Source of the DNA: Oscillospiraceae bacterium
Lineage (GTDB): Bacteria > Bacillota > Clostridia > Oscillospirales > CAG-272
Length of the DNA: 64,000 nt
NCBI GenBank assembly: GCA_015064125.1
Contig: SVSV01000001.1
Location: 3,357 to 67,356, forward strand
Direction: 5' to 3'
The number at the start of each line of letters is the position of its first letter. Positions within the stretch are counted from its first letter, which is position 1. The translations under genes and the position numbers were made by a program. This document shows positions 1 to 64,000 of this stretch, one piece after another. Below the pieces are notes generated by a model. The model was not told where the DNA came from. It did not search any database and worked only from the letters and a program-made list of their open reading frames with translations.

Positions 1-207
1 GACGAGTTTTTGGATATTGCCCAAAACAAGCCCGGCTATATCAAGGCCATGTGGTGCGGCGACGTTACCTGCGAGGAGGCGCTCAAAGAAAAGACCGGGG
101 GCGTAAAATCCCGCTGTATCCCCTTCACCAAGGAGAAGCTCTCCGACAAGTGCGTTTGCTGTGGCAAGCCTGCCAAGCACATGGTTGTCTGGGGCAGACA
201 ATATTAA
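1..207 (+). CDS. proS: prolyl-tRNA synthetase, C-terminal end (5' part lies outside the window)
   Basis: Frame 1 is open from the window edge. The tail ...[28 protein letters not shown]...[18 protein letters not shown] looks like the Cys-rich C-terminus of the archaeal/eukaryote-like class II ProRS. A hairpin terminator follows. Confidence 0.8.
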
Positions 208-215
208 GGTATATC

Positions 216-249
216 AAAAGCTCCGCGGCGCTGCCGCGGAGCTTTTTTG
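216..249. terminator. rho-independent terminator after proS, lying between convergent genes
   Basis: GCTCCGCGG (220-228) pairs with CCGCGGAGC (234-242) across a short loop, followed by TTTTTT (243-248) and preceded by AAAA. Confidence 0.8.
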
Positions 250-288
250 TATATTAGCGTGTGTACGAATTGCAAATGCACACTTTTT

Positions 289-1566
289 TTATTTATCAAG
301 GTAGTAACCGATCGTGTAGGGCTCCTCGCTCTTAGGCTGCAGGCGATACAGTGCCATATGTCCCGGATACAGATTACCGATAATTTTATTGGTCGGATCG
401 TCAAAAACCAGACGTTGCTCGCCATCCTCGTCGCTCACGCGATACACACGGCAAGGCTCCTTCATCTTCAACGCATAAGAAACGATATTTCTGTAATCAC
501 GATTGGCGACCATCAAATAGCGATTACCGTAGTCATCCGACATTTCGGAAATCGAAATACGCTGTGGCAGGGTGCCGACAAGCAATTCACTTTCCTCCAT
601 GGTGGCAAAGATAACCTTTTCCTTGTAAGGTGTGATGTTACCGCCATGGATCACGCGCTCACATTTCAGTGCCATCAAGGTATTGCCAAGAGCTGCAATA
701 CGGCGATTCAGGTCCCTGTGCTCCTCAAAATAAATACCTCTGTCGCCCGTCTCGGGATCCAGCACACCATCACACTCGATATAGCAGGAAAGCTCCTTGA
801 CACCGTAAAGCAATGCGGTATTTGCCATCATGCGCGACGCTGTAAAGGTATAGTGATCAAGACAAGGATTATAGAGCAGCTCATGACCCTGATAGACAAA
901 CCAATAGGGAGCTCCGATCTCGTTTGCCATCTGGCGCGCGACCTCCATGTTCGTCCAGTACTTACTGCAACCGTCCATTTGTGTTTCGGGTGTCATGCCG
1001 TCGCCAACCCAACCGCCAAAGGGATATTGGTCAAAAGAAAGCTGCGCGGGATCCACCTCATTTGCCAAGTCGTCACTCTGTGAGGCGGTGGTCACCGTAT
1101 AGGGCAACAAATCAGGACGCTCCTGCTCGGCAGCATCGATCATTTTACGCACGGTTGCTCTTTGCTCGGGGGTGATGGGCTCATCATACATATAGTAACC
1201 CGTAATGCATTTATAGCCTGCGGTATCACGCATGGCACCGATCAGATCGTTATGCTCGTTCAACGGCTCTTTGCTGAATCCCATTCCACCAAAGCGACGC
1301 AGATCCTGATACAGCACGTTGGTGCCGATCTCCTCTGCGGTGCGTAGGATCTCCATGCCAACATCATGACTCGTCCAGCACATCTCCATCAGATTGAAGC
1401 CGGCATCTACGGCGACTTTTACCGAGCGATGTGCCTTCTCACATTGCAGCTCACCCACCTTTTCCAAACCCATTGGGCCGGGAATCACCGAAAGGATAAA
1501 CTGCTCCTGTCTCCACTTTCTGCGCGGATTGCCGAGGGGATATCGCGCCAACATCTTCTTTTGCAT
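289..1566 (-). CDS. hypothetical protein, possibly a glycoside-hydrolase-like (TIM-barrel) enzyme
   Basis: Long ORF. I moved the start to ATG 1566, which has AGGAGG 6 nt upstream. I cannot name a family with certainty. The function guess rests on context (sugar-locus remnants next door) and general sequence character only. Confidence 0.6.
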   Translation of the reverse strand: MQKKMLARYPLGNPRRKWRQEQFILSVIPGPMGLEKVGELQCEKAHRSVKVAVDAGFNLMEMCWTSHDVGMEILRTAEEIGTNVLYQDLRRFGGMGFSKEPLNEHNDLIGAMRDTAGYKCITGYYMYDEPITPEQRATVRKMIDAAEQERPDLLPYTVTTASQSDDLANEVDPAQLSFDQYPFGGWVGDGMTPETQMDGCSKYWTNMEVARQMANEIGAPYWFVYQGHELLYNPCLDHYTFTASRMMANTALLYGVKELSCYIECDGVLDPETGDRGIYFEEHRDLNRRIAALGNTLMALKCERVIHGGNITPYKEKVIFATMEESELLVGTLPQRISISEMSDDYGNRYLMVANRDYRNIVSYALKMKEPCRVYRVSDEDGEQRLVFDDPTNKIIGNLYPGHMALYRLQPKSEEPYTIGYYLDK

Positions 1567-1630
1567 GTGAAACCTCCTGCATTTCAATGAGATTGAATTA
1601 ATTATAGCACCGCGTGCGATAAAATGCTAT

Positions 1631-1667
1631 TGCTTTTCTTCAGAAAAATTTTCTGTTTTGAAAAGCA
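1631..1667. promoter_or_regulatory. nested AT-rich inverted repeat upstream of the 289-1566 gene (operator or hairpin)
   Basis: TGCTTTTC-tt-CAGAAAA-a-TTTTCTG-tttt-GAAAAGCA. The outer inverted repeat is 8 bp and the inner one 7 bp. It lies just upstream of a TGcTATAAT extended -10 on the minus strand (-10 at 1606-1601). Confidence 0.4.
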
Positions 1668-1684
1668 TCGGCTTTACAGAAAAA

Positions 1685-1726
1685 CAATGCACTCCCTGTG
1701 CCGCAAGCGGCACAGGGAGTGCATTG
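1685..1726 (-). terminator. strong rho-independent terminator downstream of the oxidoreductase remnant
   Basis: A 20-bp perfect inverted repeat, CAATGCACTCCCTGTGCCGC/GCGGCACAGGGAGTGCATTG. On the minus strand it is followed by TTTTT. Confidence 0.8.
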
Positions 1727-1735
1727 TAAGGTACT

Positions 1736-2527
1736 TTAAAGCGATTGCTCGTAGCACGCAACGTCGACTACGGTACTCGTGTGACGTGCCTGCTCAGCGG
1801 CAAAAACTGCAATATGATTACGAGCGGATACCATCGCGGAGCACACCGAAACGCTGCTCTCATTATTACCCACCAAGCGGCAGAAGGAGCTGATAATGCC
1901 ACCGTCACCGCCACCGTGACCTCCGATAATGCTCTCATCGGCTACAAGATCCTTTACAAGAACAGTTTTGTGTTGCTTGGTCGCAAAATCATACACCGTA
2001 ATTTCTGCCGAATCCATGCTGGCCGTCAGATCGCCCTTGGTGCCCATCACACGAATGGAGCGGCCACCCTTATTAAAGGCACTCATCGTAAAGACTGCGT
2101 AAACGCCGCCTTCAAACTCCATATTTACAGTCTGATGGTCTACCACGTCATTGTCGCAAGCATATACGCAACGCCCGTAATCGGTCTCACGCAATGCCTT
2201 TTCCACCAGCTCGTCGCAGGGGTTTTCCGGCATACCCGTTGCTGCACAGCGCAACCACGCTTTCTTTTTATCATCCAGATACAGCTTTACGGCGTTGTAA
2301 TAGCAGGTCTCACCGTGCGGGCAGCCTTCAATGCAGCGTCCGGGTGCCCCTTCGGGACGGTTGGCTGCGCAAAAATGCGAAAGCGTACCAAAGGATTGCA
2401 CACGCGTAAAGGGCTTGTCCACCAGCCACTGTAAAATATCGAAATCGTGACAGGACTTGGCCAGCAGCATAGGCGTGCTCTTGGCCTCTACGTGCCAGTT
2501 ACCGCGCCCTACACATGCGACGTGCAC
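1736..2527 (-). pseudogene. Gfo/Idh/MocA-family oxidoreductase, C-terminal two-thirds only (5'-truncated)
   Basis: The ORF carries the C-terminal alpha/beta domain (..LLAKSCHDFDILQWL.., GGHGGGD). It has no N-terminal Rossmann domain. The first 'M' is a GTG with no RBS. Similarity ends around 2500. Confidence 0.65.
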
Positions 2528-2547
2528 GCACGTGGCTCTTACAGGGC

Positions 2548-2658
2548 AAAAGCGTCAAGGAGACCGCCGCCGCACTGGGATTTCAGGACCAGAATTACTT
2601 CAGCACAGCCTACAAACGCCATTTCGGCACCGCACCGTCGCAGGCACTGACAAAATAG
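2548..2658 (+). pseudogene. AraC-family regulator, last ~37 codons only (second HTH helix region)
   Basis: Frame-1 translation is KSVKETAAALGFQDQNYFSTAYKRHFGTAPSQALTK*, the canonical AraC/XylS C-terminal signature (GF.d..yFs..Fk..fG.tPs). No upstream sensing domain is present. It was below the ORF-track size cutoff. Confidence 0.6.
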
Positions 2659-2766
2659 TCAATTTCTCACGCAGACGGTCATATTGAAAAAAAGACTCGC
2701 GTATACTGTAACAGAATACGGCAGCCGCACAAGCCACGACGTGGCATGCGACGAAAGGAGTCATGT

Positions 2767-3246
2767 ATGTTTATTTGCACAATGCGCGCAGGCACGGTGC
2801 GATTTTTCGGCGTGGTGTGTCTCGCGCTCGCCACCCTCATTGCACTGATCACGTTCGTGCCCGAATTACAACCCGTGGCCGCCGAGCCGAGCGGTGAGAC
2901 CGTTACCGTCAGCTTTGAAAAGGTAAAAAGCAACGATGACCGCATCGCCTTTTTAAAGCAATTCGGTTGGGAGGTCACACCCGAGCCAACAGAGGCAACG
3001 ACCGTTACCATTCCTGCCGAATTTGATAAGATCTTTGCCGCCTATAACGAATTGCAAAAGCAGCAAGGGCTTGACCTCTCGAGCTACAGCAACCGCACCG
3101 TGGAGCGATACACCTATACGGTAACGAATTATCCGGATTATGCGGGAACCGTGCAGGCAAACCTGCTGATTTTCCGCGGGCGCGTCATCGGCGGAGACAT
3201 TTCCAGTGCTGATGCGAATGGATTTATTCACGGCTTTGGCAATTAA
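2767..3246 (+). CDS. DUF4830 domain-containing protein with N-terminal signal/anchor
   Basis: ATG 2767 has GGAG 6 nt upstream. An N-terminal hydrophobic segment is present. FLKQFGWEV...IPAEFDKIFAAYNELQKQQGLDLS...GGDIS matches the DUF4830 pattern as I remember it. Confidence 0.7.
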   Translation: MFICTMRAGTVRFFGVVCLALATLIALITFVPELQPVAAEPSGETVTVSFEKVKSNDDRIAFLKQFGWEVTPEPTEATTVTIPAEFDKIFAAYNELQKQQGLDLSSYSNRTVERYTYTVTNYPDYAGTVQANLLIFRGRVIGGDISSADANGFIHGFGN

Positions 3247-3252
3247 TACACA

Positions 3253-3296
3253 CCCCCATAACGTGCAAACTCGGCACGTTATGGGGGGTTTTCCCT
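3253..3296 (+). terminator. rho-independent terminator after the DUF4830 gene
   Basis: CCCCATAACGTGC (3254-3266) pairs with GCACGTTATGGGG (3274-3286), followed by GGTTTTCCCTTTT. Confidence 0.8.
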
Positions 3297-3439
3297 TTTC
3301 GCCTTTACAAAAGCGCTTTTTGAATCCGTTTTTAGGATTTACGGCTGTCTAAAACGCCAAAATCAGCATAAAAACCGCCAAAACTATATATGTTTTGGTA
3401 CTAAATTGCAAAAAAATTGATATTTTTTACAAAAACCTC

Positions 3440-3468
3440 TTCCATTTTTAAAATACATATGTTATAAT
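3440..3468 (+). promoter_or_regulatory. candidate promoter of the repeat-protein gene (extended -10)
   Basis: TGtTATAAT at 3460-3468. The -35 is weak (TTCCAT, 3440-3445) with a 17-nt spacer. About 100 nt of 5' UTR lies before ATG 3575. Confidence 0.4.
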
Positions 3469-3574
3469 AAATTAACTAAATTGAATAAGAAGCCGCCAAA
3501 CGGTCCTTGATATCGCGCCCACCGTCCGGTTTTGACATTCAAAAGTTAATTTCTACATTTCGGAGGATTACCTG

Positions 3575-5401
3575 ATGAAAAAAATTCTCGTATGTCTGCT
3601 TACCGTTTGTATGATGCTTACCGTTCTTACGGTATGTGCATCTGCCGCTGACCCCGTCGCTGAGGTTACCGTAGGCACTGAAGCATTCACCTACGACAGC
3701 ATCACCGATGCTTTCAATAAAGCCGCGGCAAGTGAAAATGCAACGTTAAAGCTGCTCAAGACCGTTGAATTAAATCAAGATAAGCTTGAGATCGGCGGCA
3801 CCTACACCATTGATCTGAACGGCTTTGACCTGCATTTGTACGCACCCTTAAAAGCATCTACCGGCACCCTCACCTTGAAAAACAGCAAGACCACCGGTGC
3901 TGTGGTAGCCGATAATTGCACAGGCCTTATCCTTCACGGCGCGACGCTGAAGCTCGATGCAGTTGCCATTTCCGCAAAAGACAAATTTGCCGTGCGTAAC
4001 GATGGCACAGGTAACGTATATATCTCCGGCAACTGCCAGATCGCTTACGGTATTTACGCGGCATATGCCGGCACGGTACACGGCAACAACGGCGCTACCG
4101 AAAGCCCCACCGCATATTCGGGCCAAAACGCCATTACCGTATATTGCGGTTGGAACGTAAGCAAGGATGCCCCCGCAGTAGTAAACGCCCCCGAGGGCAA
4201 ATTTGTGGCAAAGGGCTTTAACGGCAACACCTATGTGACCCATTTCGAGAACGGCACCCTTGGCTTTGCTAAGATCGCCTACGGCAGCTGGATCGTTACC
4301 GGCATTCTCTTTGCCGCTGCAGCCGCTCTGCTGGTCGTCACCATCGTGCGCACCGTTAATTTCAAGAAGCGCATGAAGCACTACGCCATTCTCCCCATTC
4401 TTCCCGTCATCGGTTATATGACTGATAAACAGTTTATCGTATTTGCGATCGCCGCCGTCCTTTTTGTTGGCGCGCTGGTCTACTTCCTGGTGTCCTTGTT
4501 CTCCCAGAAGAAGAAAGAAGCTGCCGCAAAGGCCGCCAAGCTTGAAGCAAAGAAGAAGCCTGCACCCGTTGTTGAGAAAGCCCCCGTTGTTGAAGAGGCT
4601 CCCGTTGTTGAGGAGGCACCCGTCGTTGAGGAGACGCCCGTTGTTGAGGAGGCACCCGTCGTTGAGGAAGCTCCCGTTGTTGAGGAAGCTCCCGTTGTTG
4701 AAGAGGCACCCGTCGTTGAGGAGACTCCCGTTGTTGAGGAGGCACCCGTCGTTGAAGAAGCCCCCGTTGTTGAAGAGGCTCCCGTTGTTGAGGAGGCTCC
4801 CGTCGTTGAAGAAGCCCCCGTTGTTGAAGAGGCTCCCGTTGTTGAAGAGGCTCCCGGCACGATCGTCAACACCACCGTTGAGGATAGCTCCGGCACCGAC
4901 AGCATGGTGATCGCTGAGACCGACGCCTCCGGAAACGTTGTATATTCCACCTACAAGAAGTCCTTCACCGCACGTATGATCCAGGCTCCCGCTGACGTGC
5001 AGGAGCGCTATGAGACCCTGAAAAACGCCCTCCTTTCCTACAAGAAGGTGAATGCCCGCGTAAGCTGGAGCTACGAGTCCTTTAAATCGGGGCGCACGCA
5101 GCTGGCTAAATTTGCGATCCGCGGCAAGACTCTTTGCCTGTTCCTGGCGATTGACCCTGCAACCCTTGAGGAATCCAAGTACAACATCACCGACGTCAGC
5201 TCCGCCAAGAAATACGAAACGGTTCCCTGCCGCCTGCGCCTGACCTCCAAGCGTAGTGTGAAGTGGGGCCTTGAGCTGATCGAGATGCTCGCCGCCAAGA
5301 CAGAGCTTGTAAAGAACCCCAAATTTGAGGCAGAGAAATACTTTGCCGAGTTCCAGTCCACTGAGGACCTGATCGCCCAGGGGCTGATCAAAAAGATCTG
5401 A
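3575..5401 (+). CDS. membrane-anchored repeat protein: signal peptide, beta-helix-like ectodomain, TM helices, APVVEE repeat linker, conserved C-terminal domain of unknown function
   Basis: RBS is GGAGG. The signal peptide is [27 protein letters not shown]. The Gly/Thr/Asn-rich N-domain (..[11 protein letters not shown]..) resembles Firmicute surface beta-helix domains. Hydrophobic helices lie around residues 238-258 and 285-307. These are followed by a Lys-rich stretch, 16 x APVVEE, and a C-terminal ~150-aa domain (KSFTARMIQ...[13 protein letters not shown]...[11 protein letters not shown]). Confidence 0.8.
4562..4849 (+). repeat. 16 tandem 18-bp in-frame repeats (APVVEE; two TPVVEE and one APVVEK variant)
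   Basis: I counted the units on the DNA: GC[ACT]CCCGT[CT]GTTGA[AG]GA[AG] x16. Higher-order periodicity is visible: units 4-8 resemble units 9-13 (90 bp), and units 11-13 resemble units 14-16 (54 bp). Confidence 0.95.
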
Positions 5402-5413
5402 TCTTCCCACCAG

Positions 5414-5450
5414 AAAGGGACTCCGCATGATGCGGAGCCCCTTTCTTATT
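5414..5450. terminator. bidirectional terminator between convergent genes
   Basis: AAAGGGACTCCGCA-tga-TGCGGAGCCCCTTT with one mismatch. It is T-rich on both flanks. Confidence 0.75.
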
Positions 5451-5451
5451 T

Positions 5452-5895
5452 TCACAAATATTTCTTTAACGCCTCTACGTTTTGTGCTTCAAAGAGGATC
5501 AGCTCACGTGCCAAGCGCGCTCCCTCTCCCTTTCCCTTTTCCATATGATTCAGAAGAAAGGTCATCTCGGTAATGCAGGCGTTTGAGCCTTCGATCAGCG
5601 TTTTAGCAAGCTCAGTACGCGTAATACCAAGCATGCCGCGCCATGCCGCACCCATTTTGGCAACCAAGCGCTCACCCAATGCATCCTTTACTACAGCGCC
5701 CTCCCCTTCAAGCGAAGCGCGTGCAATGGCGGCATATTTTTCATAGCCGTCAAGCTGCAGGGTCATCGCACTCCGTAAATTACTCTCTCTTACATATGGC
5801 AATAAATTGATAATACCGTCCACACCCATTTTAACGTTTTTATATATTGCCTCCAAAGCCAAAGCCTCACTTATTGTTTTCACTGTGCCCTGCAT
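5452..5895 (-). CDS. hypothetical all-helical protein (family not recognised)
   Basis: ORF 5452-5916. I prefer ATG 5895 (MQGTVKT...) because AAGGA lies 7 nt upstream. There is no TM segment and no motif I can name. Confidence 0.55.
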   Translation of the reverse strand: MQGTVKTISEALALEAIYKNVKMGVDGIINLLPYVRESNLRSAMTLQLDGYEKYAAIARASLEGEGAVVKDALGERLVAKMGAAWRGMLGITRTELAKTLIEGSNACITEMTFLLNHMEKGKGEGARLARELILFEAQNVEALKKYL

Positions 5896-6000
5896 AACCT
5901 CATCCTTCCCACTCATACAAAATGAAGATCTCCCTATATTTCAATATAAAATACGGGATATGCCTATTATTGGCATATCCCGTGTTGTTTATACGGTTGA

Positions 6001-6969
6001 TCACAAATTGCGGCGGAAGCGCACATCCTGACCAACGAAAATATAAGGCTTATATTCGCAAAGCAAGCGGCTCGCAATGCGGTCGGCATAGCGCTCCTTG
6101 ATCTCCTTACCCTTAAGATTCGTGCTGATAATAGTGGGACGCTTCAAATTGATGCGGTTGTTTAAAACCGTGTAAAGGCAGGCGTTCACAAACTGATTGG
6201 AAACCTCCGTGCCGAGGTCGTCCAGGATCAAAAGATCACAGTCAATGTAACGGTTCGGCTCAGCGGCCGCACGCTCAGTACCCGTGCCGAAGCGAGCGTG
6301 CTCAAAATCCGAGAACATACCGATCGCGCCGGTATAATATACATCATAGCCGCGCTCGATAACACGCCGCGCGATCGCCGTTGAAAGATGCGTTTTGCCA
6401 AGACCCGTGGGACCGACCAGCAAAAGGCTTTCCGACTCCATCGTAAACTGCTCGGCATAATTCTGCAGCTGATCGAAATTAGATTGCATACGAGAACGGT
6501 CGCCGTTTTCCGCATTATAAAACGAAAGGTCAAAGCTTTCAAAGGATTGTGTGCGCATCAAAGCACCAAGTCCTGAGACTTCATAGGCGGCCATCACCAG
6601 CTCACGGCGCATACAGTCGCACATTTTGGTATCGATGAATCCCGAATCCTTACACTTTGGGCACTCATAAGGCGGCAGCGTGTAATCGGCAGGATATCCA
6701 AGATCTGCCAAGAGAGCGGCACGCTTTGCCTGCAAGGTCATATTTTTGGCCTCTGCGGCGGCCAGCTTTTCGCGGTATCCTTCACCCGTGCCGATCACGG
6801 CCAGCGCGATCTCTGCGCCTGTCAAGCGCAGCTCGCGGTCGATCGCGTCGATCTCAGGCGATCTTGCGTGCACCTCGGCCATACGCTCATTGGCAATTTC
6901 ATAGGCACGCAAATACTTCGTGCGATAGGCCTCGCGAATGCGCTTATAATTTTCCCGGTTATATCCCAT
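6001..6969 (-). CDS. DnaC/DnaI-like AAA+ helicase loader (IstB-like ATPase)
   Basis: Contains Walker A GPTGLGKTHL, Walker B LLILDDLG, and an N-terminal Cys cluster CPKCKDSGF..CDC. It starts 1 nt after the dnaD-like stop codon. Confidence 0.8.
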   Translation of the reverse strand: MGYNRENYKRIREAYRTKYLRAYEIANERMAEVHARSPEIDAIDRELRLTGAEIALAVIGTGEGYREKLAAAEAKNMTLQAKRAALLADLGYPADYTLPPYECPKCKDSGFIDTKMCDCMRRELVMAAYEVSGLGALMRTQSFESFDLSFYNAENGDRSRMQSNFDQLQNYAEQFTMESESLLLVGPTGLGKTHLSTAIARRVIERGYDVYYTGAIGMFSDFEHARFGTGTERAAAEPNRYIDCDLLILDDLGTEVSNQFVNACLYTVLNNRINLKRPTIISTNLKGKEIKERYADRIASRLLCEYKPYIFVGQDVRFRRNL

Positions 6970-6970
6970 A

Positions 6971-7930
6971 TCAAATCTCTCCGTATGTTTTCTTTAGCAT
7001 TGCCTGGAAGACCTCATCGGCATCAAAGCTGCTATCGCCCTGCTTACGGCGACGGTATTCCTCCATCGCACGCGTGACATCCTCAACGGTGCGATAGCCC
7101 GCTGCATACCATCTTTCAAGGATGGTATTGGCATAAGACAGGGCAGGCTTTCCCGTCGCGTTCACGGTGGCCTCGTAGGCAAGACCGATCACGTCCATCC
7201 CGTACTGCATGCCGCACACCCATTTTTCAACCATACCGCGCTCCTTAGCGGTAAAGGCGCGTGTACCCATACCAAACATCGCACGTATTTTGCCCGTAGC
7301 CGTAGCCATCACCTCTATACGGCGCAGCCGCTCCTCCAGAGCCGGCGCATCGGTGATCCCGTCATCATAAAGCGACAGCGCCACCTTTTCGGCATAGCGC
7401 AGAGATCTTTTTTCCATGCGCACGCAGTGCGAAAGCAGCAATAATATGTAATCGCCCTCAAGTCCAAGATAATCGACAAGCCCTGCAATGATGGCGATCT
7501 CCGCCGTGTTAAAGACCTTACCAAGCGTTTGCTGACACGCGCCGACCAGGGCGCCAAAATCAGCACGTCCCTCGGCGATGCCTGCAAGATCAGCAGCACT
7601 GTACACAGGCAAGCCACGGTCAGGCAAAGGCTTTTTCCCCTCTGCTGCCCGTGCCGCCGCAGTTTGTCTTGTCGCCTGCGTGCTATCGCCTTGCACAAGC
7701 ACGCCCGCACCGCGCCAGAATGCAAGAGCCGCCTGCACCTCACTCACGGCAAGCCCCAGCGCGCCCGCCACCTCATGAGCACCACGCTCGGTATCCTGAC
7801 AAAGGGCAGGATCAGCAGCAAATGCGCACAGCACACGCCAATCCGCAGGAGTGGCTGAGGATGCCGCATCACTTAATACCGTGGCCGGCAGCGTGAGTAC
7901 ACGCTCACCGTATTGAAAACTGCATTTCAT
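6971..7930 (-). CDS. DnaD-domain replication initiation / primosome protein (DnaB/DnaD-like)
   Basis: The C-terminal half has two DnaD-type repeats (..AEIAIIAGLVDYLG..YAEKVALSLYDDGI.. and ..ERGMVEKWV..YANTILERWYAAGYRTVEDV). Its ATG overlaps the rex stop codon as ATGA. Confidence 0.75.
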   Translation of the reverse strand: MKCSFQYGERVLTLPATVLSDAASSATPADWRVLCAFAADPALCQDTERGAHEVAGALGLAVSEVQAALAFWRGAGVLVQGDSTQATRQTAAARAAEGKKPLPDRGLPVYSAADLAGIAEGRADFGALVGACQQTLGKVFNTAEIAIIAGLVDYLGLEGDYILLLLSHCVRMEKRSLRYAEKVALSLYDDGITDAPALEERLRRIEVMATATGKIRAMFGMGTRAFTAKERGMVEKWVCGMQYGMDVIGLAYEATVNATGKPALSYANTILERWYAAGYRTVEDVTRAMEEYRRRKQGDSSFDADEVFQAMLKKTYGEI

Positions 7931-8619
7931 GTTTCCTTCTCCTCATAAGCGGCCAGCTCTCTTTGACGAAGCTCATAGCAAAGCGTCATCAGCGAATCGC
8001 CGATGTGTACGTTTTCAATCACAGCACCCGAGGCAAAAGCCTCAGGCTCGCTGCCCGTAAAATTCCAGATACCCGGGATACCAATGGCGGACAAGCGCTC
8101 CGCCACGTCCGCTACGTAGGCTTTAGGCAGAGTCAGCACAGCGATATCGACCGTGTGCCGCTCACAAAAGCGCTCCAGCTCGATCATATCGTGCACACGC
8201 GCGTCGCCCACGACCTTACCGATCACAGCCTGATCGACGTCAAAGAGCGCCAAAATATCCACGCCACGTTTTTCAAACATCGGACTGCGCACCAGTGCCT
8301 TACCGAGATTGCCTGCGCCGATCACAATGGCATGAAAGCCCTCGCCAACACCTAAGATCTCACAGATCTTTGCATATAAATAATTTACGTTATAGCCATA
8401 TCCCTGCTGTCCGAAGCCGCCAAAGCAATTCAGATCCTGTCTGATCTGCGAGGCAGTCACGTGCATCATTTCCGAAAGCTCGCCCGAGCTGATGCGCAGC
8501 TTTCCGTTGCGGATCAATTCACGCAAATATCTGAAATATCGGGGCAATCTTTTGATCACCGCAGGGCTGACCTCACCGGCAGCAGAAGCTGGCATCTGAC
8601 GCTTGTTTTCCTGTTTCAT
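7927..8619 (-). CDS. rex: redox-sensing transcriptional repressor Rex
   Basis: AVIKRLPRYFRYL, ISSGELSEMMHVTASQIRQDLNCFGGFGQQGYGYNV, and a Rossmann GAGNLG motif. RBS is GAGG, 7 nt upstream. Confidence 0.9.
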   Translation of the reverse strand: MKQENKRQMPASAAGEVSPAVIKRLPRYFRYLRELIRNGKLRISSGELSEMMHVTASQIRQDLNCFGGFGQQGYGYNVNYLYAKICEILGVGEGFHAIVIGAGNLGKALVRSPMFEKRGVDILALFDVDQAVIGKVVGDARVHDMIELERFCERHTVDIAVLTLPKAYVADVAERLSAIGIPGIWNFTGSEPEAFASGAVIENVHIGDSLMTLCYELRQRELAAYEEKET

Positions 8620-8712
8620 TATTAAACCTCACATCCGATTTTGGTAATTTGCACAATGAGCTTTATCTCCTCAAAAACTGCTTGTCAAGCGGTGTTTTTG
8701 GGATTTTTCCAG

Positions 8713-8889
8713 TTTTCCACAAGTAAAGGTTATCCACATTTCCCACATACTTTTCCACAGGAAATGACGGATTTTCACGCAAAATAAGAGTTTTGGCAGG
8801 TATAATTTCTCATTTTTTCCTGTATTTGCTTGCATATTTCGCATTGAACCCCGATTTTCCACAGCCTTGTGGAAAACCCCTGTGGAAAA
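8713..8889. promoter_or_regulatory. DnaA-box cluster (7 boxes with at most 2 mismatches to TTATCCACA)
   Basis: Boxes are: TTTTCCACA 8713-8721; TTATCCACA 8730-8738 (perfect); TTTCCCACA 8739-8747; TTTTCCACA 8751-8759; TTTTCCACA 8855-8863; TGTGGAAAA 8868-8876 (reverse); and TGTGGAAAA 8881-8889 (reverse). A TTGACA -35-like hexamer for rex (8688-8683, minus) lies about 25 nt from box 1. Confidence 0.7.
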
Positions 8890-8973
8890 TTTATTTTCCC
8901 GTTTGGCTGCGACACGTTTGGATAAAACGACGAATTTGCTTTTTTTTAGCAAAAAGCACTTGACAATTTTTTC

Positions 8974-9990
8974 TCACAGCGCGGGCAGGTCCTGCGCCGA
9001 GGCATTGAGTGCAGGCGTGGCGAAATTGCCGTTTTGATACTCAAAAAATCCGGCCGCCGCGACCATGGCACCGTTGTCACCGCACAACGAAAGAGGCGGC
9101 ACTGCAAACGTGACGCCAAGGCGCTTACACAGCGCACCAAGACGCGCGCGCAAATGTGAATTGGCGGCAACGCCGCCTGCCATCACCAGCGTTTTCCTAC
9201 CCGTTTTTAAAAGCGCCGCCTCCACCTTTTTGGCAATGCCGCCGACGACCGCCTCGGTAAACGAGGCCGCGAGATCCGCACGCGGAACAGGTATATTTTG
9301 TTGATTACAGTGATTGATATAATTTAAAGCCGCAGTTTTAAGACCGCTGAAGGAAAGATCCAGCGTGTCAGCACCAAGAGCCGGCGAAGGCAGCTTGATG
9401 GCGTGTTTATCACCCGTTGCGGCCAGACGGTCAAGCGCAGCGCCGCCGGGATACGGCAAGCCGATCACACGGCCGATCTTATCAAAGGCCTCTCCCGCCG
9501 CATCGTCACGCGTAGCACCGATCTCACGAAAATCAGTAGGAGCGGTCACGTCAAATAGCGAGGTGTGCCCCCCCGATACCACCAACGCCAAAAAAGGGGC
9601 CTCGGGAGCATCCTCTCTCAAATAAACAGCCGCCACGTGGGCCTTGATATGATTAACAGCAACCAACGGTATGCTGTTGGCATACGCAAGCGATTTGGCA
9701 AAATTTACGCCAACCAGAAGTGCCCCGATAAGACCGGGGAAGGCTGTAACAGCCACAGCGCTCACCTCGGGCAGCGTAATCCCCGCCTGCGAGAGCGCCT
9801 CAGTCGTCACACCCGTGATCGCCTCAATATGCGCACGGCTGGCAATTTCGGGCACGACACCGCCGTAAAGCCTGTGCGTTTCGATCTGCGAGGCCACAAT
9901 ATTCGATACGATCTCCAAGCGACCGTTCTCGGCACACACAACGGCAGCAGAGGTCTCATCGCAGGAGCTTTCCATTCCGAGAATATACAT
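8974..9990 (-). CDS. tsaD: tRNA N6-adenosine threonylcarbamoyltransferase TsaD (Gcp/Kae1)
   Basis: MYILGMESSCDETSAAVV, VSGGHTS, and GVAANSHLR. RBS is AGGTGG. Confidence 0.95.
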   Translation of the reverse strand: MYILGMESSCDETSAAVVCAENGRLEIVSNIVASQIETHRLYGGVVPEIASRAHIEAITGVTTEALSQAGITLPEVSAVAVTAFPGLIGALLVGVNFAKSLAYANSIPLVAVNHIKAHVAAVYLREDAPEAPFLALVVSGGHTSLFDVTAPTDFREIGATRDDAAGEAFDKIGRVIGLPYPGGAALDRLAATGDKHAIKLPSPALGADTLDLSFSGLKTAALNYINHCNQQNIPVPRADLAASFTEAVVGGIAKKVEAALLKTGRKTLVMAGGVAANSHLRARLGALCKRLGVTFAVPPLSLCGDNGAMVAAAGFFEYQNGNFATPALNASAQDLPAL

Positions 9991-10005
9991 GAAAATCCAC
10001 CTATG

Positions 10006-10443
10006 TTATAAATTACAAAGCATCACAAGCGCTCCCTCGGTCGGGTGCGTATAAAAGCGCGGCCGCTTGCCGGCCACGAAAAAGCCGTGCTTCTCGTAAA
10101 GCGCAATAGCAGCGGTATTGCTCTCGCGCACCTCAAGAGATAACGTCACAAGCCCTCTTGCTCGGGCCTGATCTGCAAGCGCTGAAAGAAGCGCATCAGA
10201 AAGACCGCGGCGACGCCACGCAGGGTGGGTCGCTAGGTTGATGATCTGCCCCTCGTCGAGCGCCAAAAGGACCCCCACGTAGGCAAGCACCTCCCCTGTT
10301 TCTTCATGAACACAGGCAAGGCCAAAGGCCTTGTCCGTAAGTAAAAGCGACAGCGCCTCACTACTCCAGGGGTCAGCGAAGCACAGGGCCTCGATCTTTG
10401 CCAGCGCAGGCAGGTGCACGGCACAAACACGCTCAATTCTCAT
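10006..10443 (-). CDS. rimI: ribosomal-protein-alanine N-acetyltransferase RimI (GNAT)
   Basis: GNAT motif HPAWRRRGLSDALL in the classic position upstream of tsaD. The start is ambiguous (10452 or 10443). Confidence 0.8.
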   Translation of the reverse strand: MRIERVCAVHLPALAKIEALCFADPWSSEALSLLLTDKAFGLACVHEETGEVLAYVGVLLALDEGQIINLATHPAWRRRGLSDALLSALADQARARGLVTLSLEVRESNTAAIALYEKHGFFVAGKRPRFYTHPTEGALVMLCNL

Positions 10444-10981
10444 TGCGATCACCTGTCACGAAATGCAGATCAATGGCATCACAAAGCATGTGCAAGCATG
10501 CGCGGTAACGTGCAGCATCACCGCCGTAAGGGTCGGGAATATCCACACCAAGCGTGGTGATCTTAGCCGCATACTGCGGAAAACGCATCATCAGCTCCAT
10601 TGCGTGCGCCCCCGTAATGGCAACCACCTCATCAGCCTTTGCCATCAGCTCCTCGCTGACAGGACGCGCGCGGTGCGCGGTATAATCGTTATATGGCGTC
10701 GCGACCACGCCGGCCTCGGCAAGTGCCGTGACAGCAAGCGCTGTGATCGGTGCACCCACGTCAGGCCAAAGGCCCGCTGATATGGCCGTTATTGGCTTTG
10801 CCCGTGTGCAGCCGTCACCCAGTGCCGCGTCGGTCCCGTACGCACGCATTTTATCGTTTAGCAGCGCCGCTGCCATCGGCGAGCGGCAGGTATTGCCCGT
10901 GCACACAAACAGCACCCTGTGCACACACGGGTCTTCATATTCCGTACGTGCCTCCAGCGGCACGGCAACAGCTTGTGACAA
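10433..10981 (-). CDS. low-molecular-weight protein tyrosine/arginine phosphatase
   Basis: P-loop VLFVCTGNTCRSPMA plus DPYG. I place the start at TTG 10981, preceded by AAGGGAGGG at 6 nt. The longer ORF in the track would overlap the upstream gene. Confidence 0.8.
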   Translation of the reverse strand: MSQAVAVPLEARTEYEDPCVHRVLFVCTGNTCRSPMAAALLNDKMRAYGTDAALGDGCTRAKPITAISAGLWPDVGAPITALAVTALAEAGVVATPYNDYTAHRARPVSEELMAKADEVVAITGAHAMELMMRFPQYAAKITTLGVDIPDPYGGDAARYRACLHMLCDAIDLHFVTGDRNEN

Positions 10982-10995
10982 GGCGATCCCTCCCT

Positions 10996-11649
10996 TTATG
11001 ACTGTGTATTGGTGAAATAAGCAGCAAGTGACGGGGGTACGGCCACCACGCGGCCTGAGACCGGATCGAAGAAATAAGCATCCTCTCCCCACGTGCCAAA
11101 GCTGAAGCAATAATATATGCCGGGCAGCTCAGCGGACACAAGCTTGACACCGCGGAGCAGAGTCGCTGCTGCTTCAGGCTTGACGGTCGCTACGCCCTCA
11201 AACCACAGGGTCAGTGCCTCGTCTATGGCGGCAGCATGTGTGGCAGGCACCAGGCGCAGCACCTCCACGCTGACAGCCCCCTCCTCACAAACCAGCAACG
11301 CTGTCGGTGTCAACGCCGCGGGCACGGGTGCCGCAACGGTAGCGTCGGCATACCACACGCCCATCTCGCTGTCTACGAGATAATCGTCGGGGGAGGCACC
11401 GGGGATCTTATGGTAGGTCACACGGTAATCGACCCTTTTGTCGTAAAACTCACCCACAGCCTCGCCACTGGCAGCGCTTTCAAAGGAAAGCGGCAGGGCG
11501 GTATAGTGCACACCGCTTTCGGTGTTTGTCACACCGTAGCCGTCATTATCCTGCAAAAAAGCGACCAGATCGGGGGCATTCGTGCGGTCCTTATCACACG
11601 CCACCAAAAGCGTCAGCAAGGCAAGCAAAAGCACAAATAAGCGACGCAT
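10996..11649 (-). CDS. hypothetical lipoprotein
   Basis: MRRLFVLLLALLTLLVAC carries a lipobox (LVAC). No recognisable domain follows. Confidence 0.6.
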   Translation of the reverse strand: MRRLFVLLLALLTLLVACDKDRTNAPDLVAFLQDNDGYGVTNTESGVHYTALPLSFESAASGEAVGEFYDKRVDYRVTYHKIPGASPDDYLVDSEMGVWYADATVAAPVPAALTPTALLVCEEGAVSVEVLRLVPATHAAAIDEALTLWFEGVATVKPEAAATLLRGVKLVSAELPGIYYCFSFGTWGEDAYFFDPVSGRVVAVPPSLAAYFTNTQS

Positions 11650-11650
11650 A

Positions 11651-12139
11651 TCAGTACCCGAATTTGCCGGAAAGCGAATCGTCATCCTCGATCCAATCCG
11701 CCACGCGGATCACGCGATAATCGGTTGCCGTATCGCGCACCACAACGGTTTCAATACCCGCATTTAAGATCACGCGCTTGCACATCATGCAGGAATTGCA
11801 CCCAGCAAACAGCGACCCATCATCGGGTGAAACGCACGCCATATACAGGGTGGCGCCCAGCATTTGCTCACGGGGGGCGGCGATAATGGCATTCTGTTCA
11901 GCATGTACCGAGCGGCACAGCTCGTAACGCTCACCGCGCGGAATACCCAGCTGCTCACGCTGACAAAAGCCAAGATCACTGCAATTTTTCCTACCGCGCG
12001 GGGCACCGTTGTAGCCCGTGGAAACGATCACGTCATTTTTGACGATGATCGCACCGAATTTGCGGCGCAGACATGTGGCGCGCTCTGCCACAGTTTGTGC
12101 AATGTCAAGATAGTAATTTTCTTTAGATACACGTTGCAT
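11651..12139 (-). CDS. dCMP deaminase (ComEB-type cytidine/deoxycytidylate deaminase)
   Basis: Zn motifs HAEQNAI and CNSCMMCKRVILNAGI. Start is ATG 12139 with AGGAG 7 nt upstream. Confidence 0.85.
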   Translation of the reverse strand: MQRVSKENYYLDIAQTVAERATCLRRKFGAIIVKNDVIVSTGYNGAPRGRKNCSDLGFCQREQLGIPRGERYELCRSVHAEQNAIIAAPREQMLGATLYMACVSPDDGSLFAGCNSCMMCKRVILNAGIETVVVRDTATDYRVIRVADWIEDDDSLSGKFGY

Positions 12140-12246
12140 CGTTTTTCTCCTATCTTTAAACTGAAAATAATTATTCATAGTATAGTATAACATAAAAAAA
12201 GCACGAAATCAAGAACCGCACGCAGTTTTATCGCTCTTTTTTCCAC

Positions 12247-12281
12247 AAAGGAAAAGCCCCCGTCCTGTGAACGGGAGCTCC
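12247..12281 (-). terminator. terminator after the HD-domain gene
   Basis: On the minus strand, GAGCTCCCGT-tcacagg-ACGGGGGCTT (10 bp including 2 G-U pairs) is followed by a TTCCTTTG U-rich tail. Confidence 0.55.
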
Positions 12282-12285
12282 CTGT

Positions 12286-12777
12286 TTATTTTTTTGCTTT
12301 CTTTTCTTTCTTATCGCGGTATTTTTTCATTGTTTCCTCGGTTGCCACGCGCTTATCTGCGATCGTTACGTACCACGCCTCACGGCAACGCGGCACACAC
12401 CAAAAGGTAAGCGGGAACATGTGTGTGTAAATGATCTGCTCTTCCTTTTTTGTCAGGGAAAAATCCCTTCGTGCATTCAAAAGAGCAAAGCGGTGGTGCT
12501 TAAAGCCGTGCCAACGAAAGCCCTTATTGGGATCATGCCAATCGTAAAGATAATAGTCGTGCAGCAGGGCGCCGCGCACCAGGGCACGCAGGTCGCATTT
12601 CGTCCTTTTTCTTTTGGCAGCCATCGTAAAGGCAAGACGTGCCACCTTTAAGCAATGCTGATAAACGGTAATATCGGAATGCGAGATGTAGCGCTTCATT
12701 TCCTGGTAGCGTGCGGTATGGATCACCTCGCGGCACACCTCGTCAAACAGCGTATAATCTATTTGCTTATTTGCCAT
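12286..12777 (-). CDS. HD-domain phosphohydrolase
   Basis: H...HD signature (VYQHCLKVA, GALLHDYYLYDW, HMFPL). ATG 12777 overlaps the upstream stop codon by 11 nt. Confidence 0.7.
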   Translation of the reverse strand: MANKQIDYTLFDEVCREVIHTARYQEMKRYISHSDITVYQHCLKVARLAFTMAAKRKRTKCDLRALVRGALLHDYYLYDWHDPNKGFRWHGFKHHRFALLNARRDFSLTKKEEQIIYTHMFPLTFWCVPRCREAWYVTIADKRVATEETMKKYRDKKEKKAKK

Positions 12778-13492
12778 TTTTCTCACCCCATTTGCGGCTG
12801 ATCTGGTCACGGTAGCCATGCATATCCGCCATATAATTACTGATCATACGGTAGAAATTGAAGGGACGGCGCTTACCCGATTCCAGTGCAAAATGCTCCT
12901 TGGCGCTGGCCTTGAGCTGGTCAAGGTTAATGCTGGTACGCATTTGAGAGGCATAGTGGCGCAGGCGCTGCATGATACGCAGTGAATGGGAAAGGTCGAC
13001 GGCAAAAATACCAAGATACATGCCCACAGCAAGGATCAGCCACGGCAATTCGATCACGCGCACAGCCACACCGTGCAGATAAGGATAGATCAAAAAATAG
13101 TACAGCGCGCATACCGCCCCCCAGATCAAGGAGAATTTAGGACAGATCACACCCTGAAAATTACCCCACTCCTCCGAATAATCCCACAGACGTACACGGA
13201 AATATTTCACCGCGATCAGGCCGCCCAGCAGCTCGATCAGCGTCATCACGCCCATTGCCATCAGCAGGATCACAGCCACGCGGATATATTCATTGGGCAG
13301 ACTGCGCAGCTTCAGATCTGACAAAAAGTACAAAACGCCACCGCCAATACCGTAGATCGGCAGACAGCACCCCGTCAAAAATCCGGGATTTACCACCTTG
13401 TGGTGACGGAAGGCGCGGTATACCACCTCAAGCAGCCAGCCCGCCGTTGCGCAGGTGCAAAACAGAAACAAATATTCAAGCCACGCCTCCAT
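12767..13492 (-). CDS. polytopic membrane protein, putative ABC-transporter type IV (CmpB/DUF1113-like)
   Basis: AGWLLEVVYRAF...NPGFLTGCCLPIYGIGG resembles the family signature as I remember it. It has about 6 hydrophobic helices. Confidence 0.6.
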   Translation of the reverse strand: MEAWLEYLFLFCTCATAGWLLEVVYRAFRHHKVVNPGFLTGCCLPIYGIGGGVLYFLSDLKLRSLPNEYIRVAVILLMAMGVMTLIELLGGLIAVKYFRVRLWDYSEEWGNFQGVICPKFSLIWGAVCALYYFLIYPYLHGVAVRVIELPWLILAVGMYLGIFAVDLSHSLRIMQRLRHYASQMRTSINLDQLKASAKEHFALESGKRRPFNFYRMISNYMADMHGYRDQISRKWGEKNGK

Positions 13493-13512
13493 CAGCGGAC
13501 CTCCTTTGAAAA

Positions 13513-14670
13513 TCAGTTGCCTTTTTTCTGACGGCTACGATATCTGAACACGACCAGCAGCACCACACCGCCTGCGACGGCAACCAGTGCCACCGCGCTC
13601 CACATTAAGAGCAGATTGCCGCCATCGGGGTCGATTTCCGGCAGGGCGGTAAGATCAAGGCGCGCGCCAAATTTTGTCTTGGTCAGCGTCATAGCGGAAA
13701 GCTTGGCATCGACCTTTTGGTTGAGCGTCACAAAATAAGACTTGCCCTTCAGCATCTCAAAATTGGTCGTGATGTAATCGTCGTCCTTGGGCAATCGCAT
13801 GATGATAAAGAACCCGTCCTCGGTCTCCACCACGTCGCTGACACCGTACTCATCAAGCGCAAAGGCCGCATCCTCATAAGCCTTATCCATTTCACCGTAC
13901 GTAAAATAATAGCCCTTTCCGAGCGGATCGCTGAAATCGTGATTGTATTTGCCGCCGATCGCATCGTTCATCGCTTCAAAGCGTGCGGCATCGGTGGTTG
14001 CTGCGGCCACGCTCGCCTGCACCTCGGCGGCGTGTGCACGATGCTGCGCCTCGGTATATGCGGCATTGTTTTTATCAATAAACACGTGCACGGTACGCAC
14101 AAAGCTCTCGCCACGCAGAGTGGCAAGCACCTCGGCATCACTTGACTGCACCTCACCGCGATACAGCATCTCAAGCACGATGGCATTGGCCAGCTCCTCC
14201 TCTACAGCAAAAAAGCGGCGCAGATAGTGATCGGTCATATACTGTGAGGCAAGTGCCTCAACATACGCCTTGCGATCGCCGTTGAAATTGTTTTCCAGCA
14301 TATCCTCGATTTCTTGCTGTACACTTGCTGCAATATCCCCCTCAAACACGTCAAGACCGTACTCATAGCCAAGAGAGATCAGCGCAGTCTCACGGCAAAC
14401 GAAGCTCTCCCAGACAAACGCGTCAAGCTCAGCGCGTACCGCTTCGTCCTGCAAAGCATTCTCGCCGTGCTTTTCTTTTAATTCAGCAATATAATTCATT
14501 GCCATAAAATATAGCTCTTCATATAAAATTTCAACGTCACCGACCGTTGCCACCACACGGGAGGCTCGCAAAGAGGCATATACAGTACCCTTTGCCGCGC
14601 AGGATACAAGCGAGAGCGTCAGAAGGCAGATCACCAGCACCAGCGTCAGTATACGGAATAATTTTTTCAT
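13513..14670 (-). CDS. PrsA/SurA-like peptidyl-prolyl isomerase lipoprotein with an extra C-terminal TM anchor
   Basis: MKKLFRILTLVLVICLLTLSLVSC has a lipobox. A parvulin-like region is present (VHVFIDK...YFTYGEMDKAYEDAAFAL..DGFFIIMRL). The C-terminal hydrophobic helix is followed by RYRSRQKK. RBS is AAGGAG. Confidence 0.7.
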   Translation of the reverse strand: MKKLFRILTLVLVICLLTLSLVSCAAKGTVYASLRASRVVATVGDVEILYEELYFMAMNYIAELKEKHGENALQDEAVRAELDAFVWESFVCRETALISLGYEYGLDVFEGDIAASVQQEIEDMLENNFNGDRKAYVEALASQYMTDHYLRRFFAVEEELANAIVLEMLYRGEVQSSDAEVLATLRGESFVRTVHVFIDKNNAAYTEAQHRAHAAEVQASVAAATTDAARFEAMNDAIGGKYNHDFSDPLGKGYYFTYGEMDKAYEDAAFALDEYGVSDVVETEDGFFIIMRLPKDDDYITTNFEMLKGKSYFVTLNQKVDAKLSAMTLTKTKFGARLDLTALPEIDPDGGNLLLMWSAVALVAVAGGVVLLVVFRYRSRQKKGN

Positions 14671-14789
14671 CTTTTTCTCCTTTTGGCCAAGCCACACTCT
14701 TTCATGCTATATTATAATTTATACTTGTGAAGAAATTGTGAATTATAAGAAAGGTTTATAAGAGCATTTATAAAAAATTGCAATCCTAT

Positions 14790-14817
14790 TTGCAAAGTTA
14801 AAAAAATGTGGTATAAT
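14790..14817 (+). promoter_or_regulatory. promoter of the hprK operon
   Basis: TTGCAA (14790-14795), a 16-nt spacer, then TGgTATAAT (-10 at 14812-14817). Confidence 0.6.
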
Positions 14818-14849
14818 GATATGAACAGCTTTCGTAAAGGAGTGCACGT

Positions 14850-15788
14850 ATGCAGGAAATTTACAGTATTTCGCTTGCCAAGCTGATGGGCGAGCTTTCA
14901 CTCGTTCCCCTCTATTTACCTGACGATGCCAATAATCTTATCATATCAAACACCCAGGTCGATCGCCCGGGCCTGGCGCTTGCAGGCTTTCTTGACGAAT
15001 TCGAGGAAACGCGTATCCAGATCGTGGGCGTTGCCGAATATCGCTATTTAAGCAAATGCGACGAGGCCACGCGCAACGCCAAGATCGAGGCCTTCTTCGC
15101 CAAAAAGCCCGTCGCCGTGGTCTTTACCTCCACTGACGAGCAGGAGCCCTTTGCCCCTATGACCGAGGCCGCTATCCGTCACGCGGTACCCTTCCTTGCG
15201 ACCAAGGAAAAAACCAGCCCCTTTATGGCGGCACTGATCGCGTATCTGAACGTACAGCTCGCCCCCCGCATCACGCGTCACGGCGTTCTGGTCGAGGTCT
15301 ACGGTGAGGGCCTTTTGCTGCTGGGCGATTCGGGCGTCGGTAAGAGTGAAACGGCCATTGAGCTTGTCAAGCGCGGCCACCGTCTGATCGCTGACGACGC
15401 CGTGGAGATCAAGCGCGTATCTGCCAAAACGCTGGTGGGCACCGCTCCCCCCATTATCCGCCACTACGTAGAATTGCGCGGCATCGGCATCATCGACGTA
15501 CGCCGCATTTTCGGTATGGGTGCCGTGAAGGACTCGCAGGGCATCGACCTCGTCATCAATCTTGAGCCGTGGATCCAAGGCAAGATGTACGACCGTCTTG
15601 GCCTTGACAAGCAGACCATGAACATACTTGGCAATGAGGTACCCAGCATCACCATTCCCGTAAAGCCCGGCCGAAACCTTGCCATTATTCTTGAGATTGC
15701 CGCCATGAACAATCGCCAGAAGAAAATGGGCTATGACACGGCTGAGGAATTTAACCGCAAGCTGCTGGGGCAAATGGGCCTTGAATAA
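14850..15788 (+). CDS. hprK: HPr kinase/phosphorylase
   Basis: Walker A GDSGVGKSE, the signature LIADDAVEI, and ELRGIGIIDV. Confidence 0.95.
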   Translation: MQEIYSISLAKLMGELSLVPLYLPDDANNLIISNTQVDRPGLALAGFLDEFEETRIQIVGVAEYRYLSKCDEATRNAKIEAFFAKKPVAVVFTSTDEQEPFAPMTEAAIRHAVPFLATKEKTSPFMAALIAYLNVQLAPRITRHGVLVEVYGEGLLLLGDSGVGKSETAIELVKRGHRLIADDAVEIKRVSAKTLVGTAPPIIRHYVELRGIGIIDVRRIFGMGAVKDSQGIDLVINLEPWIQGKMYDRLGLDKQTMNILGNEVPSITIPVKPGRNLAIILEIAAMNNRQKKMGYDTAEEFNRKLLGQMGLE

Positions 15789-15812
15789 CAAACCAACGGA
15801 GGGTTTAAGCAA

Positions 15813-17096
15813 ATGAACACGATCACAGCCATTGAAAGGATCAAAAAGGGCGCGCTTGATGCACGCCTGCTGACGCTGTACGGCGATGATGCACTCCAAG
15901 CACAAAGAACGCGTTATATCAAGTCCATTGAAGAATTTGCCGCCCTTTACGGCACCGAACGCGATATTTATCTCTTATCCGTAGCAGGACGAAGCGAGCT
16001 TTCCGGCAATCACACCGACCACAATCGCGGTATGGTCATTGCCGCCTCGATCGACCTTGATATCGTAGCCGTTGCCGCCAAGACCAACGATAGCATTGTC
16101 CGCGTGAAATCCGAGGGATACCCCGAGGACGTGGTGGATATTGCCGATTTCTGCACACCGCGCGAGGCGCGCTTTTCCAGATCCGACGCCATCATTGCAG
16201 GTATGTGTGCAGGGCTTGCCAAAAACGGCTATCGCACAGGCGGCTTCGTTGCCTACACCACCTCCAGCGTACTCAAGGGCTCGGGACTTTCCTCCTCCGC
16301 CGCGTTTGAGGATATGATCGGCAACATTCAGAACCACCTTTACAATGCCGGCAAGATCGACAACGCGGAAATTGCGAAGATCGCCCAGTTTGCCGAAAAC
16401 GAATTTTTCGGAAAGCCCTGCGGCTTAATGGACCAGCTGGCCTGTGCCGTCGGCGGCATCATTGCCATTGATTTTCAGAATAACACCAACCCGGTGATCG
16501 AAAAGATCGATTTTGACATTACGGCCGCAGGCTACAACCTCTGCATCGTGAATACGGGTGGCAACCACGCCGATCTTACCCCCGATTACGCCGCCGTTCC
16601 CGCCGAGATGAAAGCCGTCGCAAATGCACTCGGTGCCACGGTCCTGCGCGAGCTTGATGAGAAGACCGTGCTGGCCGCAGCTCCGCGTCTGCGCAAAACG
16701 CTTGGTGACCGCGCCATCCTGCGCGCACTGCACTTCTTTGCCGAGAACCGCCGTGTGGCAGCAGGTAAAAGGGCACTTGCCGCAGGAGATCTGCCTGCAT
16801 TCTTTGAAAACGTGCTGGCCTCGGGTCGCTCGTCCTTCTGCTATCTGCAAAACGTATATACCACCAAAAACGCGGCCGAGCAGGGGCTTTCTCTTGCGTT
16901 GTGCCTCGCTGAGCGTGCGCTATCGGGCAAAAGCGGTGCCTGGCGCGTACACGGCGGTGGATTTGCAGGCACAGTGCAGGCCTTTGTCAAGGCCGAGGAC
17001 GTCGCAGATTTCCGCGCGATGATGGATAACGTATTTGGCGATGGCGCTTGTATGGTGCTGCGCGTACGCCGCGAGGGCGCCACACTGGTATGCTGA
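15813..17096 (+). CDS. galactokinase-family GHMP sugar kinase
   Basis: GRSELSGNHTDHNRG (galactokinase signature variant) and the GHMP motif GSGLSSSAAF. The substrate cannot be determined from sequence. Confidence 0.75.
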   Translation: MNTITAIERIKKGALDARLLTLYGDDALQAQRTRYIKSIEEFAALYGTERDIYLLSVAGRSELSGNHTDHNRGMVIAASIDLDIVAVAAKTNDSIVRVKSEGYPEDVVDIADFCTPREARFSRSDAIIAGMCAGLAKNGYRTGGFVAYTTSSVLKGSGLSSSAAFEDMIGNIQNHLYNAGKIDNAEIAKIAQFAENEFFGKPCGLMDQLACAVGGIIAIDFQNNTNPVIEKIDFDITAAGYNLCIVNTGGNHADLTPDYAAVPAEMKAVANALGATVLRELDEKTVLAAAPRLRKTLGDRAILRALHFFAENRRVAAGKRALAAGDLPAFFENVLASGRSSFCYLQNVYTTKNAAEQGLSLALCLAERALSGKSGAWRVHGGGFAGTVQAFVKAEDVADFRAMMDNVFGDGACMVLRVRREGATLVC

Positions 17097-17497
17097 ACCG
17101 CACACCGCAAGGAAATGGGAGCCGCACGCTATATGGCATTTTATTATGTGGCAACACGGTATTGCTTTTTATCATCTATCGCGTGCTGATCGCCTATGGC
17201 GAAATGACACAAAAGACCATTTTCTCCTTTGTCACAATGGTGATATATCTGGTGCTTTTACTTGGGTTTTCCCTTGCCTATATCATCTATAACCGTTTTT
17301 TCTGGCGCTGGGGCATCACGCACGAGCAGCTGCCCGACGATTGGAGCGCCGTACAAAAGCAGGCGTTTCTTGATACCACTGCTCAGCGAAAGGAAAAATC
17401 AAAATGGATGCTCGTCATTATTTTCCCGTTACTGATCACCTTTTTGTTTGACGCCGTAGAGCTCTTTTTATTCGACGGCATCTTCAGGTATTTATAA
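17090..17497 (+). CDS. small membrane protein (3-4 TM), unknown function
   Basis: Hydrophobic segments. ATG 17090 overlaps the kinase stop codon (ATGCTGA), and the stop overlaps the next start (TAATG). The start choice is uncertain. Confidence 0.5.
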   Translation: MLNRTPQGNGSRTLYGILLCGNTVLLFIIYRVLIAYGEMTQKTIFSFVTMVIYLVLLLGFSLAYIIYNRFFWRWGITHEQLPDDWSAVQKQAFLDTTAQRKEKSKWMLVIIFPLLITFLFDAVELFLFDGIFRYL

Positions 17498-18279
17498 TGA
17501 AAGATTACACCCTGCAGATCTTATATTCGGGCTCTGACGGCAATGCCGCTCTGCTAAGGGCGGGCGATACTGCGATCCTCATTGACGCAGGGCGAAACGC
17601 CAAAGCCCTCACCGCCGCCTTGCGCGCGGCATCGGTAGACCCCACATCGCTCTCGGCCATCTTTCTCACGCACGAGCATCGCGACCACACCGCAGCTCTC
17701 GACGTCTTTTTAAAGCATTATCCCCTACCCGTGCACACGGTTTTTGCCTGTGGCGCACAGTTGCGTGCCTGTGCTTCGGCCGCCCTGCTTGAAAATTTAG
17801 TAGAGCATCCACCCTGCTTTGAGGTAAACGTTGGCAGCATTACACTGACCTCCTTCCCTACCTCGCACGACAGTGCAGGAAGCGTCGGCTACCGCATTAC
17901 AGTCACATCAGACAAAAAAACGCATACCGTTGGCTATGTAACCGATCTTGGCACCGTCACGCCCACCGTGGAAAAAGGCCTTTTGGGCTGCGAGGCCGTG
18001 GTCATAGAAGCCAATCACGATACCGAAATGCTGCGACAAGGCCCCTATCCCTATCCCCTCAAGCAGCGCATAGCATCGCGCTTCGGCCATCTTTCCAACA
18101 CCGATTGCGCCGCATTGTGTGTCAAGCTTGCCACACACGGGACCAACCGCTTTTTATTGGCACACTTATCCGAAACCAACAATCTGCCCGACCTGGCACT
18201 GAGTGAGGTAGGCGCCGCATTAGCAGGCTTTTCCGTTACGCTGAACGCAGCCGACCCGATCGCCATCACCGAGCTATGA
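17497..18279 (+). CDS. MBL-fold metallo-hydrolase (YycJ/WalJ-like)
   Basis: THEHRDHT metal motif, and position next to rlmH as in Bacillus. Confidence 0.8.
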   Translation: MKDYTLQILYSGSDGNAALLRAGDTAILIDAGRNAKALTAALRAASVDPTSLSAIFLTHEHRDHTAALDVFLKHYPLPVHTVFACGAQLRACASAALLENLVEHPPCFEVNVGSITLTSFPTSHDSAGSVGYRITVTSDKKTHTVGYVTDLGTVTPTVEKGLLGCEAVVIEANHDTEMLRQGPYPYPLKQRIASRFGHLSNTDCAALCVKLATHGTNRFLLAHLSETNNLPDLALSEVGAALAGFSVTLNAADPIAITEL

Positions 18280-18289
18280 AAGGATACCC

Positions 18290-18769
18290 ATGCTACATAT
18301 TCGCTTGATCGTTTTAGGCAATTTAAAGGAGAGCTATTGGCGCGAGGCCGTGGCTGAATACGAAAAGCGCCTTGGCGCCTTTGCTAAGATCGATATTGTA
18401 GAATTAAAGGAGCAGCGTCTGCCCGAAGACCCCTCCCCCGCAGAGATCACCCTGGCGCTTGAGCGCGAGGCTGATGCGATCCTGAATGCTGTGCCGCCGC
18501 GCAGCTTTTTGGTCGCCTTGTGCGTGGAGGGTAAGCAGCTCTCCTCCCCTGAGCTTGCCGATCAGCTTTCTCACGTCATGCACCAAAGCGGCGCGCTCAC
18601 ACTCGTCATTGGTAGCTCACACGGCCTTTCTCCGCGTGTAAAATCAGCGGCCGATCTCAGACTTTCCGTATCAAAATTGACCTTTCCCCACCAGATGATG
18701 CGCGTGCTGCTGCTCGAAACCATTTACCGCAGCCTTTCGATCCTGCACGGCACCAAATATCACAAATAA
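18290..18769 (+). CDS. rlmH: 23S rRNA (pseudouridine1915-N3)-methyltransferase RlmH
   Basis: SPOUT family, 159 aa. Contains LVIGSSHGLS and KLTFPHQMMRVLLLETIYRS. Confidence 0.9.
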   Translation: MLHIRLIVLGNLKESYWREAVAEYEKRLGAFAKIDIVELKEQRLPEDPSPAEITLALEREADAILNAVPPRSFLVALCVEGKQLSSPELADQLSHVMHQSGALTLVIGSSHGLSPRVKSAADLRLSVSKLTFPHQMMRVLLLETIYRSLSILHGTKYHK

Positions 18770-18854
18770 CACTTCACGCTCAGCCCATTGTGGACGCCGT
18801 GCCGCGCGATCCTTAAAATAAACCCTTCATATCGTATGCTTTCATATCAAAAAG

Positions 18855-18886
18855 CAAAAAGCCGCGCACAGCGCGGCTTTTTTATT
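18855..18886. terminator. bidirectional terminator between rlmH and argF
   Basis: AAAAAGCCGCGC-aca-GCGCGGCTTTTTT. Confidence 0.85.
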
Positions 18887-18917
18887 TGCCATACTTTATA
18901 AGAGATCTGCTATAGGA

Positions 18918-19904
18918 TCAGCGCATCGTATACGCCATAACAGCCTTGATCGTGTGCATGCGGTTTTCAGCCTCGTCAAAGACGATAGAGCGCTCACTTT
19001 CGAATACCCCGTCAGTGACCTCCATATGGTCAATGCCAAACTTCTCATAGATCTGGCGCCCAACCGTGGTACCGAGATCATGGAAGGCAGGCAGGCAATG
19101 CATAAAGCGGCATTGTGGGCCGGCAGCGTCCATCAGCGCCTCAGTCACAGCATAGGGAGAAAGCGCGGCAATGCGCTCGGCCCATACGCTATCGGGCTCA
19201 CCCATCGACACCCACACGTCGGTGTAGATCACGTCTGCGCCCTTCACGGCCTCAGCAGGATCTTCGATAAACTGAAGCGTAGCACCCGTTTCGGCGGCGA
19301 TCTCACGGCAGGTGGCGATCAGCGCGTCATCGGGGAAATAAGCCTTTGGCGCACAGGCGACAAAGTGCATACCCATCTTGGCGCACCCTACCATCAGCGA
19401 GTTGCCCATATTGTAGCGCGCATCGCCCATATACACCAGCTTTTTGCCCTTGAGTGCACCAAAATGCTCCCGAACGGTGAGGAAATCAGCCAGGATCTGC
19501 GTAGGATGATATTCATTTGTAAGGCCGTTCCACACAGGCACGCCCGCATATTTTGCAAGCGCCTCCACGATCTCCTGCTCAAAGCCACGGTACTCAATGC
19601 CGTCAAACATACGGCCGAGCACGCGCGCCGTGTCGGGGATGCTCTCCTTTTTGCCGATCTGTGAGCCGGTGGGATCAAGATAGACAGCATGCATACCGAG
19701 GTCGGTCGCTGCTACCTCAAAGGCACACCGCGTACGCGTGCTGGTCTTTTCAAAGATCAGCGCAATGCTCTTGCCCTCGCAAAGGCGGTGCGGCACACCG
19801 GCCTTCTTTTTGGCCTTCAGATCAGCGGCAAGATCAAGCAGCTCATTGATCTGTGCGGGTGTATAATCCAGCAGCTTTAAAAAATGCTTTGGTGTAACAG
19901 ACAT
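18918..19904 (-). CDS. argF: ornithine carbamoyltransferase
   Basis: [17 protein letters not shown] and HCLPAFH motifs. Confidence 0.95.
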
Positions 19905-19916
19905 AACGAAAACTCC

Positions 19917-21095
19917 TTACTCCGTCACGCCCTCGGCGATAACGGATTTAATAATAGCAACAGCCCTTTCAAGCTCGGCCCACGGAATATTGAGTGCGGG
20001 CAGCAAACGCACCTTATGCTTGGCCGTAAGGCAAAGCACGCCCTGCGCCATACAAGCGCTCACCACATCAGCGGCGGGCTTTTCGGTTTCAATACCCAGC
20101 ATCAGGCCCATGCCACTCACCGATCTCACGCCTTTGGCACCCGTGAGATTTTTTACGATATAAGCGCTCTTTTCTCTGACCTGATCAAGCAGTGCCTCGT
20201 CAAGCTGCGAGAGCACGTAAACGGCACCCGCGGCACATACGGGATTGCCACCGAAGGTAGAGCCGTGATCACCGTAAGAAAGCACACCTTCCACCTTTTC
20301 GGAAAGCAAGCACGCACCAAGCGGCAAGCCGCCGCCAAGGCCCTTGGCAGTGGTAACGATGTCAGGCGCCACACCGTAGTGCATATAGCCATAAAGCTTA
20401 CCCGTGCGCCCGTTGCCCGTCTGCACCTCGTCAAAGATCAGCAAAATATCCTTTTCCTTGGCATAAGCTGCCACACGGGTCACAAAATCAGCCTCAAGCG
20501 CGTGCACACCGCCCTCACCCTGTACGGGCTCCATCATAATGGCCGCCACCTTGTTTGCCTCAGAAAGAGCGATCAGCGCCTCGGCATCGTTTGCGGGGGC
20601 GTGAAGAAATCCGGGTGTCAGAGGCAAAAACTGCTCGTGATAGTGGGCCTGCCCCGTTGCCGCCAGCGTGGTCACAGTGCGACCGTGAAAGCTGTTTTCA
20701 AGCGTAATGATATGATAATACTCCGCGCCCTTCTTCTCGGCCGCATATTTGCGCGCCACCTTGATGGCACATTCGTTTGCCTCAGCACCCGAGTTTCCGA
20801 AAAAGACCTTGGAAAGGCCGGTGCGACGGCAAAGCTCGGCCGCCAGTGTGGCACAGGGCTCAGTGTAGTAAAGATTAGAGGTGTGCTGCAAGGTGCCAAG
20901 CTGTGCACTGACAGCAGCAACCCACCCATCGTTGGCAAAGCCAAGAGAATTAACGGCAATGCCCGAGCCCATATCAATATATTCCTTACCCGTCACATCA
21001 TAGCAAAGCGACCCCTTGCCCGAAACCAGCTCCACGGGAAAGCGCTTATAGGTATGCGCAACAAATTGCTCGTCCTGTTGTTTAAAGCTTTTCAT
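19917..21095 (-). CDS. argD: acetylornithine aminotransferase
   Basis: Class-III PLP aminotransferase: FGNSGAEANE, DEVQTGNGRTGK, TTAKGLGGG. Confidence 0.9.
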   Translation of the reverse strand: MKSFKQQDEQFVAHTYKRFPVELVSGKGSLCYDVTGKEYIDMGSGIAVNSLGFANDGWVAAVSAQLGTLQHTSNLYYTEPCATLAAELCRRTGLSKVFFGNSGAEANECAIKVARKYAAEKKGAEYYHIITLENSFHGRTVTTLAATGQAHYHEQFLPLTPGFLHAPANDAEALIALSEANKVAAIMMEPVQGEGGVHALEADFVTRVAAYAKEKDILLIFDEVQTGNGRTGKLYGYMHYGVAPDIVTTAKGLGGGLPLGACLLSEKVEGVLSYGDHGSTFGGNPVCAAGAVYVLSQLDEALLDQVREKSAYIVKNLTGAKGVRSVSGMGLMLGIETEKPAADVVSACMAQGVLCLTAKHKVRLLPALNIPWAELERAVAIIKSVIAEGVTE

Positions 21096-21098
21096 ATG

Positions 21099-21962
21099 TC
21101 AATCCTTTGTCACCATGGTACCTGCACCCTCATCGGTAAGCAGCTCCATCAAAATAGAATGCGGCACACAGCCGTCCATAATAATCACACGCTCCACGCC
21201 GCGCTCGATCGCCTCAATGCAGCAATCGACCTTCGGGATCATACCACCCGAAATAATGCCGCTTTCGTAAAGCCCCTTGGCCTCAGACACGGTAAGACGC
21301 GGGATCAGCGTGGTGGGGTCGTTCTTATCGGTCAGTACCCCTGCGATATCGGTCATCATAATAAGGCGCTCCGCCCGAAGCGCACCTGCAATGCAAGCGG
21401 CGGCGGTGTCGCCGTTGATATTGTAGGTGTTGCCCTTCTTGTCGCAGCCCACCGTAGAAATCACGGGAATATAGCCCTTTTCCAGCAGATCGATCACGGG
21501 CGCGATATTCACACGCTTGATATTGCCCACAAACCCGAGCTTTTCACTCTTGGGCATGGCCTCGATCAGGCGTCCGTCCATACCCGAAATGCCCATGGCA
21601 TTGCCGCCCTTCATCTCAAGCAGATTGACAAGCGTTTTATTGACCTTGCCTGCCAGCACCATCTGCACCAGATCTACCGTTTCCTTATCGGTCACGCGCA
21701 GTCCATCGACAAATTTGGGCTCCATGCCAAGGCGCTTCATCAGGTCGTTGATCTCAGGGCCGCCACCGTGCACCAGCACGATCTTCACGCCGATCAGGTG
21801 CAAAAGGACGATGTCCTCCATGACCTGCTGCTTTAATTCCTCGTTGATCATAGCGTTGCCGCCGTATTTAACGACGATCACCTTGCCGTTATAGCGCTTG
21901 ATATAGGGGAGCGCCTGCGCAAGCACCTGTGCGCGATCGGCATTAGAAAAATTATCTTTCAT
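21099..21962 (-). CDS. argB: acetylglutamate kinase
   Basis: VVKYGGNAM and LVHGGGPEI. Start is ATG 21962 with GAGGTG upstream (the track's 21971 is a GTG). Confidence 0.95.
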   Translation of the reverse strand: MKDNFSNADRAQVLAQALPYIKRYNGKVIVVKYGGNAMINEELKQQVMEDIVLLHLIGVKIVLVHGGGPEINDLMKRLGMEPKFVDGLRVTDKETVDLVQMVLAGKVNKTLVNLLEMKGGNAMGISGMDGRLIEAMPKSEKLGFVGNIKRVNIAPVIDLLEKGYIPVISTVGCDKKGNTYNINGDTAAACIAGALRAERLIMMTDIAGVLTDKNDPTTLIPRLTVSEAKGLYESGIISGGMIPKVDCCIEAIERGVERVIIMDGCVPHSILMELLTDEGAGTMVTKD

Positions 21963-21978
21963 GCTATTCACCTCAAAA

Positions 21979-23199
21979 TCAGGTACGGTAATCTCCGTTG
22001 ATCTTCACGTAATCGTACGTAAGGTCACAGCCCCACGCAGTCGCCTCGCCCTCGCCGTCACCGAGCGACACGAGGATCTCGATCTCCTTTTCCAGCAGGA
22101 TCTCCTTTGCCGCTTCCTCGGAAAACGCAACGCCCGCACCGTTCTTGCATACCTCAACGGTGCCCTTTGCGGAGCGGAAGGCCACGTCAATACGGTTGAC
22201 GTCGACAGGCGCACCACTGTAGCCGATGGCGCAAAGCACGCGTCCCCAGTTGGCATCGGCACCAAACATGGCAGATTTTAACAGGCTGGAGCAAATGACG
22301 CTCTTGGCAACCGTGCCTGCGCACTTGGGACAAGCAGCACCCGTTACCTTACATTCCAGCAGCTTGGTGGCACCCTCGCCATCGCCTGCCAGCATACGGC
22401 AAAGCTGCACGGTTACGGTGTTCAGCGCCTTCATAAAGGCTTCAAAGTCAGCACCCTCAGAAACGATCTCCACATTACCCGCAAGGCCGTTTGCCAAAAC
22501 AGCTACGGTATCGTTGGTAGAGGTATCGCCATCAATGCTCACCATATTAAAGCTCTTTTGCACGTCTGTGGAAAGCGCCCTTTGCAGCATGGCGGACGAG
22601 ATCTTAACGTCGGTGGTGATAAACACCAGCATCGTGGCCATATTGGGGTGGATCATACCGCTGCCCTTGGCAATACCGCCAAGATGGCAGGTCTTGCCGC
22701 CCACCTCAAATTCAACGGCCACCTCCTTGGCTACCGTATCGGTGGTGATGATCGCCTCAGCGGCGGCACGCGCGCCAAGGTGATCGTATGTAAGGCCTGC
22801 CACCAGCTGGGGCATAGCCTTTTTGATGGGCGTAATATCAAGGGGCTGGCCGATGACACCCGTCGATGCCACCACCACGTCGTCAACCCTCACGCCGGCG
22901 ACCTCTGCCACCAATTCACTCATATGCTCGGCGATCTCCACGCCGTTGGCATTGCAGGTGTTGGCGTTGCCGCTGTTGCAGATCACGGCCTGCGCCACGC
23001 CGTTTGCAAGATGCTTTTTCGTGACCAGCAGGGGGGCACCCTTGACGAGGTTTGTGGTATAAACAGCTGCCGCCGTTGCGGGCACGTCACTGACGATCAG
23101 TGCCAGATCCTTTTTGATTTTATTTTTGCGGATACCGCAATGCAAACCGTTTGCGCGAAAGCCCTTTGCTGCGCAAACGCCACCTTCTACAAGCTTCAT
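21979..23199 (-). CDS. argJ: bifunctional ornithine acetyltransferase / N-acetylglutamate synthase
   Basis: ArgJ family with the autoprocessing site region PNMATMLVFITTD. Confidence 0.95.
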   Translation of the reverse strand: MKLVEGGVCAAKGFRANGLHCGIRKNKIKKDLALIVSDVPATAAAVYTTNLVKGAPLLVTKKHLANGVAQAVICNSGNANTCNANGVEIAEHMSELVAEVAGVRVDDVVVASTGVIGQPLDITPIKKAMPQLVAGLTYDHLGARAAAEAIITTDTVAKEVAVEFEVGGKTCHLGGIAKGSGMIHPNMATMLVFITTDVKISSAMLQRALSTDVQKSFNMVSIDGDTSTNDTVAVLANGLAGNVEIVSEGADFEAFMKALNTVTVQLCRMLAGDGEGATKLLECKVTGAACPKCAGTVAKSVICSSLLKSAMFGADANWGRVLCAIGYSGAPVDVNRIDVAFRSAKGTVEVCKNGAGVAFSEEAAKEILLEKEIEILVSLGDGEGEATAWGCDLTYDYVKINGDYRT

Positions 23200-23202
23200 T
23201 TT

Positions 23203-24132
23203 TTACTCTCCTGTTACAAGTCCTGTGGCCTCATCGGTGCCGAGCAGGATATTCATATTTTGTATAGCCGCGCCCGAGGCGCCCTTGCCAAGATTATCAA
23301 AGCGTGCCACCAGCAAAATGCGCTCGTCGTTACCAAGCACACCGATTTCCATATCGTCACGCCCTGCCATGCCGTTTCCGGCAAGCAGTCCCCCCTCACC
23401 CATAGTGGGCGAGTAGCGCACCAGTCCCTTTTGGTAGGTTTCACGATACACCGCCGCGATCTCGGCGGCGCCCCCTCTTACCGCGTCGGCAAACAGCGGG
23501 ACGGTTACCTCCATACCTGCGTAATAGTCAGCCACGATCGGGGAAAAGATGGGCGCCACGTCAAGGCCGCATACCGCCTGCATCTCGGGCAGGTGCTTGT
23601 GCTTTTGCGTGAGCGCATACTGACGGGGCGCCTCAAGCGCCGCGGCGCGGCCCTCGCCCTCATATTCAGCGATCATTTTTTTGCCGCCCCCCGAATAGCC
23701 CGTGAGGGAAAAGGCACAAAGATGTGCATCCCTCTTGAGAAGCCCTGCCCTGATAAGCGGTGCCACAAGCGCAATAAATCCACTGGCATGACAGCCGGGA
23801 TTTGCCACACGCTTGGCTGCGGCCAGCGCCGCACGGTCCTCGCAAAGCTCGGGAAAGCCGTAGATCCATCCGTCTGCCGTGCGATGCGCGGTAGAGGTGT
23901 CAATGACAGCGGTATTAGGATTTTCGATCATCGCCACCGCCTCGCGGGCGGCATCGTCAGGCAAGCATAAAAATGCCACGTCGGCACGATTCAAGGCCTC
24001 ACGGCGCGCGGCACTGTCCTTGCGCTTGTCCTCGGGCAAAATCAGCAGCTCTATGTCGCTTCTCGCGGCCAAGCGCTCGCGTATGCGCAAGCCCGTGGTA
24101 CCCGCACTGCCGTCAATAAATACTTTCTTCAC
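23203..24132 (-). CDS. argC: N-acetyl-gamma-glutamyl-phosphate reductase (short type)
   Basis: FIDGSAGTTGLRI and the active-site region NPGCHASG. Length is 309 aa. Confidence 0.9.
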   Translation of the reverse strand: MKKVFIDGSAGTTGLRIRERLAARSDIELLILPEDKRKDSAARREALNRADVAFLCLPDDAAREAVAMIENPNTAVIDTSTAHRTADGWIYGFPELCEDRAALAAAKRVANPGCHASGFIALVAPLIRAGLLKRDAHLCAFSLTGYSGGGKKMIAEYEGEGRAAALEAPRQYALTQKHKHLPEMQAVCGLDVAPIFSPIVADYYAGMEVTVPLFADAVRGGAAEIAAVYRETYQKGLVRYSPTMGEGGLLAGNGMAGRDDMEIGVLGNDERILLVARFDNLGKGASGAAIQNMNILLGTDEATGLVTGE

Positions 24133-24149
24133 GACGAATCCTTTCGGAA

Positions 24150-24188
24150 TTTGGAATTTTACTCATTGTTATTGAATATTTATTCACA
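24150..24188. promoter_or_regulatory. tandem ARG boxes (ArgR operator) in the argC leader
   Basis: ATTGAATATTTATTCACA (24171-24188) has 1 mismatch to TNTGAATWWWWATTCANW. TTTGGAATTTTACTCATT (24150-24167) has 3 mismatches. The two boxes are separated by 3 bp. Confidence 0.7.
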
Positions 24189-24207
24189 ACAACAAACATA
24201 TACAATT

Positions 24208-24236
24208 ATTATACTCGCTTTGTGCAGCTTTGTCAA
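24208..24236 (-). promoter_or_regulatory. consensus sigma-A promoter of argCJBDF
   Basis: On the minus strand: TTGACA (24236-24231), 17 nt, TATAAT (24213-24208). Confidence 0.8.
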
Positions 24237-24387
24237 GCACTATAATAAAATAAATATATAAATAAGTACTTTTCTTTTCAGTATTCTTTCTTCTTACATT
24301 TTTTCTGTATTTTTATTTACTGATTTTGTATGTTTTTTCAAAGCAAAGATAAGATCATTTGTATCGCAATAAAAATGTCAAATATAG

Positions 24388-24416
24388 TTGACATTTCGCT
24401 TCCTACGCGATATAAT
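24388..24416 (+). promoter_or_regulatory. consensus promoter of the XRE / membrane-protein pair
   Basis: TTGACA (24388-24393), 17 nt, TATAAT (24411-24416). Confidence 0.8.
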
Positions 24417-24446
24417 GGAGTTAAGCAAATATACAGGAGGACGCCT

Positions 24447-24641
24447 GTGGAAGAAAACAAGGAAATGCGAACCGCGCGCCAAAGATTAGGCTTGTCACAA
24501 GGTGAATTGGCGCGGCTGGTCGGTGTATCACGCCAAACGATCAACATGATAGAAAACGGTGGGTATAACCCCACCATTCTGCTGTGCCTGCGCATTTGTC
24601 ACACTCTGCAGGTAACATTAAACGATATTTTTTGGAGGTAA
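24447..24641 (+). CDS. small XRE-family HTH transcriptional regulator (~64 aa)
   Basis: GTG 24447 has AGGAGG 6 nt upstream. LGLSQGELARLVGVSRQTINMIENGGYNP is a Cro/C1-type HTH. Confidence 0.8.
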   Translation: MEENKEMRTARQRLGLSQGELARLVGVSRQTINMIENGGYNPTILLCLRICHTLQVTLNDIFWR

Positions 24642-24644
24642 GTT

Positions 24645-26003
24645 ATGTTTTTTGATGAACGAATCGAGCAAGAACGTGGGAAGATCACGCGTAACACCAT
24701 GCTGATTGGCACAATATGCGCCCTGCTTTGTGGCATACTGCGTGCACTGAATATTGCTGTAAATATGGACCATATTCATTCATATTCTAAGCTCTATTAC
24801 TTCTTACCCCTCGGTTTTGAAGCGGCTATTGCTATCACGGGAGCGCTAACGCTTCTCATTGGAATCATCCTTGCGCATGTTTCTCCACATGATGAATACG
24901 GCAAGGCTCAGTGCACTGCCTATTACAGCCGTGCAGGGCAATTAGTGCTTTACATAGCCTTGATAGCCTTCGCGCTTTTCGAGCCCTTATCCTTGTTGCT
25001 TACTACAAACATAAATTTTCAAGGCATCGGCACCGAGCACGTTGCCTTGCACCTGTTCTTGTTATTAAGCACCTACCTCGCTTTTTCCTTTAAACGACAC
25101 AGTATTTATTTTAATTATTCTATTTTAGAAGCACCGCAGTATAAAAAAGCTGTTTTAAGGAATCTCGGCAAATTAGGAGTCGGTGTCCTTGTTGGGTTAG
25201 GTCTGTCCTTGTTTGCTGCCGCTTGCGGCGGTTGGCTTTTGCGCTCCTCACGCACGATCGGGATTATGCAGATCTGCCTGATTTTATGGAGCGTGCTCTT
25301 CGTGCTTTTTTCCATTACGTACGCGCTGCTTTCCCTGTTAGAATATCTTTCTTTTTATAAAAAGCAATTGCTTTCAGGCGCCCCGCTGCTAACGCTCTAT
25401 TTTGTGCTTTTTTTGCGCGGCTCCTATACGGTGATCTCTGCGCTGATCGTGAAAAGCAATCAAACTATGGTAGCACAGCTGATGACACTGAATTATTTTG
25501 CCTTTTTGCCACTTTGCGCCGGTTTTTGGCTCGTGCTGTTTTTGCTCTATTATCACCATGAGTACTATACCGCCACCAAGGATCGCCTTTTCCACGTTGG
25601 CTTGATCCTCATGCTGCTGGCAGAAGCACTTGGTAGCTTTAGCGACTTTGTGCTCACACTGATACAAACCATACTTTTGCCAAAGCATCTTACCGATATT
25701 TCGCTTCATCTTTTATTTGCTGACCTCAATCTCTGGCTGTTACTACTTACACACCTTGTGTTTCTAATCGGCTTTGCACTCGTGATAGCGGGTCCTGTAC
25801 GGAAAGCACACGCCCCAAAAGGGTATTTGTGGGGTGCCGTTATGATGGTTGTGCTCACCTTGACCCTTGAGTTCTTGTTTAACACACAATATTACGGCAC
25901 ATGGCAATATCTTGTAAACAGCCTTACTTGGCTTTTACTGTATGCCTATTTATTCTGCTTCCTGCTCTTGCTTTCGCGGCGATTGACTGCAATGGAATAT
26001 TAA
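24645..26003 (+). CDS. polytopic (~12 TM) membrane protein of unknown function
   Basis: It starts 3 nt after the XRE gene's stop codon. I counted 12 hydrophobic helices by eye. The N-terminal FFDERIEQERGK... recalls the membrane partners of small XRE regulators (DUF2178-like), but this protein is much longer. Confidence 0.7.
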   Translation: MFFDERIEQERGKITRNTMLIGTICALLCGILRALNIAVNMDHIHSYSKLYYFLPLGFEAAIAITGALTLLIGIILAHVSPHDEYGKAQCTAYYSRAGQLVLYIALIAFALFEPLSLLLTTNINFQGIGTEHVALHLFLLLSTYLAFSFKRHSIYFNYSILEAPQYKKAVLRNLGKLGVGVLVGLGLSLFAAACGGWLLRSSRTIGIMQICLILWSVLFVLFSITYALLSLLEYLSFYKKQLLSGAPLLTLYFVLFLRGSYTVISALIVKSNQTMVAQLMTLNYFAFLPLCAGFWLVLFLLYYHHEYYTATKDRLFHVGLILMLLAEALGSFSDFVLTLIQTILLPKHLTDISLHLLFADLNLWLLLLTHLVFLIGFALVIAGPVRKAHAPKGYLWGAVMMVVLTLTLEFLFNTQYYGTWQYLVNSLTWLLLYAYLFCFLLLLSRRLTAMEY

Positions 26004-26015
26004 AAAAAAACAACA

Positions 26016-26047
26016 AAAAGCCCGAAGCGCATGCTTCGGGCTTTTTG
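26016..26047. terminator. bidirectional terminator between the membrane-protein gene and ridA
   Basis: AAAAGCCCGAAGC-gcat-GCTTCGGGCTTTTT. Confidence 0.85.
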
Positions 26048-26067
26048 TATCAATGGGAAATTTCTTA

Positions 26068-26442
26068 TTACTTTACCGCAATGCACTCGATCTCAAGCTT
26101 TGCGCCCTTCGGGATCGCCGCCACCTGCACACAGCTGCGCGCAGGAAAGGGGGCCTTGAAAAAGCTCTCGTAAATGCCGTTCACGACAGCGAAGTCGGCA
26201 AGGTCGGCAAGAAATACCACGGTTTTTACCACGTTTTCCATACCAACGCCTGCAGCGGCCAGTACGTTCTTGAGGTTGGTCAGTGCCTGCACGGCCTGCT
26301 CCTCAATGCGCTCGGACATCGTGCCCGTTGCGGGGTCGACCGGGATCTGACCCGATACAAACACCATATTGCCAAGGTCAAGCGCCTGCGAATAAGGGCC
26401 GATAGCGGCGGGGGCCTTGTCGGTAGAAATCTGCTTAAACAT
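26068..26442 (-). CDS. ridA: RidA family reactive enamine/imine deaminase
   Basis: YjgF/RidA fold, 124 aa: APAAIGPYSQA, and the C-terminal PARSCVQVAAIPKGAKLEIE. Confidence 0.9.
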   Translation of the reverse strand: MFKQISTDKAPAAIGPYSQALDLGNMVFVSGQIPVDPATGTMSERIEEQAVQALTNLKNVLAAAGVGMENVVKTVVFLADLADFAVVNGIYESFFKAPFPARSCVQVAAIPKGAKLEIECIAVK

Positions 26443-26453
26443 AGCTATACTCC

Positions 26454-27647
26454 TTATACGATTTTAAATCCTGCCTCGGTAAGGGCGGTTTTAATTTCCT
26501 CGATCTGCGCAAAATCACGCGTTTCCATGCCGATCTTCAGGAAGCAGCTGGCAACAGCCATATTGGCATCGGAGCGCTCATGGTGCACGCTGACAACGTT
26601 GCCGCCGCAGCGTGAAATGATGCTGCTGACACCAAGCAGCTGACCGGGCTTATCCTCAAGGGCGATCTGCAGCGTGGCATTACGACCCGTGGTGACAAGA
26701 CCGCGCGTAACCACACGCGACAAAATATTCACGTCAATATTGCCGCCCGAAACTACACAGACCACCTTTTTGCCCTTCACAGGCACCTTATCGAACATCA
26801 CGGCGGCAACACCGACCGCACCTGCTCCCTCTGCCACCAGCTTTTGCTTTTCCATCAGGGTAAGGATCGCGGTAGCGATCTCGTCCTCGCTGACGGTAAC
26901 GACCTCATCAACGTACTCACCGATCAGCTTGAAGGTGTTATCACCCGGGTGCTTGACGGCAATGCCGTCAGCAAAGGTAGAAACCGAATCAAGGGTGATT
27001 TGGCGCCCTTGCTTCAGGCTCTGTGCCATGCTTGCCGCACGCTCTGCCTGCACGCCGTAGACCTTCACCTTAGGATTAAGATGCTTGACGGCATAGGCTA
27101 CGCCTGCGATCAGACCGCCACCGCCGATCGGCACCACAACAGCATCGGCATCGCTCAGCTGCTCTAAAATTTCAAGGCCGATGGTGCCCTGCCCTGCGAT
27201 CACCTCTTCATCGTCAAAGGGGTGAATGAAGGTAGCACCCGTTTCATCGCGCAGCTGGCACGCCTTCTGATAGGCATCGTCGTAAGCACCCGGCACAAGG
27301 CAGGTCTCAGCACCGAACGCCTTCGTTGCCTGCACCTTACTGATGGGGGCGCCGTCGGGCATGCAGATCACACTCTTGATGCCCATCTTCTGGGCGGCAA
27401 GCGCCACACCCTGTGCGTGGTTACCCGCGCTACAGGCAATGATGCCCTTTGCCTTTTCCGCAGCGGAAAGCTGGCTGATCTTATAATAAGCGCCGCGCAC
27501 CTTAAAGCTACCCGTCACCTGCAAATTCTCGGTTTTCAGGTAAAGCTCGCAGTCAGTGCACATATTGCGCGCCTGAATGAGGTCGGTCCTGCGCGCCACG
27601 TCACGAAGCACGAAGGCCGCCTGATAAATCTTATCTAACGTCAGCAT
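26454..27647 (-). CDS. ilvA: threonine ammonia-lyase (biosynthetic, short form with one ACT-like domain)
   Basis: PLP lysine motif TGSFKVRGA, then SAGNHAQG and GGGGL. The C-terminal regulatory domain is present. Confidence 0.9.
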   Translation of the reverse strand: MLTLDKIYQAAFVLRDVARRTDLIQARNMCTDCELYLKTENLQVTGSFKVRGAYYKISQLSAAEKAKGIIACSAGNHAQGVALAAQKMGIKSVICMPDGAPISKVQATKAFGAETCLVPGAYDDAYQKACQLRDETGATFIHPFDDEEVIAGQGTIGLEILEQLSDADAVVVPIGGGGLIAGVAYAVKHLNPKVKVYGVQAERAASMAQSLKQGRQITLDSVSTFADGIAVKHPGDNTFKLIGEYVDEVVTVSEDEIATAILTLMEKQKLVAEGAGAVGVAAVMFDKVPVKGKKVVCVVSGGNIDVNILSRVVTRGLVTTGRNATLQIALEDKPGQLLGVSSIISRCGGNVVSVHHERSDANMAVASCFLKIGMETRDFAQIEEIKTALTEAGFKIV

Positions 27648-27656
27648 AATACCCTC

Positions 27657-28718
27657 TTAAAGCGTTACTCTCCAGCCAAACGGATCGTCAAGCTTACCGG
27701 TCTGGATGCCCGTGATGGTATCGTAGATCTTCTGGCTAAGCACACCGATACCACCGTCGCCGATCGTCATCACGTCGTCCTTATAGCGAAGCTTTCCAAC
27801 AGGAGAGATGACCGCGGCCGTACCCGTGCCGAACACCTCCTCAAGCTTGCCGTTTTTCTGCGCCTCCAGGAGCTCGTCAACCGAGATACGGCGCTCCTCA
27901 CAGGGCACGCCCCAGGATCTCAGCAGCTGCAGCACCGAATTGCGCGTCACACCCGGCAAAATAGAGCCGTTGAGCATGGGTGTTACCACCACGCCGTCGA
28001 TCTTAAAGAAGATGTTCATGGCGCCCACCTCCTCGATATAACGGCGCTCGACACCGTCAAGCCAGAGCACCTGCGAGAAGCCTGCATCGTGTGCCTTTAC
28101 CTGTGCGGCAAGAGAGCAGGCGTAGTTGCCGCCCGTCTTGGCGTAGCCCATGCCGCCCTTCACAGCGCGCACGTAATCATCCTCGATCCAGATACCAACA
28201 GGAGCAAGACCCTCGCTGTAATAAGCACCGCTGGGGGAAAGAATAACCATGAATAAGTAGGTTTTAGAGGGTGCAACGCCAAGGAATGCATCCGTGGCGA
28301 TCACAAAGGGACGGATGTAAAGAGAGGTACCGTCTGCCGTGGGGATCCAATCCTCGTCAACCTTTACCACAGCCTTTACAGCCTCCACAAAAATATCCTC
28401 GGGAATTTCGGGAATGCAAAGACGGCGATTGGACTCATTGGCACGCTGTGCATTTTTCTCGGGGCGGAACAAATAAGTGTTGCCGTCCTCGCCACGGTAG
28501 GCCTTCATGCCCTCAAACATTTCCTGCCCATAGTGGAATACCACACAAGCGGGCGAAAGAGAAATATCGGAAAAGGGCACCACACGCGCATCGTGCCAGC
28601 CCATGCCCTCGGTGTAATTCATCACAAACATATGGTCGGTGAAGATCTTGCCAAAACCAAGGGGGCCTTGGGGCTTTTGCTTAGGGGTCGTCGTTTTCGT
28701 TACTTTTACGTTCAGCAT
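27657..28718 (-). CDS. ilvE: branched-chain amino acid aminotransferase
   Basis: Class-IV aminotransferase, 353 aa: FEGMKAYR, GGNYA, EVGAMNIF, GVTR. Confidence 0.9.
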   Translation of the reverse strand: MLNVKVTKTTTPKQKPQGPLGFGKIFTDHMFVMNYTEGMGWHDARVVPFSDISLSPACVVFHYGQEMFEGMKAYRGEDGNTYLFRPEKNAQRANESNRRLCIPEIPEDIFVEAVKAVVKVDEDWIPTADGTSLYIRPFVIATDAFLGVAPSKTYLFMVILSPSGAYYSEGLAPVGIWIEDDYVRAVKGGMGYAKTGGNYACSLAAQVKAHDAGFSQVLWLDGVERRYIEEVGAMNIFFKIDGVVVTPMLNGSILPGVTRNSVLQLLRSWGVPCEERRISVDELLEAQKNGKLEEVFGTGTAAVISPVGKLRYKDDVMTIGDGGIGVLSQKIYDTITGIQTGKLDDPFGWRVTL

Positions 28719-28721
28719 CTC

Positions 28722-29795
28722 TTAGATCCTTTCCATGATAAGTTTAGTCATGGCGGTACAGGTGAGAGGTTCCTTGGTGGAATCGGTCAGAATATCCGCC
28801 GTGCGGTAGCCGTCTTCGATCACGCTGTTGACGGCGTTTTCAATGGCATCGGCCTCCGCGATGAGGTCAAACGAATAACGCAGCATCATCGCAGCGGAAA
28901 GAATGGTGGCAATGGGGTTTGCCTTATTCTGACCCGCGATGTCGGGTGCGGAGCCGTGGATCGGCTCGTAAAGACCGCACTTGGTGGCGCCAAGCGAGGC
29001 AGAGGCCAAAAGCCCGATCGAGCCCGTGATCTGCGAGGCCTCGTCGGAGAGAATATCACCGAACATATTCGAGGTCACCACCACGTCAAAGCGCGAGGGA
29101 TCGCGGATCAGCTGCATTGCGGCATTATCGACCAGCATATCCGAAACCTCCACGTCGGGATATTCGGCGGCGATACGGTGCACCGTCTCACGCCACAGGC
29201 GTGAGGTCTCCAGCACATTAGCCTTGTCAATGCTCACCACGTTTTTGCGACGCTTTCTTGCAGTTTCAAAGGCCACGCGTGCAATACGCTCAACCTCCGT
29301 TACGCTATACGCCTCAGTGTCATAGGCCTCGGGGCCGTATTTGCCCTCACGGCGACCGCGCTCTCCAAAATAAATGCCACCCGTCAGCTCGCGCACAATG
29401 ACAAGGTCAAAGCCGCGGTCGATGATATCGGGGCGCAGGGCGCAAGCGCCCTTCAATGCAGGAAAAATGCGGGCAGGGCGCAGGTTGGTATAAAGACCGA
29501 GTGCTGCGCGAAGCCCAAGCAATGCCTTTTCGGGGCGGATATTGCCGGGGAGCGTATCCCACTTGGGGCCACCCACGGCACCAAGCAGAACACTGTCGCT
29601 GTTCTTGCAGCCCTCAACAGTCTCCTCAGGCAGAGGCTTACCACAGGCATCAATGGCACAGCCTCCTGCAAGGTACGGGGTAAATTCAAAATGATGGCCG
29701 AACCTCTCACCGATCTTTTCAAGCACCGCCACGGCGCTCTCAACGATCTCAGGGCCGATACCGTCACCCTTTACCAGTGCTATACGGTAGGTCAT
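28722..29795 (-). CDS. leuB: 3-isopropylmalate dehydrogenase
   Basis: [21 protein letters not shown] and [12 protein letters not shown]. Confidence 0.95.
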
Positions 29796-30295
29796 TTGGC
29801 GGCACCTCCCTTTTGCTTTGCTACAAGATAAGGCAAAAGACCGCCGTTTTCAATAATGCGGTTGATAAACGCAGGGAAAGGCGTTGCCTGAAATTCCTCA
29901 CCCGTGGTGAGGTTTTTGATCACTCCCTTATCGGCATCAACGCTGACACGGTCTCCCTTTTTGATGCTTTTTGCCGCCTCAGCACACTCTAAGATCGGGA
30001 AACCGATATTGATGGCGTTGCGGTAAAAGATACGGGCAAAGCTGGCGGCGATCACGCAGGAAATGCCGCTGGCGCGAATGGCGATCGGCGCGTGCTCACG
30101 CGAGGAGCCGCAGCCGAAGTTTTCGCCACCCACCATGATATCCCCGGGGGTGACTTCCTTTACAAATTCGGTATCAATATCCTCCATGCAGTGCTTGGCA
30201 AGCTCCTCGGCAGAGGGGGCGTTGAGGTAACGTGCAGGGATAATGACGTCAGTATCGACGTTGTCGCCGTAGCAGAATGCTTTTCCTTGATACAT
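29792..30295 (-). CDS. leuD: 3-isopropylmalate dehydratase small subunit
   Basis: [13 protein letters not shown] swivel-domain motif. There is a 4-nt overlap with leuB. Confidence 0.9.
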
Positions 30296-30298
30296 TTC

Positions 30299-31564
30299 TT
30301 ACACCTCCATATCGTAGGGTGATGCCACAGCACCGCACACAGCAGAGGCGGCAGCCACAGCAGGGCTGGCGAGAATGACCTCGCTCTTTACGTGACCCAT
30401 ACGCCCGACAAAGTTGCGGTTGGTGGTGGCAACGGCACGCTCGCCTGCCGCCATGCAGCCCATATGACCGCCAAGGCAGGGGCCACACGTAGGTGTGGAA
30501 ACGGCACACCCGGCCTCAATAAAGATTTCGGTCAAGCCTTCCTTAATAGACTGCAGGTAAATCGCCTCGGTTGCGGGAATAACGATGCAACGCACACCCT
30601 TTGCCACCTTTTTACCCTTCAGAATGGCAGCGGCAGCACGCAGGTCGCCAATGCGGCCGTTGGTGCAGGAGCCGATGACCACCTGATCAATGGGCAAGCC
30701 CTTCACCTCGTCAACAGTCTTGGTGTTAGAGGGCAGATGGGGCAACGAGACCGTCGGCTGCAGGGTATCAAGGTCGATCACGACCTCGCTTTCATACACC
30801 GCATCCTCGTCAGCCTCAAACACGTGCACAGGGCGCGTGAAACGACCCGTTACGTATGCCATCGTCTGCTCGTCAACCGGGAAAATGCCGTTTTTGGCAC
30901 CTGCCTCGATCGCCATATTGGCAATGGCAAAGCGATCATCCATCGTGAGAGCCTTTACGCCCTCACCAACAAATTCAAGCGACTTATACAGTGCCCCGTC
31001 AACGCCGATGCGGCCGATCAGGTGCAGGATCACGTCCTTGCCGCTGACAAAGGGCTGCAATTTGCCCTTCAGCACGACCTTGATGGCGGCGGGCACCTTG
31101 AACCAGTTTTCGCCCGTTGCCATACCTGCGGCCATATCGGTGGAGCCTACACCCGTAGAAAAGGCACCAAGCGCACCGTACGTGCAGGTATGGGAGTCAG
31201 CACCGATAATAAGATCACCGGGGCCGACAATGCCCTTCTCGGGCAGGAGCGCGTGCTCAATGCCCACAGCTCCCACGTCGTAGAAGTGCGTAATATCAAA
31301 GCGCTTTGCAAAGCTTCTGGCCGTTGCGCAAAGCTCAGCGGACTTAATGTCCTTACAGGGCGTGTAGTGGTCAAGCACGATAGCGATCTTATCCTTGTCA
31401 AATACGCTCGTGAACCCTGCCTTATCAAACACGTCAACCGCGACGGGCGTGGTGACATCGTTGCCCAGCACGATATCAAGCCTTGCCTCGATCAGGTCGC
31501 CTGCCTTTACCGAAGGCAAGCCTGCGTGTGCGGCAAGAATTTTTTGTGTCATTGTCATGCCCAT
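30299..31564 (-). CDS. leuC: 3-isopropylmalate dehydratase large subunit
   Basis: Aconitase family: [26 protein letters not shown]. Confidence 0.95.
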
Positions 31565-31566
31565 TA

Positions 31567-33105
31567 TTATGCCCCCTTTGCCTGCTCTATGGCATATTGC
31601 ATTTTGTTAATGGCGTTCAGATACGCGAGGATAGAGGCCTCGATAATATCGGTAGAAAGGCCCTTACCCGTGTAGGTGCGATTGCCTGCGGCAAGACGCA
31701 CGGTAACGTCACCAAGGGTATCCTTACCCTCGGAAATAGAGTGAATGGTATAGGTTTTAAAGGTGTGCTCCTCGGGATTGACGATCTTATCAATGGCCTT
31801 GAACGAGGCATCGATCGGACCGTCACCAAGGCTGACCTCCTCAAACTTCTCGCCGTCGCGCGTCAGCACCACGGTGCTTGTCGAGGTGGTAAAGTTACTG
31901 GTATGCACTACAAAGCGATCAAGCTTGAAGCCTGCGTCCTCGGGCATATCACCGACGGTGGTCTTGTGAAGCACAATAGCCTCAATGTCCTCGTCGCTGA
32001 TGCTCTTTTTCTTATCGCAAAGCACCTTGAATTCCTCGAAGCAGGTCATAAGCTCCTCAGCGGACAGGTGATAGCCAAGCTCAATGAGGCGGCTTTCAAA
32101 CGCATGCTTGCCCGAATGCTTACCCAGCACGAGATTCTTTGCTACGATGCCGACAGACTCGGGGGTGAGGATCTCATAGGTCTGCTTGTTGGCAAGCACA
32201 CCGTGCTGATGAATCCCCGATTCGTGCAGGAACGCATTTTTGCCGACGATAGGCTTGTTGAGGGGCGCGTTTTGACCGATGATATTATAAACGGTCTTGC
32301 TCGCACGCGAAATACGCGTGGTTTCAATGCCCGTGCCGACACCGTAAAGATCAGGACGGGTATGCAGCGCCATAACGACCTCCTCAAGGGCGGTGTTGCC
32401 CGCACGCTCACCAAGACCGTTGACGGTGCATTCGATCTGACGGGCACCGCCAAGAACGCCCGCCAAAGAATTTGCCACAGCCATACCAAGGTCGTTGTGG
32501 CAGTGCACTGAAAACTCGGCGCGCCCCTGATAGTTGGTGTGCCTTACCATGTACTCGATAAGCGCACGCATCTCGTTGGGGGTGGTGTAGCCGACCGTGT
32601 CGGGGAGGTTGATGACGGTAGCGCCGTTATCAATGGCGATATTTACGACTTTTGCTAAGAACTCCCAATCCGAGCGTGTCGCATCCTCTGCGGAAAACTC
32701 AATGTTCGAGCAATACTTGCGCGCATACGCAACCATTGCGGCAGTCTTCTCAAGCACCTGCTCAGGGGTCATACGCAGCTTATATTCCATATGTAAGGGA
32801 GAGGTCGCAATAAACAAATGAATACGCGGATCGGCGGCCACTCTTACGGCCTCCCACGCGGCATCGATATCCTTAGCGGTCGAGCGCGCGAGTGAAGCAA
32901 CGCTACAATTCTTAACTGCCTTGGCGATCGATTGCACCGATTCAAAGTCACCGGGGGAGGAGATGGCAAAGCCCGCCTCGATCACGTCGACCTTCATCAG
33001 CTCCAGCTGCCTGGCAACCTCAATTTTCTCGCCAAGGTTCATGCTGCACCCGGGTGACTGCTCACCGTCGCGCAGGGTCGTGTCAAATATTTTTACTCGT
33101 TCCAT
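31567..33105 (-). CDS. leuA: 2-isopropylmalate synthase
   Basis: [14 protein letters not shown] and [12 protein letters not shown], with a C-terminal LeuA regulatory domain. Confidence 0.95.
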
Positions 33106-33124
33106 AAAATACTCCTAAAATTGC

Positions 33125-34789
33125 TTATACCGTAAGGATCGCGCCCTTGTCAGCGGAAGACACCAGCTTTGCGTAACGGGCAAGATATCCGGTCTTCACC
33201 TTTGGCTCGGGTGCCACCCAGGCGGCACGGCGAGCGGCCAGCTCCCCGTCATCGACCAGGAGCCTGATGCTGCATTCCTTGATGTTGATGGCAATGCGGT
33301 CGCCCTCCTGCACCAGTGCAATGTTACCGCCTGCGGCAGCCTCGGGGCTGACGTGACCGATCGATGCGCCACGGGTCGCACCCGAAAAGCGGCCGTCGGT
33401 GATCAATGCCACGCTCTCACCAAGGCCCATGCCGCAAATAGCGGAGGTGGGATTCAGCATCTCACGCATGCCCGGGCCACCCTTGGGGCCCTCGTAACGG
33501 ATCACGACCACGTCACCCGCCACGATCTTGCCTGCATAAATGGCAGCAATCGCCTCATCCTCCGAGTCAAATACACGGGCAGGGCCCTCGTGCACCATCA
33601 TTTCAGGCGCCACGGCCGACTGCTTTACCACGCACCCGTCGGGTGCAAGATTGCCCTTCAGAACGGCAATGCCGCCGTTTTCGGAATAGGGGTTATCGAT
33701 CGGGCGAATGATCGCGGTGTCGCGGTTCACCACGCCCTCAAGATTTTCAGCAAGCGTTTTACCCGTAACCGTCATCACAGAGGTGTCAAGCAGCTGCTTT
33801 TTGGTCAGCTCCTTCATCACGGCCCACACACCGCCTGCGCGGTCAAGGTCCTCCATATAGGTGTCGCCTGCGGGGGCAAGATGGCAAAGGTTCGGGGTCT
33901 GCTGGCTGATGGCGTTAGACATATCAAGACTGATCTCAACCCCTGCCTCGTGTGCGATGGCAGGCAGATGAAGCATCGTGTTGGTCGAGCAGCCGAGCGC
34001 CATATCCACGGTTTCGGCATTATGGAAGGCCGCCTCTGTCATGATGTCACGCGGACGGATATTTTTCTCGATCAGCTCCATGATCTTCATGCCTGCGTGC
34101 TTGGCAAGGCGGATACGGGCAGAAAGGGGCGCGGGCACCGTGCCGTTGCCCGAAAGTGCCATGCCGATGGCCTCGGTAAGGCAGTTCATGGAGTTGGCGG
34201 TATACATGCCCGAGCAGGAGCCGCAGCTGGGGCAGGCGTTTTCGGTATAATCCCTTACCTGCTCCTCATCGATCGTACCTGCCTTGTAGGCGCCAACCGC
34301 CTCAAACATGTGGCTCAGACACGTGCGGCGACCGTCCTGCAGACGGCCTGCCAGCATCGGGCCACCCGAGCAGAAGATAGTGGGAATATTGAGGCGTGCC
34401 GCAGCCATCAAAAGGCCCGGTACGTTTTTGTCGCAGTTGGGGATCATTACAAGGCCGTCAAACTGGTGCGCGGTGACCATCGCCTCGGTAGAATCAGCGA
34501 TCAGGTCACGCGTCACAAGCGAATACTTCATGCCTACGTGCCCCATGGCGATCCCGTCGCAAACAGCGATCGCAGGAAACATGATGGGCGTGCCGCCTGC
34601 GGCACGGATACCCGCCTTTACGGCCTCAGCGATCTTATCAAGATGCATATGCCCGGGTACGATCTCATTATGAGAGCAGACCACGCCCACAAGCGGCTGT
34701 GCCAGCTCCTCATCGGTGTAGCCAAGCGCATACAGAAGACTGCGGTTCGGGGTGCGTTCAACGCCCTTTTTGATCTGGTCGGAATTCAT
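33125..34789 (-). CDS. ilvD: dihydroxy-acid dehydratase
   Basis: Start is ATG 34789 (MNSDQIKKG...) with GGAGG upstream. Contains [24 protein letters not shown] and [12 protein letters not shown]. Confidence 0.95.
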
Positions 34790-34892
34790 TTTAAAAAACC
34801 TCCGTGAGGAAAAATTTTGTGAAAACAGATTTTCTCTTGGAATATCGCTTGTCATACAAACGGTATTGCAGCAAAAAATCTATTAAGCCGCA

Positions 34893-35296
34893 CAAAGCTA
34901 CCCAAGGCGGTGCAGATGTGGATGCGGAGTGCCACTGCGTGGGGCGACGGTGTAGTAACACTCTGTGCCCTGTAGCAAGGGATACTATACTCCAAATATA
35001 CCCAAGGCGGTGCAGATTTCTCCAAATATGCCCAAGGCGGTGCAGATTTGGATGCAGAGCGCCGCTGCGTGGGGCGACGGTGTAGTAAACACTCTGAGCC
35101 CTGTAGCAAGGGATACTATACTCCAAATATACCCAAGGCGGTGCAGATTTCTCCAAATATGCCCAAGGCGGTGCAGATTTCTCCAAATATGCCCAAGGCG
35201 GTGCAGATTTGGATGCAGAGCGCCGCTGCGTGGGGCGACGGTGTAGTAACTACTCCGAGCCCCACGCAGGGGATGCTATGCGCCAAATATGCCCGT
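34893..35296. repeat. nested direct-repeat array in the ilvC-ilvD spacer (30-bp unit A x5 plus 2 partial; ~70-bp unit B x3)
   Basis: Unit A is CTCCAAATAT[A/G]CCCAAGGCGGTGCAGATTT at 34990, 35020, 35121, 35151 and 35181. Unit B is at 34920-34989, 35050-35120 and 35211-35280. The order is A'B / AAB / AAAB / A''. Confidence 0.95.
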
Positions 35297-35297
35297 C

Positions 35298-36852
<1,555 letters not shown>

Positions 36853-36866
36853 CGCTTTTCCTCCTT

Positions 36867-38576
36867 TCAGCTGAGCAAGAAATCGGTAATATGAGAGCCG
36901 CCGCCAACCATCGGACGTACCTTTTCGTCCATATCGATGGCACAGTCAATGACGTATCCGTGGCCGCACTGCATCGCTTCAGCGATCGCCGCCTCAAGCT
37001 CGGTGACGTTTGAAACGTGCGCACCGCCAAGCCCGTATGCCTTGGCAAGCGCAACAAAGTCGGGACCGCGGTCGGTAAGCGTGGTTTGGGAATAGCGCTT
37101 GTCGTAGATCAGCGTCTGCCACTGACGCACCATGCCAAGCGTCTTGTTATTAAACACAAAAGTGATGATCGGCACACCGTAATTCTGCACCGTGGCAAGC
37201 TCATTGCAGTTCATGCGGAAGCTGCCGTCGCCCGTAATGTGAATGACGGTCTTGTCGGGGTTGCCGACCTTTGCGCCGATGGCGGCACCCAGACCAAAGC
37301 CCATCGTGCCAAAGCCGCCCGAGGTCAGGAGCTGACCGGGATAATCAAAGCGGAAGTGCTGGATCGACCACATCTGATGCTGCCCCACGTCAGTTGCCAC
37401 CACGGTATTCTGCGGCAGAAGCTTTGCAATCGAGGAAAGTATCTGCTTGGGCGTCAGCGTATCGGTCGCATCATCGTACTCGGTCTCAGTCTTAAAGGAG
37501 AATACGTATTTCTTCCAGTCGCTGTGATCGGCAGGCGAGATCATCTCATTGAGGCGTGCCAGCACACGCTTCGCATCGCCCACGATGTGATGGTCGGTAT
37601 GTACGTTTTTGTTGATCTCGGCACGGTCGATATCGATGTGAACGATCTTTGCCTGCTTGGCAAAGGTCTTGGGGGCAAGCGCCACACGGTCGGAGAAGCG
37701 GCAGCCAACGGAGATCAGCAGGTCACACGCATCGCACGCCATATTGGAGGCCTGCGTGCCGTGCATACCGATCATACCGGTTGCCAGGGGATTGCGGCCG
37801 CAAATACCGCCCGCACCCATCAGAGTGATCGCCACGGGAGAATCGATCTTTTCAGCGAACTCCAGAAACTCCTTGTGTGCTCTGCCTCGCACCACACCGC
37901 CGCCGCAGATCAGCAGGGGCTTTTTGGAGGCGTGGATCATATCCACCAGCGTTTGCAGGTCCTTTTCATCAACCTCGGGGGCCTTGAAGTCCTGCGAGGA
38001 GCGACGCATCATAGCGCCAAGCTTGCCCTCAGCATAATGCTGCTCGGTGGGAAGGGGTGTAAACTCGGTCTTCTCCCCCGTCGCATTTTTAAGAATATCA
38101 ATAAATACAGGCCCGGGACGACCGCTCTTGGCGATCGCGAAGGCGGCACGCACGGTATCGGCCAGCTTTTCCACCGAATCCACGATATAATTGCATTTGG
38201 TGATGGGCATGGTAATACCCGTAATATCGACCTCCTGGAAGGAATCCTTACCGATCAGGTTGCGCGCCACGTTGCAGGAAATAAACACAACAGGAGAAGA
38301 ATCCATGTGTGCCGTTGCAATGCCGGTGGTGAGGTTGGTGGCACCGGGGCCCGAGGTCGCAAAGCATACGCCTACCTTGCCCGTGCTGCGTGCGTAGCCG
38401 TCAGCTGCGTGTGCGGCGCCCTGCTCGTGTGCGGTCAATACGTGATTGATCCTGTCGCCGTAGCGATACAGCGCGTCATACACGTTGAGGATCGTGCCGC
38501 CCGGATAACCGAATACGGTATCGACCTCCTGCTCAAGCAGGCATTCCATCAAAATTTGTGCGCCTGTTAATTTCAT
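36867..38576 (-). CDS. ilvB: acetolactate synthase large subunit
   Basis: ATG 38576 (MKLTGAQ...) with AGGAGG 8 nt upstream. ThDP enzyme motifs GYPGGTIL and GTMGFGLGAAIGA...GDGSF. Confidence 0.95.
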   Translation of the reverse strand: MKLTGAQILMECLLEQEVDTVFGYPGGTILNVYDALYRYGDRINHVLTAHEQGAAHAADGYARSTGKVGVCFATSGPGATNLTTGIATAHMDSSPVVFISCNVARNLIGKDSFQEVDITGITMPITKCNYIVDSVEKLADTVRAAFAIAKSGRPGPVFIDILKNATGEKTEFTPLPTEQHYAEGKLGAMMRRSSQDFKAPEVDEKDLQTLVDMIHASKKPLLICGGGVVRGRAHKEFLEFAEKIDSPVAITLMGAGGICGRNPLATGMIGMHGTQASNMACDACDLLISVGCRFSDRVALAPKTFAKQAKIVHIDIDRAEINKNVHTDHHIVGDAKRVLARLNEMISPADHSDWKKYVFSFKTETEYDDATDTLTPKQILSSIAKLLPQNTVVATDVGQHQMWSIQHFRFDYPGQLLTSGGFGTMGFGLGAAIGAKVGNPDKTVIHITGDGSFRMNCNELATVQNYGVPIITFVFNNKTLGMVRQWQTLIYDKRYSQTTLTDRGPDFVALAKAYGLGGAHVSNVTELEAAIAEAMQCGHGYVIDCAIDMDEKVRPMVGGGSHITDFLLS

Positions 38577-38595
38577 CGTCAAACCCTCCTATGGG

Positions 38596-38638
38596 AAAAT
38601 AAAAACCCTACGTTCTGAAAGTTCAGACCGTAAGGTTT
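38596..38638 (-). terminator. intrinsic terminator (attenuator) immediately upstream of the ilvB RBS
   Basis: RNA sequence is AAACCUUACGGUCUGA-ACUU-UCAGAACGUAGGGUUU, a 16-position stem with 1 mismatch and 1 G-U pair, followed by UUAUUUU. It ends 5 nt before AGGAGG. Confidence 0.8.
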
Positions 38639-38702
38639 ACATTCAAAATCTTTCACAACCATTTTACAAGCAGGATATTTTTATCTTCTTACTCCTGTCC
38701 TG

Positions 38703-38834
38703 TCAAACAGCTGAGGTTTTGTAAAACCGGGCGCAACTTTCAGCACTATTCTGGTCAGCCACAACGACTAGCGAAATTAGACCTAGAATAGCGCCCACAA
38801 TGGCTATATTGATCACACAAGCGATAGTAGCCAT
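38703..38834 (-). CDS. candidate ilv-leu leader peptide (43 aa, Ile/Val/Leu-rich)
   Basis: GAGGTG lies 6 nt before ATG 38834. The peptide is MATIACVINIAIVGAILGLISLVVVADQNSAESCARFYKTSAV. It sits between a consensus promoter and the terminator. All Leu codons are CUA and one Ile codon is AUA. Confidence 0.5.
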   Translation of the reverse strand: MATIACVINIAIVGAILGLISLVVVADQNSAESCARFYKTSAV

Positions 38835-38867
38835 GCTGCACCTCACGTTTAATAATAATATGTTGCT

Positions 38868-38896
38868 ATTATAACACGGTGCCCATCTGCTGTCAA
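38868..38896 (-). promoter_or_regulatory. consensus sigma-A promoter of the ilv-leu operon
   Basis: On the minus strand: TTGACA (38896-38891), 17 nt, TATAAT (38873-38868). Confidence 0.8.
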
Positions 38897-39233
38897 TACC
38901 CAAATTTTGCTTTTCGGCACAAAAAACAACAAAAAATTCATTTGCCCCATAAAACTGTGCATTCTGCACATATTTCGGCTTTTTTACTAAAAAAGCCGCC
39001 GAAGCTGCGTATATTCATCCGTTTTTTATACAAGATACCCCGCGCCGCCTCGTGCGCGCGCACAGCGCGCGTTTAAGAATTAGGGAGCGTATCCTCAAAA
39101 GCCGCTTCCAAACGTCGGTATGACAAACACCGCGATTGCATAATTACACCGTGTACACACTGCCGTGCCAGGATGCTTTTTCGGCTTTTTTGGCCACATC
39201 CCGAAAAAAGTTTAAAAAGATTGCAAAAAGCCC

Positions 39234-39262
39234 TTGACTTTAGCGCGGTGAAGTGTTAAAAT
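39234..39262 (+). promoter_or_regulatory. promoter of the yerC-like/his operon
   Basis: TTGACT (39234-39239), 17 nt, TAAAAT (39257-39262). Confidence 0.65.
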
Positions 39263-39295
39263 GTGTAGGTATTTCAACAACAGGAGAGCTTTGGT

Positions 39296-39595
39296 ATGTT
39301 TGATACGAAAAACGAATCCTTAAGTCGCTTGTTTGAGGCAATTTTGAAGCTTGAAACCAAAGAGGAGTGCGAGCGATTTTTTGAGGACATCTGCACCATT
39401 AAGGAATTGCGTGAGATCGCCCAGCGTCTTGACGTAGCGCTTTACCTTTCTCAGGGCAAAAATTATCAGGTCATCTCTACCCTCACAGGCGCCAGCACGG
39501 CTACCATCAGCCGCGTTAACAAGTGCCTGAATTACGGCAGCGGCGGCTACGCACAAATGCTGCAAAGGCTGGCTGATGCGGAGGACAAGCAATGA
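39296..39595 (+). CDS. YerC/YecD-family TrpR-related DNA-binding protein (probable histidine regulator, HisR-type)
   Basis: 99 aa. ..EECERFFEDICTIKELREIAQRLDVALYL..GKNYQVISTLTGASTATISRVNKCLNYG matches the Trp-repressor-like YerC family. Its stop codon overlaps the hisZ ATG as ATGA. Confidence 0.7.
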   Translation: MFDTKNESLSRLFEAILKLETKEECERFFEDICTIKELREIAQRLDVALYLSQGKNYQVISTLTGASTATISRVNKCLNYGSGGYAQMLQRLADAEDKQ

Positions 39596-40698
39596 ACACG
39601 AACAGAATTTTACAGGGTGACGAGCGTGCAGCGCTCGCCCTGCGTGCGCTCTATCACAGCTATGGCTACACGCAATATAAAATGAACAAATTTGAGGAAT
39701 ACGACCTGTACGTGCAAAACAAGGACTTCCTGATCTCGGATAACGTCATTACCTTTACCGACACCAGTGGCAAGCTTCTGGCCCTGAAGCCCGACGTTAC
39801 GCTTTCCATTGTGAAAAACGCAGGCCGCCGCGGCAGCCTTGAAAAAGTATATTATCAGGAAAACGTCTATCGCGTATCGGGGCGCACCCACGCCTTCCGC
39901 GAGATCATGCAGGTGGGGCTTGAATGTATCGGAGCGGTAGACCCCTATTGCATTTTTGAGGTGCTGACGCTGGCCGCCAAGAGCCTTGCCACCATTTCAG
40001 AAAACGCCGTGCTTGACGTATCGCACCTTGGCATTGTTTCGGCCGTGCTCGATGCCCTCGCGGTATCTGCCGACACGCGCCGCGCGCTGCTCACCGCCAT
40101 CGGCGAGAAGAACCTGCACGAGGCAACCGCCATTGCAACAGCCGCTGGTGTTGCATCCGAAAAAATCGCGGTGCTGCAAACGCTCATCTCCTCCTACGGC
40201 GCTCCACACGACGTGCTGCCCACGCTGCTGCCCGTGCTACAGGACATCGTTCCCGAGCAGACCCTTCATGCCTTTGCCGAGCTTCTTGCAGCCCTTGAAG
40301 CCTCCCCCGTTGGCGCACTTGTGCGCGTTGACCTTTCCGTGGTGGGCGACATCGGCTACTACAACGGCATCGTGTTTAAGGGCTTTATTGCGGGCGTGCC
40401 CGAGGGGCTGCTGTCGGGTGGCGAATACAATGGCCTCATGCGCAAAATGGGCAAAAAGGAAAACGCCATCGGCTTTGCCGTTTACCTTGACGCGCTGGAG
40501 CGCTTTATGGAAGATAAAGAAAGCTATGACGTAGATACCGTTTTGCTGTATGACGGGTATGTAGCTCCTGCGGTGCTGGCCGAAAAAATGGCTGCACTGG
40601 TCGCTGAGGGCAAGACCGCCCTCGCGCTGCACGAGATGCCCGAGCGCCTGCGCTACCGTACACTGCTGCGCTTGACTGACGGGGAGGTTCAAAAATGA
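39592..40698 (+). CDS. hisZ: ATP phosphoribosyltransferase regulatory subunit
   Basis: HisRS-like catalytic core without an anticodon-binding domain, placed directly before a short-form hisG. Confidence 0.85.
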   Translation: MNTNRILQGDERAALALRALYHSYGYTQYKMNKFEEYDLYVQNKDFLISDNVITFTDTSGKLLALKPDVTLSIVKNAGRRGSLEKVYYQENVYRVSGRTHAFREIMQVGLECIGAVDPYCIFEVLTLAAKSLATISENAVLDVSHLGIVSAVLDALAVSADTRRALLTAIGEKNLHEATAIATAAGVASEKIAVLQTLISSYGAPHDVLPTLLPVLQDIVPEQTLHAFAELLAALEASPVGALVRVDLSVVGDIGYYNGIVFKGFIAGVPEGLLSGGEYNGLMRKMGKKENAIGFAVYLDALERFMEDKESYDVDTVLLYDGYVAPAVLAEKMAALVAEGKTALALHEMPERLRYRTLLRLTDGEVQK

Positions 40699-41327
40699 AG
40701 GAAATGTTAAACGTTGCCCTGCCCAAGGGGCGCCTTGGTGAGAAGGTCTACGCCATGTTTGAAAAAGCAGGCTTTCCCTGCCCCGCCATTCACGAGGATA
40801 ACCGCAAGCTGATTTTTGAAAATGAGGAGCTGGGGCTCCGCTTTTTCTGGGCAAAGCCCTCGGACGTACCGATCTACGTCGAGCGCGGCGTGGCCGACAT
40901 TGGTGTGGCGGGCAAGGATATTTTACTTGAATATCAGCCCGACGTATACGAGCTCCTTGACCTCAAGCTTGGCAAGTGCCGCATGGCGGTTGCTGCCCCC
41001 AAGGATTTTCACGACGACCCGCGCCGTACCCTGCGTGTTGCCACCAAATTCTCACGCATTGCGAAAAATTATTACGAGGGACTCGGACGTGATATTGATA
41101 TCATCCATTTGAACGGCAGCATTGAGATCGCCCCCATCATCGGCCTTTCCGACGTCATTGTAGATATTGTAGAAACAGGCACGACCCTGCGCGAAAACGA
41201 CCTTGAGGTCTTTGCTACCGTAGTACCCATCAGCGCCCGTCTGATCGCCAACAAGGCAGGCTTTAAATTCAAGAATACAACCGTTGAACAGATCGTGCGC
41301 GGCATCGCCGCGCAGGTGGAGAATTGA
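40695..41327 (+). CDS. hisG: ATP phosphoribosyltransferase (short form)
   Basis: 210 aa: LNVALPKGRL, DIGVAGKD, DIVETGTTLREN. There is an ATGA overlap with hisZ. Confidence 0.95.
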   Translation: MKEMLNVALPKGRLGEKVYAMFEKAGFPCPAIHEDNRKLIFENEELGLRFFWAKPSDVPIYVERGVADIGVAGKDILLEYQPDVYELLDLKLGKCRMAVAAPKDFHDDPRRTLRVATKFSRIAKNYYEGLGRDIDIIHLNGSIEIAPIIGLSDVIVDIVETGTTLRENDLEVFATVVPISARLIANKAGFKFKNTTVEQIVRGIAAQVEN

Positions 41328-41328
41328 T

Positions 41329-42606
41329 ATGATTAGAATTTTAAAATACGGCGAGGTCCCGAACAGCGAGATCTTCGCGCGCACCGAGCCCACGGTGAAC
41401 GTAGCAGATATCGTAGCGGATATCCTTGCCACCGTAAAACGTGACGGTGATAAGGCACTGCTCGCCTTTACCGAAAAATTTGACAAGGCAAAGCTCGATG
41501 CCCTTCAGGTGACCCCCGAGGAGCGCGCTGAGGCGCTTTCCGAGATCGAGCCTAAATTTTTGGAGGTCCTGCGCCGTGCGGCAACCAATATCCGCCGCTT
41601 TCACGAGCGACAGGTGCGCAACAGCTTCATTTTAAATGAGGAAAACGGCGTGGTCGTAGGACAAAAGATCATTCCCATTGACCGTGCGGGCCTTTACGTG
41701 CCCGGTGGCACGGCTGCCTATCCCTCGACCGTCCTGATGGACGCCATTCCCGCCAAGATCGCGGGCTGCCGCGAGGTCGTTATGGTCACCCCGCCCCAGG
41801 CAAACGGCAAGGTCAACCCCGTCATTCTGGCCGCCGCAGAGGTCGCAGGCGTTGACCGCATCTTCAAGGTTGGCGGCGCACAGGCCATTGCCGCCCTTGC
41901 CTACGGCACTGAAAGCATCCCTCGCGTAGATAAGATCGTCGGCCCAGGCAACGCCTTTGTGGCAGAGGCCAAAAAGCAGGTATTTGGCCGAGTATCGATC
42001 GATATGATCGCAGGCCCGAGCGAAATTCTGGTCGTGGCTGACAGCACTGCCGATCCTGCCTTTGTCGCCGCAGACCTCCTGTCACAGGCCGAGCACGATA
42101 AGCTTGCCAGCGCCGTGCTGATCACCGACAGCGAAGCGCTTGCTATGGCTGTCAATACCGAGCTTGAAAAGCAGATCCCGCTTTTGCCCCGCGCCGAGAT
42201 CGCGCGCACCTCGATCGATAACAACGGCAAAATTATCGTGGTTGACGACCTCAAGACCGCCATTGACGTGGCAAACGAGCTTGCACCCGAGCATTTAGAG
42301 CTTGCCGTTGACAATCCCTTTGATTATCTTGACGGCGTGCGCCACGCAGGCTCTGTCTTTATGGGCAAATACTGTCCCGAGGCACTGGGCGATTATCTTG
42401 CAGGCCCCAATCACACGCTGCCCACCAGCGGCACTGCACGCTTTTCGAACCCCCTGTCAGTAGACGATTTTATCAAGAAAACACAGTACACCTACTATAC
42501 CAAGGAGGCGTTCGGACGCGTTGCCGAGGACCTTGCCTATTTTGCGGGCAAGGAAGGGCTTGACGCACACGCAAGAAGCGCCACCATCCGTCTTGAAAAG
42601 AATTGA
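41329..42606 (+). CDS. hisD: histidinol dehydrogenase
   Basis: ATG 41329 lies just after the hisG stop codon. Contains GPGNAFVAEAK, SQAEHD and GPNHTLPTSG. Confidence 0.95.
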   Translation: MIRILKYGEVPNSEIFARTEPTVNVADIVADILATVKRDGDKALLAFTEKFDKAKLDALQVTPEERAEALSEIEPKFLEVLRRAATNIRRFHERQVRNSFILNEENGVVVGQKIIPIDRAGLYVPGGTAAYPSTVLMDAIPAKIAGCREVVMVTPPQANGKVNPVILAAAEVAGVDRIFKVGGAQAIAALAYGTESIPRVDKIVGPGNAFVAEAKKQVFGRVSIDMIAGPSEILVVADSTADPAFVAADLLSQAEHDKLASAVLITDSEALAMAVNTELEKQIPLLPRAEIARTSIDNNGKIIVVDDLKTAIDVANELAPEHLELAVDNPFDYLDGVRHAGSVFMGKYCPEALGDYLAGPNHTLPTSGTARFSNPLSVDDFIKKTQYTYYTKEAFGRVAEDLAYFAGKEGLDAHARSATIRLEKN

Positions 42607-42638
42607 CCCCCAAACGGGGCCTATATCAAGGAGAACCC

Positions 42639-43697
42639 ATGAGCAAATTTTTCACAGCTCGCCTTGCCGCCCTCACCCCCTACACCCCCGGTGAGCAGCC
42701 GCGCGACAGAAAATACATCAAATTAAATACCAACGAATCCCCCTTCCCCCCCTCGCCAAAGGCGCAGAAGGCGGCGGCCGAGGCTGCCGGAAGCCTGCAG
42801 CTTTACCCCGACCCCACGTACCTTGCCCTGCATACTGCCATAGCCGACTATCACGACCTCAGCACCGACGAGGTGCTGGTCACAAACGGCTCTGACGAGA
42901 TCCTGAATTTCGCCTTTATGGCATTCTGCGACGAAAACAGCCCCGCTGTTTTCCCCGATATCACCTATGGCTTTTACAGCGTATTCGCCACGCTGAATCG
43001 CGTGCCCTACACAGAGATCCCCCTGCGGGCCGACTTTTCACTTGACAAGAGTGCGATGATGGCACAAAAGGGTACACTCTTTATCGCCAACCCCAACGCC
43101 CCCACGGGGCTTGCCCTTTCGGCCGCGGAAATAGAGGAGATCGTAGCCGCCAACCGCGACCGCGTTGTGGTGGTTGATGAGGCATACGTGGATTTCGGCG
43201 GTGAGAGTGTCGTGCCACTGGTACGTAAATACGACAACCTGCTCGTCACGCGCACCTTTTCCAAATCGCGCTCCATGGCGGGCGCACGCCTTGGCTACGG
43301 CGTTGGCTCCCCTTCCCTGATCGCCGATCTTAATACCGTGAAATATTCCACCAATCCCTATAACGTCAACAGCATGTCAGCGGCCGCGGGTCTTGGTGTA
43401 ATGGCCGATGAGGATTACACGCAGCAAAACTGCGCCACTATCATAAAAAATCGGGAAAGCACCCAGATGGCTCTCAGAGATCTTGGCTTTGAGGTCACCG
43501 ATTCGCGCGGCAACTTTATGTTTGTGCGCCACCCCCGCCTTGCAGGCAAGGCCATTTACAGTGCCCTGCGCGCGCGCGGGATCCTCGTGCGCCACTTCAG
43601 CAAAGCACCCATTGCCGATTATAACCGCATTACCGTTGGCACAGCCGAGGAAATGGCAGCACTGGTAGCGGCGCTTGCCGATATTATAAAGGAGTAG
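42639..43697 (+). CDS. hisC: histidinol-phosphate aminotransferase
   Basis: ATG 42639 with AAGGAG upstream. The PLP lysine lies in TFSKSRSMAGARLGY. Confidence 0.9.
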   Translation: MSKFFTARLAALTPYTPGEQPRDRKYIKLNTNESPFPPSPKAQKAAAEAAGSLQLYPDPTYLALHTAIADYHDLSTDEVLVTNGSDEILNFAFMAFCDENSPAVFPDITYGFYSVFATLNRVPYTEIPLRADFSLDKSAMMAQKGTLFIANPNAPTGLALSAAEIEEIVAANRDRVVVVDEAYVDFGGESVVPLVRKYDNLLVTRTFSKSRSMAGARLGYGVGSPSLIADLNTVKYSTNPYNVNSMSAAAGLGVMADEDYTQQNCATIIKNRESTQMALRDLGFEVTDSRGNFMFVRHPRLAGKAIYSALRARGILVRHFSKAPIADYNRITVGTAEEMAALVAALADIIKE

Positions 43698-43700
43698 ATC

Positions 43701-44288
43701 ATGAAAAATACCGCAACGATCACGAGAAAGACCGCAGAAACCGATATCAGCCTGACCCTCTCGCGTGGCACGGGCATGGCAAGCATTGACACAGGCTGTG
43801 GCTTTCTTGACCATATGCTCACGCTCTTTACCCGTCACGGCGGCTTTGACCTGACCCTCAGCTGCGTGGGAGATCTGCAAGTAGATGCCCACCATACCGC
43901 CGAGGATATCGGCATTTGCCTCGGGCGTGCCGTAGGCGAGCTCGCAGGCGACAAAAAGGGACTTGCCCGCTATGGCTATATGATCCTACCAATGGATGAG
44001 GCGCTGATCCTCTCGGCCGTTGACCTCTCGGGCCGTTCCTATCTCGGGTACGATGCCGAGATGCCCTGCGCCCAGGTCGGTACGTTTGATACCGAGCTTG
44101 TGGAGGAATTCTGGCTGGCATTCGTGCGCGAGGCCAAGATCACCCTGCACATCGCGCAGCTTGCAGGTAACAACACACACCATATCATCGAGGGCATCTT
44201 CAAATCGGTGGCACATAGCCTGAAAAAGGCACTCACCCCCGACGAAAGCCTTGGCGGCACCGTGCTTTCCACAAAAGAGGTGCTGTAA
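43701..44288 (+). CDS. hisB: imidazoleglycerol-phosphate dehydratase (monofunctional)
   Basis: DAHHTAEDIGI and NTHHIIEGIFKS motifs. 195 aa, with no phosphatase domain. Confidence 0.95.
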   Translation: MKNTATITRKTAETDISLTLSRGTGMASIDTGCGFLDHMLTLFTRHGGFDLTLSCVGDLQVDAHHTAEDIGICLGRAVGELAGDKKGLARYGYMILPMDEALILSAVDLSGRSYLGYDAEMPCAQVGTFDTELVEEFWLAFVREAKITLHIAQLAGNNTHHIIEGIFKSVAHSLKKALTPDESLGGTVLSTKEVL

Positions 44289-44914
44289 TGGTCGCGATCA
44301 TTGATTACGGCGTTGGCAACCTGTTTTCACTCAGCAGCTCGCTTGCCGCCATTGGCGCCGAAGCACAAATAACGGCTGATCCCGACGTGATCCGTGCCGC
44401 CTCGCACGTGATTTTACCCGGTGTCGGCGCCTTTGGTGACGCCGCCGCAAAGCTGCGCCTGAGCGGCCTTGACAAGATCGTGCTGGAGGAGGCTGACAAG
44501 GGCAAGCCCGTAATGGGCATCTGTCTTGGCATGCAGCTCTTGTTTGAGAAAAGCTTTGAATACGGCGAGCATGCGGGCCTTTCGCTGATCAAGGGCGAGA
44601 TCCGCCCCATCGCCGACGTCATTCCAGAAGATCTGAAAATTCCCCACATCGGCTGGAACGCCCTTTCCTTCGGCAAGAAAAAGCATCCCCTTTTCAAATA
44701 TCTTGTGGAGGGCGAGTGCGTGTATTTCGTGCATTCCTATTACGGTGCCGAATGCGAGGAGAGCGTGATCGCCACCGCCGAATACGGTGTGCCGCTGACG
44801 GCTGCCGTGGCAAACGGAAATGTGATGGGCTGTCAGTTCCACCCCGAAAAAAGCGGCAGCGCGGGGCTCTCTATCCTGCGCGCCTTTTGTGAAATGGGGG
44901 GTACGGTATGCTGA
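44288..44914 (+). CDS. hisH: imidazole glycerol phosphate synthase, glutaminase subunit
   Basis: GICLGMQLL (catalytic Cys) and QFHPEKS. Confidence 0.95.
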   Translation: MVAIIDYGVGNLFSLSSSLAAIGAEAQITADPDVIRAASHVILPGVGAFGDAAAKLRLSGLDKIVLEEADKGKPVMGICLGMQLLFEKSFEYGEHAGLSLIKGEIRPIADVIPEDLKIPHIGWNALSFGKKKHPLFKYLVEGECVYFVHSYYGAECEESVIATAEYGVPLTAAVANGNVMGCQFHPEKSGSAGLSILRAFCEMGGTVC

Positions 44915-45621
44915 TTTTTCCCGCAATTGACTTATACGGCGGCAAGGCCGTGCGCCTTTTCAAGGGCGACTATGCCCAAATGACAGTCTACAACGACGAC
45001 CCCGTGGCCGTCGCACGCGACTTTGTGACGGCGGGCGCCACGCACGTGCATCTGGTGGACCTTGAGGGAGCGCGCGACGGCAACACCCCCAATCTTGATA
45101 CCGTCCTCGCCATTAAAAAGGACTGCGGACTGTTTTGCGAGATCGGTGGCGGCATACGCAGCATGGAGGTGGTCAAGCGCTATATGGACGCAGGCCTTGA
45201 CCGCGTGATCCTCGGCACTGCCGCTGTTTCCGACCCCGATTTTTTGCGTGAGGCGGTTGCCGCCTACGGCGACAAGATCGCCGTAGGTGTTGATATCAAG
45301 GATGGGTTCGTGGCTGTGAAGGGCTGGACCGAGAAATCAAACGAAAATGCACTTGATTTTTGCCAAAAGATGCAGGAATGGGGTGTGAAAACCCTCATTT
45401 GCACCGACATTTCACGCGACGGTGCCATGCGCGGTGCCAACCACGCGCTTTATAAGACCTTAAAGGAGCGCTTTGGCATGCAGATCGTCGCATCAGGCGG
45501 TGTATCCTCGATGGAGGACGTTTGCGCGCTCAGCGCCATGGATCTTTACGGCGCCATCATCGGCAAGGCCTATTATACGGGTGCCATTGACCTGAAAACT
45601 GCAATAGAGGTGGCAAAATGA
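44908..45621 (+). CDS. hisA: ProFAR isomerase
   Basis: IFPAIDLYGGKAVRL, DLEGA and SGGVSS. Confidence 0.95.
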   Translation: MLIFPAIDLYGGKAVRLFKGDYAQMTVYNDDPVAVARDFVTAGATHVHLVDLEGARDGNTPNLDTVLAIKKDCGLFCEIGGGIRSMEVVKRYMDAGLDRVILGTAAVSDPDFLREAVAAYGDKIAVGVDIKDGFVAVKGWTEKSNENALDFCQKMQEWGVKTLICTDISRDGAMRGANHALYKTLKERFGMQIVASGGVSSMEDVCALSAMDLYGAIIGKAYYTGAIDLKTAIEVAK

Positions 45622-46376
45622 TTACAAAGCGCATTATTCCCTGCCTTGACGTGCGCGACGGGCGCGTGGTCAAGGGTGTAAACTTTGAAGGGCTCGCCGA
45701 CGTATCCTCTCCCGTGGAGCTTGCACGCTACTACAGCGACCACGGCGCGGACGAATTGGTATTTTACGATATCACTGCCTCGGCAGAGGGGCGGCGCCTC
45801 TTTACCGATATTTTGACCGAGGTGGCAAGTAAAATCTTTATCCCCCTCACGGTCGGCGGCGGCATCAACACGCTTGACGACTTTGACCGTGTGCTCAAAT
45901 GCGGTGCCGATAAGGTCAGCGTCAATTCGGGTGCCATTCGCAACCCACACCTCATCGAGGAGGCCGCCAAGCGCTACGGCAACCAATGTGTGGTGATCTC
46001 CGCTGACGTGAAGCGCGTGGACGGCAGCTTTCGCGTTTTTGCGAAGGGCGGACGTGAAAACACGGGCATGGAGGCCATCTCCTGGATCCGCCACTGTGTA
46101 GATCTCGGCGCGGGCGAGGTGGTGCTCAACTCGATCGATACCGACGGTGTCAAGCGCGGCTTTGACCTTGAAATGTTAGCGGCCGTGTGTGCCGCCGTGC
46201 AGGTGCCCGTGATCGCCTCGGGCGGTGCCGGTAAAATTGAGGATTTTATTACGCTGTTCAATACCCTACCCGGTGTGGATGCGGGCCTCGCCGCCTCTAT
46301 TTTCCACTTTGGCGAGGTCAGGATCAGCGACCTGAAGGAAGCTATGAAAAAAGCGGGCATACCCGCAAGAATATAA
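45618..46376 (+). CDS. hisF: imidazole glycerol phosphate synthase, cyclase subunit
   Basis: [29 protein letters not shown] and ASGGAG. Confidence 0.95.
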
Positions 46377-46387
46377 GTGAGGTAACT

Positions 46388-47050
46388 ATGATAACCCCTA
46401 ATTTCAGCATGGATGAATTAAAGTTTGATGAAAAGGGCCTGATCCCTGCCATTGTAGTAGATGCCGTCAGTAAGCAAGTCCTGACGCTCGCGTATATGAA
46501 CCGTGAAAGCCTGCAGATCACACTTGAAAAAGAGCTGTCCTGCTTCTTCAGTCGCTCACGCCAGGAGCTGTGGCTGAAAGGCGAGCACAGTGGCAACGTT
46601 CAGCACGTGGTTTCGATCACCGCCGACTGCGATAAGGATGCCCTGCAAGTAATGGTAGAGCCCGAGGGGCCTGCCTGTCATCTCGGCACCAAGAGCTGCT
46701 TTAGCTTTCCCTTCGGTGAGAGTGAGGCACGCCACGAATTTTCGCTTGAGGGTCTGATGAAATTGATCGAGGGCAGAAAGACCGAAAAAAAAGAGGGCTC
46801 GTACACCACATACCTCTTTGAAAAGGGCCTTGATAAGATCCTCAAAAAGGTCGGGGAGGAATGCACCGAGGTCATCATCGCCGCCAAGGCCGAGGACCGC
46901 GCTGAGACCGTCTACGAGATCTCGGACCTTGTTTACCACGTAATGGTCTTGATGATCGAGGCGGGCATCTCTCTTGAGGATATTCACCGCGAGCTGGCCT
47001 CGCGCCACGTCATTGACCACAAGGTAAAGCAGGAAAAAATGACAAAATAA
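46388..47050 (+). CDS. hisI: bifunctional phosphoribosyl-AMP cyclohydrolase / phosphoribosyl-ATP pyrophosphatase
   Basis: The HisI part has GLIPAIVVD...[16 protein letters not shown]...DCD..AL. The HisE part has [21 protein letters not shown]. Confidence 0.9.
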
Positions 47051-47070
47051 GCATTGCTTCTTAACACAAC

Positions 47071-47105
47071 AAAACAACCCGTTGCCGTGGCAACGGGTTG
47101 TTTTA
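47071..47105. terminator. bidirectional terminator between hisIE and the MATE gene
   Basis: CAACCCGTTGCC-gtg-GGCAACGGGTTG flanked by AAAA and TTTT. Confidence 0.85.
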
Positions 47106-47107
47106 AT

Positions 47108-48490
47108 TTATGCCCTTGATCTTTTTACCGAAAGCTGATCTATCACACGCTGCAGCTGCGCCACTGTGCGGTACAGGCAACAGCAAAGAATAATGGAAGC
47201 CAGACCGTCCACGACCCAGCTGATGATCTGCCCCACGAAAACGCCCTCAAGCTGCCACTGAGGAACAAACAGCATCGTGGCGATATACCGCACGGTACTA
47301 CCAAGGATCGTGACCGACAAAACAGCGCGCATACGGGCAAGGCTACGCATATAGGCATGAAGAACGTGCCCCACCATTTGTATGTAAATAAAGGGGAGAT
47401 AATGGGTGGCATAACGAACGGCATACTGATACGCCTCGCCGACATACCCATCAGGGAAAAACAGTGATACCACCTCGCCTGAGAAAATGGCGATCAGCAA
47501 AACGGGCAGCACGAGCAGGACGGCATTCAATACGTAGCAGCAAGGAATACCGCGGCGTATCTTGTGAGGATCTCCCCGTCCTGCGCACTGTCCGATATAG
47601 CAGCCAAAGCCCGAGGTGATGGCAGACAAGCCCATCCAGGAAAAGCTGTATAGACGGTTGGTAACGTTATAGCCCGTCGTGGCAGCCGCACCAAGGGCAT
47701 TGATCGCGGGCGCGATCAAAAAGTTGACCCCGTGAAACGCCATCATCTGAAGAGCGGCCGGCACCGTATAGCGCCAGGAGCGCGCCAGGCAACGAAGATC
47801 AGGACGGTAAGAGATCGGCTCGCTTGGCATTTCCTGAAAGGCGCGATATACCATCCATATATAAATTACGCTTGCCACCGCCGCTGACACCAACGTAGAA
47901 ATGGCCAATCCTGCCACACCCATATCGAATACCAGCACCATCAAAAGATTACCGACGACGTTCAAGATCATCGATAAAAAGGAAACGTAAAGCGAAAACG
48001 AGGTCACACCAAGGGCATGCAGGGCGTTGATCAGTATACCGTTCAGATACAACACAACGTATCCCGCCGTGTAGATCACAAAATACCGCTCAGCTTCCTC
48101 GTATATCACGGCATCCACCTGCAAATATGTCATAATGGGGTGACGCATTGCAATAGAAAAAGCACTGATGAGTATGGCAAAAATCACAATAGCCCCCGAG
48201 GTACCGATCACGTCACGCTTGACCTCAGCATATTGCCCCTTGCCAAAAAGGTGGGATATATAGACACCAAAGCCCGATGCAAATCCCGTGTTCAGCATAC
48301 TGAAAAGCATTTCAAACGAGCCCGTGGCACTGATCGCCCCCAGTGCATATTCACTGATAAACTTTCCTGCGATCATCCCATCAACCGTGCTGTACGCTTG
48401 GGAAAGCAAGGAAGAGAGCATCAACGGAACGGCATATATCAACAGATTTATATATATGTTACCCTGCGTGATATTTTTTGTGGCCTTCAT
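47108..48490 (-). CDS. MATE-family efflux transporter
   Basis: 460 aa, ~12 TM, with the typical MATE N-terminus (ITQGNIYINLLIYAVPLMLSSLLSQAYSTVDGMIAGKF). Confidence 0.85.
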   Translation of the reverse strand: MKATKNITQGNIYINLLIYAVPLMLSSLLSQAYSTVDGMIAGKFISEYALGAISATGSFEMLFSMLNTGFASGFGVYISHLFGKGQYAEVKRDVIGTSGAIVIFAILISAFSIAMRHPIMTYLQVDAVIYEEAERYFVIYTAGYVVLYLNGILINALHALGVTSFSLYVSFLSMILNVVGNLLMVLVFDMGVAGLAISTLVSAAVASVIYIWMVYRAFQEMPSEPISYRPDLRCLARSWRYTVPAALQMMAFHGVNFLIAPAINALGAAATTGYNVTNRLYSFSWMGLSAITSGFGCYIGQCAGRGDPHKIRRGIPCCYVLNAVLLVLPVLLIAIFSGEVVSLFFPDGYVGEAYQYAVRYATHYLPFIYIQMVGHVLHAYMRSLARMRAVLSVTILGSTVRYIATMLFVPQWQLEGVFVGQIISWVVDGLASIILCCCLYRTVAQLQRVIDQLSVKRSRA

Positions 48491-48504
48491 TTTTCATCAT
48501 CTCC

Positions 48505-48562
48505 TTGACGACGGCGCGGTAACTTGCTATAATTAGTATAGCGCTTTCTCAAACCATGTCAA
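48505..48562. promoter_or_regulatory. back-to-back overlapping divergent promoters (deoR-type gene on plus, MATE gene on minus)
   Basis: Plus strand: TTGACG (48505-48510), 17 nt, TGcTATAAT (-10 at 48528-48533). Minus strand: TTGACA (48562-48557), 16 nt, TATACT (48540-48535). Confidence 0.6.
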
Positions 48563-48618
48563 TTACGTTTAAAAAAATGATAAATTCTCAAAGTTTCTCA
48601 AATTAAGGGGCGGTTGTT

Positions 48619-49389
48619 ATGTCACAAAAATTACGTCACGAGCAGATCCTGCACATTCTGGAAACGCGCGGCTTTGTTACCGTGCGCTATCTCACGGAAA
48701 AGCTGCAATATAGCACCGCCACCGTAAACCGCGACCTCAACACCCTGCAAAATGCAGGCCTGGTCAAACGCAGCTACGGTGGCGTGGAGGCTGCAAAGCG
48801 CAGCCACCTTCCTGCGTTTTTGCAACGGCAATTTTATATGAAAAAGGAAAAACGCTGCATCGCAGAAGCGGCCGCCGCCTTGGTCAAGGAGGGCGAGACC
48901 GTCTTTTTAAGCAGCGGCACGACAGTACAGCATATGGCGCCGTTTCTTTTACAAAAAAAGCCGTCGCGCATCATCACCAACAATATGCATCTCGCTATTG
49001 ACCTCGCTGACGCCGCCTTTGAGGTGATCTGCCTTGGCGGCCGCATCACGGAAAAGCCCTACGTGCTAGGGGGTGATATCACCATAGAGCAGGCACTGCA
49101 CTATCAACCCGATAAAATGTTTTTCTCCACCGCGGCCGTCACCAATGACGGTCTTGTCGGCGGTCAAAACGTATTGCTTCGCATCATGATGAAGGTCAGC
49201 GCCGAGGTCTGGCTGCTGACTGACCGCACCAAACGGTGTGATCGCACGGAAAACGTTTTATTTGATTTCTCGTCACTCACGGGCGTTATTTCGGATTATC
49301 CCTTCTCTGATGAGCTGAAGGCACGCTATGAGAGCGTGCGCTTCCTTGAGCTTGACCCTACCACACAAGCGTCCCCCAAAAAGCAATAA
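48619..49389 (+). CDS. DeoR/GlpR-family transcriptional regulator
   Basis: N-terminal wHTH RHEQILHILETRGFVTVRYLTEKLQYSTATVNRDL, with a C-terminal DeoR sugar-phosphate sensor domain. Confidence 0.85.
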   Translation: MSQKLRHEQILHILETRGFVTVRYLTEKLQYSTATVNRDLNTLQNAGLVKRSYGGVEAAKRSHLPAFLQRQFYMKKEKRCIAEAAAALVKEGETVFLSSGTTVQHMAPFLLQKKPSRIITNNMHLAIDLADAAFEVICLGGRITEKPYVLGGDITIEQALHYQPDKMFFSTAAVTNDGLVGGQNVLLRIMMKVSAEVWLLTDRTKRCDRTENVLFDFSSLTGVISDYPFSDELKARYESVRFLELDPTTQASPKKQ

Positions 49390-49393
49390 AAGC

Positions 49394-49431
49394 AAAGCTC
49401 CCCGTTGCCGATGGCAACGGGGAGCTTTCTC
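49394..49431. terminator. bidirectional terminator between the DeoR gene and rny
   Basis: AAAGCTCCCCGTTGCC-gat-GGCAACGGGGAGCTTT. Confidence 0.85.
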
Positions 49432-49510
49432 ATGTATTTACAGCGTATAACGCAGATCTGCACGAAAACTCTATAAATGTATATGAGAACTCTTGCGAGA
49501 TTTTCACCGC

Positions 49511-51052
49511 TTATTTTGCGTAATCCACGGCGCGGCTCTCGCGGATCAGATTGACCTTGATCTGGCCGGGATACTTGACCTCGTCCTGAATCTTTTTGGC
49601 CATTTCGCGTGCAATGAACTTCATACCCTCGTCGGTCACGTCCTCGGGCTTCACCATCACGCGCAGCTCGCGGCCCGCCTGAATGGCAAAGGCCTTTTCC
49701 ACGCCCTCAAAGCCCTTGGCGATCTCCTCAAGCTTTTCAAGACGCTTAATGTAGTTTTCAAGGTCCTCGCGACGGGCACCGGGGCGCGATGCGGAAATGG
49801 CATCGGCAGCCTGCACGAGAATGGCGATCACAGTCTGGGGTTCGACGTCGTTGTGATGCGCCTCGATCGCATGAATGACCTCACGGCTTTCCTTATACTT
49901 ACGTGCAACGTTTACACCAAGCTCGATGTGCGTGCCCTCCACGTCATGGGGGAAGGCCTTGCCGATATCATGCAAAAGGCCCGCGCGCTTTGCGGCGGCG
50001 GCATCAACACCAAGCTCCTCAGCCATAATGCCTGCAAGGAACGCCACCTCGATCGAATGCTTTAATACGTTTTGTCCATAGCTGGTACGGTAACGCAGAC
50101 GCCCGAGGAGTCTGACGAGCTCGGGATGCAGGTTGGGGATACCCACCTCGTACGTAGCACGCTCGCCTGCCTGCTTCACAACGGCATCGACCTCACGGCG
50201 GCATTTTTCCACCATTTCCTCAATGCGTGCAGGGTGAATACGGCCGTCAGCGATCAGCTTTTCAAGCGTCAGCCTTGCCACCTCGCGGCGCACAGGGTCA
50301 AAGCCCGAAAGGGTAATGGCCTCAGGGGTGTCGTCAATGATCAGCTCAACACCCGTCAGGGTCTCAAGCTTTTGAATGTTGCGGCCCTCACGGCCAATAA
50401 TGCGACCCTTCATCTCGTCGCTGGGGATCTGCACCACGGAGATCGTGGCCTCTGCCACGTGGTCGGTGGCACAGCGCTGAATAGCAAGGGAAAGAATGTT
50501 GCGCGCCTTGGTTTCAGCCTCGTCCTTAAACTGGGCGTCAAGCTCGTCAAGGCGTTGGGCAAGCTCGTGCTTGGCCTCGCCCTCCACACGCTCGATCAGC
50601 TCCTCCTTTGCCTCCTCGGCAGTAAGGCCTGCAAGGGCTTCCAGCACACGCTTGTGCTCAGCAAGGGTGGCCTCGATCTCGGCACGCACCTCGTCGTTTT
50701 CCTGCAGCTTCTGGTCAAGACGCTCGTTTTTGCGCTCCAGTGCCTCAGACTTCTGGTCAAGGTTTTCTTCCTTTTGCGTCAGTCTTCGTTCCATACGGGT
50801 GATCTCCGCACGGCGCTCCTTCATTTCCGCTTCACTTTCGTTACGGCGTTGCAAAATTTCTTCTTTGGCTTCGAGCAGCTTTTCTTTTTTCATACGCTCT
50901 GCTTGCTGCTGGCAATCGGTCAAAATGCGCTTTGCCTCAGCTTCAGCAGAACCGATCTTCTTCTCAGCGATCATACGGCGCAGCAAAAATCCCACGCCAA
51001 AGCCCACTGCAAGGGCCGCTGCTATCAAAGCGATAACAAGTCCTGGTTGCAT
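49511..51052 (-). CDS. rny: ribonuclease Y
   Basis: N-terminal TM helix, a long coiled-coil, KH ([11 protein letters not shown]), and an HD domain (LLHDIGK, IEAHH). Confidence 0.95.
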
Positions 51053-51128
51053 CGATAAACTACCTCCTTTTCGATATTTTTACTTTATATACAGCAGTAA
51101 ATTGCTACCCCATTGTATATACTATTTA

Positions 51129-51157
51129 ATTATACACTTATATTTTGTAAAAGTCAA
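51129..51157 (-). promoter_or_regulatory. promoter of rny
   Basis: On the minus strand: TTGACT (51157-51152), 17 nt, TATAAT (51134-51129). Confidence 0.7.
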
Positions 51158-51202
51158 GAAGAAGAACGGGATTTTATTTTCTATTTTTGTGAAAAACAGC
51201 GA

Positions 51203-51231
51203 TTGACAAGCGTAGCACTATCCGATATAAT
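51203..51231 (+). promoter_or_regulatory. consensus promoter of the HPr-like gene
   Basis: TTGACA (51203-51208), 17 nt, TATAAT (51226-51231). Confidence 0.8.
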
Positions 51232-51282
51232 GAAGATGTGATCGGGCGACGGTGCCCGAAATAAATCTAAGGAGTGTTCGCC

Positions 51283-51513
51283 ATGACCAGCACCAAAATT
51301 CGCCTTTCTACCATTGCCGACGTACGTGATTTTGTCAATATCGTTGCAAAAAGCGATATCGACATTGACCTGCAATCGGGCAGATACGTCGTTGACGGCA
51401 AATCGATTATGGGCATTTTCAGCCTTGACCTGCTTTCCCCCATCACCCTCACCGCACATTCCGACGACACCGACGAGCTGTTTGCTGAGCTCGACCGTTT
51501 CATTATCAAATAA
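51283..51513 (+). CDS. HPr-family protein lacking the His15 phosphorylation site (Crh-like)
   Basis: ATG 51283 with AAGGAG 8 nt upstream. DGKSIMGIFSL keeps the Ser46 region of HPr. The His15 region (GLHARPA) is replaced by STIADVRDF. Confidence 0.7.
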   Translation: MTSTKIRLSTIADVRDFVNIVAKSDIDIDLQSGRYVVDGKSIMGIFSLDLLSPITLTAHSDDTDELFAELDRFIIK

Positions 51514-51515
51514 CC

Positions 51516-51557
51516 GCAAAAGCAGGGAGCCGAGGTGCCTCGGCTCCCTGCTTTTGC
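51516..51557 (+). terminator. strong terminator after the HPr-like gene
   Basis: A 20-bp perfect stem, GCAAAAGCAGGGAGCCGAGG-tg-CCTCGGCTCCCTGCTTTTGC. Confidence 0.85.
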
Positions 51558-51727
51558 ATAACAATGGCTTTGTCAGGATCATCTTGATCATGTTGCAAAT
51601 CGTAGTTAACAGGTCAAAATAGATATTATACTATCAAGGGATCCAAGGCATGCCGTAAGGAGAGGATCATTATAAAATGAAAACCTGCTCAAGTGGTATA
51701 ACAATATGATAAAGGATCGGTAAAAGC

Positions 51728-52939
51728 ATGACGTTTAGAACAGTTGAAGAATTGATGAAGGCCGTCGGATGTGCGGCATATCCCGCCCGTTGGGGTGAAA
51801 TTTTTGATACCGTTATGGCGGATTTTGACAAAAACGGCTGTTACATGACAGAACCCGCCTATTACGATATGCTAAACAAAAAATACGGCGTACTGAATAA
51901 GCACCTTGATCTGTTCAAGGAGGCCGCTGTGGCGGTTGGCAGGCGTGAGCCGCTGGCACGTCTGCTGGCACTACTGGTAGCAGCCCTCAAGGACAGAGCT
52001 CACGTGGATGCCGACCTGAAGGAATTCAAGCAACCGCTCTCCCCCACGGGCACGCACGATCTCGCCATTGATATGCTGACGGGGCTTGCTTTATTTGCCA
52101 TGGTCCCCTACACGGCCGAAAAGATCGCGCCGCGTCATCTGCCCCGTGAGATCTCCGATTATATCCTGCAAAACTGCGAAATGTGCGTTAATTACTACAA
52201 GGCGCGCTATGGGGTACCCGGCTGTAATCTCATTACCTGGTATCAACTCGCCATTGAAGGACATTTATTCCGTATCGGACGTCTTGAAATTCAGATCTGC
52301 GATAAATTTTGTGGCGGCTCGGTCTACGAAAACGCCAAGGGCGAGCGCGTGACGCTCTGCCACGATGTGCTGCTGCACCGTGACGGCTTTCCGCTTGGCT
52401 CCCACGGCTACGAGGACGGGGAAGGCAGCTTTACCGCCACCCTCACCGAAACCGACGAGGCCTTTGTGGGCTATCCGTATTTGCCAAGCGGGCACGTAAG
52501 CACTACCACAACGGCCCTTCAAAAATCCGAATGGAGGCAGATCCTCACAAACGGTGATCCCGTCATTTCTCTGCACATTCCCCCCGGCGGTGGACTTACC
52601 CCTGCGGTGGTAGATGAAGCGCTGGCAAAGACCAAGGAGATCATGGCGGCCTACTTCCAGGATATCCCTTACAAGGCCTTTTGTTGCAGCAGCTGGCTGC
52701 TTGACCCCCAGTTAGTGGAGCTGGTCGGCGCCGACTCCAACATCACAGCGTTTTGCCGCCGCTTTACGCCCATGGCGCAAAAGAGCCAAGGCAATGCCGT
52801 GATGAATTTTATCTTTTTCGACCCCGACCGCCGCATTCCCCTTGACGAGCTGCCCGAGGACACACGCTTGCATCGAGCATTAAAGCAGCATTATCTGAAC
52901 GGCAAGGCCATTTATGAATTTTACGGTTATTTCTTCTGA
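51728..52939 (+). CDS. hypothetical protein, probably the two-domain acyltransferase-like family (NAT_N / GNAT-like C-terminal), assigned from memory
   Basis: 403 aa. RIGRLEIQ, VISLHIPPGGGLTP and FCCSSWLLDPQL...SNITAF resemble that family. The function is unverified. Confidence 0.5.
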   Translation: MTFRTVEELMKAVGCAAYPARWGEIFDTVMADFDKNGCYMTEPAYYDMLNKKYGVLNKHLDLFKEAAVAVGRREPLARLLALLVAALKDRAHVDADLKEFKQPLSPTGTHDLAIDMLTGLALFAMVPYTAEKIAPRHLPREISDYILQNCEMCVNYYKARYGVPGCNLITWYQLAIEGHLFRIGRLEIQICDKFCGGSVYENAKGERVTLCHDVLLHRDGFPLGSHGYEDGEGSFTATLTETDEAFVGYPYLPSGHVSTTTTALQKSEWRQILTNGDPVISLHIPPGGGLTPAVVDEALAKTKEIMAAYFQDIPYKAFCCSSWLLDPQLVELVGADSNITAFCRRFTPMAQKSQGNAVMNFIFFDPDRRIPLDELPEDTRLHRALKQHYLNGKAIYEFYGYFF

Positions 52940-52940
52940 A

Positions 52941-52988
52941 AAAAACACCCCGTGTCGCCAAAAATGGCACACGGGGTGTGATTTTATA
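52941..52988. terminator. bidirectional terminator between convergent genes
   Basis: CACCCCGTGT...ACACGGGGTG with an inner GCCA-aaaa-TGGC sub-stem, flanked by AAAAA and a TGATTTTA tail. Confidence 0.75.
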
Positions 52989-54123
52989 CAGGCAATGCCT
53001 CTTCACTGTCAGCAGCTGCCTCATCGGGCTCCTGCGGCTCCTTCAGATGCGATAGATCCATCTTGGGCTTGCGTGATAAGCGCACCTCACTGGTTTCCAG
53101 TGTATCGAAAAGCACCTTAATGGGGTGGATCTCGATCTCCTTTCCTTCAGCGATCATAGCCTCGGCCATAGCGAGTCGCTGGTCGCCCTCCTCGCCGCAA
53201 TCATAGGTAAAGAGAATATCGGCTGCGCGGGTAGAAAGCGTATAGCGCCCACCCTCGTTCACGATCATCTGCACCAGATACAGCATCTCGTTAAAGTGAT
53301 GGCGCTGATACCCAAGGCTGACCGTCACGGTATGGCCCGTCAACAGCGGCGGCTTGCGCGTCTTTTTTGGCTTGACGGTTTCAAGATATTTCACGAATAG
53401 CGCGGCATTCTCAGACCCCGCCTCCATCATATTGGCAGTGTCGGGCTCCGTAGCCTTCTTCTCCTCGCCCTTGCCCTTTTTGCTGCGGCGGCGCTTTTTC
53501 TTGGGTGCCTCCCCCTCAGGCTTCTTCCAGCCGTATTCCATCGTAAAGCCCTCGGTATATCCACCGCAATCGGGATACATTTCAAGCAGCTCGGGAAGAT
53601 TCTTACCGTGATAAGCGGCGATCGCCTTCAGGATCAGCATCGTGTTATAGGCGTCCTCGTCACTGCGGTGCAGATTTTCGGGCTCGATGCCACACCAAGA
53701 AAGCAGACTGTCCTCAAGGTTTTTCGCGGTATTGTTTTCGGGCTGACGGGCATAGATCTGCTGCACGTCAAAAAAGCGATAGGTGAAGGGCGTGAGGCCG
53801 TAGCGCTTGCAGTCGTCCTGCAAGAAGTGCACGTCATTGGTAACAGCATAGCCGATCACGATCGTATCCTTGTCCTCAAACATTTCACGAAAGCGCTCGT
53901 AAAAATCGGGGAAAGGCGGCTGCTGCGCAAAGATCTCACGCGGATAGGCCATCATTTTTTTCGCCACGTACCAATCAAAGCGGTCGCGCGGATTGATAAG
54001 CACGTCCTCTTTGTCATGTAAAACGTTAAAATTTTCATCGGTGATACAATAACCAAGACTGAAAATTTTTGCACAGTTGTTATAGCAATTGGCACACTCA
54101 ATATCAAAAAATAAGTATTTCAT
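52984..54123 (-). CDS. DEDDh 3'-5' exonuclease with basic linker and BRCT-like C-terminal domain
   Basis: Exo motifs FFDIECAN, GYAVTNDVHFL and HRSDEDAYNT. A Lys/Arg-rich linker (KKKRRRSKKGKGEEKK) follows. The C-terminal LLTGHTVTVSLGY...NEGGRYTLSTRAADILF is BRCT-like by eye. Confidence 0.7.
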   Translation of the reverse strand: MKYLFFDIECANCYNNCAKIFSLGYCITDENFNVLHDKEDVLINPRDRFDWYVAKKMMAYPREIFAQQPPFPDFYERFREMFEDKDTIVIGYAVTNDVHFLQDDCKRYGLTPFTYRFFDVQQIYARQPENNTAKNLEDSLLSWCGIEPENLHRSDEDAYNTMLILKAIAAYHGKNLPELLEMYPDCGGYTEGFTMEYGWKKPEGEAPKKKRRRSKKGKGEEKKATEPDTANMMEAGSENAALFVKYLETVKPKKTRKPPLLTGHTVTVSLGYQRHHFNEMLYLVQMIVNEGGRYTLSTRAADILFTYDCGEEGDQRLAMAEAMIAEGKEIEIHPIKVLFDTLETSEVRLSRKPKMDLSHLKEPQEPDEAAADSEEALPV

Positions 54124-54136
54124 TAAAAGCTCACAT

Positions 54137-55420
54137 TCAATTTACAAAATCCATAATGTCAAGCTGCATCATCGGCAAGAGTCTTGTCAGCAGCACGCGA
54201 TAACGCATATAGGCATGATAACGCAGACCCTTTTCCAGCAGCGCCCCATCGACGTGTACGTCAGCAGGATCCGTAACGGCGCCTGCGGCACGCATCAAGC
54301 GCATCATCGTTTCATCGTCAGGCAGCATTTCCTTGATCATGGCGCGGATCTGCGGCCAGCATTCCTTCAAGCGTGCGGGCGAGACCTTGTCGGTAATGGT
54401 AGGAGAATTGACCTTTTTAAGGTCTGCATGCTGCGATTCATCAAAGGCGGCGCGCACCTCATCCCAATCCGTTGGGTCGGCAATGGGATCAATTTCTGCG
54501 ACACGGTCGGCAAGATTGTGGTAGACACGGTTGATCAGAACCGTAGCAACGCCCACCTTTTTGCCGTGAAACTCAGGCCAGATGCCGCGCGCCAGCTTAT
54601 AGCACTCCCAGTAATGCGAGACCACGTGCTCAGCACCCGATGCAGGACGCGACGAATTGGCCAGCTTCATAGCAACACCCGACAAAATAAGGCCCTCCAT
54701 CACGCTGGCAACAGCACCCTCGTCATCGGTTTGCAGGCGATCGGCCTCTGCCACGATCTTGGCAACACCCTGCATGGTGATCTCTGCGATCTTAGGACAA
54801 TAATACTCGCCCGTCAGCAGCTCGGAAATGCGCCAATCAAGGATGCCGATATATTTTGCCATCATGTCGCCAAAGCCTGCGGCCTTCAGCTCTGCGGGTG
54901 CCTTGGCAAGCACAGCCGTGTCCGCTAAGATCACGGAGGGCTGCTCAACGTACCAGGAATTTTTGAAGTTGTTTTCCACAATGGGAGCCGAGTCCGAGGC
55001 AAAGCCGTCCATAGAGGGCGCGGTGCCAAAAATACAGAACTGCTTGCCCTTGTTAAAGGACGCCACACGGCAAATATCATTGACAGACCCCGTACCGAGC
55101 GCCAATACGCCATCGACGTCATCAAGCAGCGCCTCTACCTCACGCACCTGCTCGATCTTCGCGTAGGTCATCGTATCATAAACAAGACGCTTTAACACAA
55201 AGCCGGCCTCCGCCAGACTCTTTACCACATCGGGGGCAGCCGAAAGCGCATGGCTATCCGTGACCACCAGCAGATTTTTGGGGAAATCGAGGCCCTTTAA
55301 GATGGTGCCGCAGCGCTTGGCCACACCGTGCCCGATCTCTACGTGGCGCAGTGCCACCTTATGCTCTCTGCCGCACGGGCAGTTTTCAAGAGAAGTGAGA
55401 AGATTTTTTAGATCCAGCAT
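54137..55420 (-). CDS. iron-containing alcohol dehydrogenase family protein, sn-glycerol-1-phosphate dehydrogenase-like (AraM/EgsA type)
   Basis: ATG 55420 with AAGGAG 8 nt upstream. Contains GTGSVNDICR, APSMDGFASDSAPI, GFGDMMAKY..DW and GAEHVVSHYWE. Confidence 0.7.
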   Translation of the reverse strand: MLDLKNLLTSLENCPCGREHKVALRHVEIGHGVAKRCGTILKGLDFPKNLLVVTDSHALSAAPDVVKSLAEAGFVLKRLVYDTMTYAKIEQVREVEALLDDVDGVLALGTGSVNDICRVASFNKGKQFCIFGTAPSMDGFASDSAPIVENNFKNSWYVEQPSVILADTAVLAKAPAELKAAGFGDMMAKYIGILDWRISELLTGEYYCPKIAEITMQGVAKIVAEADRLQTDDEGAVASVMEGLILSGVAMKLANSSRPASGAEHVVSHYWECYKLARGIWPEFHGKKVGVATVLINRVYHNLADRVAEIDPIADPTDWDEVRAAFDESQHADLKKVNSPTITDKVSPARLKECWPQIRAMIKEMLPDDETMMRLMRAAGAVTDPADVHVDGALLEKGLRYHAYMRYRVLLTRLLPMMQLDIMDFVN

Positions 55421-55460
55421 TCGCAAGACTCCTTTATCTTTATATTTTACACTGAATTCC

Positions 55461-55489
55461 ATTATATAATAGCAATCGCGGTTTGTCAA
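55461..55489 (-). promoter_or_regulatory. consensus promoter of the G1PDH-like gene
   Basis: On the minus strand: TTGACA (55489-55484), 17 nt, TATAAT (55466-55461). Confidence 0.8.
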
Positions 55490-55530
55490 GGTAAAAACAC
55501 AGCCGGATATCAAAAATTATACCGCGGCAC

Positions 55531-55558
55531 TTGCTTTTTCCAAAAAATTTGCTATAAT
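55531..55558 (+). promoter_or_regulatory. promoter of the DUF1934 gene
   Basis: TTGCTT (55531-55536), 16 nt, TGcTATAAT (-10 at 55553-55558). Confidence 0.6.
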
Positions 55559-55635
55559 AATATCGGCCGCTGACATAAAAGCAGCGCCAATCAAATCCGT
55601 TCATAGAGGACGCTGCAAGCGCAGGTGAATCACAT

Positions 55636-56124
55636 ATGCTGAAGAAAATAAGAATTGCCATTAAAACCACCCAACGGGAGCTCTCAACCTCCCTGTTTCA
55701 TCAAAAGCACACGGGGGAGGTATCAGGTGAGCCCGAAACCATTGAGCTGATGATGGAGGGGCGCTATCACGATGACGGCACGCGTGTCACCATATCCTAC
55801 AAAGAGGGGGAGCTGACGGGCATGAAGGATGCACGCACCTCCATTTCATTTCAGAAAAACGAGCCGTGCCTGATCACCATGACACGCGACGGCGCCGTGC
55901 GCACCGCCATGATCTTTGAGCCGGGGCAACGCCATCTTTGTATGTATCAGACACCCTATATGCCCTTTGAGCTGGCCGTCGCCACCAAAAAGGTGGAAAA
56001 TCACATTGAGGAAAGCGGCACACTGCACCTGATCTACACCGCAGAGATCAAGGGCGCCAACGGCCAGTATACCGACTTTACCATGACGCTATTGCCCGAT
56101 ATCAGTAAGCCGCTCGGCACTTAA
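55636..56124 (+). CDS. DUF1934 (YwiB-like beta-barrel) protein
   Basis: 162 aa. The repetitive beta-strand pattern with ..ISYKE...T.I......L...R.G.....M.F..G... resembles DUF1934. Confidence 0.65.
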   Translation: MLKKIRIAIKTTQRELSTSLFHQKHTGEVSGEPETIELMMEGRYHDDGTRVTISYKEGELTGMKDARTSISFQKNEPCLITMTRDGAVRTAMIFEPGQRHLCMYQTPYMPFELAVATKKVENHIEESGTLHLIYTAEIKGANGQYTDFTMTLLPDISKPLGT

Positions 56125-56130
56125 ATAGCA

Positions 56131-56161
56131 AAAAAGAGCAGACACGTGTCTGCTCTTTTTT
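56131..56161. terminator. bidirectional terminator
   Basis: AAAAAGAGCAGACAC/GTGTCTGCTCTTTTT perfect palindrome. Confidence 0.85.
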
Positions 56162-56828
56162 ACTTTTCGATACAGATCGCCGCTTCAAGCTCCCCTGCGG
56201 TATCAACGACCGTTTTTGCGCCCTGCTCACGCAGGAAGGTCGCCTCACGGAAGCCCCAGGAAACCAGGATCGCGTCGACACCTGCGTTCTCGGCTGTCTT
56301 GATATCGACCTCCGAGTCACCGATATACACGGTCTGCTCACGGGTAACGCCAAAGGCCTGCATGATCTCATACACAGCATCGGGTGCGGGCTTGCGCGGC
56401 ACACCCTCATTTTCGCGTTCACCAAGCGCCATGGCAAACGTATCGCCAAACATATCGCAGCAAAGCTGCTTGGTGATGGCATCGGGTTTATTGGAAAGCA
56501 CCGCGGTAGCAATACCGCGCGCACGCAATCTGCTCAAAAGCTCTGCTATACCTACAAACGGGGCGGTTTTTACAGTCGAATGTGCCGCGTAGTAGCTACG
56601 GAAGTCCTCAAACACACGCGCCACCAGATCAGCTGCGGTCCCCTTGGGGGTGACACGCTCGATCAGCTTTTTCACGCCGTTTCCGACAAAGGAGCAGACA
56701 GACTCCCTTGTGTGCGTGGGATAGCCGTTTTTCAAAAGCGCCACGTTCACCGCATCCGTGAGATCCGCCAACGTATCAAGCACGGTGCCGTCAAGATCAA
56801 AAATAGCCAAGCGATACTGATAACTCAC
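56160..56828 (-). CDS. HAD-superfamily hydrolase (phosphoglycolate-phosphatase-like, subfamily IA)
   Basis: Motif I FDLDGTVLDT, then SNK, then GDSEVD. The GTG start has AAGGGGG 7 nt upstream. Confidence 0.8.
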   Translation of the reverse strand: MSYQYRLAIFDLDGTVLDTLADLTDAVNVALLKNGYPTHTRESVCSFVGNGVKKLIERVTPKGTAADLVARVFEDFRSYYAAHSTVKTAPFVGIAELLSRLRARGIATAVLSNKPDAITKQLCCDMFGDTFAMALGERENEGVPRKPAPDAVYEIMQAFGVTREQTVYIGDSEVDIKTAENAGVDAILVSWGFREATFLREQGAKTVVDTAGELEAAICIEK

Positions 56829-56832
56829 ACCG

Positions 56833-57669
56833 TTAGTCCCCCTTTTTTAGTTTTCCATTTATAATGGCCTCTATCACCGCAGCAAGCAGCCCCTCGCCGC
56901 TGTCACACAAAACAAGATCCGCTATCTCTTTTACACGCGGCAGTGCATTGGTGGGGCAAATAGCGATATCAGCACTCTCCAGCATCTCAATATCGTTTTC
57001 AAAGTCACCGCAGGCAATGACGGTACGTGTGCCAAAATCACATACCGTGCGCAGCTTTTCAAGCCCTGCGCCCTTATGGCAATCACGGTAAAAGATCTCC
57101 AGAAAATGATCGCCCGATCGCAGCGCCATCAAGCGATGCCCCGCAAAGCGCCTGTCAAACGCCGCACGGATCTCAGCCAACACCTCACCCTCGCCACGGA
57201 ACACCAGCTTATACCAGTCGTCAAGCGGCCAGTCCGCCAGGCTTGGCAAAATTTCAAAGACCTCGCGACCGTATGCTACAAGATCGCGCGTCATATATCC
57301 ACTTCCACTCAACGCACGCATGCCTTCCGGTGTAGATACGCGCCAGGAGGCGTGAGGACATTCACAGGCAATAAAATCAAGCAGCTCCTGCACGTGTACT
57401 CTATCAATAAAGGTTTCTGCGCTGGTTTTCCCCACCCCGTGGTCATATAAATATGAGCCGTTACACAGCACCATAGGTGCGTTGACCAGACGCGAAAGCT
57501 GCGGCACTGCGCCTGCAATGCTCTGTTTGATGCGTCCTGTGGCGATCGTAAAAAGTCCGCCGTTCTGAATGAACTTTTCCACCGCCTCCATATTTCGCGG
57601 CACAGTCTTGCCGTGATGCAAAAAGGTACCGTCAAGATCTGTGACGATCGCATAGCTCGAAAAATCCAT
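56833..57669 (-). CDS. Cof-type HAD-IIB phosphatase
   Basis: VTDLDGTFL, ATGR and GDFENDIEML. ATG 57669 overlaps the rluD stop codon (TAATG). Confidence 0.8.
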   Translation of the reverse strand: MDFSSYAIVTDLDGTFLHHGKTVPRNMEAVEKFIQNGGLFTIATGRIKQSIAGAVPQLSRLVNAPMVLCNGSYLYDHGVGKTSAETFIDRVHVQELLDFIACECPHASWRVSTPEGMRALSGSGYMTRDLVAYGREVFEILPSLADWPLDDWYKLVFRGEGEVLAEIRAAFDRRFAGHRLMALRSGDHFLEIFYRDCHKGAGLEKLRTVCDFGTRTVIACGDFENDIEMLESADIAICPTNALPRVKEIADLVLCDSGEGLLAAVIEAIINGKLKKGD

Positions 57670-58616
57670 TACGTGCACTCCCTTTCCAAAATCTCCAGTA
57701 ACGCGGAAAACTCAGTCGGGAGCGGAGCCTCAAAGCTCATACGCACACCCATTCTGGGGTGTGTCAATGACAAACGGCGCGCAAACAGGCATTGACCGCT
57801 GATAAGAGCTTTGTGTTTTGCCTCAAACTTCGTACCGTTTCCGCCGTATACGGGGTCACCCAGCAGCGGGTGCCCAAGCGAGGACATATGCACACGGATC
57901 TGGTGCGTGCGTCCTGTTTCCAGCTGACATTCAATATGCGTCATACCGCCAAAGCGGGAAAGCACACGATAGTGCGTCACAGCCTCTCTGCCCTGTTCCT
58001 GCTTGCGTGTGATCGCCATGCGCTTACGGTCAACAGGGTGACGCCCGATGGGGGCATTTACCGTACCGCTATCCTCCTTGAAATTCCCGAGGGCGATCGC
58101 CTCGTAAACACGGCTGACCTCGTGTACCTTTAATTGCTCGGAAAGAGCCGTATGTGCGGCATCGTTTTTCGCTACCACCAAAAGCCCTGCCGTATCCTTA
58201 TCGATGCGGTGCACAATACCGGGGCGCTCCACGCCCCCAATGCCCGACAGCGACCCCTTGCAATGGTAAAGAAGGGCGTTGACAAGCGTGCCGCTCTCAT
58301 TCCCTGCGGCAGGATGCACCACCATCCCGCTTGGCTTATTTACGACCACGATATCCTCGTCCTCATAAATGATATCCAGCGCAATATTCTCAGGCTGCGC
58401 CTCGGCAGGCACAGGATCAGGGCACGTCAGCACAACGGCTTCCCCACCCCGAATGACGTATTTTTTATTCACGTCACCAAAGGAAAGCGACACCATACCC
58501 TCGGCGATCAGCCGCTGAGCGGCAGCACGTGAAAGCTCAAAGCGCTCAGCAATGAAGCGATCCAGTCGCTCACCGCGATCAGCCTCAGCCGCAACGATTT
58601 TAACGATCTCGCTCAC
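57669..58616 (-). CDS. rluD: RluA-family 23S rRNA pseudouridine synthase (RluD-like)
   Basis: N-terminal S4 domain, then the catalytic HRIDKDTAGLL and HQIRVH. Confidence 0.9.
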   Translation of the reverse strand: MSEIVKIVAAEADRGERLDRFIAERFELSRAAAQRLIAEGMVSLSFGDVNKKYVIRGGEAVVLTCPDPVPAEAQPENIALDIIYEDEDIVVVNKPSGMVVHPAAGNESGTLVNALLYHCKGSLSGIGGVERPGIVHRIDKDTAGLLVVAKNDAAHTALSEQLKVHEVSRVYEAIALGNFKEDSGTVNAPIGRHPVDRKRMAITRKQEQGREAVTHYRVLSRFGGMTHIECQLETGRTHQIRVHMSSLGHPLLGDPVYGGNGTKFEAKHKALISGQCLFARRLSLTHPRMGVRMSFEAPLPTEFSALLEILERECT

Positions 58617-58619
58617 GCC

Positions 58620-59129
58620 CTACTCCTCCGTTTTTTTCTGTGAGGATGCACCCTTAGCCTTGGCAAGCTTGGCCTCGTTCAGCATATCGAGCAGCACGTC
58701 AAGGACAAAAAGTGCAGCACCCACGCACACAGCAGCATCCGCCACGTTGAAGACCCAAACCCAGAAATCAAAGGCGCAAAAATCAATAAAATCCACCACA
58801 AAGCCAAGGCGAACACGGTCGATCATATTGCCGATACCGCCGCCCACGATCAGGGCCAGCCCCACACGCGACAGCGGACGCTTTACGTAGCGGAACAAAT
58901 AAAAGCATAAAAGCCCGATGCCCACCACCGACAGCACGATAAAGACCCAGCGCTTGTCAGCAAGCAGGCCAAAGGCCATGCCCCTGTTTTCAACGTACGT
59001 AAAATTCAAAATGCCCTCAATGAGCACCACGCGCCCCTCGTACAAATACGTCAGCACCAGCAGCTTGCTTATTTGATCAAGTAACACGACAAGCACAATG
59101 ATGCTCGCGGCCAAAATCATTCCTAACAT
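58620..59129 (-). CDS. lspA: lipoprotein signal peptidase II
   Basis: LDQISK, YVENRGMAFG and GNMIDR..GFVVDFI. RBS is AAGGAG. Confidence 0.9.
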   Translation of the reverse strand: MLGMILAASIIVLVVLLDQISKLLVLTYLYEGRVVLIEGILNFTYVENRGMAFGLLADKRWVFIVLSVVGIGLLCFYLFRYVKRPLSRVGLALIVGGGIGNMIDRVRLGFVVDFIDFCAFDFWVWVFNVADAAVCVGAALFVLDVLLDMLNEAKLAKAKGASSQKKTEE

Positions 59130-59142
59130 ACAGACTCCTTAA

Positions 59143-59213
59143 AAGTGCCGCAAGTGTCAAAAGACATTTGCGGCACTTGTGGTATAGCCGAACACATAAG
59201 CCTCTCGGCTATA
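59143..59213 (-). other. two stem-loops in the ileS-lspA spacer (possible partial terminator or RNA-stability elements)
   Basis: AAGTGCCGCAA (59143-59153) pairs with TTGCGGCACTT (59168-59178). TATAGCCGA (59183-59191) pairs with TCGGCTATA (59205-59213). Only a short U run follows on the minus strand. Confidence 0.5.
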
Positions 59214-59217
59214 AAGC

Positions 59218-62007
59218 TTATTTACCAAGCACAGCGCGGCAACGGGGGCACAGACACCCGTCCTCCTCGCTGCTCACACCCTCAGTGGTGTAGTTCCAGC
59301 AGCGATCGCACTTCTCGCCTGCGGCCTCGCTGACCACAACACCGATGGGATAGCCCTCCTCTACCACAGCACCCTCGGGTGCAGCAGCATTTTCAAGAGC
59401 CACCTGCGACACGATAAATACCGTGGGCAAGTCCTTAGCAAAGGTATTCAACAGCGCAAAGGCTTCCGCGTCGGGCGCGTATACCGTAACGGCCGCATCG
59501 AGCGATTTGCCGATGCGCTTCTCAGCACGTGCAAGCTCAAGCGCCTTCATCACAGGCTCACGCAGCGCAAACAGACGGTCCCACTTTTCGCGCACCTCAG
59601 CGAAGGACAGTGCCTCGTCGTAGGTGGGCAGATCGTTGAGGAATACACTTTCAGCCACGTCGCCCTTGGCGCGCGGCATAGCCTGCCAGATCTCCTCGGC
59701 AGTGAAGGAGATCAGAGGCGCCAGCAGGCGCGTAAGAGTGCTGATGATATAGTACATCGCGCTCTGCGCAGAACGGCGTGCAAAGGAGGTAGCACCCTCA
59801 GCATATACACGGTCCTTGGTGATATCGATATAAAGCTTAGAGAGCTCGACCGTGCAGAAATTATTGACGTCGTGATAAATGGTATGGAACTCGTACGCAT
59901 CGTAAGCGGCACGTGCGCGAGCCACCAGATCGTTCATCGTGGACACGATCCACTTATCGATATCCAGCATCTTGTCGGCAGGCACCGTATCGGTTTCGGG
60001 ATCGAAATCGTAAAGGTCGGCCAGCAGGAAGCGGGCGGTGTTGCGGATCTTACGGTATGCATCGGAAAGCTGCTTGAAGATCGCTTCGGAAGCGCGCACG
60101 TCCACGTGATAATCGCTGGAGGCCACCCACAAGCGAAGCAGATCGGCACCGTATTTTTTGATCATATCGAGGGGATCAACGCCGTTACCAAGCGACTTGT
60201 GCATAGCGCGGCCCTCGCCGTCAACCACCCAGCCGTGCGTAAGGACCGTGCGGAAGGGGGCTTCACCCTTACCGGTAGAGCCAACGGCCGTGAGGAGCGA
60301 GGACTGGAACCATCCGCGGTACTGGTCGGCACCCTCAAGATAAACATCGGCAGGCCACTCGCCCTCACCAAGCACGGCAAAGTGCGTGGAGCCCGAATCG
60401 AACCAACCGTCAAGGGTGTTGGTCTCCTTGGTGAAGTGCTTGCCGCCGCAATGCGGGCAAGCAAAGCCTCGGGGCAGCATATCGTCGGCCTCAGTATCAA
60501 ACCAGGCGTTTGAGCCCTTAGCAGCAAAAAGATTGGCTACGGCATCGATCGTTTCATCATTGCAGATCGGCTTGCCGCAATCCTCGCAATAAAACACGGG
60601 GATCGGCAGACCCCAATGGCGCTGACGGGAAATGCACCAGTCAGCACGTTCACGCACCATCGATTTGATGCGCTCACCACCCCACTCGGGCAGCCATTGT
60701 ACGTTATCACAGGCCTCGGCGGCCTCGTTCTTGAAGGCATCGACCGAGCAGAACCACTGGGGCGTTGCGCGGAAGATGATCGGCGACTTGCAGCGCCAGC
60801 AGTGCGGATACTCGTGCTCGATCTCCTCGCTGGCAAAGAGCGCACCGCTCTCCTTCATATCGGCAAGGATCGCCACGTTACTTTCGTCATAGCGCAGCCC
60901 TGCAAACTTGCCCGCCTCGGCAGTCTGATAACCGCGGTCGTCAACGGGCACAAATACGTCAATGTTATAACGGCGGCAGGTCTGATAGTCGTCAGCGCCA
61001 AAGCCGGGGGCGGTGTGCACGCAGCCCGTACCGCTCTCCATGGTGACGTAATCGGCATTCACCACGGTGGAAAGACGGTCAAGGAAGGGATGCTGTGCCG
61101 TCATATACTCAAATTCCTTGCCGGGCATGGTCAGCACCACCTCGTAATCGGCAATACCACCCTGTGCCATGGTCTTGGCAAGCAGAGCCTCGGCCACGAT
61201 ATAGCACGCGCCGTCAGCAGCCCTCGCTACCACATAATTTTCCACAGGATTGAGTGCAATGGCAATGTTACCGGGCAGGGTCCACGTGGTGGTCGTCCAG
61301 ATCACAAAATAGGTATTGGCAAGGTCAACGCCGCCAAGCTTGCCCTTGTCGTCTGCCACACGGAATTTAACGTAAATAGACGTGCAGGCATCGGTCTGGT
61401 ATTCGATCTCAGCCTCGGCAAGCGCCGTTTCATCCTTCGGGCACCAATAAACGGGCTTCAATCCCTTGTAGATATAGCCCTTCTTATACATTTCACCGAA
61501 TACGCGTACCTCTCTGGCCTCAAATTCAGGTGCCATGGTGAGGTAAGGATTTGCCCAATCGCCCGTAATGCCAAGGCGCTTGAACTGATCCATTTGAATA
61601 TTGACAAAGTTCTCGGCAAACTGATAGCAGGCACTGCGGAACTCGGAGATCGACATTTTCTTGCGGTCAAGCTTATTCTTTTTGATGATCGCACTCTCAA
61701 TGGGCATGCCGTGGTTATCCCAGCCCGGGATATAGGGCACGCGATAGCCCATCATGCTGCGCGACTTGTTGATAAAATCCTTCAGGATCTTATTCAGCGC
61801 GTGGCCCATATGAATATTGCCGTTCGAGAAGGGGGGGCCGTCGTGCAGAACGAAGGTGGGCTTGCCTGCGCGCACCTCCTGCATACGGTCGTAAAGCTTC
61901 ATCTCACGCCAATACTCAAGCATTTGCGGCTCACGCTTGGGAAGCTCGGCACGCATTGCAAACGTGGTGTTTGGAAGATTGAGTGATGCACTGTAATCTT
62001 TTGCCAT
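59218..62007 (-). CDS. ileS: isoleucyl-tRNA synthetase (type 1, C-terminal Zn finger)
   Basis: HMGHALNK (HIGH), KMHKS (KMSKS), and C-terminal CDRCW...CPRC. Confidence 0.97.
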   Translation of the reverse strand: MAKDYSASLNLPNTTFAMRAELPKREPQMLEYWREMKLYDRMQEVRAGKPTFVLHDGPPFSNGNIHMGHALNKILKDFINKSRSMMGYRVPYIPGWDNHGMPIESAIIKKNKLDRKKMSISEFRSACYQFAENFVNIQMDQFKRLGITGDWANPYLTMAPEFEAREVRVFGEMYKKGYIYKGLKPVYWCPKDETALAEAEIEYQTDACTSIYVKFRVADDKGKLGGVDLANTYFVIWTTTTWTLPGNIAIALNPVENYVVARAADGACYIVAEALLAKTMAQGGIADYEVVLTMPGKEFEYMTAQHPFLDRLSTVVNADYVTMESGTGCVHTAPGFGADDYQTCRRYNIDVFVPVDDRGYQTAEAGKFAGLRYDESNVAILADMKESGALFASEEIEHEYPHCWRCKSPIIFRATPQWFCSVDAFKNEAAEACDNVQWLPEWGGERIKSMVRERADWCISRQRHWGLPIPVFYCEDCGKPICNDETIDAVANLFAAKGSNAWFDTEADDMLPRGFACPHCGGKHFTKETNTLDGWFDSGSTHFAVLGEGEWPADVYLEGADQYRGWFQSSLLTAVGSTGKGEAPFRTVLTHGWVVDGEGRAMHKSLGNGVDPLDMIKKYGADLLRLWVASSDYHVDVRASEAIFKQLSDAYRKIRNTARFLLADLYDFDPETDTVPADKMLDIDKWIVSTMNDLVARARAAYDAYEFHTIYHDVNNFCTVELSKLYIDITKDRVYAEGATSFARRSAQSAMYYIISTLTRLLAPLISFTAEEIWQAMPRAKGDVAESVFLNDLPTYDEALSFAEVREKWDRLFALREPVMKALELARAEKRIGKSLDAAVTVYAPDAEAFALLNTFAKDLPTVFIVSQVALENAAAPEGAVVEEGYPIGVVVSEAAGEKCDRCWNYTTEGVSSEEDGCLCPRCRAVLGK

Positions 62008-62072
62008 GATCTTTTCTACTCCTGTATGTTTACTAAACTATGATTATAATTTCGCGGTCGCAAAGCAACCGA

Positions 62073-62855
62073 TCATTGATACTGATCCGCCACCAGACGG
62101 TAACGCCCCTTTTTGGTTTTATCCGAAAGCGCACGGATCACAAATTTCCCGTAGCCGCGCACCGAAAGCACTGCACCCTCGGGCACCTCACGGTCATATT
62201 TCTGAAGGGACTCGTAGTCCATTTGCACCAGATCTTTTGCAAACAACGCCTGCGCGCGCTCGCGGGAAAGATGGCACAGCGCCGCCACCACGGCATCGGC
62301 ACGCGGTGAGGCAACGGTGTCACACAAAGGCCTGAAGCTTCGCCCACCGTTGAAATCGGGCGGCAGGGTCACCTTGCCCACCGTCACGGTATCGTGCGCT
62401 ACGCGCACAAGATTTTCCTTTAAGAACGCGGCCATCACACTGTCACAGAACAGAATGGCGCCTTGGTCGGGCAGCACACAGATATCCCCCACAGCCTCAC
62501 GCTTGATGCCGAGATGTAACACGGCCCCCAGGTAATCGCGGTGCGTTGGCACGTAAAATCCACTGCCCTTTATCAAAAGCGGCATCACCGCCTCGCCCAA
62601 AAGCTCACCGAGCAGCTCCTTTCGCACGTCGCCGTCAAGCTCTGCCATATATTCGGGCAAAAAAACAGCTCTTGCACGCTCGGCATCGGGATAGCCACCG
62701 CAAAACAGAGGCGCATCGCGATGAGAAAGCCTCACCCGCAGGATACGCTGCTCCTGCGGCGTTAAAAAGGGGCTGTATGCCACCTCACCGTCGGCGGCCC
62801 GCTTCATCAGGTCCCCGGCACGCGCCAGAAGCGCGTCGATCTCTTTTTCCGTCAT
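62073..62855 (-). CDS. ylmH: YlmH-like RNA-binding (S4 domain) cell-division-cluster protein
   Basis: 260 aa in the conserved position sepF-yggT-ylmH. The N-terminal ..SPFLTPQEQ.. and a C-terminal S4-like region are typical. Confidence 0.7.
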   Translation of the reverse strand: MTEKEIDALLARAGDLMKRAADGEVAYSPFLTPQEQRILRVRLSHRDAPLFCGGYPDAERARAVFLPEYMAELDGDVRKELLGELLGEAVMPLLIKGSGFYVPTHRDYLGAVLHLGIKREAVGDICVLPDQGAILFCDSVMAAFLKENLVRVAHDTVTVGKVTLPPDFNGGRSFRPLCDTVASPRADAVVAALCHLSRERAQALFAKDLVQMDYESLQKYDREVPEGAVLSVRGYGKFVIRALSDKTKKGRYRLVADQYQ

Positions 62856-63118
62856 ACGAACAATGAAATGGCGCTGATCACCATAAAGGCTGCGAAAAAG
62901 GGTGCGTCAAGCACACTGCTCTGAAACCACCCAAGGCGGTCAAACAGCGCACGTATGGGCGCTATCACAGGCTCGGTGACAAGGGCCGTAAAGCGTGCGA
63001 TGGGATTTTGCTCGTCAACGGGCAAAAAGGAAAGCACGGCGCGCACCAAAAAGCAAAGCCTTAAAAAGGTTAAAAGCGCACGGACCGTTCCTATCAGCAA
63101 CGCAACGAAAATATGCAT
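62852..63118 (-). CDS. YggT-family membrane protein (YlmG)
   Basis: 88 aa, two TM helices, LSFLPV motif. There is a 4-nt overlap with ylmH. Confidence 0.75.
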   Translation of the reverse strand: MHIFVALLIGTVRALLTFLRLCFLVRAVLSFLPVDEQNPIARFTALVTEPVIAPIRALFDRLGWFQSSVLDAPFFAAFMVISAISLFV

Positions 63119-63132
63119 ATCCTTCCCGCTTT

Positions 63133-63558
63133 TTAATATTCCTCGTCGTTATCCTCACCCGTTACCTCGCCACTGCGGGGGGAGAGCACGAGCGTGGTTT
63201 TGGTAACGCGGCGGAACTCACCGTCAAGCACCTCAAGGGCACCGAGCAAGAAGTCGATCAGGCGCATCGCAGAGGCGCGCTCCAGATCCTCAATATTCAT
63301 CACAACGGTATACCCGTCCATCAGATATCCCGCAATAGCGGGTCCATCGTCATAATTACGGGGCTTTACGACCTTAAGCATGTTGCCCGTAGCGGCGCTT
63401 TGCGTCGGACGCTTGGCAGGCTGCTGACTCTCGGCGGCTTCACCAAGATCATCCACTACACCGTCCTCCTCGTCCTCATCACCGCGGTAAAAGCCTGCAT
63501 CGTAATCCTCATAGCTTTCATAATCGCTTCTCTTGTTCTTAGCAAATGGGTTTTTCAT
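63133..63558 (-). CDS. sepF: cell division protein SepF
   Basis: An acidic linker, then VVKPRNYDDGPAIAGYLMDGYTVVMNIEDLERASAMRLIDFLLGA. Confidence 0.9.
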   Translation of the reverse strand: MKNPFAKNKRSDYESYEDYDAGFYRGDEDEEDGVVDDLGEAAESQQPAKRPTQSAATGNMLKVVKPRNYDDGPAIAGYLMDGYTVVMNIEDLERASAMRLIDFLLGALEVLDGEFRRVTKTTLVLSPRSGEVTGEDNDEEY

Positions 63559-63583
63559 ATGTACCTCCCTGATTTATGTTCAT

Positions 63584-64000
63584 TTATTGTTCTTCCTTCA
63601 AAAACAGGCGTCTGCCGACGCGCACCATCGCGGCGCCCTCGGCCACGGCCTCGGGAAAACTCTCCGACATGCCCATGGAGAGCAGCGGCTCTCCTTCCTT
63701 TCCAAGCGCCTGCCAGATGTCCTGCGCCAGCAAGCGTGCCGCCTTAAAATACGGGCGATACTCATCTGCCCTCTCGCAGTGCGGCGCCATTGTCATCAGA
63801 CCCTGCAGAGCAAGGTGCGGTAACGCCTCTATCTCCTCACAAAGCGCGGCAGCCTGCTCGGGCATCACGCCACCCTTGGCGCTCTCCCGACCGATATTGA
63901 CCTCGGCAAATACGCGTAGGATAAGATCGTGCTTTGCTGCATGGCGCTCAAGCTCACGGGCAAGCTCTATGCTGTCCACCGAATGAACGGCATACACCTT
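63584..64000 (-). CDS. YggS-family pyridoxal-phosphate homeostasis protein (N-terminal part outside the window)
   Basis: HSVDSIELA, LQGLMTMAP and LSMGMSESFPEAVAEGAAMVRVG. The ORF is open to the window end. Confidence 0.85.
   Translation of the reverse strand, partial: KVYAVHSVDSIELARELERHAAKHDLILRVFAEVNIGRESAKGGVMPEQAAALCEEIEALPHLALQGLMTMAPHCERADEYRPYFKAARLLAQDIWQALGKEGEPLLSMGMSESFPEAVAEGAAMVRVGRRLFLKEEQ

Follow-up and report, generated by a model that had tools for sequence, protein, structure and literature searches.

Why should a dense cluster of DnaA boxes lie between tsaD (gcp) and the genes rex, dnaD and dnaC, on a stretch of chromosome that carries no dnaA? The original prediction offered two answers: a titration-type DnaA cluster at the tsaD 3' end, as in Bacillus subtilis, or a DnaA-controlled promoter for rex-dnaD-dnaC. 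The window, i.e., the whole 64-kb stretch of DNA that was analysed, comes from an uncultured MAG of the Oscillospiraceae/Ruminococcaceae from gut or rumen samples. The genes around the cluster are the following:

6001-6969, minus strand: DnaC/DnaI-like AAA+ helicase loader (PRK06835, 289 bits)
6971-7930, minus strand: two-domain DnaD/DnaB_2-domain protein (PF07261, two stretches)
7927-8619, minus strand: rex, the downstream neighbour (NF003990, 258 bits)
8974-9990, minus strand: tsaD (gcp), the upstream neighbour (TIGR03723, 409 bits; PF00814)
10006-10452, minus strand: rimI

The profile matches bear out the identities first proposed for tsaD, rex, dnaD and dnaC. The four genes are co-directional, and the rex stop codon and the dnaD-like start share a 4-nt overlap. 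Throughout the 64 kb, the GC skew stays negative and does not switch, and the majority of genes are on the minus strand; thus, the region is replicated from the high-coordinate side. Neither the window nor any of the 65 related loci described below contains dnaA, and the locus has neither the adjacent dnaA/dnaN nor the GC-skew switch of an oriC. The cluster thus lies outside oriC. No tRNAs are present in the window.

The tsaD-rex spacer is 354 bp of non-coding DNA with eight predicted 9-bp DnaA sites, arranged in two modules and a periphery:

8713..8759, plus strand: module B, four boxes in a single orientation, from the sequence scan
8713-8721, plus strand: module B box TTTTCCACA
8730-8738, plus strand: module B box TTATCCACA, perfect
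8739-8747, plus strand: module B box TTTCCCACA, degenerate (2 mismatches)
8751-8759, plus strand: module B box TTTTCCACA
8760..8854, no strand: inter-module A/T-rich spacer of 95 bp, with degenerate box-like sites
8855..8889, minus strand: module A, a 35-bp triple of consensus boxes (8881-8889, 8868-8876 and 8855-8863)
8917-8925, minus strand: peripheral weak box TTATCCAAA

Seven of these 9-mers had been predicted, and their coordinates and strands are all correct, i.e., TTATCCACA at 8730-8738, TTTTCCACA at 8713, 8751 and 8855, TGTGGAAAA at 8868 and 8881, and TTTCCCACA at 8739. The same is true of the head-to-head pair, in which the boxes at 8855-8863 and 8868-8876 face each other with 4 bp between. 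The peripheral box is an eighth site that the prediction did not include; relatives also have a weak box here (TTTGGATAA or one close to it), which frequently points the other way. The dominant box of the cluster is TTTTCCACA. In gene (minus-strand) orientation, module A reads TTTTCCACA-N4-TTTTCCACA-N4-TGTGGAAAA, with two boxes pointing forward and the third pointing back, and on the opposite strand it reads TTTTCCACA-N4-TGTGGAAAA-N4-TGTGGAAAA.

The box cluster of the tsaD-rex spacer is real and far beyond chance. While there is no enrichment over the whole window (17 boxes with at most one mismatch versus 11.3 expected), seven of the 17 fall within 213 bp (8713-8925), and outside 8600-9000 the whole window has at most one such box per 500 bp and two per 1 kb. 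With the stricter TTWTNCACA, the published DnaA-box consensus, six of the 14 window matches lie within 231 bp (Poisson P = 8e-13). Shuffling the tsaD-rex spacer 20,000 times gives a mean of 0.12 boxes and a maximum of three, compared to the seven observed. The cluster score A of Ishikawa is 0.34 at 8855-8925, with a best value of 0.027 elsewhere in the window; a score above 0.3 is the threshold that sets apart the eight stable DnaA sites of B. subtilis (Ishikawa). A DnaA-box cluster (DBC) was taken to be at least four closely clustered boxes (at most one mismatch to TTATNCACA) with A > 0.3, and the spacer, which scores above this value, has seven boxes with at most one mismatch to TTATCCACA.

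Conservation of the cluster was followed in relatives retrieved by a Rex-based search, which gave 65 species-level loci. The gene order tsaD-rex-dnaD-dnaC is kept in 59 of the 65, and three or more boxes occupy the tsaD-rex spacer in 31 of the 60 assessable relatives (uncultured gut Clostridia). In the 18 closest species, where Rex is 71-95% identical and the DnaD-like protein only 48-89%, the spacer is 300-400 bp long with four to seven boxes each. The boxes were expected to be conserved if functional, and the cluster is kept box by box in 19 species, with reduced forms in many remoter relatives. In the alignment of the 19 spacers, 44 of the 51 invariant columns are inside the seven boxes, such that 44 of 63 box columns are invariant compared to 7 of the remaining 291 (Fisher P = 1e-33); box columns have a majority fraction of 0.97 and those outside one of 0.59. 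None of the nine positions of boxes 8713 and 8751 varies across the 19 species, which also keep the perfect box at 8730 and the degenerate box at 8739 in place. By contrast, an isolated TTTTCCACA at 12239, used as a control, is conserved in none of the close relatives, including the closest (L050).

The spacing of the boxes is also conserved. In gene orientation, with gaps in bp, the architecture is >(4)>(4)<(95)<(12)<(18)<. Nearly all relatives that bear the cluster have module A with gaps of 3-4 bp, and the gap lengths are kept while the gap sequences vary. In relatives, module B has gaps of 12 bp and 17-18 bp; the last gap is 8 bp in the window and in L050, a 10-bp deletion that corresponds to one helical turn. 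In 16 of the 19 close sequences, the two modules are 94-96 bp apart, even though the sequence between them diverges (majority fraction 0.62). Within this gap, AA/TT steps recur with a period of 10.5-11 bp (z about 29 and 23 compared to shuffles; z below 7 for other periods), and for this property the copy in the window belongs to the highest-ranking 0.2% of all 95-bp windows. With its phased A/T tracts and fixed length, the inter-module spacer thus appears to be intrinsically curved. Module B lies at a variable distance from the motif near rex (see below), as do the boxes from the rex start. In remoter relatives, the cluster is found in reduced versions in which the triple recurs, sometimes flipped; two loci (L022 and L032) have two triples each.

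The nature of the boxes is indicated by where else the triple is found. A metagenome search for the exact triple (gaps of 3-4 bp) returned at least 120 contigs of 28-63% GC from soil, marine, freshwater and gut samples, and only four of the 120 contigs listed are tsaD-rex loci. In 65 of the 120 listed, dnaA or dnaN is within 2 kb, with at least 11 DnaA lineages represented at 70% identity. Among the matches listed, dnaA is the flanking gene in 51 contigs, and the triple is at most 190 bp upstream of the dnaA start in 50 of these 51, usually with rnpA on the other side. In many lineages of these matches, the triple is ~75-190 bp upstream of dnaA, and it is also noted in dnaA-dnaN spacers. The same set of listed matches includes five GC-rich gut contigs with the triple inside a six-box cluster in the spacer upstream of dnaN; the one contig among these five that is fully annotated has the order yidC...dnaA-[boxes]-dnaN-recF. 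In 69 of the 120 contigs listed, the triple stands alone, with no other box within 400 bp, and most of the listed copies have gaps of 3/4. Because the triple associates with dnaA/dnaN and the boxes fit TTWTNCACA exactly, the boxes of the tsaD-rex cluster are, on the evidence of sequence, DnaA sites. The tsaD-rex locus shares an identical triple with the dnaA-upstream operators and oriC box arrays; it differs from the dnaA-upstream operators in having no dnaA, dnaN or skew switch nearby, and its triple is oriented to the downstream gene in reverse of the usual dnaA-upstream arrangement.

The closest known system is in B. subtilis, which has six non-origin DnaA-box clusters. One of these, DBC[gcp-ydiF], is among the eight stable DnaA sites; it comprises 8-10 boxes, shows a Kd of 0.15 uM, prefers ATP-DnaA 16-fold and is stable in vivo (Ishikawa 2007; Okumura 2011; Smith and Grossman 2015). 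The cluster is described as "highly conserved" downstream of gcp in Bacillus species, with a role that is described as unclear. Shared by the two loci are the non-origin location, the packing of boxes (~8-10) directly downstream of tsaD (gcp) and the conservation among relatives; in the window, tsaD ends at 8974 and the boxes span 8713-8925. The rex gene is presumably also nearby in B. subtilis, in the order gcp, ydiF, moaC, rex. The loci differ in three respects: (i) DBC[gcp-ydiF] is flanked on both sides by the 3' ends of convergent genes and has nothing downstream to regulate, whereas rex-dnaD-dnaC are co-directional with tsaD here, (ii) the dominant box is TTTTCCACA here and TTATCCACA in B. 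subtilis, and (iii) the two-module layout with a 95-bp curved spacer has no described equivalent in B. subtilis. A literature search returned no paper linking tsaD with DnaA boxes. The best reading of the locus is a non-origin DnaA-box cluster, the positional counterpart of DBC[gcp-ydiF] in Clostridia.

As to function, the explanation to which we lean, at slightly better than even confidence, is a non-origin DnaA assembly site or sink in which the modules, joined by the curved spacer, would hold a DnaA multimer away from oriC. DnaA would bind the strong sites and then spread cooperatively to the weak ones, and the molecules on modules A and B would join across the bend to form one stable multimer. 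The locus would in this way hold a set of initiator molecules away from oriC, and the sink, which would double on replication of the locus, may help to set the timing of initiation. As a side effect, the bound complex would probably hinder read-through into rex-dnaD-dnaC, since these genes are co-directional with tsaD and neither a conserved promoter nor a strong terminator is found in the spacer.

The titration-type cluster of the original prediction is thus the alternative that gains support, i.e., from the documented gcp-ydiF cluster, the conservation across 19 species and the tie of the triple to dnaA/dnaN regions. A sink is also favoured by the autonomy of the cluster from rex, as seen in the variable distance to the rex-proximal motif, the lack of a conserved promoter and the insertion of another gene between the cluster and rex in one relative (L060, see below). 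In B. subtilis, the removal of all six clusters leads to early initiation, by which a titration role is shown for the clusters collectively. By contrast, the deletion of gcp-ydiF alone leaves the ori/ter ratio unaffected, the return of gcp-ydiF to the six-fold deletion does not restore normal initiation, and the B. subtilis clusters act best near oriC, all of which count against a sink. So does the capacity of the site, as seven or eight sites have room for just a few DnaA molecules.

The leading rival, which is possible but stands clearly short of even probability, is that the cluster acts mainly as a DnaA-dependent transcriptional gate, in the form of a roadblock or an unrecognised promoter, coupling the initiator level to the supply of Rex and helicase loader. 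Since the downstream genes are co-directional, unlike in B. subtilis, a transcriptional role is possible. In all species with the cluster, the co-directional rex-dnaD-dnaC genes follow downstream of it, and rex and dnaD are translationally coupled in the clade. The same triple is found ~150 bp upstream of dnaA, often as the sole boxes within 400 bp among the matches listed, where it resembles an autoregulatory operator. Certain B. subtilis clusters, moreover, regulate adjacent genes (sda, ywlC and yydA). The elements of the spacer that bear on transcription are the following:

8928..8966, minus strand: conserved element TTGTCAAG-nn-CTTTTTT.AAAAAAG-GCAAATTCG, just past the tsaD stop codon and outside the cluster proper
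8677..8693, no strand: small palindrome that contains TTGACA (8688-8683), flagged as terminator-like on the plus strand and not conserved in L050 or others
8647..8656, minus strand: motif TTGTGCAAAT, ~30-40 bp upstream of the rex start codon, in ~13 of 19 relatives

The promoter form of the gate, as originally predicted, depended on the TTGACA hexamer. The hexamer does exist at 8688-8683; however, it has no -10 partner, lies inside the palindrome and is absent even from L050. A promoter consensus scan of the spacer finds a sole weak site that overlaps the rex start, and a scan of the 19 aligned spacers finds no sigma-A-type candidate with more than 8/12 matches and none at a conserved column. 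No recognisable promoter is thus placed in fixed register with the boxes, and the proposal of a DnaA-controlled rex-dnaD-dnaC promoter on TTGACA falls, the hexamer not being conserved and no sigma-A-type promoter occupying a conserved position of the spacer. The motif TTGTGCAAAT, which may be a promoter or operator piece for rex, is conserved near the rex start; its frequency in the window is not above chance, and it includes no canonical Rex operator match. The element at 8928..8966 is found in most of the 19 close relatives and is missing from five that bear boxes (L004, L005, L008, L010 and L014); it forms weak hairpins only, and its motif is enriched in the window. Of terminators after tsaD, only weak, non-conserved hairpins are found and no strong one, which is consistent with a gate. 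Thus, DnaA control of the helicase-loader genes by blocked read-through from tsaD is possible, as judged from the gene arrangement.

The history of the cluster bears on the same question. On a tree built from TsaD, Rex and DnaC, the cluster is found throughout the clade of the window, in the outgroup L060 and in scattered branches of the sister clade. It is absent from ~25 relatives in which rex begins 12-176 bp after tsaD (at most 87 bp in all but one), and the box-less short spacers (12-87 bp) are nested among cluster-bearing branches. The simplest reading of the tree suggests an ancestral cluster with repeated losses. A search aimed at the spacers of more distant Firmicutes gave TsaD homologues of which the best 120 listed all share 74% identity or more. 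In loci that have lost the cluster, rex directly adjoins tsaD, an arrangement that implies co-transcription, and the ~25 cluster-less relatives with rex close behind tsaD indicate that rex needs no promoter from the spacer. The repeated loss in sister lineages also marks the cluster as dispensable, a point against the sink. These losses speak against a gate, as no boxes reappear before rex or dnaD in the cluster-less lineages. The same is true of the variable distance from boxes to rex start while the internal geometry is rigid, the lack of a conserved -35/-10 pair, the convergent setting of the B. subtilis counterpart and the condition of L060, where an inserted Iso_dh gene separates rex from the cluster, which remains beside tsaD.

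A second and improbable rival, drawn by analogy, is the catalytic remodelling of DnaA, in which module A would act like a DARS core (ADP release) or the whole bent complex like datA (ATP hydrolysis). The DARS1 core of Escherichia coli, taken from the MG1655 sequence, is TTATCCACT-N5-TGTGGATAA-N3-TGTGTATTA, and DARS cores are defined by box orientations, with boxes I and II opposed and boxes II and III in the same direction. Module A has this orientation pattern, with the CACA/TGTG ends facing and a length of 35 bp as in DARS1, and the conservation of its gap lengths but not of their sequences also fits. The spacing does not: the DARS1 gaps are 5 bp (I-II) and 3 bp (II-III), whereas those of module A are 4/4 (3-4 bp in relatives and in the listed metagenome copies). 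Also unlike the DARS1 core, all three boxes of module A are consensus. E. coli datA, like the tsaD-rex cluster, is an off-origin box cluster of ~260 bp with boxes on either side of a bend, and both would lower the initiation potential; however, datA requires IHF at a specific site between essential boxes and promotes the hydrolysis of DnaA-bound ATP, while the bend of the Clostridia locus is apparently intrinsic, through phased A/T tracts. A core, a bendable spacer of constrained length and further boxes together recall datA and DARS2.

Against remodelling, the likeness is one of resemblance only, and any strong cooperative site would be expected to show the same triple. Firmicute DnaA exchanges nucleotide quickly and so has no need for DARS. 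For DARS-type elements, nucleotide-exchange activity is not known beyond the proteobacteria. According to reviews, none of DARS, datA, IHF and Fis has been found in B. subtilis, and the spacing of DARS2 is reported to be conserved only in beta- and gamma-proteobacteria. The resemblance of module A to DARS is thus a lead of low probability and not a classification. In its broadest form, the analogy would make the triple, which occurs at tsaD-rex, ~150 bp upstream of dnaA across many phyla and in the dnaA-dnaN spacers of gut Firmicutes, an ancient and widespread DnaA-remodelling unit of the DARS-core type, which in the Clostridia clade of the window together with the curved spacer and the four-box array would form a datA/DARS2-like locus that changes the nucleotide state of DnaA and gates the helicase-loading genes. 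This form is similarly doubtful; if true, control of the DARS/datA type would not be confined to proteobacteria.

It is very improbable that the 9-mers are bound by another protein (e.g., Rex) or form a functionless repeat. The rex gene is directly downstream, and TGTGGAA is loosely similar to the Rex half-site TTGTGAA; however, Rex autoregulation through an operator in the spacer is rejected, as no match to TTGTGAA-N4-TTCACAA is found there with up to 3 mismatches, and the facing ends of the box pairs are opposite to those of a Rex operator. The presence of the identical triple with dnaA/dnaN across phyla, among the matches listed, also argues against another protein, and the box-specific invariance across 19 species excludes a neutral repeat. 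A hidden gene, in the form of a 93-aa ORF (8671-8952) reported by public gene callers, is discarded: the ORF has no Pfam match, its frame shifts relative to the boxes among relatives, and both strands are stop-poor. An RNA element is also rejected, as Rfam gives no match in the spacer (E up to 1) and none in the whole window (gathering thresholds). The lack of a conserved reading frame and of an Rfam match likewise weighs against a different or absent function. Least credible of all is a replication origin, whether oriC or a second or relic origin beside the helicase-loader genes, since the many DnaA boxes flanking an A/T-rich stretch and the adjoining dnaD and dnaC are outweighed by the unswitched skew and missing dnaA, a housekeeping and syntenic gene string, the free loss of the cluster in sister lineages and the lack of a DnaA-trio-like repeat beside the outer boxes, as judged by eye only in the window sequence and the 19-spacer alignment.

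To our knowledge, experimental work on off-origin DnaA-box clusters is limited to a few model bacteria. While the kind of cluster is already known, the present locus adds the rigid two-module geometry, the triple as a phylum-spanning unit and the natural series of presence and absence. That a distant clade of uncultured Clostridia also has a cluster at this gene boundary argues that the position downstream of tsaD is functionally meaningful, or very old. The repeated clean losses provide natural "deletion mutants" for comparison. The adjacency of the cluster to rex-dnaD-dnaC leads to the testable hypothesis that the initiator level is linked to helicase-loader supply, and the likeness of module A to the DARS core leads to a biochemical hypothesis that is also testable. 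The 35-bp triple marks DnaA control regions across phyla, and could improve the prediction of origins and regulons in metagenomes.

Two differences among relatives concern the putative DnaA boxes of the tsaD-rex spacer. Within module B, the rex-side part of the cluster, the gap between the last two boxes (window 8722-8729) is 8 bp in the window and in its closest relative (L050), compared with 17-18 bp in the other close relatives (L001-L017); relative to these, the window and L050 carry a 10-bp deletion, i.e., one helical turn. The peripheral box at 8917-8925 reads TTTATCCAAA in the window, while L012 and L015 have its exact reverse complement, TTTGGATAAA, at the aligned place. This box may have been retained with its orientation flipped.

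The spacer includes two further conserved elements:

8928-8966, minus strand, conserved element TTGTCAAG-nn-CTTTTTT.AAAAAAG-GCAAATTCG, directly past the tsaD stop
8647-8656, minus strand, TTGTGCAAAT, preceding the rex start by about 30-40 bp

The first of these is separable from the boxes, as it is absent from L004, L005, L008, L010 and L014. The window contains 7 copies of the motif TTGTCAAGNNCTTTTT at two or fewer mismatches, versus 0.53 expected. The second element, TTGTGCAAAT, is kept in about 13 of 19 relatives and, in some of them, makes TTGTG-N6-CACAA, than which the canonical Rex operator is 2 bp longer; TTGTGCAAAT could serve as the promoter of rex or, alternatively, be an atypical site for Rex. 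A 93-aa ORF that public gene callers place across the cluster (8671-8952, minus strand) is spurious, because it has no family match and its frame is not conserved in relatives.

In the outgroup that carries the cluster (L060), an isocitrate/isopropylmalate dehydrogenase gene (4438-5694, Pfam-confirmed) is inserted between tsaD and rex, and the DnaA boxes still lie between tsaD and this inserted gene. A dehydrogenase gene of this type is likewise found between tsaD and rex in the related locus L062 (judged by eye), where the tsaD-rex region is without DnaA boxes. The rex and dnaD-like genes of the window overlap by 4 nt (7927-7930), a case of translational coupling; throughout the window's clade the two genes abut or are at most about 30 bp apart, compared with a separation of 40-190 bp in much of the sister clade (loci compared with the window: L018-L059).

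Outside of this region, no close relative keeps the single TTTTCCACA at 12239-12247, upstream of a dCMP-deaminase-like gene, and chance probably accounts for it. The 10.5-bp AA/TT periodicity of the window is strongest at 3290-3450 (GC about 0.27-0.36), a stretch of curved DNA that sits upstream of a 608-aa repeat-rich ORF (3575-5401).

The three-box unit of module A (the triple) recurs in metagenome contigs (L066-L185); named below are five that share a larger arrangement and one example of the exact triple:

L087, L091 (5316-5348), L156, L172, L182, GC about 0.57, six-box cluster
L075, 4043-4076, metagenome contig, example of the exact triple upstream of dnaA

Among the matches listed, the six-box cluster, >(3)>(3)<(4)<(132)>(70)>, is common to these five contigs, at least one of which is from human gut metagenome, and lies about 450 bp upstream of dnaN. 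L091, the sole annotated contig of the five, has the order yidC...dnaA-[cluster]-dnaN-recF, likely an oriC. Apart from dnaA, dnaN and rnpA, the genes flanking the triple among the matches listed include NuiA-like (6 contigs), a Kyanoviridae Gp96-like ORF (5 contigs, possibly cyanophage or cyanobacterial) and HU (4 contigs), as well as trmE and jag-like genes, a neighbourhood that matches a cluster site in B. subtilis too.

The exact form TTTTCCACA-N3/4-TTTTCCACA-N3/4-TGTGGAAAA is found about 75-190 bp upstream of dnaA among the matches listed, with one direction preferred (46 of 50), and often there are no further DnaA boxes within 400 bp of it. The triple spans at least 11 DnaA lineages among the metagenome contigs. 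It appears to be a widespread operator unit of dnaA that has the topology of a DARS core.

Follow-up and report, generated by a model that had tools for sequence, protein, structure and literature searches.

A tandem array of extragenic palindromic repeats between ilvC and ilvD in a clostridial ilv-leu operon

The ilvC-ilvD spacer and its transcription unit

What is a spacer of 508 nt, most of it filled with repeats, doing inside an operon whose neighbouring junctions overlap or measure only 2-19 nt? The question is raised by the ilv-leu region of the 64-kb stretch of DNA that was analysed here (the window). All genes of this region lie on the minus strand, with ilvB, ilvN and ilvC upstream of the spacer and the block ilvD-leuA-leuC-leuD-leuB downstream of it, the latter being followed by genes for a class IV aminotransferase and a PLP-dependent enzyme. 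The gene that precedes the spacer, ilvC (35298..36317, minus strand), encodes ketol-acid reductoisomerase (NCBIfam NF004017, E=4e-161). Its start was reassigned to the ATG at 36317, which has an AAGGAG ribosome-binding site ahead of it, and this 339-aa protein also appears among public gene calls; its stop codon is the TAA at 35300-35298. The gene that follows the spacer, ilvD (33125..34789, minus strand), encodes dihydroxy-acid dehydratase (NCBIfam NF002068, E=3e-252).

A sequence-only reading of this DNA had placed a nested repeat array at 34893-35296 and had offered two explanations for it, a structured RNA element or an expansion of the REP or MITE type. All repeat coordinates and sequences were recovered by exact matching and with Tandem Repeats Finder, and the second explanation comes closer to our findings, except that the target-site duplication of a MITE was not seen. 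We assign a probability of about 0.5 to the reading developed below, in which the array is a lineage-specific, low-copy, tandem-prone extragenic palindromic repeat of the REP/BIME/BOX kind that probably stabilises the mRNA as a 3′ stem-loop or serves as a processing element.

The ilvBNC-ilvD-leu transcription unit carries a consensus promoter, a leader peptide and a terminator upstream of ilvB. Canonical terminators composed of an A-tract, a stem and a T-tract are common elsewhere in the window. On the transcribed (minus) strand between 34500 and 35600 no terminator-like site was found, in keeping with the earlier view that the array is not a canonical terminator, and the idea of an intrinsic terminator within the array was set aside because no U-tract follows any of the repeat units. 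As the array is located inside this transcription unit and the spacer holds no terminator, the repeats must be made as RNA.

The region ahead of ilvB has several features of its own. A perfect TTGACA-17-TGnTATAAT promoter is present at 38896-38868 (minus strand), followed by a leader ORF at 38834-38703 (minus strand; 43 aa, rich in Ile, Val, Leu and Ala, MATIACVINIAIVGAILGLISLVVVADQ...) and by an intrinsic terminator at ~38636-38592 (minus strand). The small leader ORF is called in most relatives, and the leader region has no Rfam match. Taken together, the segment from 38592 to 38896 looks like a site of ribosome-mediated attenuation rather than a T-box, and a comparable leader is the ilv-leu leader peptide of S. 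aureus (PMC5794164). Between the arg and ilv-leu clusters, a stretch of low GC content at ~24000-26050 (0.43 versus about 0.55) contains genes for a protein of the HTH_3 type (24330-24641) and for one of 452 aa without a Pfam match (24645-26003), and may be an acquired island.

Anatomy of the array and of the distal spacer

The earlier description divided the array into 30-bp A units and B units of about 70 bp arranged in a 1-2-3 pattern. Five exact 30-mers do begin at 34990, 35020, 35121, 35151 and 35181, where shuffled sequences are expected to give 0. A 17-nt core occurs six times, including a copy at 34901-34917, the B core occurs three times, the inverted repeat of 11-14 nt in the third B copy is present, and the periods detected by Tandem Repeats Finder are 30 and 131. 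However, this parse hides the real unit. Reading along the transcript (minus strand) reveals the natural unit to be an imperfect palindrome of ~100 nt, which consists, in order, of GCATATTTGG, ~14 nt, the 5′ arm of a stem, an apical hairpin (GGAGTAGTTACTACACC), the 3′ arm of the stem, another ~14 nt, CCAAATCTGC and the linker ACCGCCTTGG. The termini of the unit are conserved and inverted (GCAT[A/C]TTT[G/T]G ... C[A/C]AAA[T/C]CTGC), and the sequence of the central stem, which is capped by a small apical hairpin (GTAGTTACTAC), varies yet stays complementary. The 10-nt linker folds back to pair with the region around the stop codon of the preceding gene. The 30-bp A unit is thus a 3′ terminus, a linker and the next 5′ terminus, which is to say a unit junction that lacks the central 70 nt.

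Three full units can be recognized in the array. Unit 1 (35193..35301, minus strand), which scores 112.5 bits with R1, a covariance model built from the units, is an intact hairpin of ~100 nt with a stem of type W. Its base is a helix in which the stop-codon region UAAGACGG pairs with the linker ACCGCCUUGG, and its central stem comprises 11-14 bp (CTGCGTGGGGC/GCCCCACGCAG); folded with its flanks, it reaches a minimum free energy of -61 kcal/mol (z=-6.4), with the ilvC stop codon inside the helix. It is followed by three tandem 30-nt mini-units (35121..35210, minus strand), which are exact 30-mers (Tandem Repeats Finder period 30, 3.0 copies) made of the 3′ terminus AAATCTGC, the linker, the 5′ terminus and AG, and which hold small alternative hairpins. 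Unit 2 (35030..35133, minus strand; 90.4 bits with R1) is a hybrid that folds at -32.8 kcal/mol, compared with -51.6 kcal/mol for unit 1. Two further tandem 30-nt mini-units (34990..35049, minus strand), again exact 30-mers and reported by Tandem Repeats Finder, lead to unit 3 (34900..35002, minus strand; 75.7 bits with R1), a second hybrid that folds at -27.8 kcal/mol and ends in a degenerate terminus and linker containing the core at 34901-34917. In both hybrids the 3′ arm matches unit 1 exactly and the 5′ arm is of another stem type (Y-like in unit 2), so that their main stems are broken. The spacer as a whole folds at -181 kcal/mol (z=-4.3). The 1-2-3 order of the junction copies holds for the window; it recurs in no relative and is probably incidental.

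Several classes of element can be put aside on the basis of this anatomy. The units abut without unique spacers, which confirms the earlier statement that the array is not a CRISPR. Open reading frames that cross the array were said merely to translate the repeat, and this is supported; the public protein data contain spurious ORF calls across the array, and a protein search with one of these ORFs returned 3 matches, all of them from ilvC-ilvD spacers. The ORFs differ in frame between relatives because the units measure ~100-103 nt, and a coding function was therefore rejected. Searches against Rfam 15 gave 0 matches at the gathering score over the whole window, and at E<=10 the region yields only chance resemblance to miRNA precursors (at most 21 bits, where 71 are needed). 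A tRNA/tmRNA search found none.

The spacer extends beyond the array, and a further long hairpin at 34824-34884 (minus strand) that the earlier description had missed belongs to it. This terminal hairpin is an inverted repeat with 29-nt arms that are 76% complementary, in which an arm with a U-tract (AGAUUUUUUGCUGCAAUACCG) pairs with an A-rich arm (CGAUAUUCCAAGAGAAAAUCUG; AGAGAAAAUCUG). It ends ~35 nt short of the ilvD start, has arms similar to the termini of the units, and is present in nearly every related locus. An alignment of nine loci (A2) predicts 26 pairs for it, 7 of them with compensatory changes, and judged from its sequence it may determine processing or stabilise a 5′ end. The stretch from this last hairpin to ilvD (34799..34827, minus strand) stands out by its invariant columns in A2 and includes the ilvD ribosome-binding site, GGAGG, at 34799-34803. 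It also includes a CodY-box-like 15-mer at 34813-34827, the sole match to AATTTTCWGAAAATT with no more than 3 mismatches in the window, where 1.8 are expected by chance. With its 3 mismatches and its overlap with the 3′ arm of the covarying terminal hairpin, this match may be incidental.

An alternative that draws on these features is that the spacer is an insulator combined with an internal regulatory region, in which the hairpins pause or partly terminate transcription of ilvBNC, while ilvD-leu is re-initiated or regulated from the distal spacer by a promoter made from the repeats or by the CodY-box-like site. The T variant of the 30-mer (GGGTATATTTGG) indeed creates sigma-70-like TGGAGA-18-TATATT sequences directed towards ilvD at 35126-35155 and 34995-35024 (minus strand), so that two such sites lie on the transcribed strand inside the array where 0.9 are expected. 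The distal spacer is conserved and is where the only CodY-box-like match of the window falls, and cellulolytic clostridia are known to use internal terminators for setting stoichiometry (PMC9045158). Nevertheless, we regard this explanation as quite improbable. The units lack the U-tract, the promoter-like sites require an A/G variant that is specific to this strain and absent from the relatives, and one or two CodY-like matches of this quality, in this case overlapping a hairpin arm, would be found by chance.

Conservation, covariation and dispersal of the units

Starting from the IlvC protein, we collected nine more distinct loci for ilvC-ilvD (10 in all) whose nucleotide sequence is 82-89% identical to that of the window; they come from metagenomes and MAGs annotated as Clostridia. 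Homologous units are located directly 3′ of the ilvC stop codon in all nine. The comparison of copy number that the sequence-only reading had suggested reveals 1-4 full units per related locus in spacers of 182-568 nt, with the first unit intact in every locus. One of these loci has four units in which two stem types alternate, and the closest distinct relative (L061) has a single unit whose stem type is unlike that of the window. At 77% identity (L053) only a simple 11-bp hairpin follows ilvC, and at 71% identity nothing recognizable does. Duplications of the 30-nt junction are confined to this strain, which deprives the proposal that the A array acts as a protein-binding decoy of its support.

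The differences in copy number and unit type between relatives fit the expansion, recent or ongoing, that had been suspected from the window, and they fit contraction as well. The best explanation is that the array has grown and shrunk by slippage or unequal recombination, which produced the 30-nt junction-only copies and the hybrid units. The identical array occurs in a sole second assembly (L001), which is 100% identical over 4612 nt; this assembly probably represents the same population, and the exact copy number therefore rests on short-read assembly. Contigs from several independent assemblies (L046, L054, L057, L063 and also L001) end inside arrays or a few bases from them. Such contig ends, together with disagreeing assemblies of a second locus described below, indicate that arrays break or confuse short-read assembly, and copy numbers should be treated with caution.

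The copies form strong hairpins, and pairing within the units is preserved across species by compensatory changes. In an alignment of 19 units (A1) whose consensus is a long hairpin, 93.8% of the cells form standard pairs when the structure is held fixed, compared with 86.5% after column shuffles and 29-47% when the partners are slid by 1-3 columns. Nine pairs (38 cells) change on both sides and are still paired; columns 19/78, for example, are AU in 14 units and GC in 4. The main stem is built from at least four unrelated paired sequences (CTGCGTGGGGC/GCCCCACGCAG, CCTCGCGGC/GCCGCGAGG, CCAACCAAGGC/GCCTTGGTTGG and CCGTGCAGGGC/GCTCTGCCCGG). When units are folded with their flanks, the ilvC stop codon lies in a helix in five species (-49 to -61 kcal/mol, z -3.7 to -6.7), and between ilvC species the pairing of the stop region with the linker shows a compensatory change of AAGGC/GCCTT versus AAGAC/GTCTT. 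The A-C mismatches in columns 31-34 of A1 come from units 2 and 3 of the window. Since these two units have broken stems, not every copy can be under structural selection. Identity of the units to those of relatives is 0.65-0.77, versus 0.56-0.65 at four-fold degenerate sites of ilvC, and because this is only slightly higher the constraint on the units must be weak.

The strand on which the structure is favoured offers little guidance. In 20 of 23 units the fold of the opposite strand is more stable by 5-12 kcal/mol, mainly because one or two conserved A-C juxtapositions become G-U on that strand, and for this reason the G-U evidence does not favour the mRNA strand. A more stable bottom strand is also a property of sites for single-stranded DNA recombination, such as integron attC or the hairpin ends of HUH or tyrosine transposases, which are recognized as a folded bottom strand. 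The units share with attC conserved inverted ends, a variable palindromic centre and a length of 90-110 nt, here starting 0-8 nt after the stop codon; moreover, unit types are swapped between relatives, and GCCTAAC in some types matches the RYYYAAC core. Even so, we give this possibility only a very slight chance. The window units (GCATAGC ... GCTCTGC) lack the AAC/GTT core, which is replaced by AGC/GCT, and a compensatory A-T to G-C change falls in the triplet that, in an attC site, would be the invariant point of cleavage. The units are not separated by cassette ORFs, no integrase or transposase came to light in the ORFs that were checked, and the host locus is a conserved biosynthetic operon.

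Whether the repeat is unique to this locus or belongs to a dispersed family was judged by searches at several scales, and neither description fits completely. No copies of the A or B units exist elsewhere in the window, and R1 detected no copies outside ilvC-ilvD spacers in 154,626 bases comprising the window and the related ilvC flanks. A family with 100 copies per ~2.5-Mb genome would have given about five extra copies in the sequence searched, which makes a high-copy REP-like family unlikely. In 185,579 species-representative genomes the A core does not occur as a repeat; 40 matches to its 19-nt form (CCCAAGGCGGTGCAGATKT) were dismissed as chance, all being single and inside coding sequence. 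These matches (L002-L041) are spread over many unrelated genomes and encode, for example, ...TSGTTSQ-PKAVQI... in AMP-binding enzymes of rumen Clostridia, and they advise caution with scans that use short patterns. Viral contigs gave 0 matches to the repeat.

A scan of metagenome contigs at the level of the whole unit uncovered two clear members of the family outside ilvC-ilvD. In one of them, at least four units follow glgP directly in a head-to-tail array, of which only the first has its 5′ arm intact, which is also the situation in the window. A second glgP assembly (a 68-kb contig) also ends inside the array, and its arrangement differs downstream of unit 1. The other member consists of two units after gdh (glutamate dehydrogenase); they are situated between the stop codon and a canonical terminator and are therefore part of a 3′ UTR. 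At both loci the units are in sense orientation and start 0-3 nt after the stop codon, which is again enclosed in a helix (UGA at glgP, UAG at gdh). Across the ilvC, glgP and gdh loci, folds that include the flanks give -34 to -61 kcal/mol (z -2.9 to -6.8), and the sense orientation at all three is evident from R1 scores of ~110 bits, versus ~40 bits antisense.

Three other items emerged from these contigs. Two hits of the scan (L059 and L060) lie in a coding region and were rejected as chance. A weak candidate (L058, 846-939; 23.8 bits with R1) has the conserved termini within a larger palindrome, on a contig without recognizable genes. In the organism with the glgP array, the 950-nt intergenic region between asd and glgB (L063, 3041-3986) is packed with GC-rich hairpins and short palindromes whose sequence is unrelated to the family.

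Three properties of the units are unusual: their ends are conserved and their stems vary freely, they are anchored to the stop codons of three unrelated genes, and their arrays run strictly head-to-tail. It is conceivable, although we think it rather unlikely, that they define a class of stop-codon-anchored 3′-UTR elements in uncultured rumen and gut Clostridia. The base of such an element would be melted by the terminating ribosome, so that termination in highly expressed metabolic genes (ilvC, gdh and glgP) would be coupled to mRNA cleavage or decay; alternatively, the elements would be recognized by a dedicated nuclease or recombinase. Tandem arrays would then offer alternative 3′ arms for one 5′ arm.

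The main rival of our reading, and a serious one, explains the array as palindromic DNA that is neutral or selfish. By this account a low-copy MITE- or REPIN-like element, or a minisatellite, inserted into or arose from a short hairpin after ilvC and gains and loses copies by replication slippage, complementarity was kept at the DNA level through hairpin-templated repair or gene conversion, and any effect on the RNA is incidental. Complementarity of arms can persist in palindromic DNA by hairpin-templated repair without a function for the RNA. Much of the evidence given above is compatible with such an origin, including the fast turnover of unit number and type between relatives, the hybrid units with broken stems, the 30-nt junction duplications restricted to this strain, the near-neutral divergence of sequence, and a G-U pattern that shows no strand preference while the more stable fold is that of the antisense strand. 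Unrelated loci carry related elements, several assemblies break at arrays, and the flanks of each locus make up a short palindrome, the pattern that insertion into a pre-existing hairpin would leave.

Other observations fit this account poorly. The units do possess terminal inverted repeats (GCATATTTGG/CCAAATCTGC, 9/10 bases), but a MITE was rejected because the flanks are complementary and not directly repeated at 3/3 loci; no direct target-site duplication was seen at the three. No transposase, integrase or RAYT gene was found among the 27 window ORFs scanned, all of which are biosynthetic or housekeeping, and no additional copies turned up in ~155 kb. Furthermore, the element has been kept at one locus across species of ~83% identity, it is in sense orientation and anchored to the stop codon at 3/3 loci, and its first unit is intact everywhere. 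On balance, we treat neutral palindromic DNA as possible and rate it as a tentative explanation.

Proposed role and relation to known systems

If the array is indeed a palindromic repeat with a role in the mRNA, its probable action can be outlined as follows. The hairpin anchored on the ilvC stop codon, at -50 to -60 kcal/mol, would form a 3′ stem-loop barrier. Endonucleolytic cleavage in the spacer could be carried out by RNase Y, which is encoded within the window, and RNase III could also act on helices of ~40 bp. After cleavage, the hairpin would shield the ilvBNC segment from 3′-to-5′ exonucleases and the conserved last hairpin would mark the 5′ end of the ilvD-leu segment, leaving the two halves of the operon with different stability, an outcome termed 'selective RNA processing and stabilisation' (SRPS). 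The extra units would be largely redundant by-products of an unstable palindromic array; copy number varies freely (1-4 units) between relatives, which argues against a dosage-sensitive function. Processing and stabilisation of the ilvBNC/ilvD-leu mRNA is what we infer from this analysis, and ilvBNC may plausibly be decoupled from ilvD-leu.

There are precedents for the individual steps. REP hairpins stabilise the upstream malE mRNA at malE-malF, protecting it from 3′ exonucleases. For the ilv-leu operon of Bacillus, Mader and colleagues reportedly found in 2004 a stable ilvC-specific processing product, and ilvC is said to be the segment that is stabilised. A later article that cites Mader 2004 describes mRNA processing as a means of fine-tuning the expression of ilv-leu in B. 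subtilis (PMC6123439). In Clostridium, transcript stoichiometry within operons is set by stem-loops located in the 3′ UTRs of genes (PMC4423207, PMC8219983).

If the hairpins do set the ratio of ilvBNC to ilvD-leu mRNA, the locus would be a natural case in which a repeat family has been recruited for operon stoichiometry in Clostridia. Copy number would then be an evolvable dial, and REP-like biology would extend to a Firmicute lineage known only from metagenomes. In practical terms, the arrays break short-read assemblies and give rise to spurious ORF calls in public protein databases.

Among known repeat families, the REP, BIME and REPIN sequences of Enterobacteria and Pseudomonas (PMC3116915, PMC3184786) resemble the array in being extragenic imperfect palindromes in 3′ UTR or intercistronic positions that are co-transcribed with their neighbours, in being often clustered, and, for REPINs, in forming hairpins of ~100 nt. 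The units described here are likewise imperfect palindromes in extragenic, co-transcribed positions, with hairpins of -50 to -61 kcal/mol between ilvC and ilvD, after glgP, and ahead of the gdh terminator. However, REPs number hundreds per genome and BIME clusters alternate in orientation, whereas here all units are head-to-tail and the tens to hundreds of dispersed copies typical of REPs are replaced by zero extra copies in the 154,626 bases searched and two or three family matches in the metagenome scan. The two also differ in that the array has no sequence similarity to these families, the 64-kb window shows no RAYT gene, and in the array it is the central stem that is hypervariable and the ends that are conserved. 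According to Liang, Rudd and Deutscher in 2015, REPs near stop codons reportedly interfere with termination.

The pneumococcal BOX (boxA-boxB(n)-boxC) and RUP/SPRITE elements (PMC3049150) provide a Firmicute parallel, as they are intergenic and modular, have variable internal modules and stable hairpins, and are transcribed with neighbouring genes. In the present family the number of units ranges from 1 to 4 and junction-only copies exist; what repeats, however, is the whole unit, and three loci are known. BOX elements are dispersed in more than 100 copies per genome and are built from other modules, in contrast to one array locus per 64 kb and a unit anchored to the stop codon. Correia/NEMIS elements of Neisseria and ERIC/IRU are inverted-repeat elements of 100-150 nt that are co-transcribed with genes and whose long hairpins either undergo cleavage by RNase III or change the stability of the mRNA. 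They are MITEs with TA target duplications, present in hundreds of copies and not in head-to-tail arrays. The array is like them in its inverted repeats and its co-transcription, and unlike them in copy number and in its head-to-tail arrangement.

For the probable mode of action, the closest match is found in the SRPS stem-loops of the Clostridium cip-cel operon (PMC4423207, PMC8219983, PMC10311766), together with the processing of the ilv-leu mRNA in B. subtilis (Mader 2004, as cited in PMC6123439). SRPS stem-loops are single and locus-specific, and unlike the array they are neither a repeated family nor tandemly amplified. What the two have in common is a stable stem-loop directly after a cistron inside an operon. 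In the SRPS systems, a stem-loop at the 3′ end of the upstream cistron, a processing site and a downstream 5′ structure result in unequal transcript levels, and the ilvC-anchored hairpin, a putative processing site in the spacer and the terminal hairpin before ilvD could give the ilv-leu operon the same arrangement.

Follow-up and report, generated by a model that had tools for sequence, protein, structure and literature searches.

A putative ribosome-mediated attenuator with rare leucine codons in front of a clostridial ilv-leu operon

The locus described here raises the question of what controls an ilv-leu operon whose leader lacks the T-box that close relatives carry at the same place. The window, i.e., the whole 64,000-nucleotide stretch of Oscillospiraceae bacterium DNA that was analysed (contig SVSV01000001.1), holds this operon on its minus strand. 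A model's reading of the letters alone (hereafter the original prediction) had proposed that a translated leader peptide takes the place of the T-box. The operon and the 5' part of its transcript comprise the following features:

26068 to 38590, minus strand: ilv-leu operon, with ilvB, ilvN, ilvC, ilvD, leuA, leuC, leuD, leuB, ilvE, ilvA and ridA
38576 to 36867, minus strand: ilvB, first gene of the operon
27647 to 26454, minus strand: ilvA
26442 to 26068, minus strand: ridA, last gene of the operon (Pfam Ribonuc_L-PSP)
38590 to 38585, minus strand: SD of ilvB, AGGAGG, with the ilvB ATG at 38576
38868 to 38896, minus strand: sigma-70-type promoter, with TTGACA at 38896-38891, a 17-nt spacer and TGn-TATAAT at 38873-38868
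38839 to 38844, minus strand: SD of the leader ORF, GAGGTG, 4 nt before ATG 38834
38703 to 38834, minus strand: leader ORF MATIACVINIAIVGAILGLISLVVVADQNSAESCARFYKTSAV, 43 codons plus UGA (stop codon at 38705-38703)
38760 to 38825, minus strand: regulatory codon run (codons 4-25), with 14 Ile/Leu/Val codons

Ten operon genes gave NCBIfam equivalog matches above the cut-off. The operon had been counted as 12 genes, but 11 are verifiable and the extra ORF falls within a tandem-repeat spacer. The perfect TTGACA-17-TATAAT promoter that had been reported was recovered with a 12/12 consensus match and, in addition, a TG extended -10; it was the top site of a 4-kb scan, and the leader transcript probably starts near 38861 on the minus strand. 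TTGACA and an extended -10 were found at the same position in every relative read, and the promoter scan gave no separate ilvB promoter of a quality comparable to that at 38896-38868. No CodY box (AATTTTCWGAAAATT, up to 3 mismatches) was present near the promoter, and the single match in the window is at chance level.

That a T-box would be expected here was borne out by the close relatives L104 (IlvB 78% identical), L006 and L039 (L numbers designate loci), which carry one at the same position before ilvB. The same Rfam search that detects T-boxes in relatives at 95-133 bits gave no match at the gathering score across the whole window, the T-box family RF00230 included. At E ≤ 10, only three noise matches (a snoRNA, the PutA thermometer and an S. 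pyogenes sRNA) were obtained in 38400-39300, where RF00230 was again absent. The leader has no UGGN or T-box core, and the stem I with specifier loop and the conserved ...GGUGGUACCGCG... sequence by which a T-box is recognised were not found in it. Neither the ppGpp riboswitch (ykkC subtype 2a) nor any other riboswitch matched the leader in Rfam at E ≤ 10. The covariance-model search that had been proposed therefore returned no known riboswitch or T-box variant, in agreement with the predicted absence of a T-box.

What the leader does contain is a short ORF with a marked codon bias. Its SD, its start codon and its 43 codons were all found where they had been predicted, and the count of 14 Ile/Val/Leu among codons 4-25 was reproduced. 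The regulatory run includes AUA (codon 10), AUU-CUA (16-17), CUA-AUU (19-20) and CUA-GUC-GUU-GUG (22-25). All three Leu codons of the ORF are CUA and one Ile codon is AUA, as compared to 2 CUA among 359 Leu codons and 7 AUA among 317 Ile codons in 12 genes of the window; the chance of three CUA in the leader is about 2e-7. The predicted rare-codon bias is therefore real, and in ten leaders CUA makes up 18 of 42 Leu codons (43%), against 4 of 391 (1%) in their ilvB genes. Residues 3-25 of the peptide contain a 22-residue hydrophobic core that resembles a membrane helix.

An ORF of this kind might encode a functional small hydrophobic membrane peptide, the hairpin behind it being its ordinary or constitutive partial terminator. 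The stretch 3-25 is hydrophobic enough to span a membrane, and gene callers annotate the ORF in metagenomes, where homologues 86-88% identical are called as genes. However, apart from its composition, the peptide varies freely among relatives (29-49 residues, with a variable C-terminal tail). Pfam and NCBIfam gave no family for four leader peptides (E ≤ 10; nothing beyond hydrophobic noise), and a search of 5.8 billion proteins retrieved only three homologous clusters, which are too similar for covariation to be evaluated. Among close relatives the synonymous sites of the leader core are frozen while amino-acid changes do occur, which points to a constraint at the RNA rather than at the protein level. 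Moreover, an expressed protein would be expected to avoid the rarest Leu codon, compensatory changes accompany the pairing of the coding sequence with the terminator (see below), and the ORF always lies between a strong promoter and an ilvB gene without a comparable promoter of its own, in the invariable context promoter, uORF, terminator, ilvB. Protein-level selection independent of RNA and context, the mark of a small membrane protein, was not found, and we regard a membrane peptide as very improbable.

The RNA-level constraint can be referred to a set of predicted pairings, in which regions 1 to 4 are numbered in the order of transcription:

38780 to 38797, minus strand: region 1, UGGGCGCUAUUCUAGGUC (codons 13-18), 5' strand of the anti-antiterminator helix 1:2, present in the minimum-energy fold
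38740 to 38756, minus strand: region 2, 5' part, GACCAGAAUAGUGCUGA (codons 27-32), 3' strand of helix 1:2
38720 to 38745, minus strand: antiterminator strand (region 2, 3' part), pairing with 38641-38615
38743 to 38735 with 38623 to 38615, minus strand: helix a, formed by CUGAAAGUU
38732 to 38730 with 38629 to 38627, minus strand: helix b, GCC with GGU
38728 to 38720 with 38641 to 38634, minus strand: helix c, GGUUUUACA with UGUAAACC at the base of the terminator 5' arm
38730 to 38737, minus strand: SD lock, GUUGCGCC pairing with the SD/start region GGUGCAGC (38842-38835) in untranslated RNA
38656 to 38713, minus strand: spacer hairpin of 19 bp, -18.9 kcal/mol, with the leader stop codon in its 5' arm
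38596 to 38644, minus strand: intrinsic terminator (regions 3 and 4), -20.8 kcal/mol
38644 to 38623, 38622 to 38619 and 38618 to 38597, minus strand: 5' arm, loop (ACUU) and 3' arm of the terminator
38605 to 38596, minus strand: U-tract UUUUUAUUUU

The 285-nt leader folds far better than its shuffles (z = -6.15). The hairpin with U-tract noticed in the original prediction is a predicted terminator (stem 38644-38597, core 38638-38603), and its U-tract ends 5 nt before the ilvB AGGAGG. The antiterminator strand finds its complement in the base of the terminator 5' arm, in the loop and in the first four bases of the 3' arm, and the exact match claimed between CUGAAAGUU at 38743-38735 and AACUUUCAG at 38623-38615 was verified. 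The 5' part of region 2 overlaps the opening bases of the antiterminator strand, and the control codons sit within and between the strands of helix 1:2, whose duplex energy is -23.6 kcal/mol. The SD lock (8 bp) appears in every naked-RNA fold, its conservation in relatives being judged by eye; as modelled by folding, it is a second lock on the antiterminator strand.

The spacer hairpin is enclosed by the antiterminator and has a sequence that varies among relatives. The spacer columns do not align, and by eye the relatives hold a hairpin of different sequence there. A second switch had been proposed, with GUAAAAUGGUU (38667-38657) as a go-between alternating between GGUUUUAC and AACCUUAC; it was discarded, because this segment lies in the non-conserved spacer hairpin. 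In the clade of the window the stop codon is located 29-44 nt past helix a, so that a terminating ribosome leaves helix a uncovered and its re-locking by region 1 must be assumed.

The same design, consisting of promoter, ILV-rich uORF with helix 1:2 inside it, an antiterminator strand (CUGAAAGUU...) whose reading frame is fixed, and a terminator able to pair with that strand through its loop and flanks, precedes ilvB in about 15 relatives from gut and rumen. The carriers are Oscillospiraceae/Ruminococcaceae-type MAGs with IlvB 72-93% identical to that of the window (L095 93%, L096 87%, L098 86%, L099 80%, L101, L102 and L103 79%, L001 and L003 73%, L004 72%) and, more distantly, a Christensenella MAG (48%). 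L110 also carries the architecture, as do L048 and L038 at greater distance. In L081-L094 it stands before ilvB in the same his/ilv neighbourhood, with leader peptides 86-88% identical to that of the window. The IlvB scan of GTDB genomes gave best relatives of at most 73% identity among the matches listed, and intermediate relatives were gathered singly through exact-protein look-ups. L001 and L004 have the antiterminator/terminator design with no recognisable region 1 and were missed by the model R1. A metagenome scan with AATAGTGCTRAAAGTTGYGCC gave seven loci, of which only L110 belongs to the family; the other six were chance matches inside unrelated coding DNA.

In 12 leaders (IlvB identity 72-100%), the uORF has an SD and a start codon, 29-49 codons and 23-41% I/L/V, indels are multiples of three, and the antiterminator strand stands in the same reading frame in 12/12. 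The GAGGTGC SD is kept in L081, L091, L095, L096, L098 and L110. Within the family the last ILV codon lies 7-25 nt upstream of the antiterminator strand. Conservation in the leader is highest in the 21-nt segment GAAUAGUGCUGAAAGUUGYGCC, where it exceeds that of the peptide.

Alignment of the related leaders, one of the checks that had been suggested, showed that the ORF, the ILV codons and the antiterminator/terminator pairings are kept and that the pairings co-vary. Helix a is 100% paired in 13/13 sequences, with the compensatory versions CUGAAAG/CUUUCAG, CUAAAAG/CUUUUAG and CCAAAAG/CUUUUGG; one pair is GC in 8 sequences and AU in 5, another UA in 12 and CG in 1. The latter change occurred in L102, where the changed G is unpaired in the terminator, and can be explained only by the antiterminator. 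Over the whole antiterminator, 91% of cells are paired as compared to 18-52% for slid controls, eight pairs are changed on both sides, and none of 500 shuffles matched the observed score; many members of the family are closely related, so that cell counts overstate the independent events. Helix c was under-counted on the MAFFT alignment, in which L099, L101 and L103 are shifted by one column. The antiterminator duplex is worth -15 to -21 kcal/mol, with z = -2.4 to -3.8 in 12 of 15 leaders, and L003 and L048 retain the design with other sequences (AUGCUAAAUGUU/AAUGUUUAGCAU and GCUAUGA/UCAUAGC).

The terminator is 88.8% paired in relatives, with seven covarying pairs changed on both sides, and together with helix 1:2 it constitutes the de novo RNAalifold consensus. 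For helix 1:2, 88.6-90% of cells are paired (slid controls, at most 55%). Its covariation is modest, no higher than that of shuffles with the unfitted alignment and higher with the model-fitted one, which leans towards structure.

Could all this be fortuitous, the ORF having arisen by chance in a structured, GC-poor 5' UTR and the terminator-like hairpin being unregulated? Short ORFs are abundant, and consensus scans found terminator-like hairpins in the region near the chance rate. Against these stand the z-score given above and the conservation of the arrangement, with covariation, down to an IlvB identity of about 48-73%. Furthermore, among 76 other loci, 8 have an SD-preceded ILV-rich uORF before ilvB and none has one on the opposite strand, with 0.05 expected from shuffles. 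A chance origin is thus hardly credible.

We then considered whether folding energies account for a switch. Naked RNA, or RNA with a ribosome at the stop codon, folds at every transcript length into helix 1:2, the SD:anti-SD helix and the terminator. If a ribosome is stalled within the ILV codons and all RNA 5' of it is occluded, the 9+5-bp antiterminator becomes the minimum-energy fold, only while the accessible 3' end is at 38612-38609. In the full-length leader the terminator state reaches -49.1 kcal/mol and the antiterminator state -41.7 kcal/mol; being weaker by about 7 kcal/mol, the antiterminator must act kinetically, as in the trp paradigm. When a single 30-nt ribosome footprint was masked, the antiterminator never appeared in the minimum-energy fold, since other upstream RNA takes up the freed strand; thermodynamics alone hence does not predict read-through. 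In the masked folding put forward with the original prediction, the antiterminator was thus obtained, transiently, with all RNA 5' of the stall occluded, and was not obtained with one footprint.

This last result would also suit a switch independent of translation, in which a small molecule, a protein or uncharged tRNA binds the conserved 21-nt segment and the ORF is incidental. The fact that this segment is more conserved than the peptide points in the same direction, as do the ppGpp riboswitches and T-boxes that control ilvB elsewhere in the Firmicutes (PMC10272879). Nevertheless, the two alternative pairings account for every base of the segment, and in the searches described above neither an Rfam aptamer (E ≤ 10) nor a UGGN or T-box core came up. 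If the ORF were incidental, its SD, start and frame (12/12), with indels in multiples of three, would not have been kept, nor would ILV richness and a 40-fold CUA excess persist in peptides that have diverged. For these reasons, we consider a translation-independent switch unlikely.

The sequence and structure features by which a ribosome-mediated attenuator is recognised are present at this locus: a short ORF with its own SD in the leader of an operon for amino-acid biosynthesis, with end-product codons enriched at a constant position with respect to the RNA structure; an intrinsic terminator between this ORF and ilvB; an antiterminator strand inside the ORF whose pairing excludes the terminator; and an anti-antiterminator helix 1:2 that a ribosome stalled on the control codons would disrupt. 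Very probably, therefore, the leader is a ribosome-mediated attenuator in which charging of tRNA-Leu, tRNA-Ile and tRNA-Val sets read-through into the operon. The original proposal of ribosome stalling on a rare-codon leader is supported by the conserved ORF, the ILV codons and the co-varying pairings, from which we infer a response to BCAA-tRNA charging and to translation of the uORF.

Such an attenuator may work as follows. When BCAA-tRNAs are scarce, the lead ribosome would stall at AUU-CUA, CUA-AUU or CUA-GUC-GUU-GUG, in and just after region 1, blocking helix 1:2 and leaving the antiterminator strand free. During transcription of region 3, the free strand would capture AAACC, GGU and AACUUUCAG before the remaining 3' arm emerges; with region 3 captured, nucleation of the terminator would be blocked and the polymerase would continue into ilvB. 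When BCAA-tRNAs are ample, the ribosome would pass region 2 and reach the stop codon, and the antiterminator strand, either enclosed by the ribosome or locked again by region 1 and the SD region, would allow the terminator to form. If the leader is not translated, helix 1:2 and the SD:anti-SD helix would form and termination would be maximal.

Attenuation of ilv genes has been shown or predicted in Enterobacteria, Corynebacterium, Lactococcus, Streptococcus, S. aureus and Listeria. The enterobacterial leuL, ilvL (ilvGMEDA) and ivbL (ilvBN) leaders share with the one described here a pathway-residue-rich ORF between promoter and first gene and the alternative hairpins 1:2, 2:3 and 3:4, the last being the intrinsic terminator. 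Their peptides of 28-32 aa are comparable in size and BCAA counts (PMC6123439). The leader of the window also shares its rare CUA control codons with the Salmonella leu leader, for which they are textbook knowledge (Carter et al., 1986, as cited in PMC1183508). In contrast, the uORF of the window is longer (43 codons; 29-49 in the family), its ILV codons are dispersed in a hydrophobic run and do not form tandem repeats of one codon, and its antiterminator extends its pairing to the terminator loop and the first bases of the 3' arm. This leader occurs in a Gram-positive anaerobe of the Oscillospiraceae-type Clostridia, where one leader serves a single 11-gene ilv-leu-ridA operon. The enterobacterial leader families (Rfam Leu/Ilv-type; Pfam IlvB_leader, IlvGEDA_leader and Leu_leader) gave no match at E ≤ 10.

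Closer in taxonomy are the S. aureus ilvD leader, with its Leu/Ile-rich 26-aa attenuator peptide (PMC5794164; PMC6123439), and the Rli60 ilv attenuator of Listeria monocytogenes (PMC5864092; PMC6123439), both supported by genetic evidence. As here, these are BCAA-rich leaders with a terminator and an antiterminator, without the Bacillus T-box, in Firmicutes ilv-leu operons. However, they belong to the class Bacilli, are unrelated in sequence, precede ilvD and not ilvB, and act together with CodY, whereas the promoter of the window has no CodY-box-like site nearby (up to 3 mismatches).

Lineage-specific RNA motifs before ilvB, like the present one, are also known as Corynebacterium ilvB-II (ilvBNC), ilvB-OMG and the Leptospira ilvB motif. 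They likewise have an in-frame start and stop, BCAA codons, a terminator and an antiterminator segment in or beside the uORF, and the authors concluded that uORF attenuation is a common mode of ilvB regulation (PMC10272879; PMC11109978). They are of another sequence and structure family and occur in Actinobacteria, in marine Gammaproteobacteria and others, and in Leptospira. The Corynebacterium uORFs are shorter (about 15-17 codons), and the family of the window has, unlike these motifs, an extra anti-antiterminator helix inside the uORF. The T-box RF00230 of the Bacillus subtilis ilv-leu operon occupies the same genomic position and has the same terminator versus antiterminator output, but it senses uncharged tRNA directly, through a specifier loop and a T-box sequence that the leader of the window lacks; here the sensor would be the translating ribosome.

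The novelty claimed in the original prediction was overstated: among Firmicutes, ribosome-mediated attenuation of ilv-leu operons is already established for S. aureus (PMC5794164) and Listeria (PMC5864092) and predicted for Lactococcus and Streptococcus. Our literature search found no description of a leader-peptide ilv attenuator for Clostridia, and no database model matches. The leader is thus a new example of a well-known mechanism, itself classical, and leaves the understanding of attenuation unchanged. Swapping of T-box and leader-peptide sensors is a known pattern (PMC2965389), and in the present case the replacement is documented between organisms that share about 78-80% identity in IlvB, which makes it useful for studying how a sensor is exchanged while the terminator output is retained.

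A broader reading, plausible if tentative, is that this leader is the first recognised of an uncatalogued and fairly widespread set of clostridial ILV attenuators (Oscillospiraceae/Ruminococcaceae, Christensenellales and others), repeatedly swapped with T-boxes before ilvB and owing their sensitivity mainly to one minor isoacceptor, tRNA-Leu(UAG), through the conserved rare CUA. If so, anaerobic gut and rumen bacteria would have convergently re-invented the strategy of the Salmonella leu leader. The CUA codons represent an independent case of rare control codons and bear on the theory of selective isoacceptor charging. Genome annotation currently gives the leader as nothing at all or as a 43-aa "hypothetical protein", and the alignment can serve as the seed for an RNA family missing from Rfam. 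For abundant and mostly uncultured gut and rumen Clostridia, it provides a concrete, testable model of how BCAA biosynthesis may be regulated.

Reading the minus strand of 38400-39200, we found all the elements of the original prediction: promoter, Shine-Dalgarno sequence (SD), leader ORF (uORF) with its 14 Ile, Leu or Val (ILV) codons, and terminator. The leader preceding ilvB comprises:

38896-38891 and 38873-38868, minus strand: promoter, TTGACA and TATAAT with a 17-nt spacer and TG two bases upstream (12/12 positions)
38844-38839, minus strand: SD GAGGTG, then ATG at 38834
38834 (ATG) to 38705-38703 (stop), minus strand: uORF of 43 codons, MATIACVINIAIVGAILGLISLVVVADQNSAESCARFYKTSAV
38713-38656, minus strand: spacer hairpin, variable in sequence, enclosed by the antiterminator
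38644-38597, minus strand: terminator hairpin, loop ACUU (4 bases, 38622-38619), -20.8 kcal/mol
ending at 38596, minus strand: terminator run UUUUUAUUUU, with AGGAGG 5 bases on and then the ilvB ATG at 38576

The ilv promoter was the top promoter-like site in a 4-kb scan, and the 14 ILV residues fall within uORF codons 4-25. The fold of the 285-nt leader was far more stable than those of its dinucleotide shuffles (z = -6.15), and modelling of the naked RNA, as had been proposed, gave the terminator together with helix 1:2, in which region 1 (38797-38780) pairs with region 2 (38756-38740), whose 3' continuation (38745-38720) is the antiterminator strand. The expected exact complementarity between leader codons and the terminator loop and 3' arm was also present (CUGAAAGUU, 38743-38735, with AACUUUCAG, 38623-38615). 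This pairing is helix a of a three-helix antiterminator, the others being helix b (GCC with GGU) and helix c (38728-38720 with 38641-38634). The spacer hairpin probably does no more than bring the two antiterminator strands together. No Rfam family reached the gathering score in the entire 64 kb, and a permissive scan of the leader (E <= 10) returned only three unrelated noise matches. Therefore, no T-box (RF00230), ppGpp or other riboswitch model is found in the leader, in agreement with the earlier reading that it has no T-box core.

In the protein collection, the uORF peptide had only three homologous clusters, 86-88% identical, on contigs with the his/ilv neighbourhood of the window. Since these were too close to be informative, IlvB was used as the query instead; its matches were clustered, and the contigs of representatives at 93, 87, 86, 80, 79, 79, 79 and 78% identity were compared (L-numbers denote compared ilvB loci or contigs). 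Seven of the eight have the window's leader design; in the eighth, L104, a T-box takes its place. Two GTDB genomes (L001 and L004, IlvB 72-73%) have the antiterminator/terminator part in common with the window. A covariance model built from the region 1-region 2 segment gave a single hit in the window, recovered all training relatives and also detected L048, L003 and L038 (a Christensenella MAG), in which, by eye, the layout is the same and the sequences differ. Scanning metagenome contigs for a pattern yielded one further member (L110) and six chance matches. In four near-identical contigs (L105, L106, L107, L109) the 21-nt motif of the antiterminator strand falls within a long coding frame that is unrelated, and no ilvB is close by; these look like chance matches, and the motif is thus not diagnostic alone.

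TTGACA and an extended -10 were found in all relatives read. Their uORFs always have an SD and an ATG, span 29-49 codons and contain 23-41% ILV. Gaps in the leader alignment are of 3, 9, 12 and 15 nt, so that the frame is kept, and the antiterminator strand stands in one codon phase in 12/12 leaders. The amino-acid sequence drifts (e.g. MHFAYVLNSIILVSIILVLVVKYTKDNAKSYAQSSNT as compared to the window peptide), and the position of the stop codon relative to the end of helix a ranges from 1 nt before it to 44 nt beyond it, or is still earlier in L003, at the start of region 2. With the covarying pairs described below, the ORF, its branched-chain (BCAA) codons and the pairings all recur in relatives, as the original prediction required of an alignment. 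A small stem-loop between promoter and uORF, which the window is without, was seen in L099 (~930-950), L101, L102 and L103 (e.g. AACCCGAAATTTTGGGTT, GGAGACGCAGCAGGTCTCC); in these 79-80% relatives it may be a 5' stabiliser.

The claim that the leader uses rare codons was right, and stronger than it had been put. In twelve window genes (4,444 codons), CUA is used for 2 of 359 Leu and AUA for 7 of 317 Ile codons; in the window leader, all three Leu codons are CUA. Over ten non-redundant leaders CUA accounts for 18/42 Leu codons, as compared to 4/391 in the adjacent ilvB genes. Two of the three window CUA codons sit in the region 1-region 2 loop, free of pairing constraint.

Unguided RNAalifold analysis of ten full-length leaders gave a consensus consisting of the core of helix 1:2 and the terminator. 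In the spliced alignment A1, pairing was 88.8% in the terminator, where both sides changed in seven pairs, and 91% in the antiterminator (18 pairs), for which sliding the partner by 1-3 columns left only 18-52%. Eight antiterminator pairs changed on both sides, and none of 500 shuffles attained the observed covariation score. The nine pairs of helix a form in 13/13 sequences, as CUGAAAGUU/AACUUUCAG, CUAAAAGUU/AACUUUUAG (five sequences) or CCAAAAGUU/AACUUUUGG (L102); L003 and L048 have AUGCUAAAUGUU/AAUGUUUAGCAU and GCUAUGA/UCAUAGC in the same places. Helix a and the top of the terminator 5' arm each have a G/A position, and these change jointly with the C/U to which both pair, the hallmark of competition between two partners. 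The change in L102 is explained by the antiterminator alone, because the terminator leaves the changed G without a partner. Helix 1:2 was 90% paired, with little variation for testing covariation; when three distant members were added six pairs changed on both sides, in an alignment fitted to the model. In the strongly conserved GAAUAGUGCUGAAAGUUGYGCC, all bases take part in one pairing or another, so the conservation of this segment needs no further explanation, and the peptide motif N-S-A-E/K-S-C-A is conserved because its bases serve RNA pairings.

Duplex energies were -23.6 kcal/mol for helix 1:2 and about -18 kcal/mol for the antiterminator strand with the terminator 5' half; for the antiterminator duplex, 12 of the 15 leaders gave -15 to -21 kcal/mol (z = -2.4 to -3.8 versus shuffles). 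In state modelling of the window, with naked RNA or a ribosome at the stop codon, the antiterminator strand was held by helix 1:2 (11 bp) and by an SD pairing, and the terminator formed once its 3' arm was out. The SD pairing, between GGUGCAGC (38842-38835) and GUUGCGCC (38737-38730) on the untranslated minus-strand RNA, shares bases with helix b and with the 3' end of helix a; in the model it would both sequester the SD at a late stage of transcription and keep the antiterminator strand locked. On inspection by eye, L095 and L098 retain this pairing, and it is not obvious in L099-L103. When a ribosome was modelled as stalled in the ILV codons, with the RNA behind it also inaccessible, the minimum-energy structure was the antiterminator (9 + 5 bp) for accessible 3' ends 38612-38609, and the terminator was preferred from 38606 on; at full length the terminator state had -49.1 and the antiterminator state -41.7 kcal/mol. 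Masking, as suggested earlier, thus gave the antiterminator, in a short range of 3' ends, with the 5' RNA occluded, but not with one 30-nt footprint masked alone, when the freed strand paired elsewhere. Since the antiterminator is only transiently of minimum energy, the modelling implies that it would have to work as a kinetic trap that forms ahead of the emergence of the 3' arm. Classical attenuators such as the trp leader are generally understood in this way.

Anatomy, conservation, covariation and codon bias make it very probable that the leader works, as originally predicted, by ribosome-sensed leader-peptide attenuation. Poor charging of Leu, Ile or Val tRNA would stall the ribosome at AUU-CUA, CUA-AUU or CUA-GUC-GUU-GUG (codons 16-25) and so separate region 1 from region 2. 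The freed strand 38745-38720 would capture AAACC, GGU and AACUUUCAG while the terminator is still being transcribed, and RNA polymerase would read through into ilvB. An unimpeded ribosome would pass region 2 and reach the stop codon, leaving the strand covered or re-locked, and the terminator would form; untranslated RNA would likewise terminate.

Downstream, ten consecutive minus-strand genes are NCBIfam equivalogs (ilvB, ilvN, ilvC, ilvD, leuA, leuC, leuD, leuB, ilvE, ilvA). Neighbouring features are:

26442-26068, minus strand: RidA / endoribonuclease L-PSP family gene, directly after ilvA, eleventh and last of the operon
39296-39595, plus strand: TrpR-family gene, 99 aa (Pfam Trp_repressor, 4.6e-28), divergent from the ilv promoter
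39592-40698 and 40695-41327, plus strand: hisZ and hisG, directly downstream of the TrpR-family gene

Beyond the RidA gene the next genes lie on the opposite strand, and therefore the operon has eleven genes and not twelve as predicted, the apparent extra ORF between ilvC and ilvD falling within tandem repeats. RidA clears the reactive enamine/imine produced by IlvA (threonine ammonia-lyase), a role with which the gene's position after ilvA is consistent. The repeats fill the ilvC-ilvD spacer (34856-35297, about 440 nt), with a 131-nt unit in about 2.1 copies (34901-35180) and, nested in it, a 30-nt unit AAATCTGCACCGCCTTGGGCATATTTGGAG (minus-strand reading) three times at 35121-35210 and twice at 34990-35049. 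They give spurious ORFs such as 34791-35186, probably the one previously counted as a gene; the probable start of ilvD is the ATG near 34792, preceded by GGAGG, rather than 34855. The TrpR-family/his synteny beside ilv is maintained in L081-L097, and the TrpR-family-hisZ-hisG order matches the HisR (YerC) histidine repressor arrangement of Firmicutes (PMC9413887).

The mechanism is shared with the enterobacterial leu, ilvGMEDA and ilvBN leaders (PMC6123439), and the rare CUA control codons with the Salmonella leu leader, where they are classic (Carter et al. 1986, cited in PMC1183508). In Firmicutes, BCAA-rich leader peptides have genetic support in S. aureus (PMC5794164) and Listeria (PMC5864092) and are predicted in Lactococcus and Streptococcus (cited in PMC5794164). 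The ilvB-II motif of Corynebacterium (Actinobacteria) works by uORF attenuation, which the same authors argue is common for ilvB (PMC10272879, PMC11109978). His-leader attenuators are predicted in some Clostridia (PMC9413887), and replacement of T-boxes by leader peptides in Firmicutes was noted in 2010 (PMC2965389). In agreement with the earlier statement, our full-text literature search turned up no account of ilv leader peptides in Clostridia or Oscillospiraceae.

A short SD-preceded ORF with at least 9 ILV among 12 consecutive residues occurs in 8 of 76 other ilvB upstream regions, as compared to none on the opposite strand and 0.05 expected from shuffles. The eight loci are L003, L037, L038, L040, L055 (Brachyspira pilosicoli), L066 (Oribacterium sinus), L073 and L075, with uORFs 165-305 nt upstream of ilvB (e.g. 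MYTALALANIIIISIISIIVLVLVNGVDKVLPKVDG, MMFFAFAAIIAILVLVLVLRVLIVAGNNSCVCQSIVI); that of L048, MFSLFASTLYAVIGTIALVLVVVRVSGDSAMSRA, lies at 356 nt, just beyond the 350-nt scan. Comparison with the window's family covered L003, L038 and L048, and the others may be separate leader families. About a dozen other ilvB upstream regions have T-boxes. Relatives such as L104 also have one, which supports the view that one would be expected here. T-boxes (RF00230) at 95-133 bits in front of ilvB are:

L104:886-1128
L006:2726-2944
L039:2741-2959

Further T-box loci are L008, L033, L029, L036, L044, L060 and L062. L104 (IlvB 78%) is about as close to the window as the leader-peptide carriers L099-L103. By Rfam-model alignment the specifier is GUC (Val) in L006 and L039 and ambiguous in L104. 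From these uORFs and T-boxes, ribosome-sensed ilvB leaders seem common in Clostridia and seem to interchange with T-boxes. The ~100-nt ilvB leader of L002 (~830-1018, a Butyricicoccus MAG, IlvB 73%), with a TTGACA-17-TATTAT promoter (11/12) and terminator TCTGCGATCTGG...CAGAGCGCAGATTTTTTT, has neither ILV-rich uORF nor T-box, so a different control may operate there.

Judged from anatomy and comparison, the leader has five of the six features that define leader-peptide attenuators and belongs to that class; it has no match among database models. It is therefore a member of a mechanistic class lying outside every catalogued sequence family, an uncatalogued, new example of a well-known mechanism. 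A specialist would not be surprised by it; yet the leader family is well defined and testable, and can serve both annotation and the study of how one sensor replaces another.
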